Shown in pieces: positions 1 to 64,000 of a DNA stretch of 64,000 bases. The position numbers were made by a program, and so were the translations under genes. The notes beneath the pieces are model-generated. The model searched no databases. It saw only the letters and a list, made by a program, of their open reading frames with translations, and was not told where the DNA came from. The DNA comes from Diplonema japonicum. Lineage: Eukaryota > Protista > Euglenozoa: Diplonemea. The stretch covers positions 372,001-436,000 of the forward strand of contig OZ025674.1 in NCBI GenBank assembly GCA_964019335.1. Direction: 5' to 3'. The first letter of the stretch is position 1, and every line of letters starts with the position of its first letter.

Positions 1-864
1 AACTCGTACATAAGCTACCTGTCACGACCTCTCGGGGAATGCGACATGGAGAAGTTTTACAAAACGCAACACACCCCAACGGAAGAACCCGAGATCGAAG
101 CGAGACAGTTAACAGGCGACCCCACTGCTGACGACCGACCCCTTCTACACGACAAGCTCTACTCAGCGACCTACATCATATATGGGTATAACAAAGAAAA
201 ACCGGGTTTGCTAATACCAATCTGTCAGCATATGGAGGGTGATTGCAGAGTGGCCATCGAGGCAGAAGAGTACCGCGCGATGCAGGGCCTCTACGATGAC
301 TGCTTCCATTCGACCATCGACCTCAATATATTCAAACAGGTTTCCGTTCTGGCTGGCTACGGGGCGGTTTTGAGCGAGGAGGAGGTTCTGGAGATGTTCA
401 AGAACACCTTGCACTTGGTCTCGTTCTTAAGCGTGAAACGAAGATGGCTTGTGAAAAAGGAAGCCGATTTGGAAGAAAACGAGGGTGGGGACATCGAACG
501 CCTGTCGCTTCAAAAGCAGCGGATCAACGCGGAACGAAAGGTTGTGAGCCATGTCCACCTTGCTCTTGCAAGAGGTGGCGAGCTTTTACTCTGCGAAACA
601 CGGCGATTGAGTCTTATTGAGAAACATCTTTACATCCAAACCTGCAAGAAAGCCCTTGCAGAGGAGTCCTTTGACCATGATGCCTACAACGCGGCGCTTG
701 AAGAGCAGGACTTCCTCAACACGCAAACGCAGCTCACGCATGCACGGATGCGGTACCTCCACTCCGAGCTCCGACATGTGTCCACCACCAAAGATGTCTC
801 AGCTTCTGCAGAAAGACAAGCTCAGGTGTGGTTTGAAGAACGCGTTGCAGCGCGTGAAACATAG
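1..864 (+). CDS. Hypothetical protein, probably 5'-truncated by the window edge
   Basis: Frame 1 is open from base 1 to TAG at 862-864, with coding-like composition and no homopolymers. No family recognised. Confidence 0.7.
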   Translation, partial: NSYISYLSRPLGECDMEKFYKTQHTPTEEPEIEARQLTGDPTADDRPLLHDKLYSATYIIYGYNKEKPGLLIPICQHMEGDCRVAIEAEEYRAMQGLYDDCFHSTIDLNIFKQVSVLAGYGAVLSEEEVLEMFKNTLHLVSFLSVKRRWLVKKEADLEENEGGDIERLSLQKQRINAERKVVSHVHLALARGGELLLCETRRLSLIEKHLYIQTCKKALAEESFDHDAYNAALEEQDFLNTQTQLTHARMRYLHSELRHVSTTKDVSASAERQAQVWFEERVAARET

Positions 865-1000
865 TAAGTACCCTGTGGTTACCATCACAGCCCTCCAGGA
901 AAAAAAAAAAAAAAAAAAAAGAATCATATATTCTTGCATCTCAGTTCTATCCTTCACAGGTTGGCGGCGCATTGGAGAGGGAAAAAAAAAAAAAAAAAAA

Positions 1001-2818
1001 ATGTTCACGAAATCAAGCCGCGCCACCATTCATGAGAAGCTCACGCAGAGCACCCGTCGGAGCAGGGGGCATCTTTTGTTCAGAGTCCCGCTGTGTATGT
1101 TCTTTGGGACCGTTCTGATGTTGGAGCTGGTGGGGTACGTATGGGTGCGCATTGTCGTCGCCGCCCTGGAGTACGTCTTCGCAAGACGAAGCAGGACGGG
1201 AGGCCTGGGCGAACTACACAAACAACGAAGGAAAGCAACTACCTACGCAGCTTACAGAGAAACATGCAAAGCTATCGACAAACAGGAAAACCGGGAAGCG
1301 TGGAAGGGAAAAGGAGAAAGCCCGCACTACGACTGCGAAGTTATCAAGGCAGCCGTCAGAAAGCTCATCCAAGCACGCGCCTCATGCGACGCCCGCAAAG
1401 TAATGGAATCCATGTCCCTTTCACGAAACTACGGGGGGATCATGAACCTCGACCTGTACACCAAGACATGGGACGGCACAAAGACAGTGATAGAAAAGTA
1501 CGTTGAAGAAGTAACCGCCTCAATAGAATGGCTATCAGACGCGGACTTAACAGGACCACTTTCCGCAGAACGTGTCGCGTTCCTTCAAAAAGCAAAGGCG
1601 GAGTTCGGCAACACCTCACTCCTAATGTCCGGCGGGGCAATGCTCGGCCTCTACCACATAGGAGTCGTGAAGGCTCTGTTAAAAAACCAACTTCTTCCAA
1701 AGGTAATAAGCGGGACATCAGCAGGCGCTGTTATAGGATGCTACGTATGCACCAGAACCGACGAGGAGCTCACAACAGACCTCAACGACACAAAAGAGCT
1801 CCATCGTCGATTTAGCGATAAAGGTCCATTTTGGGGCGGGAAGGTAATGCAGATGAAGAACGCGTATTTCAATGGTTTTGCGTATGAGTTCGACAACTTT
1901 CACGACAAGATTCTGTGGTTCACGAACGGACTCACGTTCAGGGAAGCGCACGAGAAAACAGGAAGGGTCCTGAACATTACGTGCACACCCTCAAAAACGA
2001 AGGTGAAGGGCCACCCGTCGCTAATGTTGAATTACATCACAGCACCAGACGTCCCAATCGCTCACGCTGTCATCGCTTCATCATGTGTTCCCTTTCTAAT
2101 GGAGCCCGCTCCGATTATGGAACGCGTACGGGGGCCCGACGGTTCTTACCGAACCGACAGCGAGGGCAAGTACATCATGCGCGCATTTATGGAACAAGTT
2201 GACGACGACATTTGTTCTGTTCGAATGCGGGATGGCACCTTTGAAACCGACCTCCCCATTGACCACATGGGGCATGCTTTTAATTCGCAGTTTAACATTG
2301 TTTCGCAGGTGAACCCGCATGTTTTCCCGTTTTTCTTCAACAACACTGGAGAGGCAGGGAAACCACTTCGAAGCTGGCACGCTAAAGGAGGATGGCGGGG
2401 TGGGTTCGTTCTTTCCCTTGCGGAGCTGTGGTTGAAGGAAGACATGAGGAAAAACCTCCGAATTTTAGCAAGCTTACGATTAATGTGGGATGTATTCGGC
2501 GTGGACTGGTCGAATCTTTGGTTGCAAGAGTCTATGGGCGATATCACCATAACCCCCCCTATGTATATTTCGGATTTTTGGAATATTTCCGTGAACCTTT
2601 CTTCGGATGTGTCTGGTAAGGCTGAGCTGGACCGGAAGATAGAAACTGCTGAGCGGTTGACTTGGAAGGCGCTCCCGATGATCTCGAAGAGGATGGACAT
2701 TCAGAAGAAAATCGACGATGCGTTCTTGAGGCACACCCCGCCTTCAGCTGCGCAGTCTACTCGTATACCGTCCACTCCTCACACGTCTCCAAGATGCACA
2801 GAAGGAGGTGCTGCTTGA
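1001..2818 (+). CDS. Patatin-domain triacylglycerol lipase (SDP1/TGL3-5-like)
   Basis: SGGAMLG oxyanion motif, GTSAG nucleophile elbow, RDG catalytic Asp, IVSQVNPH motif and an N-terminal TM segment. ATG 1001 follows an A19 tract. Confidence 0.9.
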   Translation: MFTKSSRATIHEKLTQSTRRSRGHLLFRVPLCMFFGTVLMLELVGYVWVRIVVAALEYVFARRSRTGGLGELHKQRRKATTYAAYRETCKAIDKQENREAWKGKGESPHYDCEVIKAAVRKLIQARASCDARKVMESMSLSRNYGGIMNLDLYTKTWDGTKTVIEKYVEEVTASIEWLSDADLTGPLSAERVAFLQKAKAEFGNTSLLMSGGAMLGLYHIGVVKALLKNQLLPKVISGTSAGAVIGCYVCTRTDEELTTDLNDTKELHRRFSDKGPFWGGKVMQMKNAYFNGFAYEFDNFHDKILWFTNGLTFREAHEKTGRVLNITCTPSKTKVKGHPSLMLNYITAPDVPIAHAVIASSCVPFLMEPAPIMERVRGPDGSYRTDSEGKYIMRAFMEQVDDDICSVRMRDGTFETDLPIDHMGHAFNSQFNIVSQVNPHVFPFFFNNTGEAGKPLRSWHAKGGWRGGFVLSLAELWLKEDMRKNLRILASLRLMWDVFGVDWSNLWLQESMGDITITPPMYISDFWNISVNLSSDVSGKAELDRKIETAERLTWKALPMISKRMDIQKKIDDAFLRHTPPSAAQSTRIPSTPHTSPRCTEGGAA

Positions 2819-2892
2819 GAGTGATTTTTTTTTTTTTTTTTTTGTACTGTTTATTCGCGTGATTTGTGTTTGATAACAACCCCCCTCTCTCT

Positions 2893-2927
<35 letters not shown>

Positions 2928-3962
2928 GATTGGCATGTGTGACGAGTTACAATAAAGAAATCACTTTTTTTTTTCCCCCCGGTAGGGGAGAATAGTGCTT
3001 TTTCGGGGGGTGTAACTTCGCACACACTGGGGACAACAAAGGAATAACATGCCTATTATTCTGCTTTTTTTTTCTTTTTCTTTTTTTTTTTTGCTAATTT
3101 TTTTTTTTTGATTTTTTTTTAGATTCTTTTTTTTTTTTATTTACAAAAAGAAAAAAAAACGAAAAAAAAGGGGGGGTGGGAATGTATAATTGTCAAAAGA
3201 AGAAGGAAAAAAAAAAAAAAAAAAAAGAAAAAGGGAGAAGATGAAAAAGAAAAGAAGGAAAAAAAAGAAGAGGGGGTGAAAAAAAACCATTATCCACCAT
3301 GTGCGAAAGGGTTTTCTGGGGCATATTTGGGAATCTGAGGAGCTTTTTCTCTCTTTTTTTTCTCTCTTCATTTTGTGTCAAATCACCCTCGGTTCAGCCC
3401 ACATTGAACCCCCTAAAAACCCTTTATTTTTAAACACTGGTGCGCGCGTTTATTTTCTCTCTCTCTCTTTTTTTCTTTTTTTTTCTTTTTTTTAAAATCG
3501 TTATCTCCATTCTCCTTTTCGCTCCCGGTTTAAACGACTAGTTGTGTGGCAGCGCAATGAGTTGATTAAAATATTCAGGGGGGGTTTTTTTTGAGCTCGT
3601 CCGGAAAGGAATGAAAAAAAAAAAAAAAAAGAAAGAAAAAAAGAAAATGTGTCAATTTTTCTGCTTCTTTTTTCTCCCCATCTCTATAAGCAATCTGCTC
3701 CGCGCAGGGCAAAACAAAAAAAAAACAAATAAAAAAGAGAGAAAACCAACCGTTTTTCAGTAACTCCAAGTTTTGAAATTTTTAGTAACTACGCTTTCCC
3801 ATCTTTCTCAAGAAAGGGGGAAATTTTGCACGTAGAAACAGTAAAAGTCGTTCATTCTTTTCAGATTTCTTAGGCACACCTAAAGAACACATAGTTTATG
3901 GGCAAACGACACAAAAAAAAAAAAAAAAAAAAAAAAAAAGTTACTGAAAAAGAAACGTTGTT

Positions 3963-3995
<33 letters not shown>

Positions 3996-4060
3996 CCGCC
4001 ATGACCATTCCCCCCTTTAAAAAAAAAATCAAAAGGCAAAAAAAAAAAAAAAAAAAAAAA

Positions 4061-5608
4061 ATGTCAGGCCACCATTCCGACACAGAAAGCGACGCGAACT
4101 GGGACGAATGGGAAGAAAACGAGACCACGGACATAAAGTGCCTCCTCACAGACGACAAGCACACCACGGTGGAACAAACCATCTCAGCAGCCGTGGAAAA
4201 GGGCCTGACCAACCTCCCATCATGCCTCGCAGGCAAAGGTACATACTGCAAAATGAAGATAGTAAACTACATAAGAACCCGCGTAAAGGAGGGATGCGAA
4301 CCGGCAGTACTCAATACCGAAATCCAAACGGCGACGAACTACGAGCACGAAAAATATCTGCAGCCAGTCCTGGAGGGTGACGCTATGTTGTTCATGATGG
4401 GAGATGACGGCTCAGAATCAGGAAGCGAAGAGGCAAAGGTCCAAGCTTTAGAACACGAAAACACAATGTTAAAAAAAAAGATACAACAGCTAGTGGATGA
4501 AGGGTACGGAGGGTTCAAACCTAAATCAGACGAAAAATCCGCCCGCGAAGTTGACGACCACGACTACTATTATGGGTACGGGAAGTTCGACATCCACATG
4601 ATGATGCTTGAAGACGTTCCAAGAACAGCTTCCTACAGAACGGCCTTGATGGAAAACCCTTCCTTGATGAAAAATGCTGTTGTCATCGATGTCGGATGCG
4701 GTTCTGGCATTCTCTCCATGTTCGCAGCACGCGGAGGCGCGAAACACGTCATTGGCATTGACGGCTCAGAACGTGTCGCCTCCGCCGCCCGGCAAAACAT
4801 CGCTCAGAACAAACTCGACAAAACAATAACCGTTCACACCGGTTTCGCTGAAAAGCTCGAATCCCTCCCGCACAACCTTGACAAGGCAGATGTCATTGTT
4901 TCAGAATGGATGGGCTACTGCCTTCTATACGAGTCAATGCTCGATTCCGTCCTCCACATTCGCGACAAATACCTGAAAAAGGGCGGTGCGATCCTCCCTG
5001 ATATCTGTAAAATGTACGCTGCGGGTGTCAACAAGGAAGGCACCCACCTTGCATTCTGGAAAAACGTTTGGGGTTTCGACATGACTCCTATTGAAAATGT
5101 TTCCAAGCAGGAGGCGAACACCACCGGCGTCGTCGCTGATGTCGATGGTTCCAAGATAGTCACCTCCACCGCTTTGATAAAAACCATGGATTTATCTGTT
5201 ATGACTGTTGAGGACACAGAGTACACCAGTGATTTCATAGTGAAGCCCCTTGGTTCTGAGTCGGAAGTGGCGTCTGTTGTTGTTTGGTTCGACACGTTGT
5301 TCTCGGAAAGATATTGCAGGGAGATGCCTTGCAACCTTACGACGAGTCCTTACGCCAAGCCCACCCACTGGCATCACACGCTTTTCCACCTTCCTTCGCC
5401 TGTTCATCTTTCTCTTACTGAGGAGGGTTCCAGTCCTGTTGGGATGGGGTTGACGCCAGAGAACCCTGCTTCGAAGTTGTACTGCACGATTAGCATCAGC
5501 AAGCATGCCGAGCACCACAGGGACCTTTCTGTGTCCCTTTCCGTCACCCCCATGAATGAAAAGGGTGAGAAGGGGGAAATGAGAACCAGCTCGTACGCTG
5601 TGCAGTAA
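4061..5608 (+). CDS. PRMT3: Protein arginine N-methyltransferase, PRMT3-like
   Basis: VIDVGCGSGILSMFAA (motif I), SEWMGYxLLYESML double-E loop and THW loop. N-terminal KIVNYIR...YLQPVLEGD segment typical of PRMT3. ATG follows an A23 tract. Confidence 0.88.
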   Translation: MSGHHSDTESDANWDEWEENETTDIKCLLTDDKHTTVEQTISAAVEKGLTNLPSCLAGKGTYCKMKIVNYIRTRVKEGCEPAVLNTEIQTATNYEHEKYLQPVLEGDAMLFMMGDDGSESGSEEAKVQALEHENTMLKKKIQQLVDEGYGGFKPKSDEKSAREVDDHDYYYGYGKFDIHMMMLEDVPRTASYRTALMENPSLMKNAVVIDVGCGSGILSMFAARGGAKHVIGIDGSERVASAARQNIAQNKLDKTITVHTGFAEKLESLPHNLDKADVIVSEWMGYCLLYESMLDSVLHIRDKYLKKGGAILPDICKMYAAGVNKEGTHLAFWKNVWGFDMTPIENVSKQEANTTGVVADVDGSKIVTSTALIKTMDLSVMTVEDTEYTSDFIVKPLGSESEVASVVVWFDTLFSERYCREMPCNLTTSPYAKPTHWHHTLFHLPSPVHLSLTEEGSSPVGMGLTPENPASKLYCTISISKHAEHHRDLSVSLSVTPMNEKGEKGEMRTSSYAVQ

Positions 5609-5876
5609 AAAAAAAAAAAAAATAAAAAAGAATTTTTTTTGCCCCCCTTTTTTTTTTTTTATTCCCGTTTTCTCCCCAGATATCATATATAATGCCCCCT
5701 CCCCCCCCTCCCTTTCATCATTAGTTTTTTTTTTTCCTTCTTCAATTTCATAAAAATTGAAAAAAAAAAAAAAAAAAAAAAAGAGGAGGGGGAGGAGGGG
5801 AGGGAGGGGAGCGGATTTGTCTTTGTTAAAGGGGGAAAAAAAAGAAAAAAAAAAAAAAGAAGAAGAAGAAGAAACA

Positions 5877-6599
5877 ATGTCGCGACGCCCGAGAATGCAG
5901 CTCCAACCAGTGGTGGAGAAAGAGACCGCCGAGTGCGGGGTTTCCGACAGCGGTAGGTTTTGCTTCAGCAAAGGGGGCTTTAGCGTCAGCAACAAAGGCG
6001 TCACAGGTCCCATGGGAAGGCAGTTGAACATGAAGGTGGAGTCCTTCGCAGAGCTAGACATGGAAACTATGGTCAAGGTGGGAAGCGGAAGCAGCGGAAA
6101 AGTCTTCCAATGTGTCCACATCCCCACAGGACAGCAAATCGTCGTGAAAATGATTGACATCGATGAGAGCCACGCCCGACAGGAAATTATCAAGGTATTT
6201 TTTTTTTTTTTTTTTCCCCAAAAAATCCATCGAAACCAACAGGAGCTAGAAGCATATTACACTGATAAAAATGAGTACATTATTGAGTTCTACGGCGCAT
6301 TCTTCCATGAAGGCAGCATCTACATCGCTTTGGAACGCATGGACGGTTCAGTACAAGATGCTGTGTCGCTCATGGGGACAATTCCGGAAAATGTTTGCAG
6401 GGCAATGGCATACTTCGTGGTGAAGGGTTTGAGGTACCTCCACGTGGACAGGAGAAAAATACATAGAGACATCAAGCCGGGCAACCTACTATTCGACAAC
6501 ATCGGCAGGGTGAAGATCACGGATTTCGGTGTTTCAAGCAATTTTTTGAATACAACCAATTACGAGGCAGATACCTTTGTCGGAACGGTATGCCGGGGG

Positions 6600-6631
<32 letters not shown>

Positions 6632-7098
6632 TCACCTACATGTCGCCTGAGAGACTAGTCGGAAAACCGCACTCATATGGGGCTGATGTGTGGTCTCTTG
6701 GGTTATCTCTTGTGGAATGTACAACTGGGGAGCACCCGTTCATGGCTTACGGCGCAGATGGGAAGGTAGGGTACTGGGATCTTTTCAACTCTATTGATAA
6801 AGCCGAAGTCAGCTACTTAGAAACTTCTCGGCACAACGTTTCAGCAGAAATGGCTGATTTTGTGTCCCTGTGTCTTGAGAAGGACAAGGATCTTCGCCCT
6901 CCTGCTGCGAAGCTGCTGGAGCACCCTTGGTTGGAATCGCTAGACGATGTTCAGGCAATGTGCGTGCTGAAGCCGTGGGCGGACAGTGTCGCTCTCGCAA
7001 AAATGCGAACAGAGAGAGCCAAGGACAAGAAAAACTCGGGGTCAACAAAAGAAGGTGGGGAAAACTTAATCGATAATATGTTGGGGGGTTTCATGTAA
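5877..7098 (+). CDS. MAP kinase kinase (STE7/MEK family); exons 5877-6194, 6243-6587, 6631-7098
   Basis: GSGSSGKV, HRDIKPGN and DFG motifs. Splicing restores QEIIK|ELE and TFVGT|VTYMSPER, followed by DVWSLG. Confidence 0.92.
6195..6242 (+). other. Intron, 48 nt, GT-AG, phase 0, T-rich
   Basis: AAG|gtattt...ccaacag|GAG. Removing it deletes a poly-Phe insert from kinase helix C. Confidence 0.85.
6588..6630 (+). other. Intron, 43 nt, GTATGCCGGGGG(A)30G, phase 0
   Basis: Removal joins FVGT to VTYMSPER and corrects the frame. Confidence 0.93.
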
Positions 7099-7930
7099 AA
7101 AAAGGGGGAAAAAAAAAAAAACAAGAAAAAATAGGGGGGAGGGGGAAACGAATTTTTTTTATATATCTCCCCTTCCCCACATTCGTTACTCATTTTTTTT
7201 TTTTTGCAACTTAAACCAAAAGGGGAATAGAAAAGAAAAAAAAATAAGGTGGGGTACCAACTGTCCAATTTTTTGAAGGCGAAGGGAGGGGTTTTTTTTT
7301 ATGGTAAACAGAAACGCGTTTGTTTATTGTAATAATCAGAAAAAAAAGAATGGACAGGTGATGGGGGGGGGGGGGGGGGTTTATATGCGGCTTTTCTACA
7401 AAACAAAAACAAAAAAAGAGGGGGGGAAAAAAAACACCTCGATAGGTTGGTACTTACTGTTTGCGCTGACAAATTATACTTAAAGTGCGCCACAAGGAGA
7501 GTCCTAGCCATAGAATTTGTGAGCCGTAGCTTACAAGCAAAAAAAGAGGAAAAAAAAAAAGAAACGAAAGAGAAAAAGAAAGCTTTCCTATCTTGGTGGT
7601 AGACAAGAAAACTGGGAAGGGGGTATTTTTTTTTTTATTCCTTCCCCCCCATTTTTTTTTAGGTAAAGTAAAAGTAATTTTTGTAAAGGTTGTGCACTCA
7701 TTTTTTTTTTGTTCACTCGTTTTCCCTTTACCCACCCATTTTTTTTATTTTTTTTTTTATGCAGAACTTAGTCACGAACTGAATGGGGGAGGGGGTAAGG
7801 ATGAAAAGTAAGAAAAAAAAAAGAGGGGGGGAGAAAAGTGAATTGTCCTATAGAGTGGAGAGGAACAAGGATGCCTCCATCATTTGAAGCCCTGCCTGCT
7901 CCAGGCCTTTTTTTCTTCCTTTCTTTTTTC

Positions 7931-9833
7931 GCTGCCTACACCAGGCGATGCGTCACCACATTCCCTGAAGTCCTACCCCTCTCCTACGCGGACGACCTAT
8001 ACCTCTTCTCTAGGATCTCGGAGAAGGCGGTCCAGAGTTCCATACTCTTGCTGGACGAGCTCTGCCGCTTGACGAACATGTCGGTACACCCGGGGAAAAC
8101 TAAGGCCTTTAGCACCAAGAAGGGGTACAGAAGCAGGCTGGCGATGAGGGGCACCTTATTCGATACGGTGAAAAGCGTAACTATGTTGGGGTGTACGGTG
8201 TGCCTGCAGCCCACCAGGACGAAGAACACAAGGATCGCCACGGCGCTGGATGCTGTCGACAGGCTCACAGTGACCCAAATCACGAGAACGCGTAAGGCCC
8301 AACTGATAGAAGACTGCATCCTACCTGCGGCGCTCTACGGAGTGCTCTACACACCACCCACGGACTCGCTCTTGGACTCCCTCAGGAAGAAGATTACCTC
8401 TTGCATATGGGGCCCACACAACCCAACACGCTCGTCAGGCGCCCTCCTCGGGGTGGCTTTCAAAGGACACAGGCTGGACCCGTACTCAGCAGCCGCATAC
8501 CGCAGGATCACAACGTTTGCGCGGATGATGAGGAGCGACGGTGAGTCCAGTTCACTCGTCAGGGCGTGCAGAGACGGCTACAAGGAGGCCGCCCGGAACG
8601 GAAACCCCCTCGCCCCGCGCGGGATACTCGGACAGACCCACGAGCTGCTGGAGGAACTAGGGTCCAGCTGGGCGCATTTCGCGCGGCAATGGGTCCCCCT
8701 AGAGCCTGGGGCACTGAAGCATGAGGTCAGGAAGCTCCTGAAGGTCCACCTGCGAGCGAACCTCGTGGAGAGCAGACCCTCCTTTCAGGGGACGGGCGAC
8801 ATCGACGAAGTGGCAACCAACGGGCTACACCTGCACCTGGCGAACCGCAACCCTCCCAAAGCACGAAGGGTCCTGCAAGTGATAACTGGGGCTGTTTTCC
8901 CGTTCCACCCCAAGATTATCAACGACACGGTCGGGGGGCGGACGAAATGCATGGGCTGCGACGCTACTTTCGACATTTCGGAACACACGGCGAGACTCCT
9001 GGAGCACACCCTCTGGGACTGTCAGGCGCACGAGCACATCAGGACAGCTTCCGAGACGCGGGCAGCGCTGTGCACACAACGTAACCAGTGGCCCCGGTGC
9101 ACGCAACTGCACGGCATCGCGACAGTGGGACTCGGGCTGGACACTGCCGAGTTGCAGCTGATGATGGCGGAGATCACTGGTAGCTTACAACTCACCTTTG
9201 CACGGAAAAAGACGATGGACTTCAGCGTTCACCTGTGGAACAGGCCTTTCGAGAAGGGGAGTTTGCTCAAGCCACGGTCACTGAGGTGGTACTACGACAA
9301 TGGTTTGAGGCAACAGTGCCTCCCACGGCTCATCCCGCACGTCATCCGATGGCTCTCTGCCCTTCACTGGGGCACGACAGGTGGACAGGTCTCCAGGCTT
9401 GAGCTGGCCATAGACTTCATTGCCACGGTGGGACTCTCACCTTGTGAAGAGGGTGAGGACATCCAAGTGAGCGCGCGTGTAATAGGCCGGGTGATAACGG
9501 CACTAGAACGCATCCACACCAGTAAGGGCATAGCGCCCCTCATCCCAGCTGCGTCAGTAGTTTCTGTCCACTCCCTGCGCACGTTGGGTTACTACAACAG
9601 CTCCGTAAGGGGCTACTCCTCTAGACCGGTATTCGCCTCCCCGGTGACCCGCCACATCCTTGAGAAACAACTGTACAACTATTGTGTCCTTACCAACTCG
9701 GTTGAGGGTTTTATACCTAAGGTACCGAGGAGGGTGAACGAGGGGCCGAAGGCCACACCACAGCAGAAAGGTTCGATCAAGAGATAGATTGAGACTCTTC
9801 AGGCGTCCTGCCACATACCGCAGGTACCCTTAA
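7931..9833 (+). mobile_element. 5'-truncated non-LTR retrotransposon (LINE lineage A)
   Basis: RT YADD motif, RT thumb region, CxxC...EHxLWxC zinc-binding-like segment and C-terminal ELAIDF domain. The 3' UTR stem-loop ends in TTAA. Confidence 0.88.
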
Positions 9834-9837
9834 ATGT

Positions 9838-9882
<45 letters not shown>

Positions 9883-10476
9883 CTTCTTCCTTGCGTCCTC
9901 ATCCCTCTCCCCCCTGGTTTTTCTTGATTTGTTGTCACCACTTCTCCATTTCCCCCTCACCACTGCATCCGCGATGCCCCCATATTCTTATCCTTCTTAT
10001 CCTTCTTGCGTTCTTCTTCTTCTTCTTTTTTTTTTTTTTTTTCCTTTTTTTTTTCTTCTTTTCTTTTTCATATGGTCCATTTTTCGGTTTTTTTTTCTTT
10101 TTTTTTTGTCCTGGTTTTTTTTTCTTTATTCTTTTTAAAAAAAGATTTAAAGAAAAAAAAAAAAAAAAAGGTCTCAGACTATTTACAATGCTGCCCCCCC
10201 CCCCCCCCCCCCCCTTCCATTTGAAATTTTCATTCATCCAAAAGAAATATAGATTTTCCTTTTTTTTTTCTTCTTCTTTCTCTCAGGGACAAAAAAAAAA
10301 ATACCGAAAAGCAGACCTCATACCACATATTTATTGCTAAGGGTCAACCACCCCACCTACCGCTTCCTGCATTACAGCACACAGGGTTGGGGAGAGGGGG
10401 AGAGAGGGAAGGATCTTTTTATTAAAAAAGAAAAAAAAGAAAAAGAGGAAAAAAAAAAAAAAAAAAGAATACCAAC

Positions 10477-10809
10477 ATGGTCAAACAGGATATTTTCACA
10501 CTATCGCCGCAGTTTAGCTTCGTTGAAGAGGAGTGTTACCTGGTTTTAGAAAAGGAGCTCGATGTAGCCAGTGCCATGGAACTACCCTATGCAGGCAGCG
10601 AGACACAAACTGCTGCTGGAACACCGCAGCAGGATTGGGAAGACGTCCTCACTTTAGAGATACCTGAGCTGCCCCTTGTAAATGAGATGGATTTAGAATC
10701 GGCAGTTTACTCGTCGGTTGCTTCTTCCTCGGATTCCACATCGTCTTCTAGTGGATCTATTTATGCGGCTGTTGCAGTCCGTTCGCTTGCTCGGCTTCTT
10801 GGAAAGTGA
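10477..10809 (+). CDS. Small acidic hypothetical protein (110 aa)
   Basis: Homopolymer-free ORF on the gene strand, preceded by an A-rich leader like the neighbouring genes. No homology recognised. Confidence 0.5.
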   Translation: MVKQDIFTLSPQFSFVEEECYLVLEKELDVASAMELPYAGSETQTAAGTPQQDWEDVLTLEIPELPLVNEMDLESAVYSSVASSSDSTSSSSGSIYAAVAVRSLARLLGK

Positions 10810-10924
10810 GATGGATACACAAAAAAAAAAAAAAAAAAATTGAATGGGAATCACAATGAACCAGAAGAGGAGAGGGGAAGGAGGCCTTTTTTTTTTTTTT
10901 TAATACAGGCCTAGAAACCCCCAT

Positions 10925-10972
<48 letters not shown>

Positions 10973-12549
10973 CCTCTCGCTCTTCCTTTATTTGGTTAAG
11001 TCCTCCTTGCATCACTGGTTTTCCCAACAAAAGTCATGGGGAAAGGTGTGTGTGTGTGTGTGTTGTAAGTTCTCAGCCGCCCCTTTCAGCAAAAAAAAAA
11101 AAAAAAAAAAAATAAATAAATAAATAAATAAATAAATAAAAATAGATATGTGTCATGCTGCTTTTTTAAATATTTTTTTTCTTCTTTTCTTTTTTTGTTT
11201 TTAGTTCAAGTTTTTAACAAGAAATTGAAAAAAATAAAATAAAAAAGACTGGGGAAAAATAAAAGAAAAAAAAAGTAAAAGCGAAAGGCACCATGTAGAT
11301 TTGTTGAACGGAGGTTGAATGGGGGGTTTTTTTTTTTTTAAAAAAAGAATCAACTGCAATGCTGTGGTTGCTGAAATCCTCCAAGCAAACAAAAAAAAGA
11401 AAAAAAAAACCCTGTAGTCACGAGGTTTTTTTTTTTTTTTTTTTTTCTCCCCGCTCGAGGAGAGAGACAGAGCAAAAGCAAATGGTAACATCCTCTTCGT
11501 TTGGTACGGAAACGAACAGGTTTATTTATCACTTTCTCTCGTAAAGAAAAAAAAAGGGGGGAGGGGGAGGGGGGACAAACCCCATTCAATTTCAATTGCA
11601 AGCTTAAAACAGCTTTCTGCACACATTAGTTTGCTTCCCCCTCTTTCTCTTTTTTTTCTTTTTTATTTTTCAAATTTCAAACTGCAATAAGAAAGTTGAT
11701 GCTGGCTTGTTCGGCCTAAACTAACACATGTCAGGCAGCTCTCCATAATTCAACCCCCTACCCGAAGGAACACAATCCATCCCTTGGTTGTTGTTTTTTT
11801 TTTTTTTTTTTTTTTTTCCACGTCTTTTCTGGTTAGCTTCCCCCACTCCCTGTTCCCTCCAGCGCATGAAGAAACAAAAAAATAGCGAGGGAGGGGCGGG
11901 GAAAAAAAAAAAGAAAAAAAAAAAAAGGAAAGGAATGAAAAGAAGACACTCTCCTCTCCCCCCCTTAGTTTTAGTTGTGGGCATTATGCACTGGACCTGC
12001 GGGCGCGACACTTCGAGGAACCTTGTTGTTCTGAGGGTTTGTGACATATGGCCGGTTACGGTTACCGATGTAGCTAAACTAACACGGGGAGAAGGGGGAG
12101 TGTTATTTAATTCTGTGCACCTTGTATTGCACTCTCCCACTTCTTCTTTTTTATTTTTTTTATTTTTCACCCCCTCCATCCCTTCCTTCTACCTTTGGTG
12201 GTAAAGGGGGAGTGGAAAGGAAGGCCAGTGTAAGAACTCGCTCCCTTCCCCATTGTGATTCACCTCCTCTTTTTTTTCTTCTTCTTTTTTTTTCCTAAAA
12301 AAGAAAAACCTTGTTAGAATAAAAGATATCATGGAAGCAGGTACAAAAGAAATACACAAAGCACACCTCTATCCCCTGTGCGATGATGGTATTCCAAACA
12401 AAAAAAAAAAAAAAAAAAAAAAAAAAGAAGTAAATTTATTACAAAAGTGTGCGCCCAGCACACTCAATTTTTGTCGAGTTTTTCCCCCTTGCCAGCATCC
12501 CAATGGAATGAGAAAAATTGAAGGAGAAGTTGTAATTCCACACAGGGTG

Positions 12550-12570
<21 letters not shown>

Positions 12571-12580
<10 letters not shown>

Positions 12581-13346
12581 CTCCAGTCAGATTTTCAAGG
12601 GTGGGAGTGAATATAATATTTCACATTATTTCACGCTTCACTTTATTTTCATTGCAGATTTCAGGCTTGTTTTAGGAAGAAAACAGGGGCAGAAATGAAA
12701 ATTACTTTATGAGTGAATATAAAGTACTTTATATTCACGCTAGCCCTATTTTCACTGCACAGCAAGGGGTCGGGGGCGAAAACACGGAAAAGGAATCACC
12801 TAAGTGGTTACCACACAGGCCCCTTGTTTTGGAAACCCCGGTTCGAATCTGGGAATCTCACTTTTTACGTCACTCAAGGATCTGGTCGCCTCTCAACAGA
12901 AGGGGAGAGAGGTGGGCTTGGCAAGCCAGCAGCGGTGACAGCTGCTAGTGGGGCAACCTCAGCAACCCAGGCAGCAGCCCCACAGGTCCAGACCGAGGTC
13001 CTGTCAGCACCCATGGACGCACAGCCCGCACCACACAGGATATGCCTTGACAATCAATATCAACCATAAGCACCCCCAATAAGATTTGTAACTTGTAACC
13101 TGTAATGCCCCACCCTTTCAAATCTGACTGACGTTAAATAAAACAACGGATTTAGTGAAAATAGATCCGATTTTCACTTGTGGTGGCATGTTTAACTCGT
13201 TGATGTTACTTCACTCGCTTCGCTCGTGAAGTAGACATTCATGACTGCACTCGCTTCGCTCGTGAAGTCATATACCCACTCGTTAAACCACTGCCACCAC
13301 GCGTGCAAATCATACGATCTTATTTTCACTAAATAAATAGTTATTT
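12571..13346. mobile_element. Non-autonomous IR + terminal long-hairpin element, copy A
   Basis: IR pair 12584-12605 / 13109-13130, followed by a ~200 nt hairpin (13141-13346). Homologous to 34344-34968 and 40602-41128. Confidence 0.75.
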
Positions 13347-14718
13347 TTTTTTTTATCTCTCTTTTTTTTTCTTTTTTTATACAAAAAATGCTCGTCAAGT
13401 TTCTCTCCGAGGCTTCATTAAAAAAAAGGGGGGGGGGGGAGGGGACACTCGACTATTTTTTCGTGTTTTTAACCTTAAACAGCCAACTGCGCCAGCGCAC
13501 AACGAACGTCTTAGTGACTGCCCCCCAGGAGAAATAAGAAGTAAAAGGTTTTTCTTTTTCTTTCGTGTGCCGAGCTAAAAGATTTTTCTTTTTATAGTTT
13601 CTTAAAAAAAAAAAAAAAAAATCTTTTCTGCTCAAAAATACGACGAAAGATCATAAAGAATGGGTTTGACCCAGTGTTAAGCCCTTTGGACTTAAAATTG
13701 TAAAAAAGGAAATATTAATAGAAAAAATGGGGTTTTGTTTTCTTTGCATCCACTTAAGCTGACAAACTTGTGTCGAAGAAACTTAGGTTTGAGAAATCAG
13801 CGGAAAGGCAAACAAATGCAGGTTATTTTCCCGAAGGGAAAAACGAAATAGAAAAGAAAACAATTTTTTTTTCTTTTTTTTTTCTTTTTATCCCAGGGCA
13901 CCTACAAGAAAAAGAGAAAAAAAGAAGGTGAAAAGGGGGCCCTCCCCACCTGATTTTTGTCTTGTTGCCCCTGTTTTCGACTTTATATCCCCCGCCCCAC
14001 CCCACCCCACGAATTACACTCTCTATTCTATCTTCTTCCTAAGAAGGGAAAAAGGAAAAAAAAAATCTACCAAAATCGAAATCTATCTAACCCGCATTGA
14101 AAGAAATTTAAAAAAAAAAAAGAAAAAAAAAAGGGAAAGAGAGACAAGACTAGTCAAGGAAGGCAATAAAGGGGTGGGAAAAGAAGAAAAAAAAAAGGAG
14201 CATTTTCAGTTAACACTTTTCTTCTTCACTCCGTGTATTTCTTTTTTACCCCCCCCACCCCACCCACCTCTTATCTCTTCCTCCCTACTCCTAATGTTAT
14301 TTGTTGCAATTCTTTTCTGCCACGATGTAGTCACAGCCCAGTCCCTGCCCCCACCCACCCTTTTTTTTTTTTTTCTTCTGGATCTTCTTCCCGAATTCTT
14401 TCACTTACAGATTTCTCGAGGAGTACATCTATCTGATGCTAGTGAGGGGGGCACAGTGACTCCCCACCCCCTTCTCTTTTCCCCCCCTCCCTTATTTTTT
14501 TGCAAACCCTTGTAATCAAGTTGGACTCCTTGAACAAAGGGAATTGGAAATGCAGTTTTTTTTTTTTCTCTTATTTTTTTTCCCCTCTCTCTTTCGACGA
14601 CTCCTTCCCCTTTTTTAATCTTTCCTCAGGTTAGTATTCCCCCTCCGCCCTTTATTTATCAGGAGGTCAACTTTATCTGTGTGACTCTAATTAAAGAAAA
14701 ATGGCTTTTTTTTTTTTA

Positions 14719-15101
14719 GGCAGAGGTGCGACAGAAGGCCAGGAGACTGCACACGGTGATGAAGAAGGTGTGGAACACATGGGAACTAGGGAGACTGCAG
14801 AAGAAGGTGAAAGGAAGGAGGGCCTTCCCTGCTGAGCCATGCAAGAGAGTACATACGCTGCGATCAATCGGAGGGACGAAGGCGGTGATCGGGTGGAGTA
14901 GAAGAGCAATCTTTGCATCAACGAAGACCAAGTACGACCTGGAGGAGCTGGGGAAGCAATGGGCAAAGGAAAGAAGGGAAAAAGTAGCCAAGCTGGGGAG
15001 GAGGCCGGCACGACCACCGAAGAAGGAGAAACCGCTGCTGAAGGGGGATAGGTGCAGGTAGAGCATGAGACAAGGGGGCGTCTCACAAAGACTTCCTTTA
15101 A
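14719..15101 (+). mobile_element. 3' fragment of LINE lineage B
   Basis: Near-identical to 29816-30199, with the same terminus CTTCCTTTAA. Confidence 0.93.
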
Positions 15102-15295
15102 TTTAAAAAAAAAAGGAGATTTTTCTTTGACATCCTCGTCCTGATTGATCTAATCAGAAAAAGTCGTTTTTTTTTTTATTTATTATTTAAGCCCTGTTGT
15201 CTGTGAGATCCTCTGGGTCGCACTTGTAACTTTTTTTTTTTTTAAAAAAAAAACCACTTAAATTACTGACGAATGAACTACTTTTTTTTTTTTTT

Positions 15296-15342
15296 TGCGG
15301 CGGGCCGTTGCTAACCACTTCGTTCCTATCATTGTGAATTTT
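15296..15342. repeat. Dispersed repeat family R2 fragment
   Basis: GGGCCGTTGCTAACCACTTCGTTCCTATCA recurs near 45495-45538 and, degenerate, near 50148-50180. A linked segment recurs at 37213-37318, 45245-45338 and 50055-50138. Confidence 0.7.
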
Positions 15343-15375
15343 TCTTTCTCGGAGAGATTCTGGATCTTTAAGTAT

Positions 15376-15424
<49 letters not shown>

Positions 15425-15712
15425 AAGGAGGGAGAGAGGGCGTGTCTTTTCTATTCTTCTTTACTATTTACTTTTAAACTATTTATGCAAAACAGAGTCA
15501 TATTCTTCCCCTCTCCCTTCCCTCCTCAAAGTTCCAAAGAAACAAAGAAGGGTAATTTAAAAAAAAAAAAGAGGACCCCCCAATCAAAAAAAGTTCATTC
15601 CTTTCTTTTTTTTCTCTCTTCTTCCACCAAAAAAAAAGGCAAACAAGGAGGGGGAGGAGGGGAGAGGGGGTATAAATAAAAAAAAAAAAAAAACAACAAA
15701 GAAAAAAAGAAA

Positions 15713-17133
15713 ATGCAGAAGATTCCGGAGCCACGTGATGCGAGTGATGCAAAAGACTGGCGCCGGATAACGATGGATAAGCCCACACTAGCAACCTTTC
15801 CAAAAGCAGACTTACAAGGCTGGGCTCTCAAGCTGAGCACAAGCGTGGTCAGCCCGTGGGATAAACGGTGGTTCATCTTCATAGGAAATTTCATCTGCTA
15901 CTTTCACTCACAAGATCCCAGCGCGAGATGCAGTGGGTGCTACTATATACCAGGCATGATGGTCGACCGCTTGGCAGAAATCCCAAACCATCCTTCCGCA
16001 CCAGTACATTTCAACAGCTACAAGGAAAACTGCGTTCTGTTCAGACCTGTAGTGCCGAGGAAGCCCGGCGGTGATTACAAAGATCTTATCTTGTCTTTAC
16101 CAGATGAGTTTCAGCTTAAAAAATGGGAGGCGTATGTAACTGGCCTCGTTCGAAGGCCGGTACCGCACGCACAATCTTCGCATCCACAACTTCATCCTGC
16201 GCCTGCTTCTTCGTTAGGTTCGCTGAGCAGTCCATTGGGCAGCCCTGTGTATAGTGGTGGTGGGAAACCTCCTTCCCGAGCTGCCCCGAACCCAATGCCG
16301 CCTCATTACCAAGCAATGTTGAAATTTTCAGGGATATCAGCGGAAGAAGTTGCGAACCATTCCGAGGATGTAATGCACATCATGCAGTTTGCTGAGAAGC
16401 ATGGCGGCGACCTGGCGCACCCGAAGCTCACAGATATCAACAACGCAATGCCGTCTTCACACACAGCACCACCGCCGTTGCCGCCAGGCGCAAATGTTCC
16501 TGTTAAACAGAAATATAAACTGTCCGAACTTGTCTCACCGCATGGAGCTTTGCAGATACATAGTAATTTGGTGAAATTGGACTCTGGAAGCCAGGGGGAG
16601 GTGTACAGGGCAACGAGGACGAAGGACCGAACAGATGTCGCGTTGAAAAAGATATTCATAAAAAACGAAAAGAAAGAGCTCCCCGCCCTGGAGAACGAGA
16701 TCAGCATGATGTACACTTCACACCACAAGAACATCGTCAACTTCTTCTCCGCGCATCGTCAGGGGGTATGAGGGGGAAAAAAAAAAAAAAAAAAAAAAAA
16801 AAGGACACGCTCTGGATCGCCATGGAGCTCATGTCAGGCGGCAAGCTGACCGACCTCCTGGACAACCACGTAAATTTCCAAGAAGACCAGATCGCTTACA
16901 TCTGCAAAAACATCATAGAGGGCCTGGCGTACATCCACAGCATGGGGAGAATACACAGGGACATAAAGAGCGACAATATACTCCTCAATGCAAAGGGTGA
17001 GGTTAAGCTCGGGGACTTTGGCTTCTGTGCTGCGCTGTCCGAAGGCGAAGCATTCAAAAGAAAAACAGTTGTGGGCACTCCCTACTGGATGGCTCCTGAG
17101 GTTATCAAGGGAGAGCCATATGACTACAAGGCA

Positions 17134-17183
<50 letters not shown>

Positions 17184-17560
17184 TGATATTTGGAGTATGG
17201 GTATTCTCGCATTAGAGCTCTGCGACGGAGAACCTCCCCTCATGGACCACCCTCCTATGAGAGCACTATATGTGATTGTGACACAGGCCGCCCCAAAGGT
17301 GTGTTGGGGATAGAGGGAAACAAAACGAGATTTTTTTTTTTTTTTGTAAAAAGGTGAAAAATGCTGAGCGATGGTCAAAGACGTGTCAGCACTTCCTGGA
17401 GTCGATGTTGCAAAAGAACCCGAAATACCGACCAGACGCTTGGGATCTACTGCAGCATCCGTTTTTGAAAAAGGTGTGAGGAAAAAAAGAGAAAAAAAAA
17501 AAAAAAAAAAAAAAAAAGGCCTCTCCAAGCGGTTCCTTCCTCGAACAGTTGCTGTTGTAG
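15713..17560 (+). CDS. PH-domain PAK/STE20 kinase; exons 15713-16765, 16804-17130, 17182-17298, 17354-17473, 17519-17560
   Basis: PH domain (LQGWALK...WDKRWFIF), PAK inhibitory-switch segment, HRDIKSDN, DFG and VGTPYWMAPE. Splicing gives YDYK|ADIWSMGI and HPFLKK|ASPS...TAG. Confidence 0.9.
16766..16803 (+). other. Intron, 38 nt, GTATGAGGGGG(A)26G, phase 0
   Basis: Joins SAHRQG to DTLWIAMELM and removes a stop and a frameshift. Confidence 0.93.
17131..17181 (+). other. Intron, 51 nt, GC-AG, GCATGATTT(A)41G, phase 0
   Basis: Joins YDYK to ADIWSMG and removes an in-frame TGA. Confidence 0.88.
17299..17353 (+). other. Intron, 55 nt, GT-AG, phase 0
   Basis: AAG|gtgtgt...gtaaaaag|GTG joins QAAPK to VKNAERWS. 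Confidence 0.85.
17474..17518 (+). other. Intron, 45 nt, GT-AG, poly(A)-filled, phase 0
   Basis: AAG|gtgtgagg...(A)n g|GCC gives a normal C-terminus after HPFLKK. Confidence 0.8.
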
Positions 17561-19089
17561 TGTATAAAGAAAAAAAAGTTTTTTTTTTATATCCTTTTTT
17601 TCCCGTATCCCACCCCCCCCCCCCCCCCCCCCACATGCATGGGGGGAGGAAATGAACAAAAAAAAAAAGAAATTAAGCAGCTTTTTACACATTTTATGAC
17701 GGGACAAAAAAAAAAGTGTTCAATCTTCATCCCTGTGTCCACACGGTGCATTCTCTTTAGCTCTCCAGCTGGTTTATTTATTTTTATTTATTTATTTTTT
17801 TTATTTTATTCAATATTCCTCCTCCCCCTGCCCCTGTTTTGGTCTGGTTTGTTTTCCCGTTTTATTTTTTTCTTCTTCTTCTTTTTTTTTTTTTTTTTCC
17901 TCCCGGGCGTTGTTTGAGGGAGCGGACCCCGAAACAAGCGAGGCAAAGCCAGATGAGGGCGACCACTGGCAGACATGAGGCTCATAAGGAGCATTATTGC
18001 AGAGATATTCCGCGTGCAACTTCGATGATCTGCCTTGTGCACAAAACGGTGAGCGTGAAAAACGTGAACTTTAAATGTTCTTTTTTTTTCCTTCTCTTTT
18101 TTTTTTCTCCGTCCTTGTTACCCACTTCCCTTCTGCGATATTGGATTATTTGTAAGGGAAGGAGGGGGGGGGGGGGGGGTAGGTGAGGCCGTATCTCTTC
18201 GTTCTTTATATTCCCCCCTCTTCTTTTTTTTTTTTAAATTTTATTCCACGGAAGTTCTCTTCATTATACTCACCTATCCCTTTGTTGCTTTCCAAAGAAG
18301 GAAAAAAAAAAGAATAATTGTAATGAACAAAGAGCGGTCGCGTCTTTAATTGTTTTCCTTTTTCCAAAAAAAAAAAAAAAAAAAAAAAAAAGCGACATTT
18401 ATGATTTTTTGGCTAAATGAGATTGACGAAAAATAGGGCAGTTTTGTTTTACGAATGAAGATGGGAAGGGCAATAAGGAGCAACAAAAGCAATATGGTTT
18501 TCCTAGGTGTTCAAGGTGGGCCTCTCGGGTGTTTTTTTTTTTTTTTTTTTGTGTTTTTTTCCTTCTTCTTTCCCCCCCCCCCCCCCCCCCCAATTCTAAT
18601 TCTGTAGGCATATTTTTTTTTGAACCCCTTTCAAACATTTTTTTCTTTTCCAACCAAAAAGCAGGGGTCCATATATATCGTGTGTTCTGTCTCATTTAAA
18701 AAAAAAAAAGAAGGGGGGAAAAAAAAAGAAAAAAACACCCTGACCCCTTTTCCCCAACTTGGAATCACCAACAATTTTTTGGCTCCCTAAAAAGAAAAAG
18801 AGAAAAAAAAAATACGAAAGAGAGAAAAATGACCTGAGGGAAAAAGAAAGGGAGGGGGAAAAAAAAAAACAGCACACACAAAAAAAAACACAAAACACAC
18901 TGCTTCGACTCCCTCCCCGTCTCCCCCTTTTTTCTTTTTTTTCTTTTTTTTTTTTTCCCCCACCCCATGTCAATGTCAGTTTCTAAAAATTAAACAGAAT
19001 TTTTTTTTTTTAAATAAAAGGTGGGGTGGTGGTGGTGGTGGTGGTGGTGCAGTGGCGAAAAACAAAAAACTTTTTTTTTTTTTCGATAA

Positions 19090-19184
19090 ATGCATGACAG
19101 TTATAGTGTAAGAGTGGTGGCAGTCATAATGGTGATAAAAGTGCTCATGTGCGAAGGGTCAGATTGCATAGTACGTATAAATCC

Positions 19185-19226
<42 letters not shown>

Positions 19227-19564
19227 AAAAAAAAGGATACCTACCGAGACTCAGTAAACGACCACAAAGGCAAGTTCAGAGCATGTTTCAACACAACAAG
19301 GGTGCTTGCTCTGGGGAACGTCCTGCGGAACGACTCAAACTTCAGGGGGACCGAAGCCAACTGTTTCGACACCTGTCTTTCAATAGGGCTCAACGAGATA
19401 AGCATCGGAAAAGAAGTCCGCAGTCCGGGAGACGGCATCTTAGCCATGTTCAGCGAGAACCCCGATCAACCGGAAAAATACTGCGCCTGTGTTATGGATT
19501 ACCCAGGGCACACCCACAGTGAATCATGTTCTGAGGACTATACACGATGGGTATGCTGGACGGG

Positions 19565-19602
<38 letters not shown>

Positions 19603-20271
19603 AAGGATATACCCCTCCACTGTGCGGGGGTTTCAGGAGATGAATGCAATCAAATGCTGAATTGCGAGTACTCCTCACAATGTTGCTACTTCAAAGGCAC
19701 CATCCCAGAGCACCCTTTGTGGAAAGCCTCTCGTATAGTACTTCAATGGGTGTTCCTTTCTGTGGCCATGGTGTTCATCATACAGGTCATTATATACAGC
19801 ATCTTCAAGGTAAGAGGTTCCTCCCGAAGGAGGTTCGGATACGGGGGTGACCTGTCCACTGGGATGCTTGCTGCTAGTGCTGAGCAGTACCACACAATGC
19901 TTGAAGCGCTGCCTCCTGCAACTATATCACCGGGCGATACCGGGACTGCTTGTACAATTTGTTTGGAAGATTTATCGGCTCCAGCGGGGTCAGGAGAAGA
20001 GTCTGGTGCTAAGCCTGGAGGTTGTGTGTCGCTTCCGAGCTGCGGGCACACTTTCCACCTTTCGTGCATTAAGACGTATGCGACTCATGAGGCGGCCAAG
20101 CTGCGGGTTGCGTTGTGTCCGAACTGCCGAGCGCATATTCTTGCGGAGGAGGGGGAGCAAGAAGAAACGGCGGAGGAGCAACAACAACAACAACAACAAC
20201 CACAACACGATGCCGCTGATGGCAGACCGAGAGACGAGGCCCACGCAATTGAATTGCAAGATATCCAGTAA
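19090..20271 (+). CDS. Transmembrane RING-H2 E3 ligase with Cys-rich ectodomain; exons 19090-19170, 19236-19550, 19606-20271
   Basis: Signal-peptide-like N-terminus, one TM helix and a RING-H2 pattern CTIC...CGHTFHLSC...CPNC. Confidence 0.82.
19171..19235 (+). other. Intron, 65 nt, GT-AG, poly(A)-filled, phase 0
   Basis: ATA|gtacgt...aaaag|GAT links the signal-peptide exon in frame. Confidence 0.75.
19551..19605 (+). other. Intron, 55 nt, GT-AG with A35, phase 0
   Basis: TGG|gtatgc...tccaag|GAT joins two overlapping ORFs. Confidence 0.87.
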
Positions 20272-20293
20272 AAAAAAAAAAAAAAAAAAAAAT

Positions 20294-20324
<31 letters not shown>

Positions 20325-20487
20325 GTTAAATTGAGCCAAATCGCTCACTCCCCTTTTTGTCAAAAAGAAGGGATATGGTTTTTTTTTTTGTTTTTGTTTT
20401 TGTTTTTGTTTCGTTTTGTTGCTCTTCCCTCACCCCCCCCCCCCCCCCCCGATAAATAGTGAAGTTTTTTTTTTTTTTTTTTTTTTT

Positions 20488-20597
20488 GCAAGAACGAGTC
20501 TTTTGACTTGTCTAAACAAAAAGGGGAACGTTGGCAACGTGTTTTCAGGTTGACAAGCTTTCTCCAGGTTTTACCCGGCACGTACAAACAACGGCCA
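20488..20597 (+). repeat. Dispersed ~110 bp repeat family R1
   Basis: GACTTGTCTAAACAAAAAGGGGAACGTTGGCAACGTG recurs at 21708-21785 and 35104-35200, and inverted and diverged at ~44039-44132. Confidence 0.8.
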
Positions 20598-21349
20598 GTT
20601 CTCTCTCTTTTTTTTTTTTTTTTAATTTTATCTTATCCTTCTTTTTATTATTCGTCGAGGAGAGGGAGGGACCAGCTTTCAGGAAGAAGGCTTTTTTTTT
20701 TTTCTTTTTTTCTGAAGAATAGGGGATACAAACGTCAGCAATGCACCACGGCGGGGTGGCAGTTAGCCTTATGAGGAGCACACATGTGGAGGTGGTTGCA
20801 TTACTAGCCACTTCGACACTCGCCGCAACCAAGAACCTGAATATTTTTTCTTTCTCTTTTTTCTTCTTCTTCTTCTTTTCTTTTCGCTTGAAGAGGAGAC
20901 CATTCACAACACCGGAACTGAGTAAAATAAAGAGAGGTTCTTTTTATTTTGGTGGTGGGTGGAACGAACAGGCATGCTTTAAAAAAAAAAAAAAAAAAAG
21001 AAACCACTGTAAAGTCCGACACCTTTTCATTTTACAGTGGGTTATCTTTTTCTTCCTCCCCCCTATCTGTGTGGTAGCTTCGTCTTCCTTATTATTATTA
21101 TTTTTTTTTTTTTTTTGGAGGGAGAAGAAAAAGTTCTAAATTTTTAGTTAGCGTAGCGTATTAGTACTTTTATTCACCATTTTTTTGGAGGGTTTTTTTT
21201 ATTTTTATTTTTATTTTTTAGTTTTCACAGGAAAAGCATTGGTTGTTAGACACGGTAGTTTAATCTCGCCATTCCATTCTTGAGGTCAAAAGAAAAAAAA
21301 AAAAAAAAAAAAAAACTTAAAAATAATTCGCCATTGATACTGGTGCTGA

Positions 21350-21380
<31 letters not shown>

Positions 21381-21505
21381 ACTAAAAGACGGTTGAACAA
21401 AAATCCTTTTTTTTTTAAATTTTTTTTTTATCCTTTATGTTTTTGTTTCGTATGAAAAAAAAAAGAAAAAAAGAAAAAAAAAGCCTTTTTTTTTTTTTTA
21501 AAGCG

Positions 21506-21537
<32 letters not shown>

Positions 21538-22084
21538 CCAAGTCAACAAGTGCCATTTTCGGCATCTTAGTTGTTCAGAACTATTCCGAACTGCTGAGAA
21601 GTACCTTCGTGCTCCAGTCCAAGCCGTTGAGTTGTTCCAAGCTGTGTGCGCCTAGAACATAGAACATATTCGTCCTCAAGTCGCTTGATTTTTTTTTTTT
21701 TTTTTTTGCAAACGAGTCTTTTGACTTGTCTAAACAAAAAAAAGGGAACGTTGGAAACGTGTTACGGGTTTTCAAATTTCTCCAGAGGAGGGTTTACAAG
21801 GAATGGACGCTAACTTTTAGGCACTTTTCCCACACACAAGACTTGTTCCACAGTTGCATGGGCACAGGCCGACTCAGTGCGGCTGGGGATTTCGAAGCCG
21901 TTAAACTCCATTTTTTTTTTTCGGGGGCCTTTGCAACACGTGTGATTGCCCCTTGGACCCTCGTCTCGTCTTGATGTTCTTGCCAAGCGGCAGCGGCAGC
22001 GCTGTCTGGCCCATGTTCCAGACCACCTCTGGACGTGAACAGTTTTTTTTTTTTTTTTTTATTTATTTACAACAAAAAAGAAGG

Positions 22085-22126
<42 letters not shown>

Positions 22127-22862
22127 ATGCTGACCAGAGGACTGGCAGGCGCACGGCCAACCGTTTACCGAATGGCCATGCAGACAAGGGGGATGGCAAT
22201 GTCCCCAACCACAGCATTACTAAGGGACAAGAGAACCAAAGACGGCAGGGAATTCAAGATTAGAAAAGTACACAGGAAGAACGACAACGACGGCGACACA
22301 GGAGAAGACATGGAGGAGGTCGTCTCACGGTTAGTGGAGGGCAGCAAGGAACTGGACGAGGAAATGGATGTCATGGAGGAAGAATTCGAAGCAAGCCTGA
22401 ACAAGCTCCTGGCCTTGTCTAAAGGTGGGACGGCAGGCTTAGAAGTCATCACCATCGACGGCAAGAGGCTCCCAGAAATCGCATCAATCTCCAGCCACGG
22501 GATCCAAGCGACCGTCAATGTTTACCACCAGCCTAACGTCCTGAAGGTCAAAAGTGCTATAGAGGATTCTGTGATTCCATACAAAACAAAGATGGGCATG
22601 TCATCCACCACCATTGCCGTTATACTCCCCAAAATGACTCGAGAACGCCGTGAGCAGCTCACGAGAACCGTTAAGGAAAAGCTGCACGAGCACCGAACTG
22701 CTCTCTTCAAGGCGCAGAAGCACCTGGAGCACACCTACCGAGAAGACATTTCCAAGCTGAACACAGTACAACACAGGGATTATATGAACGACATCCACGC
22801 CGCTGAGAAGGACGCCTCAAAGCACGCCGAAAAAGTAGCCAACGAGGTGACGGACCAGATTT

Positions 22863-22873
<11 letters not shown>
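22127..22873 (+). CDS. MRRF: Mitochondrial ribosome recycling factor-like protein
   Basis: Arg-rich, acid-free presequence. LPEIASIS...VKSAIEDS...ILPKMTRERREQL matches the RRF P-x-L-T-x-E-R-R signature. Confidence 0.72.
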
Positions 22874-22899
<26 letters not shown>

Positions 22900-23049
22900 T
22901 AGGGGAGGGAAAGAAAGTGTGTTTTTTATTTTTCTTCTTTTCTCTCGTTTCTTTTCATATATCTTTTTTTTTTACCCCCCCCCATTCCCTCCAGGTTTCC
23001 CCCCCCTTTTTTTTTCTAAAAAGAAAAAAAAAAAGAAATATATAATATA

Positions 23050-23874
23050 ATGATGCGTGGTACCAACACCACCGCCACTCGATGGCTGCTCCGGAAGAAG
23101 GTTCCGTCCCTCAGCCGTTCTGTTCGGTTCATCAGACAGTCCAGTATAAGTGTTGAGTCTCCTGAAGAGTTAGAGCTCCCTAGGTACCCGCAGTTGACGT
23201 CTGGAGGGGTTATAAGAACGTTGGATTACATGGGAACGGGGTTGTTTGCATGCACTGGTTGTGTCAATGCGGGGCTGCTCGGAATGGATGTCTTCGGGTG
23301 CACGGTAGTGGGGGCGGTGACCGCACTCGGAGGCGGGACAGTTCGAGACATCCTTCTAGGGAACACACCAGTAGGTTGGGTTCAGGAACCTGAATATTTA
23401 CGTATTGCAGTTGTGGCAGCATTTGGGACCTTTGTTGTGTGGAGCATCTTGGGGGAGAAGGGTAATGAGCTTTCAGGAAACATGGAAATGCTTATATTTT
23501 GGGTTGATTCTTTGGGTCTTGCTGCCTTTGCGATTATTGGGGTACAGAATGCAATCAGTACAGGGCTTGGTCCGCTCCCCTCCATTCTTTGTGGTGTGAT
23601 GACTGCAACATTCGGTGGATTGATGCGTGACTCTCTCTGCAACAAGCCTATTAGAATCTTGAACACTCATGATGAGACGTATGCAGCAGCTCCCCTCTCC
23701 TCCGCTGCTACGTATGTTGCCGGTCGTTCATATGGTATTCCCCTTGGTCAGCGAGTTGCGTTTAGTATACTGGCTGCTTTGTGTGTGCGGTATTATGCAG
23801 TGGAAAACGATTACAAATTGCCTTCTATAAAGCCCCCTGTCAATGACGCGAACGGGCAGGCAGAAGAAAAATGA
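23050..23874 (+). CDS. UPF0126 / prokaryotic-type TRIC channel family membrane protein with presequence
   Basis: Two internal repeats, TALGGGTVRDILL and TATFGGLMRDSLC, plus DSLGLAAF. About 7 TM segments. Confidence 0.85.
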   Translation: MMRGTNTTATRWLLRKKVPSLSRSVRFIRQSSISVESPEELELPRYPQLTSGGVIRTLDYMGTGLFACTGCVNAGLLGMDVFGCTVVGAVTALGGGTVRDILLGNTPVGWVQEPEYLRIAVVAAFGTFVVWSILGEKGNELSGNMEMLIFWVDSLGLAAFAIIGVQNAISTGLGPLPSILCGVMTATFGGLMRDSLCNKPIRILNTHDETYAAAPLSSAATYVAGRSYGIPLGQRVAFSILAALCVRYYAVENDYKLPSIKPPVNDANGQAEEK

Positions 23875-24730
23875 GGGAGAAAAAAATGAAGGGAAAAAAA
23901 AAAAAGAAAAAAAAAAAAAAAAGAACCCATCTCCTTTTTCCGGAATCGGCTTTTTTTTTTTTTTTTTTCACCCTTCAATTTTTTTTTGAAAAAAATATTT
24001 GTTTATATAAATCGTGTGTGAGGGATGGGGGGGGGGGGGTGGAGTTTTTTATTTTTTAACAACTTATCTATCTTTTTTATTTTTTTCATTTTTTTATTTT
24101 TTATTTTTATCATCTAACCATCACGCAATTTATTTTTATTCAAAAAGAAAAAGGCTCACTTTAGAATTTTATTTTCTCAAAACGTTCTTTTTTTTTTTCA
24201 TGCATGACAATATCATTTTTTTTTTCTCCTGTGCTTTTTTATTATTTTTTTTTTAAATAAGCTATGCAGCTTCTACAAGCTCTCTCGGGAGGTCTAGTAC
24301 AATTATACCCATGGGCAGCTCAAACAGGTCTGCAGAAAAACTGTGTAATTTCGCTAGACATTTTGAGCTCGCGGGAAATGATAAAAAAGAAAGGGGAGGT
24401 TTTTACTCTGTAGTGTAACTAGCAGAGGAGCAGAGGTAGTTTGGTGTTAAAAAGAAAGGCCTTCAAGGCCAGTGGAATGACAGAGCAGGAGGGGGGGAAA
24501 CAACGAAACGTACATTTAGAAGGGAAAAAAAAAAAAAAACAAGAAGGAACTAAAAACGTGTTTTTGTTGCCTCTTTTTTTTGGCGTAACCCCCCACTGAT
24601 ATGGGTTTGAAAAGAATATGATTTTTATAAACATGTTCTTTTTCTTTTTTTTCCAACGATTCTAAAGCTACAGTTTCTGTACTTTATTGGGCTGGATATT
24701 GGGTTGGAATTAACAAAATTTCTATCAATC

Positions 24731-27700
24731 ATGGCTGGGGAACCTCCAAGTGGTGGCCCTGGGTCTTCTCCCTCAGGTGGAGAGCAAAAACCCCAGCAGG
24801 GGGCAGCACCTTCGTGGGTGCAGGTAGCGCGGGCGAGACCAGGGAAGGGGAAGGTGGTACGCGCGGTGAGGGTAACGGCAGAGGCGGGATGGCCGAAGAC
24901 ACATGGCAAGCAGCAGCAGGAACGCTGGATGGACGAGGACGAGGACGAAGACGAGAACGCCACCGAGGTGCTGAGAGTGGTATGGAGGCGACCGGCGGCG
25001 GGGGAAGGCTGGGAGCAGGTCAAGGCCGACGCGAGAGAGCACACGAAGAAGGTGCTCGGATCCATGGGGATCGGGACCCGAGGGCTGTCAGACCCGAGGG
25101 GCGAGGGGTGGGACGGCAAGCTCACCAAGATGGACCTCCTGGTCTATCTGTCGGCGAGCGACGCGAAGAAAGCGAAACAGGCCGGGTGCAGAAGGTACCG
25201 GTATGTACATCGAAGAACGAAGGAGGAGGAAGGAGGACGCGCCACCGTTGTGGCTAAAGACGTGGAGCGTGTCGGAGGCACGGAAGGCGGCGGGGCCCGA
25301 GGCAGCCATCATCAGCAACGGGAGGGGGGTCGGGCTGGTGATGGAGGAAGGGGAAGCAAGGACGCACGCGGCAGGCAGGGCACGGGAGGCAGGGCTACTG
25401 GTGGAAGCAGGGGGAGCAAAGAAGACGAAGTACGACCTCCACTGCGTACCGCGCGGAGTAACAGCAGGGCAGGTGCAGGAGGTGATCCGCACGAAGGGGT
25501 GGGAAGGTGCGGAGGTGCTCCGGATGATCCCCAAGAAAGGGAAACAGCTCGCCATTATCCAGGCGGTTGTCCGACCCCCGTTCGGGGAAGTCCAAGTAGG
25601 AGAGAACCAAATGCCCTTGACAGAGGCATGGAAACTCAACTGCTGCGGATGGTGGTGGCAAAAGGGGAGACGCGGAAGGACCCAAACGAGAACAACGACA
25701 CCAAGTACTCCAAGCCGGAGTTCCTCTGTATGGCAAGGACAAAGGCGAGGAGTACTGGGCAGCGGCGGACCCGAAGGCACAGCAGAAGCAGGACCCGAAG
25801 GCTCAACAAAAGCAGGACCCAAAGGCACAACAGAAGAAGGACCCGAAGGCACAGCAGAAGGGGCAGAAGGAACAGAAGCACAAACCGCAGAAGGAGAAGG
25901 GAAAGGAAGAGCAAAAGGAAGAGCAGATGCCGACAGGAATACAACAGCAGATGCAGAAGCTGGAGCAGATCATCAAAGGGCTGCAAGAGGACAACAAGAA
26001 GCTGAGGGAGACACTGAAGAAGCAAGCGCTGAGGCACAGGGAGCTGAGGGAGAAGGTAATCGCAACGAACCCAGCATCTCCAGCATCCCCGACGAAGAGG
26101 CAGAGAAGCGGGACACCTCCGGAGGCTTCACCATCACCGAGGAGGAGGAAGGCACAGGGATCGCCGAAGAAGAACACAGCCGCGTCCCCCACGAAACGGC
26201 CAAGGAGCGTGACACCTCCAGAATCCCGGTCCCCGACACCGATGGAGACGGACGGCACGCCATCCTACAGGCAGCCGACGAAGTCCTCGGAAGGGAAGGG
26301 CATGGATTCCCCCCAATCGCAGGCACAGAAGAAGCAAAAGATGCACACCCATGCGTGGTCGAAGGCGTACAAGGCCACCCAGGGGCAGTGCGCCTCATGC
26401 AAGACGCTGCTGAAGGGAGGGAAGGCAGCGGTGTGCACCCTGGAAACGTGCAGGAGGGAGCAGTGCTGCGCATGCATCGGAAAGGTGCTGAACTGAGGCA
26501 GGGGAAGCGCAGACCGGGGTCAGAGGAGGCGGAGGACTTCGCGAGACTCACGGTTCAGGGAATACAACCAAACCCTGGACCAGCACCCACGTACATGAAC
26601 ATATCGACGGTGAACGTAGCCTCCCTTCGCAACCAACTTGAGGAGGTCACAAAGCTGGACATGGACGTCATATGTACACAGGAGACAGCGCTCACCCTGG
26701 CAGGCCAACAAGAAATAGAACGAGAGCTTGGCAAGGTGAAGCAGAAGAAGAAGTGGAAGCCGATGTGGGGGCCACCGCAGCCGGGGAGGAAGGTCGAGGG
26801 CATCGCATCGAACTGGGTAGCGCAGAGGGGGTGACTCGCAACACTCATCCGAGAACCCAGGACCGCACTACCAGGAACACTGGATACCTCAGACCAACCT
26901 GAGGAGCAAAGCCGGAGGTGGCTGCACACGCAGGTCGCGATCGACGGCAAGCGCAAATGGCTGCACATCATCTCGGTTTACTGCCCGTCGGGAGCAGGGC
27001 GAGAAGAAACGGCAAAGAGGGAGACCCTCCTCCACTACGTCCTGCAGAAGAAGACGAGGGAGCTCGGCAACGTACCCATACTCGTTGTCGGCGACCTGAA
27101 CACTGACGAGGACAGGTCTCCAGAACTGTGCAAGGCGCTGCAGACGGGCTGGACTGATGCAGCGGAGCTATGCGCAAAGATGAGAAGGGGCGAGCAACCA
27201 GAACCAACGTTTGTACGGGAAAACTGCGCCACACGGATAGACAGGATTCTGGCAAACCCAGAGGCGGTGCCGGCCATCACGGACTGCAGCGCATACAAGC
27301 TAGTCAAAGGAACCGACCACAGAACCCTCACAGTCCGACTACAACTCGATAGGTTCAGTCTGCAGGTACAGAGGTACATGCTGCCGAAGGGGCTGGAAGC
27401 AGCAGAGGAGCCGGCAGAAGGTCAGGGCGCAGAGGCTGTTGAAGCGTGTCATTTCCAGCTGCACTTGCGAGAGGGCCGAATCACAGAAGCCTTCGAAACA
27501 CTCTCCCGATGCACAGAAGATCTCCTGATAGGACAACCGGTAGGGACGCCAGGGAGGGCAGCATACGTTGGAAGGGGCAAACACATAAGCACGAAGAACA
27601 AGAATGTGTGTGCACCGACAACAACAGGCTCGATCGGGGCGGCTACAATCATGCAGGCCCGACTGGAGAAGCTGAGGCTCAAGACCCGTTCATTACGAGA

Positions 27701-30199
27701 GCAACTGGAACGGGCAATGGACGAGGGGAGCCTGAGCACGACCACTCTGAACACAATAAGGAATGTGAACAGAGAAGCAGCAGCAGCAGCAGTCCCGACG
27801 GAGCCAATACCGCAGGACACCACGTTCATCGAAGACATGCTGGCAGCAACCCTAGACATGGAGGACGCCGTGGCAGCGCAAGAACGGAGGAAGAGGACCG
27901 AGTCGAACACGACGCGAAGACGGGAATACCTGGCTGAGGTGGCATCGGGAAGAGAAACGGCCAAGCTGGTGACAGTAGCAAGAGGAAAACGCCAGAGCGA
28001 TGGGACCAGGGCAGTCAAGGATGGGAAGTTACTAGTGGCAGACCCTGCGAAGATCGACGCAGTCATGCGCAAAGCCTGGAAGAGCGTCTTCTCGAAGTAC
28101 GAAAACAAGCCGGAACCCCCCTTCGCCCCCTTCAAGGCAAAGTATGGCAAGTTTATACAACGGCATGAGATGACGAAGACGCAGCTCACGGGAGCGAGGC
28201 TGAGAGAGGTACTCGCAAGGAAGAGCAAGAGAAGCGCAGCAGGCATCGACGGGTGGAGGATGCTGGAGCTACGCAAACTACCAGAGTCGGTGTTGGACGC
28301 CTGGGCTCAGCTCTTCCAAGCGATCGAAGCAACCGGGAGATGGCCAGAGGCCGTGAAGACGGCGCTGGTCACACTCGTACCAAAATGCGACGACGCGGGA
28401 CCGCTGGAGCACAGACCCATCACGGTGACATCAGCGGTGTACAGACTTTGGGCATGCACGCGACTGGCAGACATCCTTCTCTGGCAGGAGAAGTGGGTAC
28501 ACGACAAGCAGTACGGATTCCGCACAGGCTTCGGGACAGAGGACGCGCTAATGGACCTCGCCCTGGACATCGAGGAATCTCTACTCGAAGGGAAACCGCT
28601 GGTCGGGGTGGCACTTGACTTTGCGAAGTGTTTCGACAGCGTACCGCAGCAACTAGTGATGGAGCTGGTGGAGGACATGGGCATGGAGACGGGCATTCTA
28701 AGGGCGCTGAAGGGGATGTACGCGGGCATGCGGAGACGTTTCAGGTACGCCACGGGCGTTGGAGAGGAGTTCCACACGACAAATGGAATCCTACAAGGGT
28801 GCCCCATATCTGTGGTACTCATCAACGCGTTACTGGCAGTGCTGATGAAACAGGTGGAGGACGGCACGGGGGGTCCGCTCGTTGTCGTACGCTGACGACG
28901 CGTACCTTCTGGCACAACTCGCGGCAGCACTGCAGAAGGGGGTGGAGGCGGTGGAGGACTTCTGCAAAATGGTTGGCATGAAGCTAAACGTAAAGAAAAC
29001 CAAAACCTTTACGACAGGCGCCAAGGCACCGGAAGTGAAGGTGGACGGTGAAGTGCTGCAGGCAGTGCGGACAGTGGAGGTGCTGGGAGCCAAGCTGCGG
29101 ACGGACGGCCAGCAGCAATACAACAACGACAGGGCCAAGGAAGCGATGAAGACGTTGAGCAGGCTGGGGGCGACCCCGCTGTCCTTCCAGCAGAAGGCGC
29201 GGATCATCAGCTCCACACTGCTGCCAAGCTGCCTGTACGACGCCCCCTTCTCACCGCCAAGGACGGGGATGATGGAACTCCTGGTGATGGAGACGACGTA
29301 CACGCTGTGGGGCCAGAGGTATCGCACGCGGAGCCCCGGCGCAGTACTCTCCGTGACACTACCAGGGCACACACACCACCCGAAGATGACAGCAGCCTAC
29401 AAAGCACTGATGCTCATGTACAGGGCATGCAGGAAGGACGACCAACTGTGGGCACGCTGCACCCGAGGGAAGCGGCCAAGGAGGACAAGGACAGGCTCGA
29501 GAAGACCCAGCGTTACCTGCTGGCTGTGGTGGGGGAACGCGACGCAGCCTTGCAGGCAAAGAGGCAGTAGATCTACCGGACACACCAATGGCTGGAGATC
29601 ACGGAGGGGGAGGCACACCCAGCACCAACAGAGGAGGAGTTCGCGAGGCTGCAGACCGGCAACACCCTGAAGGAGTACACGAAACCGGTGCTGAAATGGC
29701 TCAAGCAGCTGCGCTGGTATGGAGGGAACAGAAGCACGGCAGTGTCGACGGTGGAGCTGGCGCTGGATTTCGAAAACGTGACCCAGAAATCCCTTGGAGG
29801 GAAGCTAGGGGAGTTGGCAGAGGTGCGACAGAAGGCCAGGAGACTGCACACGGTGATGAAGAAGGTGTGGAACACATGGGAACTAGGGAGACTGCAGAAG
29901 AAGGTGAAAGGAAGGAGGGCCTTCCCTGCTGAACCATGCAAGAGAGTACATACGCTGCGATCAATCGGAGGGACGAAGGCGGTGATCGGGTGGAGTAGAA
30001 GAGCAATCTTTGCATCAACGAAGACCAAGTACGACCTGGAGGAGCTGGGGAAGCAATGGGCAAAGGAAAGAAGGGAAAAAGTAGCCAAGCTGGGGAGGAG
30101 GCCGGCACGACCACCGAAGAAGGAGAAACCGCTGCTGAAGGGGGATAGGTGCAGGTAGAGCATGAGAACAAGGGGGCGTCTCACAAAGACTTCCTTTAA
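24731..30199 (+). mobile_element. Near full-length but disabled LINE (lineage B): ORF1 ~24731-26496, ORF2 APE-RT ~26472-30158
   Basis: APE motifs (NVASL, DVICTQET, SVYCP, VGDLN, RIDRIL, TDH) and RT motifs (RPIT, LDFAKCFDSV, GILQGCPIS, YADD). Defects: in-frame TGA 26832-26834, +1 G frameshift near 28870, internal deletion near 29465 and ORF1 frameshifts. The 5' boundary is approximate. Confidence 0.92.
25768..25860 (+). repeat. 24-bp tandem repeat x4 in LINE ORF1 (DPKAQQKQ)
   Basis: GGACCCGAAGGCACAGCAGAAGCA-like units with mostly third-position differences. Confidence 0.8.
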
Positions 30200-30288
30200 C
30201 TCATATATATATATATTTTTTTTTTTTTTATATTTATTTATTCCTGTAAATTTCCCTCGTTCTCCTCCCTTTTTTTTTTTTTTTTTTT

Positions 30289-31756
30289 CGGAGCGACGTA
30301 CGCTGAGCTGTCTGAAGACCTGCTGAAAAGACTTAGGACGGCGGCTGCGAAGGCCTTGTGGGGCCCGCACTTTACGATGAGGAACCCGATTGCCCTACTC
30401 AGCGTAGCGCTACCTGGCCACACAGCCCTACCTGAAGCGAAAGTTTGCTACACCGCGATCAACTGCATCGTGAGAGAGGGGAGAGGGTCGGAGGAGCTAT
30501 GGAGCCGAATCAAGAAGATAGCTCAGATATATGAAGATACGGAGCTACCAGCAGTGGGGCCAGTGGGAACGGCCGTACGCAGGTGGCTACCGCTAGTAGA
30601 GAAGAAGTGGCAGTTCATGGAGGGCCTGTACGAGAAGTCGGCGCACGAGAGGAAGCACCAGGTGAGGGAGGTGCTGAGACCTGCTATCATGAAACAACTC
30701 GTAAGCTGTCGACCAACGTTTGAGGACGCAGAGAAGGGGGCACATCCTCTTACGAACAGCATGTGGAGAAAAACACTGGCCAGACACCCGCTAAGTGCTT
30801 TCAGAACGAGGAGGGTCATCTGTGGAGCGATCTTCACGGTACACCCAAAAGCATGGAGCAAGAAGCTTGATGTGGCAGACAAGCTCACATTTGATGTCTG
30901 CGACCACCAGGCGGAGACGACGGAGCAGATCACAGAGCACGCGCTGTGGGAGTGTGCCCCTGCGAGACAAGCGCAGCAGGAAAGTGTGTACGCGGAGGTC
31001 AAAAGAGAAGGGCTGCCGAAAGCAACGGCGCTACACGGTGTAGTGGTGAGAGGAACGGGAGCGGAAGTGCAGAAACAAGCGCGACTGGTGCAGAGCTACC
31101 TGGTGCGAGTGGTGGCGTTGCGTGACAGTAGAGCAGCGGAGAGGACGGTGCATGCTATAAGACCATATCCTTGGAAAGAGACGACCGGAACAAGATGCCC
31201 GGTACCGACGGAGGAGATGCTTGTTGCGCACGGAGCAACGGGTGAGATACTGAAAAAGCAGTTGAAACATGTGCTACCCTGGCTGCAAGGTCTGAGGTGG
31301 TACCTAGGATCGAAGAAGACGTCAATCACCACGATGGAGCTGGCAATTGATTTTGAGATGACGACCGGTATATCCTTATACGGGGAACATGGGGAGAGCA
31401 GTCTGTTGGAGAGAAAAGCCGCACGTCTGCGGTACATCCTCAATAGAGTGCAAGCATGTGCGGCAAAGGGCAACAAAAGCGGCTTCCCGGCAAGAAGGAT
31501 GACCAGAGTACACTCCCTGAGTACCTGGGCGCACCAGCGATGCATGGCTACGACAAGAGACCCTTGTTCTCGTCAACCCAAACAGCCCCCTATTTGGAGG
31601 GACTGCGACCGATGTTCTTAGCGCAGATGCCGTCCATGACGGACAGGCAAACCCCGACGGCCGGCACCAGGATGCAACCGCAGAATGGTGACAGGCACGT
31701 GTAGGATCCCCCGTCCACGGTGGGCACCAACCAGCGCACCGCAAAAATAGATCGAG
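30289..31756 (+). mobile_element. 5'-truncated LINE (lineage C)
   Basis: Homologous to the post-RT region of lineages A and B (LWG...R, EHALWEC, WLxxLRW, ELAIDF, VHSL). Frameshift near 31520, stop at 31704. Confidence 0.87.
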
Positions 31757-32416
31757 TTTTTTTTTTTTTCCCCATTAATTAAAAAAAATACAAAAATGTT
31801 GTGTCTAAAAAAAAAAAAAAAGAAAAGCCCATCCCTTGGTTTTTGCCTTGACCGAGAGTAAAAAAGAAATAGAAATGGGAAGGGGGGAAAAGAAAATAAA
31901 TGAAATATGGCTCTTTCCGGGTCAGTTTAACAGAAAAGAGAACACCTTTTTTTAATCCGTTTCCCCACGGGGAATCTTTTAAAAGAAGATGAAGGGGGGA
32001 AAAAAAAAAAAATGTGGAAGAAAAAAAGAAAACGGTAAATTCACTCAAGTGAATTTTTAATAGGTTCCCCATTTTGGTATTGCGGTAGAAAAATGCACTT
32101 TAGAACGTGGAATTTTTCGAACCCAGAAAGGAAAAAAAAAAAAAAAAAAAAAAAACGCGGGAAAAAAAAATAAATGTCCGATTTATATTTATTCCCTTGG
32201 GCGTAGCCCTTTTAGAAAGGACTTTTTTTTCCTTTTCCCCCCTTCTGCTGACCCCCCCTCATTTTTTTTTTTTCCCCTGTCTACTTCCCTTTTTTTTCTT
32301 TGTCCTCTCTCCCAATTTTTTTTTTGTACTAATTTTCTTTTCTTCTTTTTCCCCCCCAAACACCAAGACAAACCTCCCAATTTTTTTTATAGGTAAAAAA
32401 AAAAAAAAAAAAAAAA

Positions 32417-32696
32417 ATGGTACACTTAAGCACGACGAGTGTGTTCTTGAAGGGGGGGCCGAGTCTGAATAAAGACCAATTCATCGGTCCGGATGCTGCA
32501 GGTCCAGGAGGGTACGATAATATCCAGTTTCGTACTTGGGAAGCTTTCCGGAACACCCCCTCAATGCAAAACAGTTATACTGATTGGTGTGTGTCAAAAA
32601 AAAAGGGGGGGGAGGAAAAAAAAAAGGCGATCTTCTGTTGTAAATGCACAAACATCTGCTGGTGTCGACAGCTTGAAACACGTTTTACCAAAATGA
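32417..32696 (+). CDS. Candidate 79-aa protein with one 40-nt intron (32587-32626)
   Basis: AG, then a poly(A) leader, then ATG. Removing a GT..A/G-rich..AG block joins two homopolymer-free segments that end at TGA. Confidence 0.45.
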
Positions 32697-33063
32697 AAAA
32701 AAAAAAAAAAAAAGAAAAGAAAATCGTATTGACAATAACAAAACAACACTTACACAGTTTTATTTTATTTGGTTTGCCCACTCAAAATCCAAAATCCACA
32801 GGAGGGAGGGAGGGAGAGGGGTGGGGGGAGGTGGGGGGCGGGTATTTTTAAATTTTTTTTTTTTGGAAGAGGGGGAAAGAAGAAAAAAAGAAGAAAAAAA
32901 AGAAAGGAGAAGAAAACCTCCTTTGCTTTTAATCCTCCCCCCCCCCCCCCCCTTCGTTTAGCAGCGGTTTTTCCCGTCGTCTTACGCCCCTCCTCATTCC
33001 ACCTTTACTGAGAAGATTAAGAAAAAAAAAAAATAAAGAACGAAAAAGAAAAGAAGAAAAAAG

Positions 33064-33427
33064 ATGTCCTTCTCCCTATCTGATTTTCAAGAAAAAATGA
33101 AACCCCGTTTCCGGCAGGAGGGCGGTGGGGGCACGGACCCAGAGTCCCTGCCGCCCAATTCTGTCCGATCTCCTGATCTACGAAGTTTAACTGATATAAA
33201 GCCGCAAATACTTGGGGTGCCAATGTTTGGAGACCAGCATAGAGTCAGGAGGGTTAAGAGCTGGCTCCCAGTTCAAGAGGCCATTCGGCAAAACGGGACC
33301 GTTGGATTGTATGCAAGTAGGCCAAAGGTATTTAATGAGAGAAGAAAATGGGGGGAAATAAATTAATTAAAACATTAAACAGGAGCAATCCCGAAAGGAC
33401 AATAGTATTCCTGGATGCCTTTGGTGA
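33064..33427 (+). CDS. Candidate small protein with a 55-nt intron (33328-33382)
   Basis: A-rich leader, homopolymer-free ORF and AAG|gtattt...aaacag|GAG junction. The 3' end is uncertain. Confidence 0.35.
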
Positions 33428-33809
33428 GGGGAGAAGGGAAAAAAAAAAAAATCTCGTTAAAAAAAAAAAAAAAAGCTTTACTTGTGTGGATCTTGTCGCA
33501 CATAAGCACCAGGGGGGGTTTTTTTTTTTCTTCTTTTTTTTTCTTCTTCTTTTTGTTGTTTTAACAATATTATTGTCGAAACTAAAAACTAGTTGATGGC
33601 AGCGAAATGAGCTATTTTTTTTTTATTAGGTAAAAAAAAAAAATCCCGCTCGTGTGCACAAACAAATCCTCCCTCCGCTCTGAAGCCGGAATTAAAAAGA
33701 AGAAAAAAAAAAAAGAAAATTGTGAAAGACAAAAAGAAAATTGAAAAGCCGAAGGCTCAATGCGAATATGCATTATGCACTTGGTGGGGATGGTTTTTTT
33801 CTTCTTTTT

Positions 33810-33844
<35 letters not shown>

Positions 33845-34312
33845 GAAAGAGGAAAAAAAAAAGCCCATAAAATGAGTTTTTCTCCCTCACATAGCTTTAC
33901 TGCCAAGTTGGAAAACAAAAAACAAAAAAAAAAAGAGAAAATGAAAGGAGAAAAAAATAGAAGAAGAAAGCTAGTTAATATACTTCGAGAACCGAGGGGG
34001 GTTTAAACCTTCAAGACAACAAAAAATAAAGAAAAGAAAAAAAGGTTGGTGTACTCCACTTCTATGCTCCATTTTCTCTCTCTCTCTCTCTTTTTTTTTT
34101 TTTTTTTTTTTCAGTGAGCACCCCCATGCACACTGAAATTTTATCGAGTTTTTTTTTTTTTTTTTTGTTTGATATCCCAAAACCCGAATGAAAGGAAAAA
34201 AAAAAAAAAAAAAAGAAGGAAAAAAAAAGGGGGAGGGGAAAGAAAAAAGAAAAAGAAAAAAAGGGAGGGTGAAACACCGCAAAACTACCTTTTTGTATGA
34301 AATTTTTGTTCA

Positions 34313-34343
<31 letters not shown>

Positions 34344-34349
<6 letters not shown>

Positions 34350-34968
34350 TTAATTCGAGCCGGGTTTTCAAGGGTGGGAGTGAAAATAATATTTCACTTT
34401 ATATCACGCTCAACATTACATTCACTCCCAGCTTATAATTATGTCACTCCTGCACCTATTTTAAGCCAAACTCCCTAGAAACACAGAAAACTATGGGATT
34501 ACACGTCTCGGGGGAGCTAGTCAGTCTGCTCAACCCATCCCAGAATCAAGATTCTGCAGTGGGCCCCCGCATCCACCATACATGCAACCTCAGATGGTTC
34601 CGGCGTAGCGATGCGCAGGATAAGCCTCGACATCAACATTAATGTTAAGACTGACGAGAATTGGTAACTTGAAATCCCTTTGTAGCTTGTAATACCCAAC
34701 CTTTTTTGCTGCCTCTCAGTTTTGATTTCTTCTTGTAACCTGTGCCCTGCACCTGTAACCTCCCACCCTTTCAAACCCGGCTCTTATTAAATAAAACAAC
34801 ATATTAAATGAAAATAAGTGCATTATTTCACTTGTGGTGGCGGGTTTAACTCGAAATTATTACTACACTCGCTTCGCTCGTGAAGTAAGAACCTCTCTCG
34901 TTAAACCCCCTGCCACCACGCGTGAAATAATGCAACATCTTATTTTCATTTAATAAATAGTTATTTTT
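34344..34968. mobile_element. Non-autonomous IR + terminal long-hairpin element, copy B (diverged subfamily)
   Basis: IR pair 34357-34380 / 34760-34783 and hairpin ~34795-34965, homologous to copy A. Confidence 0.75.
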
Positions 34969-35068
34969 TTTTCTACTGCACTTGGCAATACTATGTGCAA
35001 AAAAAAAAAAAAAAAAAAAAAAAAAGAAAAAAAAAGGGAGGAAAAAAAATCCTGCCCCACGACCTGAC

Positions 35069-35101
<33 letters not shown>

Positions 35102-35740
35102 TTGCAAGAACGAGACTTGTCTAAACAAAAAGGGGAACGTTGGCAACGTGTTTCGGGTTGACAAACTTCTCCAGGTTTTACCCGGCACGTACAACGGCCA
35201 GTTCTTCTTTATTTTTTTTATATTGAGTCATTATGTACCCCTGTGGGCACTCGTGCAAATGGTCCCAATTGGCAGATTTTGCGTAGTAGTTTTGCGTTGT
35301 GCAGGGTGCCCCCACCGGCTTCCTTTAAATCATCGAGTTTCTTTTCTTTTCTTTTCTTCCCCCCCCCCCCCCCCTTCTTCAAATCGAGGAGCTAAACACT
35401 GTTTGTTATTCACATAAAATTTCAAAAAAAAAAGAAGAATTTTTTTTCTCGCCTAAAACTTCCTATTTCTAACACCCAACAAACAAAGCTGTGTTCGGAC
35501 TGTGAAAACCATCATGCCGCTCCAGTCTTGGGGCACGGGTACGTGAGGGTGGGGGGAGGGGGGGGGGGGGGAAGAACGCAAAAAGCTTTTCTTATAGTTA
35601 TTCAGAAATAAATCTTAAAAAAAAAAGAAAAAAAGAAAGAAAGCAATGTCAGAAAAGAGAGGGAAAGATTATTCTGTCTCCCCTAGAACAGAATAAAGAC
35701 ATGGGGGTGGAGCCCCTGCATTCAATTCTTAGCAAACACT

Positions 35741-35779
<39 letters not shown>

Positions 35780-38700
35780 AGAAGTCACAATGACTTTCAA
35801 AAACAAACAAATGAAGGATCTATATAATTTTTACAAAATAAAGTATAAAAAAGAAAAAGAGAAAAAAAAAAAAAAAAAAACAACACACACGACACGCGAA
35901 TTTAGATTTTCCACCAAAACACTTTTGTTCATGGACACTTGCAAATTTCATATCCACCAGAACGATTTTCAAATATTTATGCCCATCATCCACGCTTCTT
36001 TGATTTATTTCTTTGAGCTCTGTAGACCCAGCCTTAGTCAATCTTTCCCCCTTTTTTTTGCCTCAATCATTTCCTATCCAGCGCGCGAAAAAAGAAAAAA
36101 AAAAAAAAGAAAAAACGAAAATGCAAAAGGTACCATGAAACGTTGCCGTGTTAGTTGTTTTCTTATAAAAAAGATTTAAAAAAAAGAAGAAGAAAAAAAA
36201 AACATGTTCTTCCCCCCCCCCCCCCCAGGTGTTCTTCTGTGCTTCTGTTCCCTTCCCTTTTTCTCTATGTCTAAGACTACAGTGTAAGCACTTCTCAACA
36301 GCACCCGGGGTAAGCCGGGGTTGCAAAAGAAAAACACTGTATACCTATCCCCTCCTTGTTATTCTTCTCACTGAAGGGAAGAACCCCCTACCTATCCCTC
36401 TTTTATTTGGTGGTGAAAGCATTTAACCCAAACTGAACTCTTCTAACCCTTTTATTTTTTTTTTTTTTTTTTTTTTTTTTTTGGTTAGCTTATGGAGGAA
36501 AACAAAACAATACAAAAAAAAAAAAAAAAAAAAAAAAAATGCCCAGCCCTACAGGTAAAGAATTTTTTTCCCCCCTTCCCCCTTTCCCCTTCATTGTGAT
36601 CAATTTTCTCGCATTTTAAAAATAATTGGCTATTTTTTTTTTTAATTATTCTATGGCTGGTCTTTGCAAAGCGGCCCCACCACACCTGGTAAACACATCT
36701 GATTTATTATCAACGAAAGTAATGAGTCTAAATTGACGAGTTAAGTTATGGCTCAACTGGCGTAAAAAAATTAAGTAGTTTTATTGCTGGGGAAATGGGA
36801 GGGGGCTTTCTTTTTAAACTTTTACATTTCATCTTCTATGGAAGCACACTTCTTTCTTTTTTTTGAATTGGGCTTTTTTTTTTTTTTTTTTTCTTTCTCT
36901 CTTTCTTTTCTCTTTCTCTCGCCCCTATTTAAACTAAATTACCTAAACCAACAACAACAAAAAAGAACGGGAGAAAAAAAAAAGAGGGGCATGGTTCTTG
37001 CAGGAAAGGGTTCGACGAAGGGCTCCTTAAACTGGTACTTTTTTTTTTTTTTTTTTTTTTTGAACACCTACGATTTATTTCTCAGCGATGGCCCCAAGGC
37101 TTAAACCCCCTGACAGTGGTTTTAAACGACCTTACTGGGGGCCGTAAAAAAAGACCTGAAAGCCATCTGAGGGGGGAAAAAAAAAGGTGGTCTATTTCCC
37201 TTTTTTTTTTGATGGAACAAGTAAACAAATTTTTGAAAAGAATTGTTATTGCAAAAAGAGTAGAGGCAGTTTATCCGTTTGTCCCTACTGTAGGTGAAAA
37301 CGGCTTGCACAAACAAATGGCTGGCACAAACAATTTCAGAAAAGAAGAGAAAATGGAGGATTTTTTTTTCTTGAAGATGACTTTCTATGGGAAGCAAATC
37401 AAATGACTAGAATCACAGAAAAAGATTTCCCTTCCCTCCCTGTAATGGAGCTTGATCTCAAAATGACTAAAAGGGATATCCCACCTCCCCTTCTCTTTCT
37501 ATATATGTTTATTTTCTTTTTTTTTTTTTTTTTTTTTTTTTTTCGTTCTTTCTTTTTTTTTTTTTTTTTCGGTTTCCTCTGTTTCCAGAAATACATATCT
37601 ATTTTTCTCTCCCTACCGTGGTTTCTCTTTATTTCATTAGCCCCCCCCCCCCCCCCTATATCTATCTTATATTTTCCTTGTGGTTTCTGAGTCCGGGTTT
37701 TTTTTGCACATTGGTGACCAGCAGGTCGTAACCTCCTAGATTTTAGCAAAAAGAAAAAATGGGGGGGGGTGCAATGTTTCCTTCTTCCTTTTATTTCTCA
37801 ACAGGTTTAGCATCCCTTCCCTTTTGCACACTGAAAACTATATCGAATTTCTCTTTTTTTTTTTTTCCTTTTTTTTTTGTGTTCTACGGATCCTATTCTA
37901 TTTTAGGCGAAACCTTTTTTTGTTAAGGGTTTTTTTTAAAAAAAAAAAAAAGACGTTTCGTTTTCTTTTTTTTTTTTTTTTTTTTTTTCTCCTGATAACT
38001 CGAAATGCTCGATTTTTGAGTATCTTGTTTTACAACAAAAAAAGAAAGAAAAAAAAAAAAAAAGGGACTGTTGGATCTACCCTGCCCCAATCTCTACTCT
38101 CCCCCCCTTTTTTTTGCAGGGGGGGCTAGGTCTCAGGTGTGCTACCACTTTTCCTGAAAGGCAAGAAAAGAAAAGCTGACATCTTCTCATTTCAAATGAC
38201 TTTTTTTTTTTTTTTTTTTTTCCTCTTCATATTGCAGCACGCGATTAACGCATTCTGGGCCGCCGTTTATGTACTTTGGACATGTCCCTCGTCGCTCTGG
38301 CTGAAGGATAAATAAATGACGGGGCCCTCTCACCGTACATGGTGAGAGGAGAATGCTATGCCGACGTACTGAGGGATTGGTGTTGGCGCAGTCTCAGAAT
38401 CAGTATGTTATCGGTTGTTGTTGGTTGCTGTTCATTTCTGAATCTTCCCCCCACCCACCCTTCTCGTTCTTCCAAAAAATATCTTTTTTGGGCTGGATGA
38501 GGGAGGCACCATTAAGCAAGAACGAAAGAAGATTTAAAAAAAAAAAAAAATGTTATCTCTGGGGTGGTAAAAAAAAAGTGGATTCGCTTCAAGACACTTC
38601 GAGGTTTTACTTCATTTATTGTTGTTGGCACTGTGTTGCCAGCCTTAAGCACGCTGAAGTAGGTTCACAGTGAAGGAACTTTCCCCCTTCAGTTTTTTTG

Positions 38701-39894
38701 AAAGGGGGAGGGGGGGGGGGGGGGGGGTGTGAAGAAAAAAAAGGGGGGAGGGGTTTTGAACCCTCTCCCTTTTCATCTTTCTCGTCTCTTTTTTTTTTTT
38801 TTTTTCCCCGACAGTTGCCATGAGCTTCACCACTCACGAGGATTTAGCATGAAAAAGTAATAATGCCCTTTGAGTGCGTGAAGTAATTTCAGAAGAAATA
38901 GAGAAAATATATTTACTTACTTATACACTTTTACCTATACACACATTTTGTCCTGGCTGCCTTTTATAAACTAAAATCTGCGTGACATTCCCCTCCTCCC
39001 TCCCCCTTTTTTTTTTCTTGATAGCTAAAAGTCATATCCTTTCTTTAACTTTACTATTGTTTCCCCTCGGAACCCGAAAGATTTTTGAAAGTTTATTTTT
39101 TTTTTTTGTGTTTAGAAAAAAAAGAGGGGGGGGGGAAGAGAAAACAAGAAAAGGGGGAAGGATAGTGTATCGACTGTCGGTTATCCCCTAAACGCCCAGC
39201 GGACGTTTTTTGTCCTTATTTCAAATTTTGCATTTTTTCATAAAAGTACTTTTTTTCGAGCACGGCATATTTGTTCACGGTTTAAACAAAAGCGAGGTAC
39301 TTTGAGCTCAAAGTTTCTTCCACGAACGGTCGTTTCGATTTTAAAAAAAAAAAAAACAGCGGGACCTGAACCTTTCCATTCCAGGGTTCAAAATTTTGGC
39401 TTGGGTTGGTACTGGTAATGGGATAACGCGAGCAACTGGACGGACAACAACTTCTACGTTTAGGGGTAAGTTTTATTTTTTACTGCTGTTAGGAGAAGGG
39501 GGCAAACTATAACCGCAAGTTTTTGGATGGAAAATCCTCCTTTGCGTTATTAGATGTGAATCAAAAAGAAACTGCCCGGGGGAAGAGAAGTAACTTCGAT
39601 ACCCCTCCTCCTTTAAGTCTTATCACTCGATTCATGTTACAAAAAGAAGAGAGAAAACGCTTTTTTTTTTTTTTTTTTTTTTTGGCGATCCTGTCACATA
39701 CTGCAGGTTCCCTTCAAAGACATCTTTTTTTTTTTTTTGTCGGTCTTTCTGTTCCCAACTGAGACACACTTTGACAAAACAGCGAAAACGGTGGTTAAGG
39801 GGGGGGGGGGGGGGGGGGAAATGTTAGAAAAATGGGGATCTATAAAAGTTTTAGTTTTCTTTTTTTTTTTTTATTATTTTTTTTTTTTTGAAAA

Positions 39895-40040
39895 GGAGGC
39901 GCGCTCATGCAAGAAGGTGAGATCACTGCGATCCATTGGCAGCGACCACGTCGGTGTTTTAGATAGAAGGGCCCTGTTTGCGTCGGGGCGGACTGAGAGA
40001 AGATACCAGAAAGAAAGGATTGGAAGATATAAACGTCAGC
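39895..40040 (+). mobile_element. Short 3' relic of a fourth LINE lineage (D)
   Basis: Translates as CKKVRSLRSIG...RRALFAS, matching lineage B CKRVHTLRSIG...RRAIFAS. Confidence 0.6.
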
Positions 40041-40601
40041 TAGTCACTTCGCTTCTTATTGTAGTGAATCTTTTTTACATGTTAAAAAATGGTACTCTCG
40101 AACTACCACTTTTCAAGGTATATATATAAGGCATTATCGAGTGTTCAGGGAAACTGAAAGATTTATCGAAATTCATCGAAATAAATCGCGGAAAGCTATG
40201 TATCACATCATTTTTTTCTTTTTTGACACCTCAGCATCTCTCTCTTTTTTTTTTTTTTTTTTTTTTTTCTTTTTGTTGTTGTCATTGTCCCGTGTAGCGT
40301 AGCAAGAATAGGGAGGAGGGAGGAGGGGGAAAAAAAAAGGGAGGGGAAAAAAAGAACCCTCCCCCCCCCCCCCCCCCCGGTTTCATGAGCGTCCTGCTCT
40401 GTACCCTTCCCTCTTTTTTTTTTTCCCCTCCTGTTTTCTTGGGTGGACAAAATGTACACCGTTTTTATTGTTCTTTTTTTTTTTTGTTCCTTCCCCTCTC
40501 ATTCTTTTGATGCGCACATGCCTTGATTTCTTAAAACAAAGAATCAAGAAAAAGAACAGGGGATGTTTTTTTCTTCTTCTTTTTTTCTTCTTCTTTTTCT
40601 T

Positions 40602-40888
40602 TTTTTATAACTCCAGTCAGATTTTCAAGGGTGGGAGGGTGAATATAATATTTCACATTATTTCACGCTTCACTTTATTTTCACGGCAGATTTCAGGCTT
40701 GTTTTGTTTAGGAAGAAGACAGGGGCAGAAATGAAAATTACTTTGCGAGTGAATATAAAGTACTTTATATTCACGCTTGCCCTATTTTCACTGCACAGCA
40801 AGGGGTCGGGGGGCGCAAACACGGCATGTCGGCGCGGGGCTGAACAACGCAGGCCGGACCTGAAGCGAAGTCGATATGGAAGCTGCTG

Positions 40889-40960
<72 letters not shown>

Positions 40961-41128
40961 GCAAACACGGAAAAGGAATCACCTAAGTGGTTACCACGCA
41001 GGCCCCTTGTTTGGAAACCCCGGTTCGAATCTGGGAATCTCACTTTTTACGTCACTCAAGGATCTGGTCCTCTCTCAACAGTAGGAGACCCGCTTCGCTC
41101 GTGAAGTCATATACTCCTTATTTTCACT
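40602..41128. mobile_element. IR/hairpin element copy C (close to copy A, right part deleted, carries a retroposed insert)
   Basis: Near-identical to ~12575-12900, then jumps to a remnant of the CGCTTCGCTCGTGAAG hairpin. Confidence 0.8.
40814..40970 (+). mobile_element. Retroposed 64-nt insert + A71 tail with 11-bp target-site duplication
   Basis: CGCAAACACGG at 40814-40824 and 40960-40970. The empty site is visible in copy A near 12777-12787. Confidence 0.9.
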
Positions 41129-42176
41129 GTGAGAGTGGGAAAGGGGGGAAAAAAAAAAAAAAAAACGAGCAATTAAGATTTTCGATCACAGCCGGATTTA
41201 AAACCGAATTGCAGGCTGTCAATCGTAGTAGTTATTATAAAACTGTTGGGTCAAATTTAGCTTTTTTTTTTTTTTTTTTTTTTTCCCAAACCCTTCTTCT
41301 TTGTTCTCAAGTCCCGTTCGCTCGGTTGAAAAACTAGAAAAGAAAATTTCCTTCCCGCGCTTTTCATAGGTAAAAATTTAACCAAAGAAGCTTTTTTTTT
41401 TTTTTTCATGTTCAATCCGGATCTATGTAGAAGGGGTGGTCTTTTTTTTTTTAACACGAGATTTTTTTTACTTCCGGTGTTTTGGTGTTTTGTAATGGGC
41501 CGTCGTTACAAACTACCTCGTTTTCCTATCATAGTGTCTATTGGGTACTTTACCACGTTCTACCCCAGAAGTGAAAAATAAAGTGCTCCTGTATGTCTAA
41601 ATAGTGCGCCACAGACGATGGCAGGGAAAAGAGAGTTTCTTTCCTTTTTTTTTTTTTTTTCCCTTAAAGAAAAATGCCAGTTGTCATATTTAGTTGTACG
41701 CCCCTGTTTCAAAAAAAAAAAAAAAAAAAAAAAGAGGGAAATAGGCTTCCCCTTTCTGATCACTTTTTTTTTGTTGTTGTTCCAGTTTTTACGTAATAAT
41801 TTTTATCGAAAAAAAAAAATACACCCCCCCCCCAAATTTAACCACAAAAAAGGGGGGGGGGGGCAACCAAAAAGAAAGTTCTTTTTTTTGGAAAATATAT
41901 CTTTTATACCATGCTGTCAGAAACTATTGAATTATTATATCAGGGCATACAGGGAAGAAAAAAAGGGAAAAAAAGAAGACGAAAAACCGCGAACACGGCG
42001 CGCGAATTTGGATTTCCCCCTATTCTTTTTTTTCTTTTGTCAAATTCAGGTTGTAGCCAAACACTTTCTTACCGTGTACCTTGTAGTTTTCTCAAAAAAA
42101 AAAAAAAAAAAAAAAAAAGGGGAATATGTCCCTCTGATTATTGCAAAGCAGAGAGTAAAGCCGAAACAATTGACTA

Positions 42177-42207
<31 letters not shown>

Positions 42208-42799
42208 GTACTAGTTTAGTTGTAACTAGTTTTTCTATACTGAGTGTCTTTATTTATTTACTATTATTTTTTTTTTTTTCTATTCTTTATTTCAAAAAAA
42301 AAAAAAGAAAGAAAAAAAAAAAGAGGAAAAAAAAAAAGAAGAAGAATCCCCCTGCTCCTGTCAATGGCTCATTTTTTCTTACGGAAGAATAGAGCCACTT
42401 TCTTTACAAGCAAAAAAAAAGAAGAAAGAAAAAAAAAAATAAGGAAAGAAAAAAAAAAAAAAAACGAAGAAAAAAAAGAAAGAAATTTCAATACCCCGTA
42501 TCCTTCCTTGGCTCACAACATTATTTGAACATAAGAAAAAAAGAAGAAAAAAGGGGGGAAAGTAAAAAAAAAGAGGGGGAAATGAAGAAAAATAGCTACA
42601 GGTCATTATTTAACGGAATTGAAAGTTAAACAATGGCTCACTAGCCGGCGGGTAAGTAGTTTTATGTCATCCTTCGTGATTTGGTCACTCGCTGGTTCAT
42701 CCTTTCAAAAAAAAGAAAAACTGTAAAAAAGATTTTTTTTGAAGAACTTTTATGTGTAAATAATGAGGCTAGTGAAGAAACCACGAGGACGGATTTCTT

Positions 42800-42834
<35 letters not shown>

Positions 42835-43565
42835 CCGCACTGATGTGAACAGAAACTTTGTGTAATATATTACGCTTCAAAAAAAAAAAAAAAAAGTTTG
42901 GGTGTGCGATTAACAAGACAATGACAAATTACAGAATGCCCAAAAAAAGAGAAGAAAAAAAAAATAGTTCCATCACGCCTTGCCATCCCACCGTAGTAAT
43001 GAGTAGGGGGGGAGGGGGGGAGGAAGTCTTGGCAGGTACTACTACCTCCGGGTGAAAGATCAAGGGGTGGCATGAAATACCCCGGGATTGAGGAGGCTGA
43101 AGCCGGCCAGTGAAATGTGTTCCTCTTCCCTCCCCCCCCCCCTTTTTTTTTCCCCCACCATCTGTTAAAGACTTTTAAAAGAGGGGTTTTTTTTTGTTTC
43201 TAGGAGAACAAGGGAGCGCGTCATTCTAAGTTGGTTTTTTTTTTTTTTTTCTTTTTTTTTTCTCTCTCTCTTTTTTATTATAAAAAAAAAAAAGAGTTGC
43301 GCCCCGCTCTTGTCGAACAAGAAATCTATTGACTTTTTTTTTTTTGAAGCGTCCCAGCGCAAAGTCATAAGAGGCTATTTTTTTGTAGAGATTTCATAGT
43401 CTGAAAGAACACTGGTTGAAAGGCGTGAATGTTATATTCCAAGCAGACGGGTAAAGGAGGCAAAAGAAAAAAGAGAAAAGTTTAAAAAGTTTCCCCTCCA
43501 CCGTGATATCAAGTAATAGATCTTGTTGCCCCGTGTGAGAGAAGAGAAGAGAAGTTGTACGGGTG

Positions 43566-43597
<32 letters not shown>

Positions 43598-44750
43598 CTT
43601 TTTAGGAGGACATTTCCTCGCTGATGTTTTTTTATTTATTTTTTTTTTTTTGGGAATTATCGACCATTGATATTCCCTCCAATACTGTTAAACTATGAAG
43701 GGAAAAAAAAAAAAAAAAAAACAAAAAAAAATTAAAAAATAAAAAAAAGAAATCCCTACTGAAGAACGAAGAAAAGATTTTCGTTACAGCACAAAAAAAA
43801 TAAAAGAAAGTTACGAAATTTTAAAAAGAAAAAGAAGACGAGAAGTACATCTTTTGACGAGAATTTGGCGGAGAACACAAAAGGATTTTTTTTTTTATCG
43901 CCTACTTGACTTTACTTTACGCCCTGATGCAATAAAAGGGAGCTAACGTGTGAATGGGTGAAGTGGTCATGGATTGTTGTGTTTTTTTTTTTTTTCCTCA
44001 TTATTTCATTCAAAAAAAAGAGCACTATTAGTCACATCGGTTGGTTGTACGTTCTGGGTAGAAACCTGAAGAAGTTTAAAACCCGTTACACGTTGCCAGC
44101 GTATCCCTTTTGTCTTGACGTTAAAGAAGACGATTTTTTTTTTTTAAATAATTTTTTTTTGTTCTATTTAACAGTATCGTTTGGCTGACATCATTAGAAA
44201 GTCAAAAAAAAAAAAAATCAGCCAAAAAAGAAATATTTCCAAAAAAGAGAAAGAAAAGAAAAGAAAAAAAAAAAAAAAAACGAAAGAAGAAAATCTCTTA
44301 AAAATTAGTGTCAATTACCGCCAAAAAGCATTAAGTAACTCAGTCAATACTTTTGTGAGGTGCCAAAAATTTTGCCATTGAGAAGCTACCAACGTCCTGA
44401 CAGTTCTAAAAAAAGAAATACAAAAAAGAAGAAAAAAAAAAGAAAATATCTTGAGGCAAGCAAATTGAAAGAAGTGAGAAGGTGCTTTAAAGCAGCGTGT
44501 ATCGATTTCACCCCTTTTTTTTTTTTTTTTGCTTTATATATTTATAGTATAGCAGCAACACAACAATCCACCAACAAAAAAAAGAAAAAGAAAAAAGAAA
44601 AAAACAAGACAAAAAAAAAATGAAAGAACTGTCAAGACAACCCAATTCTAACAAAGGGTCAGGGTAGGGGGAGGGGCATAAGGAAAGAAGAAAAAAAGTT
44701 TAAAAAAAAAAGATTTTTTTTTTTAATAAAAAGAGACACGATGCTCTTAA

Positions 44751-45227
44751 AAAATAGCTATTTATTGCCAACATTATGAGTCATTATTTTTAACACCCGT
44801 TCCCCGAATTTTTTGCACGAGGGCCCTGCGGGCGCGAGAACAGAAAAAACGGTAACGAGTGTTAAATAATGGCTCATTTGGCGGCAAGTAAGTCGTTTTA
44901 TTTCACTCTTCGTCATTTGAGTCACTCACTCTTCACTGTTTTCACTGCTGTTTTTTTTTTCACGGGCTAGCTTATCTTTTTGGGGATTTCCCTAAGGCAA
45001 TCCGGGGTAGCTATTTCGCCGTGGCATTTAAAGGGAAAGTAAAGGCCTCAGATGGCTAAAAAGTTTTGTCAAGGGGTTGGGTACATTTTTTAAGTAACAA
45101 GACCCCCTTTTTTTTTTCACTCTGAAGCGCCATTTTCAAATCTCCTAATTTAACTGGTTAAATTATGGGCGAGAAGCGTTATATTATGAGGAGCCCCCTA
45201 GTGAAGAAAATGACGAAGAGTGAAATA
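44751..45227. mobile_element. Second hairpin + IR element family (mirror orientation)
   Basis: ~150 nt imperfect hairpin 44751-44900, then a perfect 20-bp IR 44899-44918 / 45208-45227. Diverged relatives near 42588-42800 and 36742-36787. Confidence 0.6.
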
Positions 45228-45348
45228 GAGAGTTTTTTTTTTTGCTGGAACAAGTAAACAAATTTTTGAAAAGAATTGTTATTGCAAAAAAGAGTAGAGG
45301 CAGCTTGTACTGTAGGTGAAAACGGCTTGCACAAACAATCAGCCGACT

Positions 45349-45383
<35 letters not shown>

Positions 45384-45922
45384 TTTTTTATCACCTGTTG
45401 TGCAGAAGGTCATCAAAAAAAAAAGGAAACTGTCGGAAAAATATCGACGCTGAAGGTTCTTTTTTTTTTTTTTTTTTTAAATATTTTTTTCTGAGGCGGG
45501 CCGTTGCTAACCACTTCGTTCCTATCATAGTGAATTTTCTTGATGGTCTATACCGCGAAGGCACTCTGAGTCATAGTGTGGCCTTACAATGCATTCAAGT
45601 AGCTCAGCTCCTGACACGCTGTACTTCTCTCAGATTTTCTTAAAAGTCTCAGACCGCATCTCTCTTTCTGTACCGTTCTGCGCCTCATAGTCTGTTTGTC
45701 CCAGATGCGGCTTTACGCTCAAATGAAGACTCACGGCGAAAGGTCTCATGGCGTTTTTCTTTTTTTTTTTTTTTTTTTTTTCTTGGTGGACTTTCGGTCT
45801 GGTATTATGATCGATTTTTTTTTTCCCCTCCTCTTTCCCCTCCCCTCTTATTTCTTTTTTTTTTTTGATTTTTTCTAATTCCCATCACATCCACAGAGAG
45901 AAGGGAGGGGGGGAAAAAGAAA

Positions 45923-47290
45923 ATGTCAGAAAACATCAAAAGCGAACAAACCATAAGCCACAAGGATAGGTTCAAGCGGAACACGGAAAAGCTTAACACC
46001 ACCGAGAAGCAAGAGGTGACACAAGAACTATCACAGGTTGAGAATGAGAAGCCTGAAGAAGAACCAGTCCGAGAACCTGTCTCCGCTCCTAAGGGTAGAA
46101 AGTCGCTAATGCAAAGCAACGATGACGAACCAGAGGAGGAGGCTGAGATGAGCATATGGAAAGCTGCCTTAGTAAGCATAGTGGCGGTCATCATAGCAAT
46201 CGACGATGAGTGGATCTGGATCCCGGGCAGCATTTACGGTTGCTTCTACTATCTGTACAAACGCGTCAGGAACTTCGGTGAGGAGGTGCTGTCGTGCCCT
46301 CCCGAGCCCCTCATTTCTGCTACCATAGCCGCGGGAAGCGCCACTGTTATATCACCCTCTATGGCACAGGTTACAAAGTCGCTTCTCGGTCAGCATGCGA
46401 AAGGCATCCGCACCACCGCGAAGGCTATGTTCTTATCACCTGGTGGTATTGTGTCCCCTTTTACATGGGGTCTCAGAATGACGTTCTTCACGTACTTCCT
46501 CCGCCATGCTATCGAGGACACGCACCAAGTGGAAGACGGATGGTACCACAGAACATCAAGCTTGCTTGCAGGTGGTGCTGTCGCAGAGATGGGCGCCAGG
46601 ACGATAGTTGCTCCGGCTGCAAAAATCGTCGATCAGACCAGGAAAACAGGCGAATCCCCATGGGCAGCATGCCGGTCGATATTTAAAGGAAAAGGCAGCA
46701 TTGGGTTCTGGCACGGGATGGCGCCTTACAGGGTGGAGGTCCCTCATATGGCGTTGTTACTGACCACGTACTCCATGCTGCGGGGGCAGGCTGCGAAACA
46801 CTTCACACATCAGAAAAACGAAACGTTCTCAGATGTTGTGTATCACATCCCAGTCGACTTGGTATGTGGGGGTGTGGCAGGGGCTGTTGCGCACACTGCT
46901 ACGCACGCCTGGCGTTGCTCCACAGAGGCTTCAAGGGGGAACGAGTCGCATTTTTCGCGTAGTTCTGTTCTCTCGACCTGTCCCTTGGTGGCCCGCCACT
47001 CTTCGATCCCTCTCATGCAGGCTCTTGCGTTGCGTGTTCCGCACACTGCTCTCATTTTCGGTATTTACGGGACTGTGCTTTCCTCCATTTCGTCGAAGTT
47101 CCCGCATGCTGGGACTACAGGATGGGGGGAGCATGACGTGCAGCGTGCGACGCAATATGGTGGAGGCATGCGGAACACGAAGGAGGAGGAACAGTCTTTC
47201 TGGGCATTCTTCGGGGTGCGTATCTCACAGCAGCAGACTTATGATGCGCATAGGTATAAGTCGAACAAGAACGACAAGACGGAAAACTAG
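45923..47290 (+). CDS. Divergent mitochondrial carrier (SLC25)-like protein with N-terminal extension
   Basis: Three-fold pattern with Gly/Ala-rich odd helices (AAGSA, AGGAVA, CGGVAGAVA) and a RSIFKGKGSIGFWHG matrix-helix motif. The Px[DE]xx[KR] signatures are degenerate. Confidence 0.65.
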   Translation: MSENIKSEQTISHKDRFKRNTEKLNTTEKQEVTQELSQVENEKPEEEPVREPVSAPKGRKSLMQSNDDEPEEEAEMSIWKAALVSIVAVIIAIDDEWIWIPGSIYGCFYYLYKRVRNFGEEVLSCPPEPLISATIAAGSATVISPSMAQVTKSLLGQHAKGIRTTAKAMFLSPGGIVSPFTWGLRMTFFTYFLRHAIEDTHQVEDGWYHRTSSLLAGGAVAEMGARTIVAPAAKIVDQTRKTGESPWAACRSIFKGKGSIGFWHGMAPYRVEVPHMALLLTTYSMLRGQAAKHFTHQKNETFSDVVYHIPVDLVCGGVAGAVAHTATHAWRCSTEASRGNESHFSRSSVLSTCPLVARHSSIPLMQALALRVPHTALIFGIYGTVLSSISSKFPHAGTTGWGEHDVQRATQYGGGMRNTKEEEQSFWAFFGVRISQQQTYDAHRYKSNKNDKTEN

Positions 47291-47333
47291 GTTTTTTTTT
47301 TTTTTTTCTCTCTTTTTTTTCTTCTTTTTTTCT

Positions 47334-47512
47334 TGTGGTCGGGAAAAGTACTCTCCATACCCGCTAGTGGGAGCCAATGAAGGGTGCTACTTGCCTGAAG
47401 AGATCAGCACTTGGAGGAGTCGCAAGATTAGGTCGAAACTGAGAGATACCTACTGACCATACCCCCTCCCTTTTTAGGGCATGCGGCCTTCGCTTTAGGG
47501 TTTGCATGTTAA
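47334..47512 (+). ncRNA. Repeat unit 1 with a permuted hammerhead ribozyme (core 47390-47440, predicted cleavage after C47421)
   Basis: CTGAAGA 47395-47401, stem II GATC/GGTC, GAAA 47435-47438, GTC 47419-47421 and stem I CTTGC/GCAAG. Confidence 0.75.
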
Positions 47513-47539
47513 TTTGAGTTTCTTTTTTTTTTTTTTTCA

Positions 47540-47789
47540 GTCCACGGTAGGCACCAGCGCACCGCAAAAATAGATCGAGGTTCTTTTTTTTTTTTTTTTT
47601 TTGTGGTCGGGAAAAGTACTCTCCAACCTGCTGGGACACTAGTATGAGCCATTGAAGGGTGCCTCTCGCCTGATGAGGTCAGCACCTGGAGGGGTCGCGA
47701 GATTGACCGAAACTGAGAGATACCTAGTACTGACCATACCTTCCCTTTTTCGGGCATGCGGCTTTCGTCTCAGGGAGCTTGCATGTTAA
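47540..47789 (+). ncRNA. Repeat unit 2: LINE-C 3' UTR segment plus permuted hammerhead ribozyme (core 47664-47714, predicted cleavage after C47696)
   Basis: CTGATGA 47670-47676, stem II GGTCA/TGACC, GAAA 47709-47712, GTC 47694-47696 and stem I TCTCGC/GCGAGA. Segment 47540-47579 matches 31713-31756. Confidence 0.8.
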
Positions 47790-48208
47790 TTTGAATTTTT
47801 TTTTTTCATTCCGTTCCCCTTGAAGAGTTGCTGCTCTCGTTACTTTGTGGTCACCTTTTTTTGTTTTTCCGATTTTCTTCCCCCCCCCCCCCCCGGCAAG
47901 TCGCGGAATGCAGAAGAAGCTACACCTTGGCCGTGGTGTCCTCTGTATCTCAAGTAGACAGTTCTTACCAACATTGGACTCCTGTATTTTACCCCCCCCC
48001 CCCCATCCCTTTTTTTCTTTCGTTCAACATTTTTTTCAAGAATTTTTTAAAAAAAAAAAACACGAAACAAAAAAAAGAAAAAGTGTAAAAAAAAAAAATA
48101 TATATATATACCGTATCAATACTACTCTCCCCCCCCCCCCCTTTGTTGTCAAACCATCTCTTGCAGGTTCAGACAGACTTCTCCGTTACAGGCAAAAAAA
48201 AAAAAAAA

Positions 48209-48808
48209 ATGTCGGTTACACAACAGCATCATTGGGCGAATGTGACGGAGGAGACACTGGTGACAGAGGAGCAGATTAAAAAGAGGCTCGGGGAGCTTGC
48301 CGACGACATGGTGGATGACTACTCCAAGATAATGAAGGAGGGTGAGGAGCTGCTCATCATCTGTATTCTGAAAGGGAGCTACATCCTGACTGCCGACCTC
48401 GCCAGAGAGCTGAGCAAAAGGGGCATTTCCTGCAAGATAGACTTCATGTGTGTGAGTAGTTACGGTTCAAACACAGAAAGCAGCGGGGAAGTTCGGGTTC
48501 TACTTGACCTGAGGCAGCCCATGAAGAACCAGCACGTACTCATTGTTGAAGACATCTGTGAATCAGCCCGGACTCTGTTCTTCCTCCAAAACACGTTCCA
48601 CTCCAGATCCCCTAAGTCCTTAAAGACGATCACCCTGCTTGACAAACCGTACAAGAGAAAGGCCTCTGGGGTAGTCCTTGACTATGTCGGGTTCACTATC
48701 CCTGACAAATTTGTTGTTGGTTACGGTCTTGACTACAACGAGAAATTCAGGAACCTCCAGGATATCATCTCTCTTAAAGAATCCGTGTACAGAAAAGCAA
48801 AGCTTTAG
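48209..48808 (+). CDS. HPRT: Hypoxanthine-guanine phosphoribosyltransferase with C-terminal PTS1
   Basis: ILKGS, SSYG, VLIVEDICESARTL (PRPP-binding loop) and FVVGYGLD motifs. Ends in AKL-stop. Confidence 0.95.
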   Translation: MSVTQQHHWANVTEETLVTEEQIKKRLGELADDMVDDYSKIMKEGEELLIICILKGSYILTADLARELSKRGISCKIDFMCVSSYGSNTESSGEVRVLLDLRQPMKNQHVLIVEDICESARTLFFLQNTFHSRSPKSLKTITLLDKPYKRKASGVVLDYVGFTIPDKFVVGYGLDYNEKFRNLQDIISLKESVYRKAKL

Positions 48809-48989
48809 GGGAAGAAGAAAAAAAAAAAGAAGTTTTTAAAGAAAAAATCATCACCCCCCCCCTTTTTTTTTCCACACACCCGCCAGAGAGAGAAATAATG
48901 AAGATGAAAATAGGATGGGGAGGACTGAGATGAAAAAAAAAAAAAAAAAAAAAAGTGAGAGAAAAAAAAAAAAGAATCATGTTGAGTGT

Positions 48990-49027
<38 letters not shown>

Positions 49028-49045
49028 GAACAAGAAAAACAATAT

Positions 49046-50043
49046 GAGCTCGTCCGAAAAAAAATGTCAACACTTTTTTGGGCACCTCCGAAAATTTCTT
49101 GTTTTGATTATTTGAGCAAAAAAAAGGGCAGCATGCAACCATAGGAAGATGACATACATGGTGTACATGACGCCGTTCTTTCAATTGCGATGCTTGTTTT
49201 GCCATGAGGGTGGCAGGCTTTGCAACCGGCTGCCCGGGAAGCGAAAAACAGAGGTCAGAAAAACGACGAAAAATGTTTAAAATGCAGTTTAAAAGCTTGA
49301 AATGCAGCACCTAGGGTGCATAAAAGTGGTGAACACACACCTTTGTGACCCCTGGGTACAACCCAGGGTCGGGTTACTGTTAAAAGTACTTAGCGAAAAA
49401 TATATGGCGTTGCATAGCCCCCCAAAAACCGGGTTTTTTAGCCCTATTTTTTGCTTTTTCGAGGGGTTCCTAAGGGAATTGGCCTAAAAGGCCCATTTTC
49501 CTGAAAACCCAATTCTTAACACTTGTCTGCTCAACATCGGTATCTTTGGGGCCATACATGCATTCTCTACCCATCTGCTGAGGTTTGTCATTTTTTTTCT
49601 TACTCATGACAAATTAAAGGTTGAGAAGTTTGCTTTTAAAGGGCCCTTAAGGGATTTTAGCCTAATATGGGCATGTAGCCTAAAATAGGCCAAAATGGCA
49701 GTATTTTCCCCACCCCATTTTAATGGTGATAAAGAGCCCAAACCACCCAAAATGACCCCTTAAGTTTCACAGATTTCCCATCTGCGACCATTTCTTCTCG
49801 CTTTTCATTGAAGAAAGCAAAAAAAGAATATGGAGCCTGGGTCATTTACAATTTCCGGATGCCAATGCACGCGCGTTTTAAAAATGAAACAAACGGCGCG
49901 CATTGTGACCTATATGGTGAACACACTTAGACCGCAATTCTGCACACAAAGTGGTGTCGGACTACTTTTGTACTTAGAAATTTACTGAGGATTTTCTGTT
50001 GCAAAAGAGGGTCATTTGTTGACATTTTTTTCCGGACTAGCTC
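49046..50043. mobile_element. ~1 kb MITE / non-autonomous DNA transposon
   Basis: 27-bp imperfect TIRs GAGCTCGTCCGAAAAAAAATGTCAACA / TGTTGACATTTTTTTCCGGACTAGCTC with AT-rich duplicated flanks. It splits a copy of repeat R2. A related terminus lies near 3593. Confidence 0.8.
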
Positions 50044-50775
50044 ATATATTGATAATGAATTGTTATTGCTAAAAAGAGCAGTGGTAGCATTGTTGGGCTT
50101 ATCCTTCTACAGGTTAACCCCCGGCTGTGCACAAACAATTTTTTTTTGGTGGGCCGTTGCTAACCTATCATAGTTGATTTTTTTTTTTTTTCCCAACCCC
50201 GTCCTTCCCACCTTTTTCCATCTCTTTTTCTTTTTCGCGAAAAAATAAGAAAAACACAATATGAGCCCTTTTTATTTTTTATTTTATTTTTTATTTTCCG
50301 AGCAGACTAGAAGAGAGGGGAGGTGCAATTTTTTTAAAAAAAAAAAGAAAGAAAATGAATAAGGGCTGCAAGGTCACAAAAGCGGATGTGAAAGTAAGTA
50401 AAATAGCATTTACCCCCCCCTTTTTTTTGAACATTTTGTCATGAATAGCTAAGTTGTAAAGGAAAGAAAATAAAAACTTATTTATTCAGTTCGAGATCCA
50501 CGCACATACAAAAGGAAAAGATGGGGGGGGAGTAAGAAAAAGAAAATAGAGAGGGGGTAAAAAAAAGATTTTTTTTTCCCCCCTTTCCCTCTTTTTTTTT
50601 TTCCCCTTCCCTCCCCCCGCTTCTCCTTTCTCTAAACGCAAAATACTACGTAATTCCCCCAATTTTTTTTTCTTTTTTTTTCCTTTTTTTTTTTTTTTTT
50701 CTTACCCTTTTTTTTCCTCCCCTTTCCCCACCCCTATTATTATCTTTTTTTTTTTCCCCCAATTTTTTTTTTTTT

Positions 50776-51060
50776 GCTGGAGCTGGCCATAGACTTTAGG
50801 GACTCTCGCCTTGTGAGGAGGATGAGGACATCTAGGAGAGCGCGCGTGTAATAGGCCGGGTGATAGCGTCGCCAGAACGCATCCACACCAGTAAGCGTTT
50901 AGCGTCCCTCATTCCAGCTGCGTCAGTAAGTTTTGTCCACTCCCTACGCACGTTGGGTTACTACAACAGCTCCATAAGGGGCTACTCTTCTAGACCGGTA
51001 TTCGCCTCCCCGGCGGTTGAGGGTTGCCGAAGGCCACACCACAGCAGAAAAGTTCGATCC
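50776..51060 (+). mobile_element. Degenerate 3' fragment of LINE lineage A
   Basis: Aligns to ~9397-9778 with internal deletions. Confidence 0.88.
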
Positions 51061-51110
51061 ACACACCGCTTTTTTTTCCAAAAAAAAAAAAAAATAGTTT
51101 TTATAAAACA

Positions 51111-51141
<31 letters not shown>

Positions 51142-51144
<3 letters not shown>

Positions 51145-52392
51145 TTGGCATCCCTCACATTATTCGCAGCATCGTTGTCAACGTTGCAAACATGCGAGTC
51201 AAACAGTGTTCTTAACAACGTGGCGGTTCAAGAAGAACAGCGTGTGGTTTCTGAAGCGTATGACGGCTTCCACGGGAGGCTGAAGGGGGTTAACAGGGAA
51301 CAGCTTCCGGATGTAGTCATGGAAGAAGAGTTCAACCCGGAAAGCGGCGAAGGAACCCTGTTCAAGCTGTCATCAATAGACACCCTCGAAGAGGTCGAAG
51401 AGGACAAACGAGGCGAAAGGGAGTACATCGACAACGACACCACCGCCGTGAAGAAGAATTTCATGGAAATATTCGAAAAATACCGTTCCACAACGGAAAA
51501 TCATGCTGGTATGCGAGAGTTCCGCGCTTCTATCTTAGGAAGTGGAGATTTAACAGGGATCCCGCTCGACATCATGAAAGACTTCACAGAAGTTGATTTG
51601 TATGACGCCGCTCCGTCCGCAACATATAAAGCCCTCAGAAAATTTCCAGAACTCTCATCAACAGCATCTGTGATCCGGGAGGATATCACCGGGCTGCTTC
51701 CGTCTTTTAGATGGAAATGCGAGTATTTATTTGGCATTGTTGACACTCCTAAACAAGCTTTCAGCCTACTCCGGAAGTACATCGATTCAGATAGATTCTA
51801 CCCGAAACACCTTGGTTATGATGTAGGGTATAATTCATCGCTTCGTTCACTTTCGACTTCCGATGTTATCGTGGTGAACACTTTGTTCCATGAGCTTGGT
51901 GATGGGTTTGTCAGGCACTTATCGACTGAGATGCGTCGTTTAAAGCAAGAAGCATGGCCTGGAATGGAAAGCCCGGTTGCTGGTTTAGGTGGGTCCGTAT
52001 CTACACTGTCCGCTAAGCTTCGATCAAAGCTTGTCGATCGTATTAAATACAAGATTTCTTTAAACCCAAACCGGGTCTTACTGATTCTTTTAACCCTCGA
52101 CCGTAGCACGAGGTACTCCGTCCACCCTGTAACAGGTGCCTTGCAGTTTCCTCATATTCTCAGAAAAGGGAATTCTGAGCGGAATGTGATCCAGGCTTTT
52201 AATACGTCAGAGGCTGTGACTTTGCATGATTCATCTGCAACAATGGTGTCCTACAGGGTGAAGGAAGGGGAGCGCTTGTACGCTGTAGAAGAGACCGTGC
52301 GAGCTACCGCTTTTACATACCACAACGAGTTTAACATGGAGCAATGGTTGGAATCTCTGAGGTCCGGGAACGCTGCGATGTGGGCGGGGTAA
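51142..52392 (+). CDS. Signal-peptide protein with possible class I SAM-dependent methyltransferase fold
   Basis: ATG follows a long poly(A) tract and starts a hydrophobic N-terminus. ILGSGD...IPL...FTEVDLYD...REDITG...DVIV spacing resembles Rossmann MTase motifs. Confidence 0.65.
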
Positions 52393-53359
52393 TGGAAAGC
52401 TTTACAGCTTTCAGAAAGAGAAAAGAAAAAAAAAGAGGGATGGGGGGGGGGGGGGGGGGGGGGAGATAGGATGGCAGAGACGCCCCTTTCCCCCCCCCCC
52501 CCCCCCTCTTCCCATTCAATCCGGTTTTTTTTTTTACTATTATTATTCACACGTTCAAAAAAAAAAAAAGGGTGAACGGGGTGAATCATAATTCATCAGA
52601 TTTTTTTAAAAAGCAAAAAAAAAGAAGGGAAAAAAAAAAGATTTCCTTATGCAACCACAAGCTTTTTTTTTTTTTTCCCCACCATCCATGGTAGCCTGTA
52701 TCATTAGTGGAAGTTTAAAAAAAAGAAAAGAAAAAGAGAATGTAAAAGGGTTTCCATCCTTTTTTAAAAAGAGTAAAAGAGATTCTTTTTTTCTACCCCC
52801 CCCTTTCTTCTTCCCCTCTCTATTCTATTGTTCGTTTCATTTCTTTCATTTTTTTTTTCATTTTTTAAGATTTGCATTCATCGTCAGTATTCCGTTCTTT
52901 TAATAGACCCAACCCACAAGAAGTACAGCCCTCACGTGGGCACTGTCCATAAGTATCGTATTTTATGAGGGAAAGAAAAAAAGAATTTAAAAAAAAAACA
53001 CAGAGATTTCTTTCTTTCAATCCTTTTTTTTTCCCCCCCATTCCTCTCCTTCCTTCCGTCCTTTTCTCATTTTTCTACCACTTTCACCCGAAGGCCTCCT
53101 TCTCGTGAACAGTGATTCTAACATTTTTTTCTTTTTTAAGCGCTAGTAACACGCAGCCCCCCCCCCCCCCCCCCCCCCCCCCCAACAAAACCCCTTCTGA
53201 CACTTATTCCTGCAACAGGCATTTAGGTGTTCCCCCCATCCCCCATCCTACACTAAAAAAAAAAAAAAAAAAGTTAATTTTCTAAATCTAATTTTTTTTA
53301 TTTTTGTTTTGTTATTTTCATTTTTAAAAAAAAAAAAAAAAAAGAAAAATACAAACCAG

Positions 53360-53399
<40 letters not shown>

Positions 53400-53402
53400 A
53401 AT

Positions 53403-55478
53403 ATGAGACACCGACGGATAATACTCATAGTTGCCCTTACTATCCTCCCAATAGCAATTATAACCCAAGCCACAAGTGGCTTCTCTGTGGACTCCGACGT
53501 ACCACGCGTGGAAAAAATAGACACAAGGACAAAGCTACCAAAGTACCTTAAAAGAACGCGATGGATCACAATGGGGCCGAGGACAGAACCTCCGGAGACG
53601 GCAGCTCCAACAAGAGGATGCGTCATCGAAGACGGAACATGGTACGAGGGCTCCTTCATAAGCGAGACAAAGGGAATCCAAGACACCACAGAGTGCAGCG
53701 AACTATGTCTAGAAACCGACGAATGTGGCAGCTTCAACTACCGACACGGCGACCTCGCATGCCATTTATTCAGACCAGGCTCACGAAACCCTCACAAAGA
53801 CCCCTCCCATTCATCTGGAACATGCACCCACGGGTTAAAAATAAGAAAGCAGTCTCAAATAACACCGCTTCCTATAAAACGAACTCACAACGGGTGCGAA
53901 ATAAAAATCGGAATGCGAGGAACAGGGGATGTCCTGACACAAAAGGATTTGAAGGTGTATTCAACAGGTGGTTGTATAGAAGCATGTTTGTACACAGAAA
54001 AGTGTATTGGTGCAGTGTTTCAATATTGGGACAATGGGTGTAAGCTTCTCTCGAAGCTAGATTCCGTTCAAGAGGATAAGCAACAAGACCTCGCCGACTG
54101 TTCCGCAGCACGGAAGAAACCGAAGCGAAAGAACACCGTACTTCCAAACAGCTCGGAACGTGACCTAACCGTGCTTCCATTGACAGAACCTCATCTATGC
54201 AAAAACCCTCAATACCCGGAGTGGAGAGCCAGGGTGAAGACCATCCCGTGCCGTTATAAACCCTCAGCTTCCTTCACTCCGGTTTTACCTGAAACATACG
54301 AACCAAAATGGTATTGTGACAAGCTAGGCAACACATTGACCCCGTACAAGCTTCCCCAAAGGTACACTGAAGACGATCTTGTCGTTGGGATCTACTCTGG
54401 TGAAGGGCTGCTTTACTCCCGCGCGACAGTCTGCGAGGACACATGGCTGTCGGTGATCAAAAGAAAGTCCATTTACATTGCTGGCGACGAGAGGTCTGTT
54501 TACGGTCTTAAAGGGACACCCTCGTTGTCCATCACGTCAATGCGCAACGCTGACAAGAGAATCCGCCCCGAGTCAGAGATGACAAACGCGCACCTGTTGC
54601 AGCTGCACGGTTTGAGGGATATGTACCTGAAGAACCCGAACGCGAAGTGGTTCATCATCGTCGGTGACGACACCTACATCGACGTTGATTTCATGTTGAA
54701 AGGGTTGGAAGTATACGACTCGGATGAGGTGCTGTGGCTGGCACCGGTGTCGTATCGTGAGACTTACGGGAGATCTGACGCATGGAAATGGATCAAAAAA
54801 GTTTCCTCGCTGAAAGATTTTAAATCTCTATTCAAAGAGTCATGGACCGAAAGACACAGCGACCAACAGTTCGAATGGACCACCGGTGCCACAGCATGGG
54901 TTTTGTCAAACCCTGCCGCGAAATTATATTCGGATAACCTCCTTCCTATAATGGACGCTATCGATGTTTCAAAGATTTGCTACTGCCCCGATCTGGTGAC
55001 AGGAATGGTGTTGTCAGTGCTTGGGCTCAAAATAACCACGTTTAACCATATGGTCATGCACCCCTATGCGGTCGATAGTGTTGAGGTTGATTATACGAAA
55101 AAAGAGGAGGTTACTCTTTATCATTATGTCCAGCCGTCCAGGATGATCAGCCTGTCGCAGCGTGCACAGCACGCCAAGCTCGATCGGCTTATCTCGCTTC
55201 AACGTAAGGCACCCATCCGCGATTTTTACAATATGTTGTACACGTCGCATCAGGGTGCTGTGTCCCGACGTACGCTGCAGCTTCAGCACTTCAACGCTAC
55301 GGCGCCTTCCCCCGCCTTGCTTCAACCCCTCGACCCTATGCTGCACGATGATATCTTCATTTCTTCCCTGCGTGTTTTCATCGACACCCATCACTCCCTG
55401 CTCAGGGAGTGGCAAACAGCCGTTCTGCGTGCTGTGCTGTCCAAACGACATGTCCCTGTTTACGATATCCCTGTTTAG
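53403..55478 (+). CDS. Type II membrane Fringe-like (GT31) glycosyltransferase with two PAN/apple domains
   Basis: N-terminal signal anchor, two CxxxC...C PAN patterns and the KWFIIVGDDTY DxD-type motif. Confidence 0.8.
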   Translation: MRHRRIILIVALTILPIAIITQATSGFSVDSDVPRVEKIDTRTKLPKYLKRTRWITMGPRTEPPETAAPTRGCVIEDGTWYEGSFISETKGIQDTTECSELCLETDECGSFNYRHGDLACHLFRPGSRNPHKDPSHSSGTCTHGLKIRKQSQITPLPIKRTHNGCEIKIGMRGTGDVLTQKDLKVYSTGGCIEACLYTEKCIGAVFQYWDNGCKLLSKLDSVQEDKQQDLADCSAARKKPKRKNTVLPNSSERDLTVLPLTEPHLCKNPQYPEWRARVKTIPCRYKPSASFTPVLPETYEPKWYCDKLGNTLTPYKLPQRYTEDDLVVGIYSGEGLLYSRATVCEDTWLSVIKRKSIYIAGDERSVYGLKGTPSLSITSMRNADKRIRPESEMTNAHLLQLHGLRDMYLKNPNAKWFIIVGDDTYIDVDFMLKGLEVYDSDEVLWLAPVSYRETYGRSDAWKWIKKVSSLKDFKSLFKESWTERHSDQQFEWTTGATAWVLSNPAAKLYSDNLLPIMDAIDVSKICYCPDLVTGMVLSVLGLKITTFNHMVMHPYAVDSVEVDYTKKEEVTLYHYVQPSRMISLSQRAQHAKLDRLISLQRKAPIRDFYNMLYTSHQGAVSRRTLQLQHFNATAPSPALLQPLDPMLHDDIFISSLRVFIDTHHSLLREWQTAVLRAVLSKRHVPVYDIPV

Positions 55479-55592
55479 CTTTTTTTTATTTTTTTTTCTT
55501 TTTGGATATTGTTGCTTTCTTTTTTTTTTTTGTTGTTGTTGTTTCACCATATCCACAACAGGGCACTGGGGAGGCGGGGGGAGGGGTGCAGC

Positions 55593-58500
55593 ATGAGCGA
55601 TTCGCTTTCGCCTCTTTACAAAATGAGCAGCTTCAGTGGGGCGGGGGTTGCCCCGCTGATGAGCCTAGACTATGGCCCGTCCGTGTCGTCGCCTGTCATC
55701 CCGTCGCTCGAGCGCATGACGTCTTTCGACGATCCGATGGTCTCGTTGCGACGGTCTGTAGACACGACCCTATCCTCGCCGAGGGTGCGTCTGGGTGGGG
55801 TCAACTCACCAGCAGAGTACCCCCTCAGTATTCACGGTTCTGAGGTCCATGAGTCCGTCGACCCTCTCACAACCGTAGCAGCACAGCAGCGAGCACTGTA
55901 CGAATCCCGCATGGCCGCCTCTGCACACGAACGCCAAGGACGCAAGCGATACAAAGAAGAGAAACGACGCCAGAAGCAAGACCAGGAGGTGTCCAGGCTT
56001 CAGGAACTGGCGCGCTCCATCGAAATCGACAAGTCGCGTGTTGCCAAGATGACCTTCGACCACATGGTGAAGACAGGGCAGGAGGCGGAGGAGCTGCGCC
56101 GAGAGAAGTGGATGCGCCAAGACGAAGATCGAGAGATACTCAGGGGGAAGCGGGAGAACGAAAGGTGGCGCGAGTTCCAAGAAGAGCGTGAAAAGATGGT
56201 CGATAAAATACAACAACTAGAGAACACAAGCAGACGGAATGATGACGAACGCGACCGTCGGCTGCACAAGCAGTCCGTCGACAAGCTGGAGGAGCTGCAA
56301 CGGCAGAGCGTTAACGAAATGCAGCGCCTGCGCGTTGAGCTGGCGAAGGAGAAGGAGTTCCGCATCGACGCGATCAGGAAGGTGGAGGAGACACAGCGCA
56401 TGATTTCCGACAAGTTAGACTTCGGGCAACTGGAATCCGCACAGGTCTCAGTGCGGGAGAACACCATCCTCAGCAGCGAGCTCAACAACCTGAAGCAGGA
56501 CAAGACTACCTTGCAGCGGCAGGCTGACGATCTGAAAGACGAACTGCGCAACGCGATAAGGACGAAAGACAAGGAAATCCAGAAGCTGCACGACGAAGTC
56601 GCAGGTGAGAAACGGGCACGCATGGGCATGCAAGAAAGGCTGGAAAGAGAGAAACGGGACTTGGAGGACACTCTGCACTCAAAGCAGCGAGACTTCGAGA
56701 CACGCGAATGGAAATTGCAGCAGGAAAACGAGATGGAAAAGAGAAATAAACAAACGCGAGAGGAGGACCTGAACAGGGAGATCGGCCAACTAAGAAGGGA
56801 AATGGAGGAACGGAGTTACTCCAGGTCCAGCAGGGACGTCGAGAAGAACGACATCATCCGTGAGAGGGAAAACCTGCAGCAGCAGCTGAGAACGAGTCAG
56901 GATGAGGCTGCTAGCAAACTAAAAGAGGAACGCGATAAGTCTTCAAAGGAGCTCATGAGCCTTCAGAGGGAACTCATCACACTGAAGGAGCGTGAGACAG
57001 CCACGCAAAGTAGACTAGACATGGAGAAGGAACGCTACACAGCCCTGGTGGGAGACACCACGGAGTTGAAGACTAGCAAGCACGAGTTCGAGGAAAAGCT
57101 GCGTACGCTTACTGAGCAGTTGCAGGAGGGGAAGTGGGAGCTGCAGAAGTGCAAAGACGAAAAAACGCAACTGGAGAGATCAAAGGTAGAGATTGAAGCA
57201 CAGCTGAAAGCAAAGGATGCAGAGCTGAGAAGCAAGGACACACTTCTAGTAAGCACAAGCAGCAAGGTGAAGATGACACAGGAGACCAACCAGGAGAAGG
57301 AGACAACCCTATTCAGACAGATCGAAGATCTGAAACGCGAACTCGAGGAGCAGAAGGGCACCAACAAGACTCTCAACACTGCTGTCGACATGGACAAGTC
57401 GCAGCTGGATGAAGCCAACCAGAAGATCTCAAAGCTGCAAGAGACGAGCACGAAACTGGAAGTTTCCTTGAACACCGCAAAGAACGATGTTGCCGAGAAG
57501 GAGAGAGAACTCACAAAGGTGTCGACAGAACTGCGCCAGCGCAACACTGACATGGCGCAGTTGGTGAACATCAACAAACAGGAGGTGGCTGAGGCGAAGG
57601 AGCAGAACGTTCGGGAAATGCAGCAGAAGGTGTCAGAGTTCAACAGAAGGGAAACTGACTTGAAAGCAAAACTAGAGTCACTAACAGAGGAGTACGCTGC
57701 AACCAGGACAAAAGGTGAGAAAGACAAAGACAAGGAAGCCAACAGATTGCGTGCTGAGATTGACTCGCTCACGGACAAGGAAAGGTCCCTCACTGACAAA
57801 GTGGAGGATTTAGAGAGGACGCAGATCAGGCTGAAAGCTGATGCTGAAAAGGAAAGGAAGGACGCTTTTGGGAAGAATAGAGAGCTGAACTTGCTAACGA
57901 TGGAAGCCAGAGAAGCCAAGATAAGGCTTGAGGTGCATGAAAGCGAGAATGTGGACCTCATGTGGCACTACCACAGCTTCATCACAACCCTGAACAGGGC
58001 GGTGTACGACCAGCGCTCTCAGGGGAACAACGCGAAGACACGCCTACAGGACGACATGGACAGGCTGCGCCTAGACCTTGACAGGGAGAAAGAGAAGGCC
58101 CACCTGCTGGAAAAGGATGTCAATGAGCTGCAGTACAAGCTGCGCGAAGCACATGAGGACAAAACAGTTGAGAAGAGGATACGTGACCTGCGTGCGGAGC
58201 TGGACAGCGAGAGCAGGGAACGAAGCAACGCGGAGAAGGAGGTCCGAAGCTTGAAGCATGACATAGAGATGGAGCGCTCGACAAAAAGCACTAGCAGCCA
58301 GAACCAGCTGATGGAGGCAAACAAGCTGCGGAAAGAGCTGGAAGACGAAGTCAATGACCTCAAAACACAGTTAAAGGAGCGCAGGCCTGTAGCTGCTGCA
58401 GCTGCAGCGGCACCTGCCCCTGCCCCTGCCCCTGCACCGAGTCAGAATAGCTCATCGCAGAAGGACATCCCGCAGTGGCTTGTGATCCGTGCCAGGGCAG

Positions 58501-59321
58501 ACCTGTGCGAGGACCGCCGTGAGTCACTTAGCATTGAGAAGAGCAACGGGCTGTACGTGCTGGTTCCCGGTGGCTTGTGTGAAGCAGTGAAAGACGCAGC
58601 AGGGACACGCGCTTCGTGGGCATCTTCGAACTGCATGTGGGAACGGCAGCTGCCCTCGCAGAGGTGGCTGTACTCGTCACGACGCGGTGCTTGGAAGGTC
58701 ACAGACGGCATCCGCAGCGACGGAAGCTTCAACCTGGCAGCAGAAGTGGACGATGGGCTGTCCTTCGAGCACCTCACGAAGGACAAGGACCCGCACAACG
58801 GGATCATGCCGCAGGACTTCAAACGCTGGTGCAACGGGGTCACAGTGGAGGTGCCGCCAGAGGAACTGATGGTGACCGCAGACAAAACGGCAAGCAGCGG
58901 GAAATACAAGATCATCCCTGCAAAGGTGGTGAACGGGTGGCCGGTGTGGCGCATGGAAAGGGCGAGCAGGTGGCTGTACAACACGCAAGATGGGGCGTGG
59001 CAGATCACAGACTCGGAAGGCGACTTCTCAAAAGGCGGGGGCCTACTACTGGGGGCAAGACACAACGGTATCCTGCCCAACCTGGTCACGTGGGATGCGG
59101 GTGTCACTGTCTCTTTGGTATGGAAAAAGAATATTTCCTATTCTTTTGTAAATCCACACAGTTCGCTGTTGGCGAGAACGTTCGCATGCGCGACAGGGAG
59201 TCGGAAGAGTGGCAGCGTGGCATCGTAGATGCTATCCACACCAACGGGAGGCCCCTTGTGAAGGTCAACGAGTACTCGAAGGGCTTCCAATGGTTGTTTG
59301 TTGAGAAAGTGGTATGCAAAA

Positions 59322-59352
<31 letters not shown>

Positions 59353-59827
59353 CTCTCCTAGAAGTCCGACGAGTCAACAAAGACAGAGAATACCCCGCAC
59401 CTCATGACAGAAATCAAGGCTCTGAAGGCAAAGTTGGAGCAGGTATTTTTTTTTTTTTTTTTTAAATTCTTTTTTTTAACTACAGAACGACAAGATTCTA
59501 CGGGACAAGGAGGAGCTTCTGAAAGAGGAGCGGGAGAGGAGTGAGGACGGGAAACGAAAGTTGTTGATCGCCAATAACAAGATAGAAGAATTGGAGAGAG
59601 AGATCAAGCTGGGGGCAAACAGCGGCAGCAGCAGGGCGGGTTCTGGATCCTCGAACTTGGAGGCAAAGCTGAAGGAGGAAATAGAACGCAGATTAGACTG
59701 CGAGAGACAGGCAGCTCAGTTCAAAGAGGCCAAAGAGAGGAACGAACAATTGTTGATGAATCTGTACGAGGAGAAACCGAAATTAGAGCAACGCATTAAA
59801 GAGCTTGAAAAGCAGCTGGGGATATAA
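55593..59827 (+). CDS. Large coiled-coil protein; exons 55593-59117, 59162-59311, 59362-59442, 59486-59827
   Basis: Long heptad region, two Trp-rich modules and a Tudor/SH3-like module. GT-AG introns 59118-59161, 59312-59361 and 59443-59485 (44, 50, 43 nt; all phase 0) join the ORF pieces. Confidence 0.82.
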
Positions 59828-60561
59828 AAAAGCGTGGCACCCTCCCCGCCCCTCATTAGTTCAAAATCAGTTTTTTTTTTTTTTTTTTTTTTGTCGAGCA
59901 ACGAAACTATTATTGTTTCTCGAGCGTTGACTTGAAAAAAAAACCTTTTTTTTTTCTTCTTCCGCGGATAGGACGAAAAGGTTCCTTTGAAAAAAAAAAA
60001 AAAAAAAAAAACCCTCCCAAAACCCCCCTCATGCAATTTCTTTTGTATCTTTGTTTCTTTTTTCTGCACAACAAAAAGAGTCTGGTTCACACAGAGAATC
60101 GATCAATCAAACAACAAAAGGGATCTTTCCATTTTCCATTTTTTTTTCCTTTTTTTTTTTTTTTTTGACGGAACTGCAGAGGCGGCAAGTACAATCCATT
60201 GAAGGGTGCTTCAACTCTCGAAAGGGAAAAATCACCCGGAATCCTAAGCTAGGACCATGCAGTGCTTTAAGACCTCCTGTTTCTTTCTTCTCTGATACAA
60301 GTTCTTATATTTGACAAAAAAAAGAAAATGGAAGGTGGTGAATGCCAAGGAGGGATACCCTTTCTCTGGTAAATAGCTCGAATTTTATTTTCCTCTGTCA
60401 TTTTCCCCTCCATCCTCTGCTCTTTTTTTTTTTTTTTCTTTTTCTTTTCCCCCCCCTTCTTCAAGGTCAATTTTCAATTCTCAAAATGAAATACGAAAGC
60501 TCCATTCCTTCAAAAAAAGAAAAACAAAAGTAATACCACAAAGAACAAAAGGAAAAGAGAG

Positions 60562-61047
60562 ATGTTCAGAAGATGGGCCTCAACAGCCATAAGAAGAAAC
60601 AGACTAGGAGGGGGCAAAAGCGGAAAAATATCGGTAACAAGAAGCAAACTAGAAGCAAGGTTAGGCGAGATAACTGACAGTCTTGACGGCTTGGAGTACG
60701 AGCCTGGAGCGAAAGCCTGGCTCGAGAAATATGAAAAAACTGCGCGACTTTATGAGTCGTTTCTAATCAGCTCAGAAGAGGAGAGGAGGAGGCACTCTGA
60801 TGCCAACAGACAGAAGCTTGACTACTGGTTCCGTCCAAGAATACGAGAAGTGGACAACTGGTTCGGCATCGTCGTCGCTAAGCGAGCCGACCATCTTCAA
60901 CAAAACCCCACCACCTCATCCACCGACAGCAACAACAACAACAACAGCCCTGCGATTACAACCCCGTCCCTTACGAACACTGATGTGTACAGAATGTGGC
61001 GTGCCAAGGGCCGCCCGCATGCGAACCACGGTCTTCCGGGGTATTAG
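60562..61047 (+). CDS. Hypothetical protein with mitochondrial presequence-like N-terminus
   Basis: MFRRWASTAIRR start, clean ORF and A-rich leader. Confidence 0.7.
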   Translation: MFRRWASTAIRRNRLGGGKSGKISVTRSKLEARLGEITDSLDGLEYEPGAKAWLEKYEKTARLYESFLISSEEERRRHSDANRQKLDYWFRPRIREVDNWFGIVVAKRADHLQQNPTTSSTDSNNNNNSPAITTPSLTNTDVYRMWRAKGRPHANHGLPGY

Positions 61048-61167
61048 TTAGTAGTTCTTTCCCTCTTTTTCTCTTTTTGTTCTTTTTTTTTTTATGAAAG
61101 ATAGTATATTAGGGTGTTGCTGGGGGAGAGGGGGGTGTTTTCTTCTTTTTTTTTCTAGAATTTAACA

Positions 61168-62379
61168 ATGCCGCGTACAGCCTCCCCCCGTGTGGCTTCT
61201 CCCCGTATGGCCTCCCCCCGTGTGTTTACCCCCCGCGTTGCCTCCCGAGCTCGCCCTGCATCTCCCAGCGCGCGTAGCGGTCATGGACACACTCGATCAC
61301 CAGGTGCAGGAGACCGCAGTTCATGCTACCGATGCACGTCTCATGGGCGGCCTCGGTCGAAGTCGCCTACACTGTCCTCAAGGCCTCAGTGGGTGCAGCC
61401 ACAACCAAGCAGACCACCCCCTTCCCAGCCACGGGTCGGCAGACACAAGGCACTCGACGCAGAGTGGGCCATCAGCACCGACATCTTAACGTCAGCGCAG
61501 TACCCAAACTGGACTCTCAGCAAGGAAGAGCGGAAGGTCAAAGCACTGCCAAGCAAACCAGACGCAGGGCCCGTCGCAGGGCAGCCGGCCGACGCCAGGC
61601 CTGCGAAATCCTTTAACAAAGAGATGACCTCGTACCCCAACTGGACACTGAGTGGCGAGGAGGGCAGCAAGCCTCAGAAGAGAACAAACAGCCCTGCGAA
61701 GCGGTACTGGAACAGGAACGACGATATCGAGGGCAGCAGACCTGCGATAGGGAAGTTCTCGCCTCGCAATCAGAAGATCATGGCGGACCCGTGGCCGGAC
61801 AGGGCGACTTGCCCCGTGCAAGGAGGTCACAACAAGCAGGTTACAAACACGATCAAGGCCAATGAGGATATGAAGAAGCTGCAGATCGACGGCAGAGGAC
61901 GGCTGCTTCCAGAGAACGACCACCAGCTGTACAACAAGGAGCGGGGCACGCTGCGTACGAAAGAAATCGAGCGGTTCAGGGACGGGAGGTACGTCACAAC
62001 AGAGGTGGTGACACACCGCAGCCCGGGCCCTGCAAGAGGAAGCTTCCAGGAGAAGCACGACTCACCCCGTGCCGTAAGGACCTCGTCGTCGCTGTGCACG
62101 AACGACATCGAAGGGGCACGGCCGCGCACTCCCCGCAACAGGACGTCCTCACCTTCGACATCGCTGCGGACTATGGACATTGAGGGCGCACAGCCACGTG
62201 CCACACCACCCCGCACACGCCCCCAACAGCCACCCGTCGACACAGGCAGGACATCGAGGAATTCAACCCCCGTCCGCCGCCCCCCGCCTCCCCAGTCCCC
62301 CCGTGGCGCAACACCAGCACGGCAATCACCTTCCCAGAGCCACGCCACGATCTTTTCTTCTCAGATCACTTTTTTCTAG
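61168..62379 (+). CDS. Basic Pro/Arg/Ser-rich protein with DIEGxxP and YPNWTLS repeats
   Basis: Clean 403-aa ORF with ASPR repeats, three DIEG(S/A)xP copies and two YPNWTLS copies. Confidence 0.75.
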   Translation: MPRTASPRVASPRMASPRVFTPRVASRARPASPSARSGHGHTRSPGAGDRSSCYRCTSHGRPRSKSPTLSSRPQWVQPQPSRPPPSQPRVGRHKALDAEWAISTDILTSAQYPNWTLSKEERKVKALPSKPDAGPVAGQPADARPAKSFNKEMTSYPNWTLSGEEGSKPQKRTNSPAKRYWNRNDDIEGSRPAIGKFSPRNQKIMADPWPDRATCPVQGGHNKQVTNTIKANEDMKKLQIDGRGRLLPENDHQLYNKERGTLRTKEIERFRDGRYVTTEVVTHRSPGPARGSFQEKHDSPRAVRTSSSLCTNDIEGARPRTPRNRTSSPSTSLRTMDIEGAQPRATPPRTRPQQPPVDTGRTSRNSTPVRRPPPPQSPRGATPARQSPSQSHATIFSSQITFF

Positions 62380-62465
62380 TATTCTAGTACTGTATAGATA
62401 GTTTGTATTTATAGTTTTTTTTTTTTCTTTTTCTTTTCCAACCCTACTTTAAATCTTCAGGGAAA

Positions 62466-64000
62466 ATGGCGAAGGCTAGGAGTAGGGAGGCGAGGGCCGC
62501 TGCCGCCAAAGCACAAAAGCACAGCGGCCCTGTGGACACCACCAATCCAGAGGTCGCTATGTGGCACAAGTCGAAGAAGCAGCGAGCACATGAGAAGGCG
62601 GAGAAGCGAAAGGAAAAAGAGCGAAAAAGCAAAGAGGCGCTCAAGAGGCTTGCAGAACAACAGATCCTGCTTGCACAAAGGAAGGAGGTAGTGGATAAGG
62701 AAAAGAAAGAGGAACAAGATGCGAAGACGGAAAGGAAGAAGAAGATCATGAGCGAGAGAAGCGAGGTGCAAAGGAAGAGGGGCGTGATGAACAAGGCTGT
62801 TAACAGGTCGGTGCTGGACTACCAGCAGATGCTTCAAGAAGACAACATCACAAGGCAGGAGAAGGAGAGCAAACAGAAGATGGCTGATAACGAAATGACG
62901 TTGCGGAGGATCGCAGAAGAAGAACTTGCGTACGAGGAGAGGAAGGCAAGAGGTGAGGAGTTGCTACCGTGCAACACTAGCGTTGTGACAGTGAACAGGA
63001 CGGAAGAGCTGGAGTACGGGAGGAGACTGCTACCTATCTTGAACATGGAGCAGGAAATCATGGAGAGCATCAATGGGCTCACGTCGAACGCTCTGGTCCT
63101 GTGCGGTGAGACGGGAAGTGGTAAGACCACCCAGTTGCCGCAGTTCCTCTGGGAAGCAGGCTACGGGCACACCGGGACGGGTAAGAGCCAAGGCATGATC
63201 GGCGTGACACAGCCCAGAAGGGTCGCTGCTCGTAGCATCGCGCAACGTGTGGCGGAAGAACTCAACGTAGACTTCGGGAAGGAAGTGTCATACCAGGTGA
63301 GGTACGACCACAACCTGAGCAGCGACACCAAGGTGAAGTTCATGACAGAGGGCATCCTCCTGAAGGAGATCCAGGCGGACATCGCCCTCCGTCAGTACAG
63401 TGTCATCATCCTCGACGAGGCACACGAGAGAAGCGTTGCCACCGATCTTTTGCTCGGCCTCCTCACACGTATCGTTCGCCTCCGCTGGGAGATGAAAGAG
63501 CAGCTCTCCCCCTTGAAGCTCATTATCATGTCCGCTACACTGCAAGTGTCCACTCTATCCGAGAACACAACGCTTTTCCCTATCTCACCAAAGATCATCA
63601 ACGTGGAGGCCAGGCAGTTCCCCGTCACGAAGCACTTCGCCAAGACCACTGACACCGAGCAGTACGTCGAGAAGGCTGTCCACAAGGTGCAGCAAATCCA
63701 CACGAAACTGCCGCCAGGCGGTATTCTTGTTTTCATGCCGACGCAGCGCACCATCGAGCAGTGCGTGGCGAAGGTCAAGCAGCACTTCATGAACACGAAG
63801 TGCAAGTACTCCGCTAACGAATGGAAAGCAAAGAAGGAAGACTGGGTCGCAAGGAAGGACAAGGCCATGAACGACCACGAAGACCGTGCCAAGGAGATGG
63901 GCGCAGACGAGTACGGGATGACCTTTGAGGACTACGAGCTCCCGGACATGGGCGACGAGACTCAACAAGAGAACTCGGGAATGAAGGACGACTTCTTGGA
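62466..64000 (+). CDS. DHX37: DEAH-box RNA helicase DHX37/Dhr1 (3'-truncated by the window edge; absent from the ORF track)
   Basis: LPILNMEQEIME, GETGSGKTTQLPQFLWEAGY, TQPRRVAA, DEAHER, MSATL, ARQFPVTKHF and LPPGGILVF. Confidence 0.9.
   Translation, partial: MAKARSREARAAAAKAQKHSGPVDTTNPEVAMWHKSKKQRAHEKAEKRKEKERKSKEALKRLAEQQILLAQRKEVVDKEKKEEQDAKTERKKKIMSERSEVQRKRGVMNKAVNRSVLDYQQMLQEDNITRQEKESKQKMADNEMTLRRIAEEELAYEERKARGEELLPCNTSVVTVNRTEELEYGRRLLPILNMEQEIMESINGLTSNALVLCGETGSGKTTQLPQFLWEAGYGHTGTGKSQGMIGVTQPRRVAARSIAQRVAEELNVDFGKEVSYQVRYDHNLSSDTKVKFMTEGILLKEIQADIALRQYSVIILDEAHERSVATDLLLGLLTRIVRLRWEMKEQLSPLKLIIMSATLQVSTLSENTTLFPISPKIINVEARQFPVTKHFAKTTDTEQYVEKAVHKVQQIHTKLPPGGILVFMPTQRTIEQCVAKVKQHFMNTKCKYSANEWKAKKEDWVARKDKAMNDHEDRAKEMGADEYGMTFEDYELPDMGDETQQENSGMKDDFL

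What the first reader, a model, noticed from the sequence alone, without database searches (positions are those of the whole stretch)
47421..47789. The ribozyme unit is attached to a LINE 3' UTR and arranged in tandem: possible retrozyme-like system
Seen: 47540-47579 matches the sequence just after the stop of LINE lineage C (31713-31756) and runs through a T tract into hammerhead copy 2. Each unit ends with a CATGC/GCATG hairpin and TTAA, like LINE lineages A and B. The two predicted cleavage sites are 275 nt apart. Established: ribozymes of R2, RTE and ingi/L1Tc LINEs are HDV-like and 5'-terminal, while hammerheads go with Penelope-like elements and retrozymes. Inference: either an APE-RT LINE carrying a 3' UTR hammerhead, or a SINE/retrozyme mobilised by lineage C. 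Double cleavage would release a 275-nt monomer able to circularise. Caveat: the LINE-C copy at 31756 itself stops before any ribozyme.
Basis: partly seen in the sequence, partly recalled or inferred. Interest (0 to 1): 0.82.

Follow-up and report, generated by a model that had tools for sequence, protein, structure and literature searches.

The report
Adjacent SINE copies, not a retrozyme
Two copies of a short jumping element that carries a rewired hammerhead ribozyme, plus a 40-base stub of an unrelated LINE, landed one after another in the same T-rich spacer; this is a pile-up of separate insertions, not a LINE-linked or retrozyme-like tandem system.

Summary
The sequence facts hold. Window 47540-47579 is a 40-nt copy of the LINE-C tail. 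Both units end in a CATGC...GCATG hairpin plus TTAA. The two GUC sites lie 275 nt apart.

The interpretation does not hold.
- The unit is a dispersed, roughly 190-290-nt SINE-like retroposon with a fixed 3' end and variable 5' truncation.
- All 30 LINE-C 3' ends read stop at ...GATCGAG plus T(n). Of 39 exact LINE-C tails in the 62.5-Mb genome, only the window's is followed by the SINE. Short LINE-C stubs are common.
- In a census of 91 SINE tails, only about 5 loci hold a second copy nearby, at irregular spacings (62 to 479 nt) and never as arrays.
- Units 1 and 2 are 81% identical and belong to different subfamilies.

The best reading is three independent insertions into one T tract.

The ribozyme core is real as a structure. 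It is wired in the "type CSG" hammerhead order (Eckert et al. 2023). On 36 copies, 92.8% of stem positions pair and both-sided changes occur in stems I and II. Cleavage is untested, and no copy starts at the cut site.

The scan already described this hammerhead SINE on other DNA of this genome, which is probably Diplonema japonicum.

The parts
47276..47334 (+). T-rich tract just after the stop codon of the mitochondrial-carrier ORF (45923-47290). It is the insertion target and 5' flank of unit 1.
   Evidence: SINE flanks are T-rich genome-wide: 66% T in the 12 nt before the 5' end and 77% T in the 12 nt after the 3' end.
47335..47518 (+). SINE copy 1, short form (GTGGTCGGG ... GCATGTTAATTTGAG). 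It belongs to the CUUGC/GCAAG, GAUCA/AGAUC, GGCCTTCGCTTTAGGG subfamily.
   Evidence: 90.7% identical to the long-form copy used as reference. Subfamily markers are visible.
47389..47440 (+). Hammerhead core 1 in type-CSG order. Stem I 47389-94 pairs with 47422-27. CUGAAGA is at 47395-401. Stem II 47402-06 pairs with 47430-34. Stem III 47418-20 pairs with 47438-40. GAA is at 47435-37. The predicted cut lies between 47421 and 47422.
   Evidence: Read. Pair counts on 36 copies are. In this copy stem I is 5 bp (A/A at pair 6) and stem II has one U-G pair.
47519..47539 (+). Left copy of the probable target-site duplication of the LINE-C stub (TTTC + T15), followed by 2 extra bases (CA).
   Evidence: It matches GTTC + T19 at 47580-47602. 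The sequence is low-complexity, so this is suggestive only.
47540..47579 (+). 40-nt 5'-truncated stub of the LINE-C 3' end.
   Evidence: Comparable stubs of about 28-70 nt occur at 6 other loci.
47580..47602 (+). Right copy of the probable target-site duplication (GTTC + T19). It is also the 5' flank of unit 2.
   Evidence: Other LINE-C copies run straight from GATCGAG into T(n).
47603..47795 (+). SINE copy 2, short form. It belongs to the CUCGC/GCGAG, GGUCA/UGACC, GGCTTTCGTCTCAGGGAGC subfamily.
   Evidence: 94% identical to the closest genomic copy.
47664..47714 (+). Hammerhead core 2 in type-CSG order. Stem I 47664-69 pairs with 47697-702. CUGAUGA is at 47670-76. Stem II 47677-81 pairs with 47704-08. 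Stem III 47693-95 pairs with 47712-14 (one G-U pair). GAA is at 47709-11. The predicted cut lies between 47696 and 47697.
47755..47795 (+). 3'-terminal hairpin plus UUAAUUUGA, the minimal retrotransposed module of the SINE.
   Evidence: 27 of 91 census copies consist of this tail only, preceded by a T tract.
31713..31756 (+). 3' end of the full-length LINE-C copy in the window, followed by T13.

Best explanation
The locus is a pile-up of three separate target-primed reverse-transcription insertions in one T-rich intergenic tract of a + strand polycistronic gene cluster. The three pieces are SINE copy 1, SINE copy 2 from a different subfamily, and a 40-nt dead-on-arrival stub of LINE-C between them.

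Retroposons of this genome insert next to or within T tracts, and in the sampled copies each element is followed by one. The T-rich tail behind an earlier insert is therefore a good target for the next insert, and the polarity of the tract would set a common orientation. This mechanism is inferred from the flanks. It would produce same-strand 'trains' of elements separated by T runs.

The SINE carries a hammerhead core in the non-circular type-CSG order. That core is a feature of the SINE, not of LINE-C. The 275-nt spacing is an accident of this locus.
For: (1) The unit is a dispersed family. There are at least 266 candidates and 92 exact tails.

(2) It has a fixed 3' end and variable 5' ends. 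In 91 census copies, starts cluster at reference positions 22-23, 86-88 and 233, with scattered truncations; 27 copies are tail-only.

(3) Clear non-homopolymer target-site duplications abut both ends in L030 (about 25 nt), L015/L110 (22 nt), L088 (16 nt) and L025 (8 nt).

(4) LINE-C does not run into the SINE. All 30 LINE-C 3' ends read are followed by T6-T39 and then unique DNA. The pattern 'LINE-C tail, 5-35 nt, SINE start' occurs exactly once genome-wide, in the window, out of 39 exact LINE-C tails.

(5) Short LINE-C stubs are ordinary. Six further stubs of about 28-70 nt, most of them preceded by T-rich sequence, were read.

(6) The same kind of chain occurs elsewhere. In L088 a tail identical in type to the window's RT-linked tail at 9796-9840 (LINE-A) is followed by T18 and then a SINE tail; L108 shows a diverged version of the same chain.

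(7) Units 1 and 2 differ at subfamily-diagnostic positions in stem I, stem II and the tail loop.

(8) Neighbouring copies are rare and irregular: window 275 nt, C12/C30 duplicate 477-479 nt, C9 62 nt, C51 82 nt.

(9) The stub is flanked by TTTC+T15 on the left and GTTC+T19 on the right.
Against: Most flanks are plain T runs. A longest-common-substring test for target-site duplication does not beat mismatched flank pairs (7.8 vs 7.2 nt). The duplications around the three window elements are therefore only suggestive.

Adjacent same-strand SINE pairs are about ten times more frequent than random placement would give (my estimate from copy number and genome size). I attribute this to T-tract targeting but have not shown it.

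A single chimeric retrocopy made by template switching cannot be strictly excluded.

The autonomous partner of the SINE was not identified.
Confidence: 0.8

Rival explanations
1. One chimeric retrocopy. During a single TPRT event the reverse transcriptase copied a SINE RNA, jumped to the 3' end of a LINE-C RNA, copied 40 nt, and then jumped to a second SINE RNA. The T runs would come from U-rich 3' ends of the templates.
For: Template-switch chimeras do occur in this genome. L144 joins the body of another repeat family directly to the SINE's terminal hairpin. Every element in the chain has the same orientation.
Against: The stub is flanked by near-identical TTC+T15 and TTC+T19, as expected for its own target-site duplication. 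In the proven chimera (L144) the junction has no T run. The event would need two jumps involving two different SINE subfamilies. Either way, the result is a one-off and not an evolved unit.
Confidence: 0.1
2. Retrozyme-like system. Tandem hammerhead units are the functional form. Double self-cleavage of a co-transcript releases a 275-nt RNA that is circularised and serves as the retrotransposition template.
For: Both cores look intact. The units lie on the transcribed strand between two + strand ORFs. Cleavage products with 5'-OH and 2',3'-cyclic phosphate ends are ligase substrates in metazoan retrozymes (PMC7229834).
Against: The family is dispersed as single copies with defined ends, 5' truncations and target-site duplications. 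Only about 5 of 91 loci have a neighbouring copy, at 62-479 nt, and there are no arrays. The two units are 81% identical and come from different subfamilies, with a foreign LINE stub between them. The 275-nt RNA is no more stable than shuffled sequence (z -0.16). None of the 91 copies begins at the cleavage site.
Confidence: 0.05
3. LINE-C mobilises the SINE, and the juxtaposition reflects this partnership.
For: LINE-C is young: many copies are 99-100% identical over the last 197 nt. The long-form SINE subfamily is also young, at 97-99.6% identity. Both end at T tracts, so their integration machinery may be similar.
Against: The 3' ends share no sequence or hairpin. The juxtaposition is unique. 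The 27 tail-only SINE copies suggest that the SINE's own terminal hairpin is the retained and recognised module.
Confidence: 0.15

Closest known systems
Type-CSG hammerhead ribozymes (Eckert, Friedrich, Weinberg & Weinberg, NAR 2023; PMC10085705)
   Same: The block order is the same: C (stem I strand, CUGAnGA, stem II strand), then S (stem III strand, cleavage site, stem I strand), then G (stem II strand, GAAA, stem III strand). All invariant core bases are present. A short linker joins stem I to stem II. The core is pseudoknotted, with no three-way junction.
   Different: The two published examples come from metagenomic DNA of unknown organisms and were shown to cleave in vitro. Here the motif sits in a multi-copy SINE of a eukaryote. 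It has more covariation support, but cleavage is untested.
Hammerhead-bearing SINE-like elements and metazoan non-LTR retrozymes (Cervera & de la Pena, NAR 2020; PMC7229834)
   Same: A short non-coding mobile element carries a hammerhead and is transcribed with its surroundings.
   Different: Retrozymes are uniform head-to-tail repeats (dimers up to 62-mers) with type I hammerheads, and they are expressed as circRNAs. This family is dispersed as single copies with target-site duplications and 5' truncation, and its hammerhead has a different strand order. The window's 'dimer' is two unrelated insertions.
Stringent LINE/SINE pairs that share a 3' stem-loop; RIME/ingi and NARTc/L1Tc in trypanosomatids (PMC3185411, PMC4035085)
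   Same: It is a non-autonomous element in a euglenozoan polycistronic genome. A conserved 3'-terminal hairpin appears to be the minimal mobilised module. Copies show 5' truncation.
   Different: No LINE with the same tail was found. The ribozyme is an internal hammerhead, not a 5'-terminal HDV-like ribozyme. Copies in the sample end at T tracts and have no poly(A) tail.

Membership tests
Component of the LINE-C 3' UTR | The unit is contiguous with the LINE-C 3' end in independent LINE-C copies. | tested here: not met
   0 of 30 LINE-C ends continue into the unit. Only 1 of 39 exact LINE-C tails genome-wide is followed by the SINE start, and that is the window's.
Retrozyme (non-LTR type) | Typical genomic state is head-to-tail tandem repeats of a uniform monomer. 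| tested here: not met
   About 5 of 91 census loci have a second copy within 600 nt, at spacings of 62, 82, 275 and 477-479 nt. Many of these are truncated, and there are no arrays. The window's units are 81% identical and from different subfamilies.
Retrozyme (non-LTR type) | A self-cleaving hammerhead in each monomer. | tested here: inconclusive
   Both units carry a complete core with stems that can pair. Catalysis is untested.
Retrozyme (non-LTR type) | Expression as monomeric linear and circular RNA. | not testable with these tools
   No RNA data are available here. The 275-nt RNA shows no unusual fold stability (z -0.16).
SINE / non-autonomous non-LTR retroposon | Dispersed copies with a fixed 3' end, variable 5' truncation and target-site duplications. 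| tested here: met
   Clear target-site duplications are seen in L030, L015/L110, L088 and L025. Most other flanks are uninformative T runs.
SINE / non-autonomous non-LTR retroposon | A 3' end shared with an autonomous LINE partner. | tested here: inconclusive
   All 92 exact tails belong to SINE copies, SINE stubs or one chimera. The LINE-C tail is unrelated. The RT-linked tail at 9796-9840 has only an analogous hairpin plus TTAAA.
Hammerhead ribozyme, type CSG | Invariant core: CUGAnGA, GAAA, the A15.1-U16.1 pair and a non-G base at the cleavage site. | tested here: met
   Present in both window units. On 36 copies the CUG and the closing GA of the box are invariant, A6 is 90% or more conserved, and most of the variation is at the free position N7.
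Hammerhead ribozyme, type CSG | Stems I, II and III formed in C-S-G strand order and supported by covariation. | tested here: met
   92.8% of cells are paired, against 23-42% when the partners are slid. Both-sided changes occur in stem I (CG/UA, 16 copies) and stem II (GC/AU in 14 copies, UA/AU in 6). The copies are related, so this amounts to about three independent events. The stem I change is also a pair of CpG transitions.
Hammerhead ribozyme, type CSG | Site-specific self-cleavage. | not testable with these tools
Genomic hints point both ways: 0 of 91 copies start at the cut site, while one copy (L152) ends at or within 2 nt after it.
Hammerhead ribozyme, types I/II/III (Rfam models) | A match to the Rfam hammerhead covariance models. 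| tested here: not met
   No hit at gathering score or at E<=10.

The most novel reading that the evidence does not exclude
Chance dimers of this hammerhead SINE, such as the one at 47335-47795, are co-transcribed within the polycistronic precursor. Both type-CSG cores then cut them, releasing a discrete 275-nt RNA that a tRNA-type ligase circularises. That would be a retrozyme caught at its origin in a diplonemid, and the first in vivo activity shown for a non-circularly permuted hammerhead.
Probability: 0.08. Interest if true: 0.75.

Novelty: new variant of a known kind. Interest (0 to 1): 0.3.

Why it matters
The specific claim, a LINE-attached tandem retrozyme-like system, turns out to be an ordinary pile-up of insertions. 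Any model of a LINE/ribozyme partnership should not be built on this locus.

Two things remain of value. First, the element itself is a SINE with a type-CSG hammerhead, present in at least 266 candidate copies in what is probably Diplonema japonicum. That permutation was previously known only from two metagenomic sequences. The scan has already reported this on other DNA of the same genome.

Second, this locus is a ready-made natural dimer on a transcribed strand. A simple read-mapping or RT-PCR test here would show whether the rewired hammerhead cuts in vivo.

The data also document how retroposons of this genome stack up in T tracts.

Tried and rejected
- **Canonical hammerhead wirings.** I tried type I, II and III by hand. 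No stem I or stem III fits, and Rfam finds nothing. I worked out the pseudoknotted order, and an earlier scan note then gave its name, type CSG, which I confirmed in PMC10085705.
- **Opposite orientation.** I considered that the T tracts are poly(A) tails of a minus-strand element. I rejected this because the truncation is at the left end, the right end is constant, and L030 and L025 have target-site duplications without a T tract on the left.
- **Other RNA classes.** A C/D-box snoRNA reading (UGAUGA...CUGA) was rejected because most copies have UGAAGA and there is no abutting terminal stem. A 5S-rRNA-derived head and an HDV-like fold of this region were rejected for lack of any Rfam hit and missing P4/J4-2 elements.
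- **SINE as the 3' end of a longer LINE.** The longest form is only about 285 nt, and its 77-nt head occurs 27 times. The head copies I could place or read are joined to SINE bodies (for example L152), so no LINE carrying this head was seen.
- **Partner LINE by shared tail.** None was found among 92 exact tails. L144 looked promising but is a chimera with another repeat family.
- **Genome-wide target-site-duplication statistic.** It is uninformative because all flanks are T-rich.

Full report
**Observation.**
Two units of about 190 nt lie head to tail: 47335-47518 and 47603-47795.
- They are 81-83% identical.
- Each ends in CATGC...GCATG-TTAA. These are the only two such sites in the window, against 0 expected by chance.
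- Between them lies 47540-47579, a copy of the last 44 nt of the LINE-C element that ends at 31756. It differs by one substitution and a 4-nt deletion. The last 23 nt are identical, with 0 chance matches expected.

**What the unit is.**
A search of the window's own 62.5-Mb assembly found at least 266 candidate copies, and a tail pattern found 92 exact tails. I read 30 loci with flanks and then made a census of 91 tails, each with 600 nt of upstream sequence.
- The right end, ...GCATGTTAATTTGA(G/A), is constant.
- The left end varies. Four copies reach a full long form of about 285 nt, and 12 are truncated long forms. Thirty-one start at GTGGTCGGG, 17 are truncated further in, and 27 consist only of the roughly 45-nt terminal hairpin.
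- Clear non-homopolymer target-site duplications abut the two ends in L030 (about 25 nt), L015/L110 (22 nt), L088 (16 nt) and L025 (8 nt).

This is the signature of a non-autonomous non-LTR retroposon copied from its 3' end, with the + strand as its sense strand. The longest form is only about 285 nt. Its 77-nt head occurs 27 times, and in the copies I could place or read it is joined to a SINE body. The unit is therefore a SINE, not the tail of a LINE.

Flanks are T-rich on both sides: 66% T before the 5' end and 77% T after the 3' end. For that reason a general statistic for target-site duplication is uninformative (7.8 vs 7.2 nt).

**The LINE-C link.**
LINE-C is a young family; many copies are 99-100% identical over their last 197 nt.
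- In all 30 copies read, the element ends at ...AAAAATAGATCGAG, followed by 6 to 39 T and then unique DNA. None runs into the hammerhead unit.
- Genome-wide there are 39 exact LINE-C tails.
- The pattern 'LINE-C tail, 5-35 nt, SINE start' occurs once, in the window.
- Conversely, the window's pair is the only one of the 91 census SINE copies with a LINE-C tail nearby.
- Stubs like the window's are ordinary. Six further LINE-C tails are fragments of about 28-70 nt, most of them preceded by T-rich sequence.
- The window's stub is flanked by TTTC+T15 on the left and GTTC+T19 on the right, a plausible target-site duplication of its own.
- The same kind of chain occurs elsewhere. In L088, a tail of the type seen at the window's RT-linked 9796-9840 end is followed by T18 and a SINE tail; L108 shows a diverged version.
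- The SINE's 3' end shares nothing with the LINE-C 3' end.

**The tandem arrangement.**
Units 1 and 2 differ at subfamily-diagnostic positions. These are stem I (CUUGC/GCAAG vs CUCGC/GCGAG), stem II (GAUCA/AGGUC vs GGUCA/UGACC) and the loop of the tail hairpin. They cannot be a local duplication or a dimeric copy of one template.

Among the 91 census copies, second copies within 600 nt occur at the following loci:
- the window (275 nt);
- C12 and its duplicate on C30 (477-479 nt);
- C9 (a tail stub 62 nt before a full copy);
- C51 (two tails 82 nt apart).

There are no arrays and no constant period. By my own estimate this is more clustering than random placement would give. It fits targeting of T tracts, because the sampled inserts are followed by a T run that can serve as the next target. 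The 275-nt RNA between the two cut sites folds no better than shuffled sequence (z -0.16).

**The ribozyme.**
No canonical type I, II or III wiring fits, and Rfam finds nothing. The strand order is:
1. stem I strand, then CUGAnGA, then stem II strand;
2. 11 nt;
3. stem III strand, then C at the cut site, then stem I strand;
4. 1-3 nt;
5. stem II strand, then GAA, then stem III strand.

This is exactly the 'type CSG' non-circular permutation defined by Eckert et al. 2023. That type is known from two metagenomic sequences that cleave in vitro.

On 36 copies, 92.8% of stem cells pair, against 23-42% with the partners slid. Both-sided changes occur in stem I (CG to UA) and in stem II (GC to AU, and UA to AU). 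The copies are related, so this is about three independent events, and the stem I change is also a pair of CpG transitions.

Cleavage is untested. No census copy begins at the cut site. One copy, L152, ends at or 2 nt after it.

**Organism.**
The assembly size (62.5 Mb) and the longest sequence (1,191,308 nt) match the published Diplonema japonicum YPF1604 assembly, which spans 62.30 Mb with a longest scaffold of 1.19 Mb. All large ORFs of the window lie on the + strand, as expected for a euglenozoan polycistronic cluster. The units sit 45 nt after the stop codon of a mitochondrial-carrier ORF, on the transcribed strand.

**Verdict.**
The locus is a stack of three independent insertions, with a single template-switch chimera as a minor alternative.

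The hammerhead SINE itself is a new variant of a known kind. This scan has already described it on other DNA of the same genome (notes s1-861364, s1-867135, s1-869276, s1-864478).

Noticed in passing
L152 = G000:C101:291380-291980 (a second head copy lies 5.8 kb downstream): A long-form SINE copy whose similarity to the family stops at ...GGAGGAGTCGC|TCTGAAAAGG. That is at or 2 nt after the predicted hammerhead cut site, and unrelated sequence follows. It could be a trace of a cleaved 5' product joined to other RNA, or just a deletion.
   Followed up: partly
L144 = G000:C101:98359-99144; compare L150, L151: The body of another repeat family (at least 124 candidates; normal tail ...CACGCCACCGCGGCGGGCCG...ATAGTGAA + T(n)) is joined directly to the SINE's terminal hairpin. 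This looks like a template-switch chimera.
   Followed up: partly
L031-L060, L153-L160; window 31756-31769 and 9840-9885: LINE-C, the RT-linked tail at 9796-9840 and the SINE are each followed by T runs (6 to about 49 T) on their sense strand, and I saw no poly(A) tail at their 3' ends in the copies read. Where target-site duplications are legible, they are the T-rich target itself.
   Followed up: partly
Census loci L061-L149 (positions relative to L014:1416-1706): SINE 5' ends are not spread evenly. They pile up at three points: reference positions 22-23, 86-88 (GTGGTCGGG) and 233 (the first base of the terminal hairpin). This suggests defined RNA 5' ends or preferred stops of reverse transcription.
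   Followed up: no
L122 = G000:C52:335959-336745: One copy changes the normally invariant hammerhead pair A15.1-U16.1 to G-C on both sides. The pairing is kept but a core base is lost.
   Followed up: no
window 53403-55478 (+): A 691-aa ORF combines PAN/apple domains with a Fringe-like glycosyltransferase domain. The neighbouring 1239-aa ORF (55509-59228) has no Pfam match.
   Followed up: no
whole window: Very long homopolymer runs of A, T and C (up to about 50 nt) fill nearly every intergenic spacer. They dominate any repeat search.
   Followed up: no
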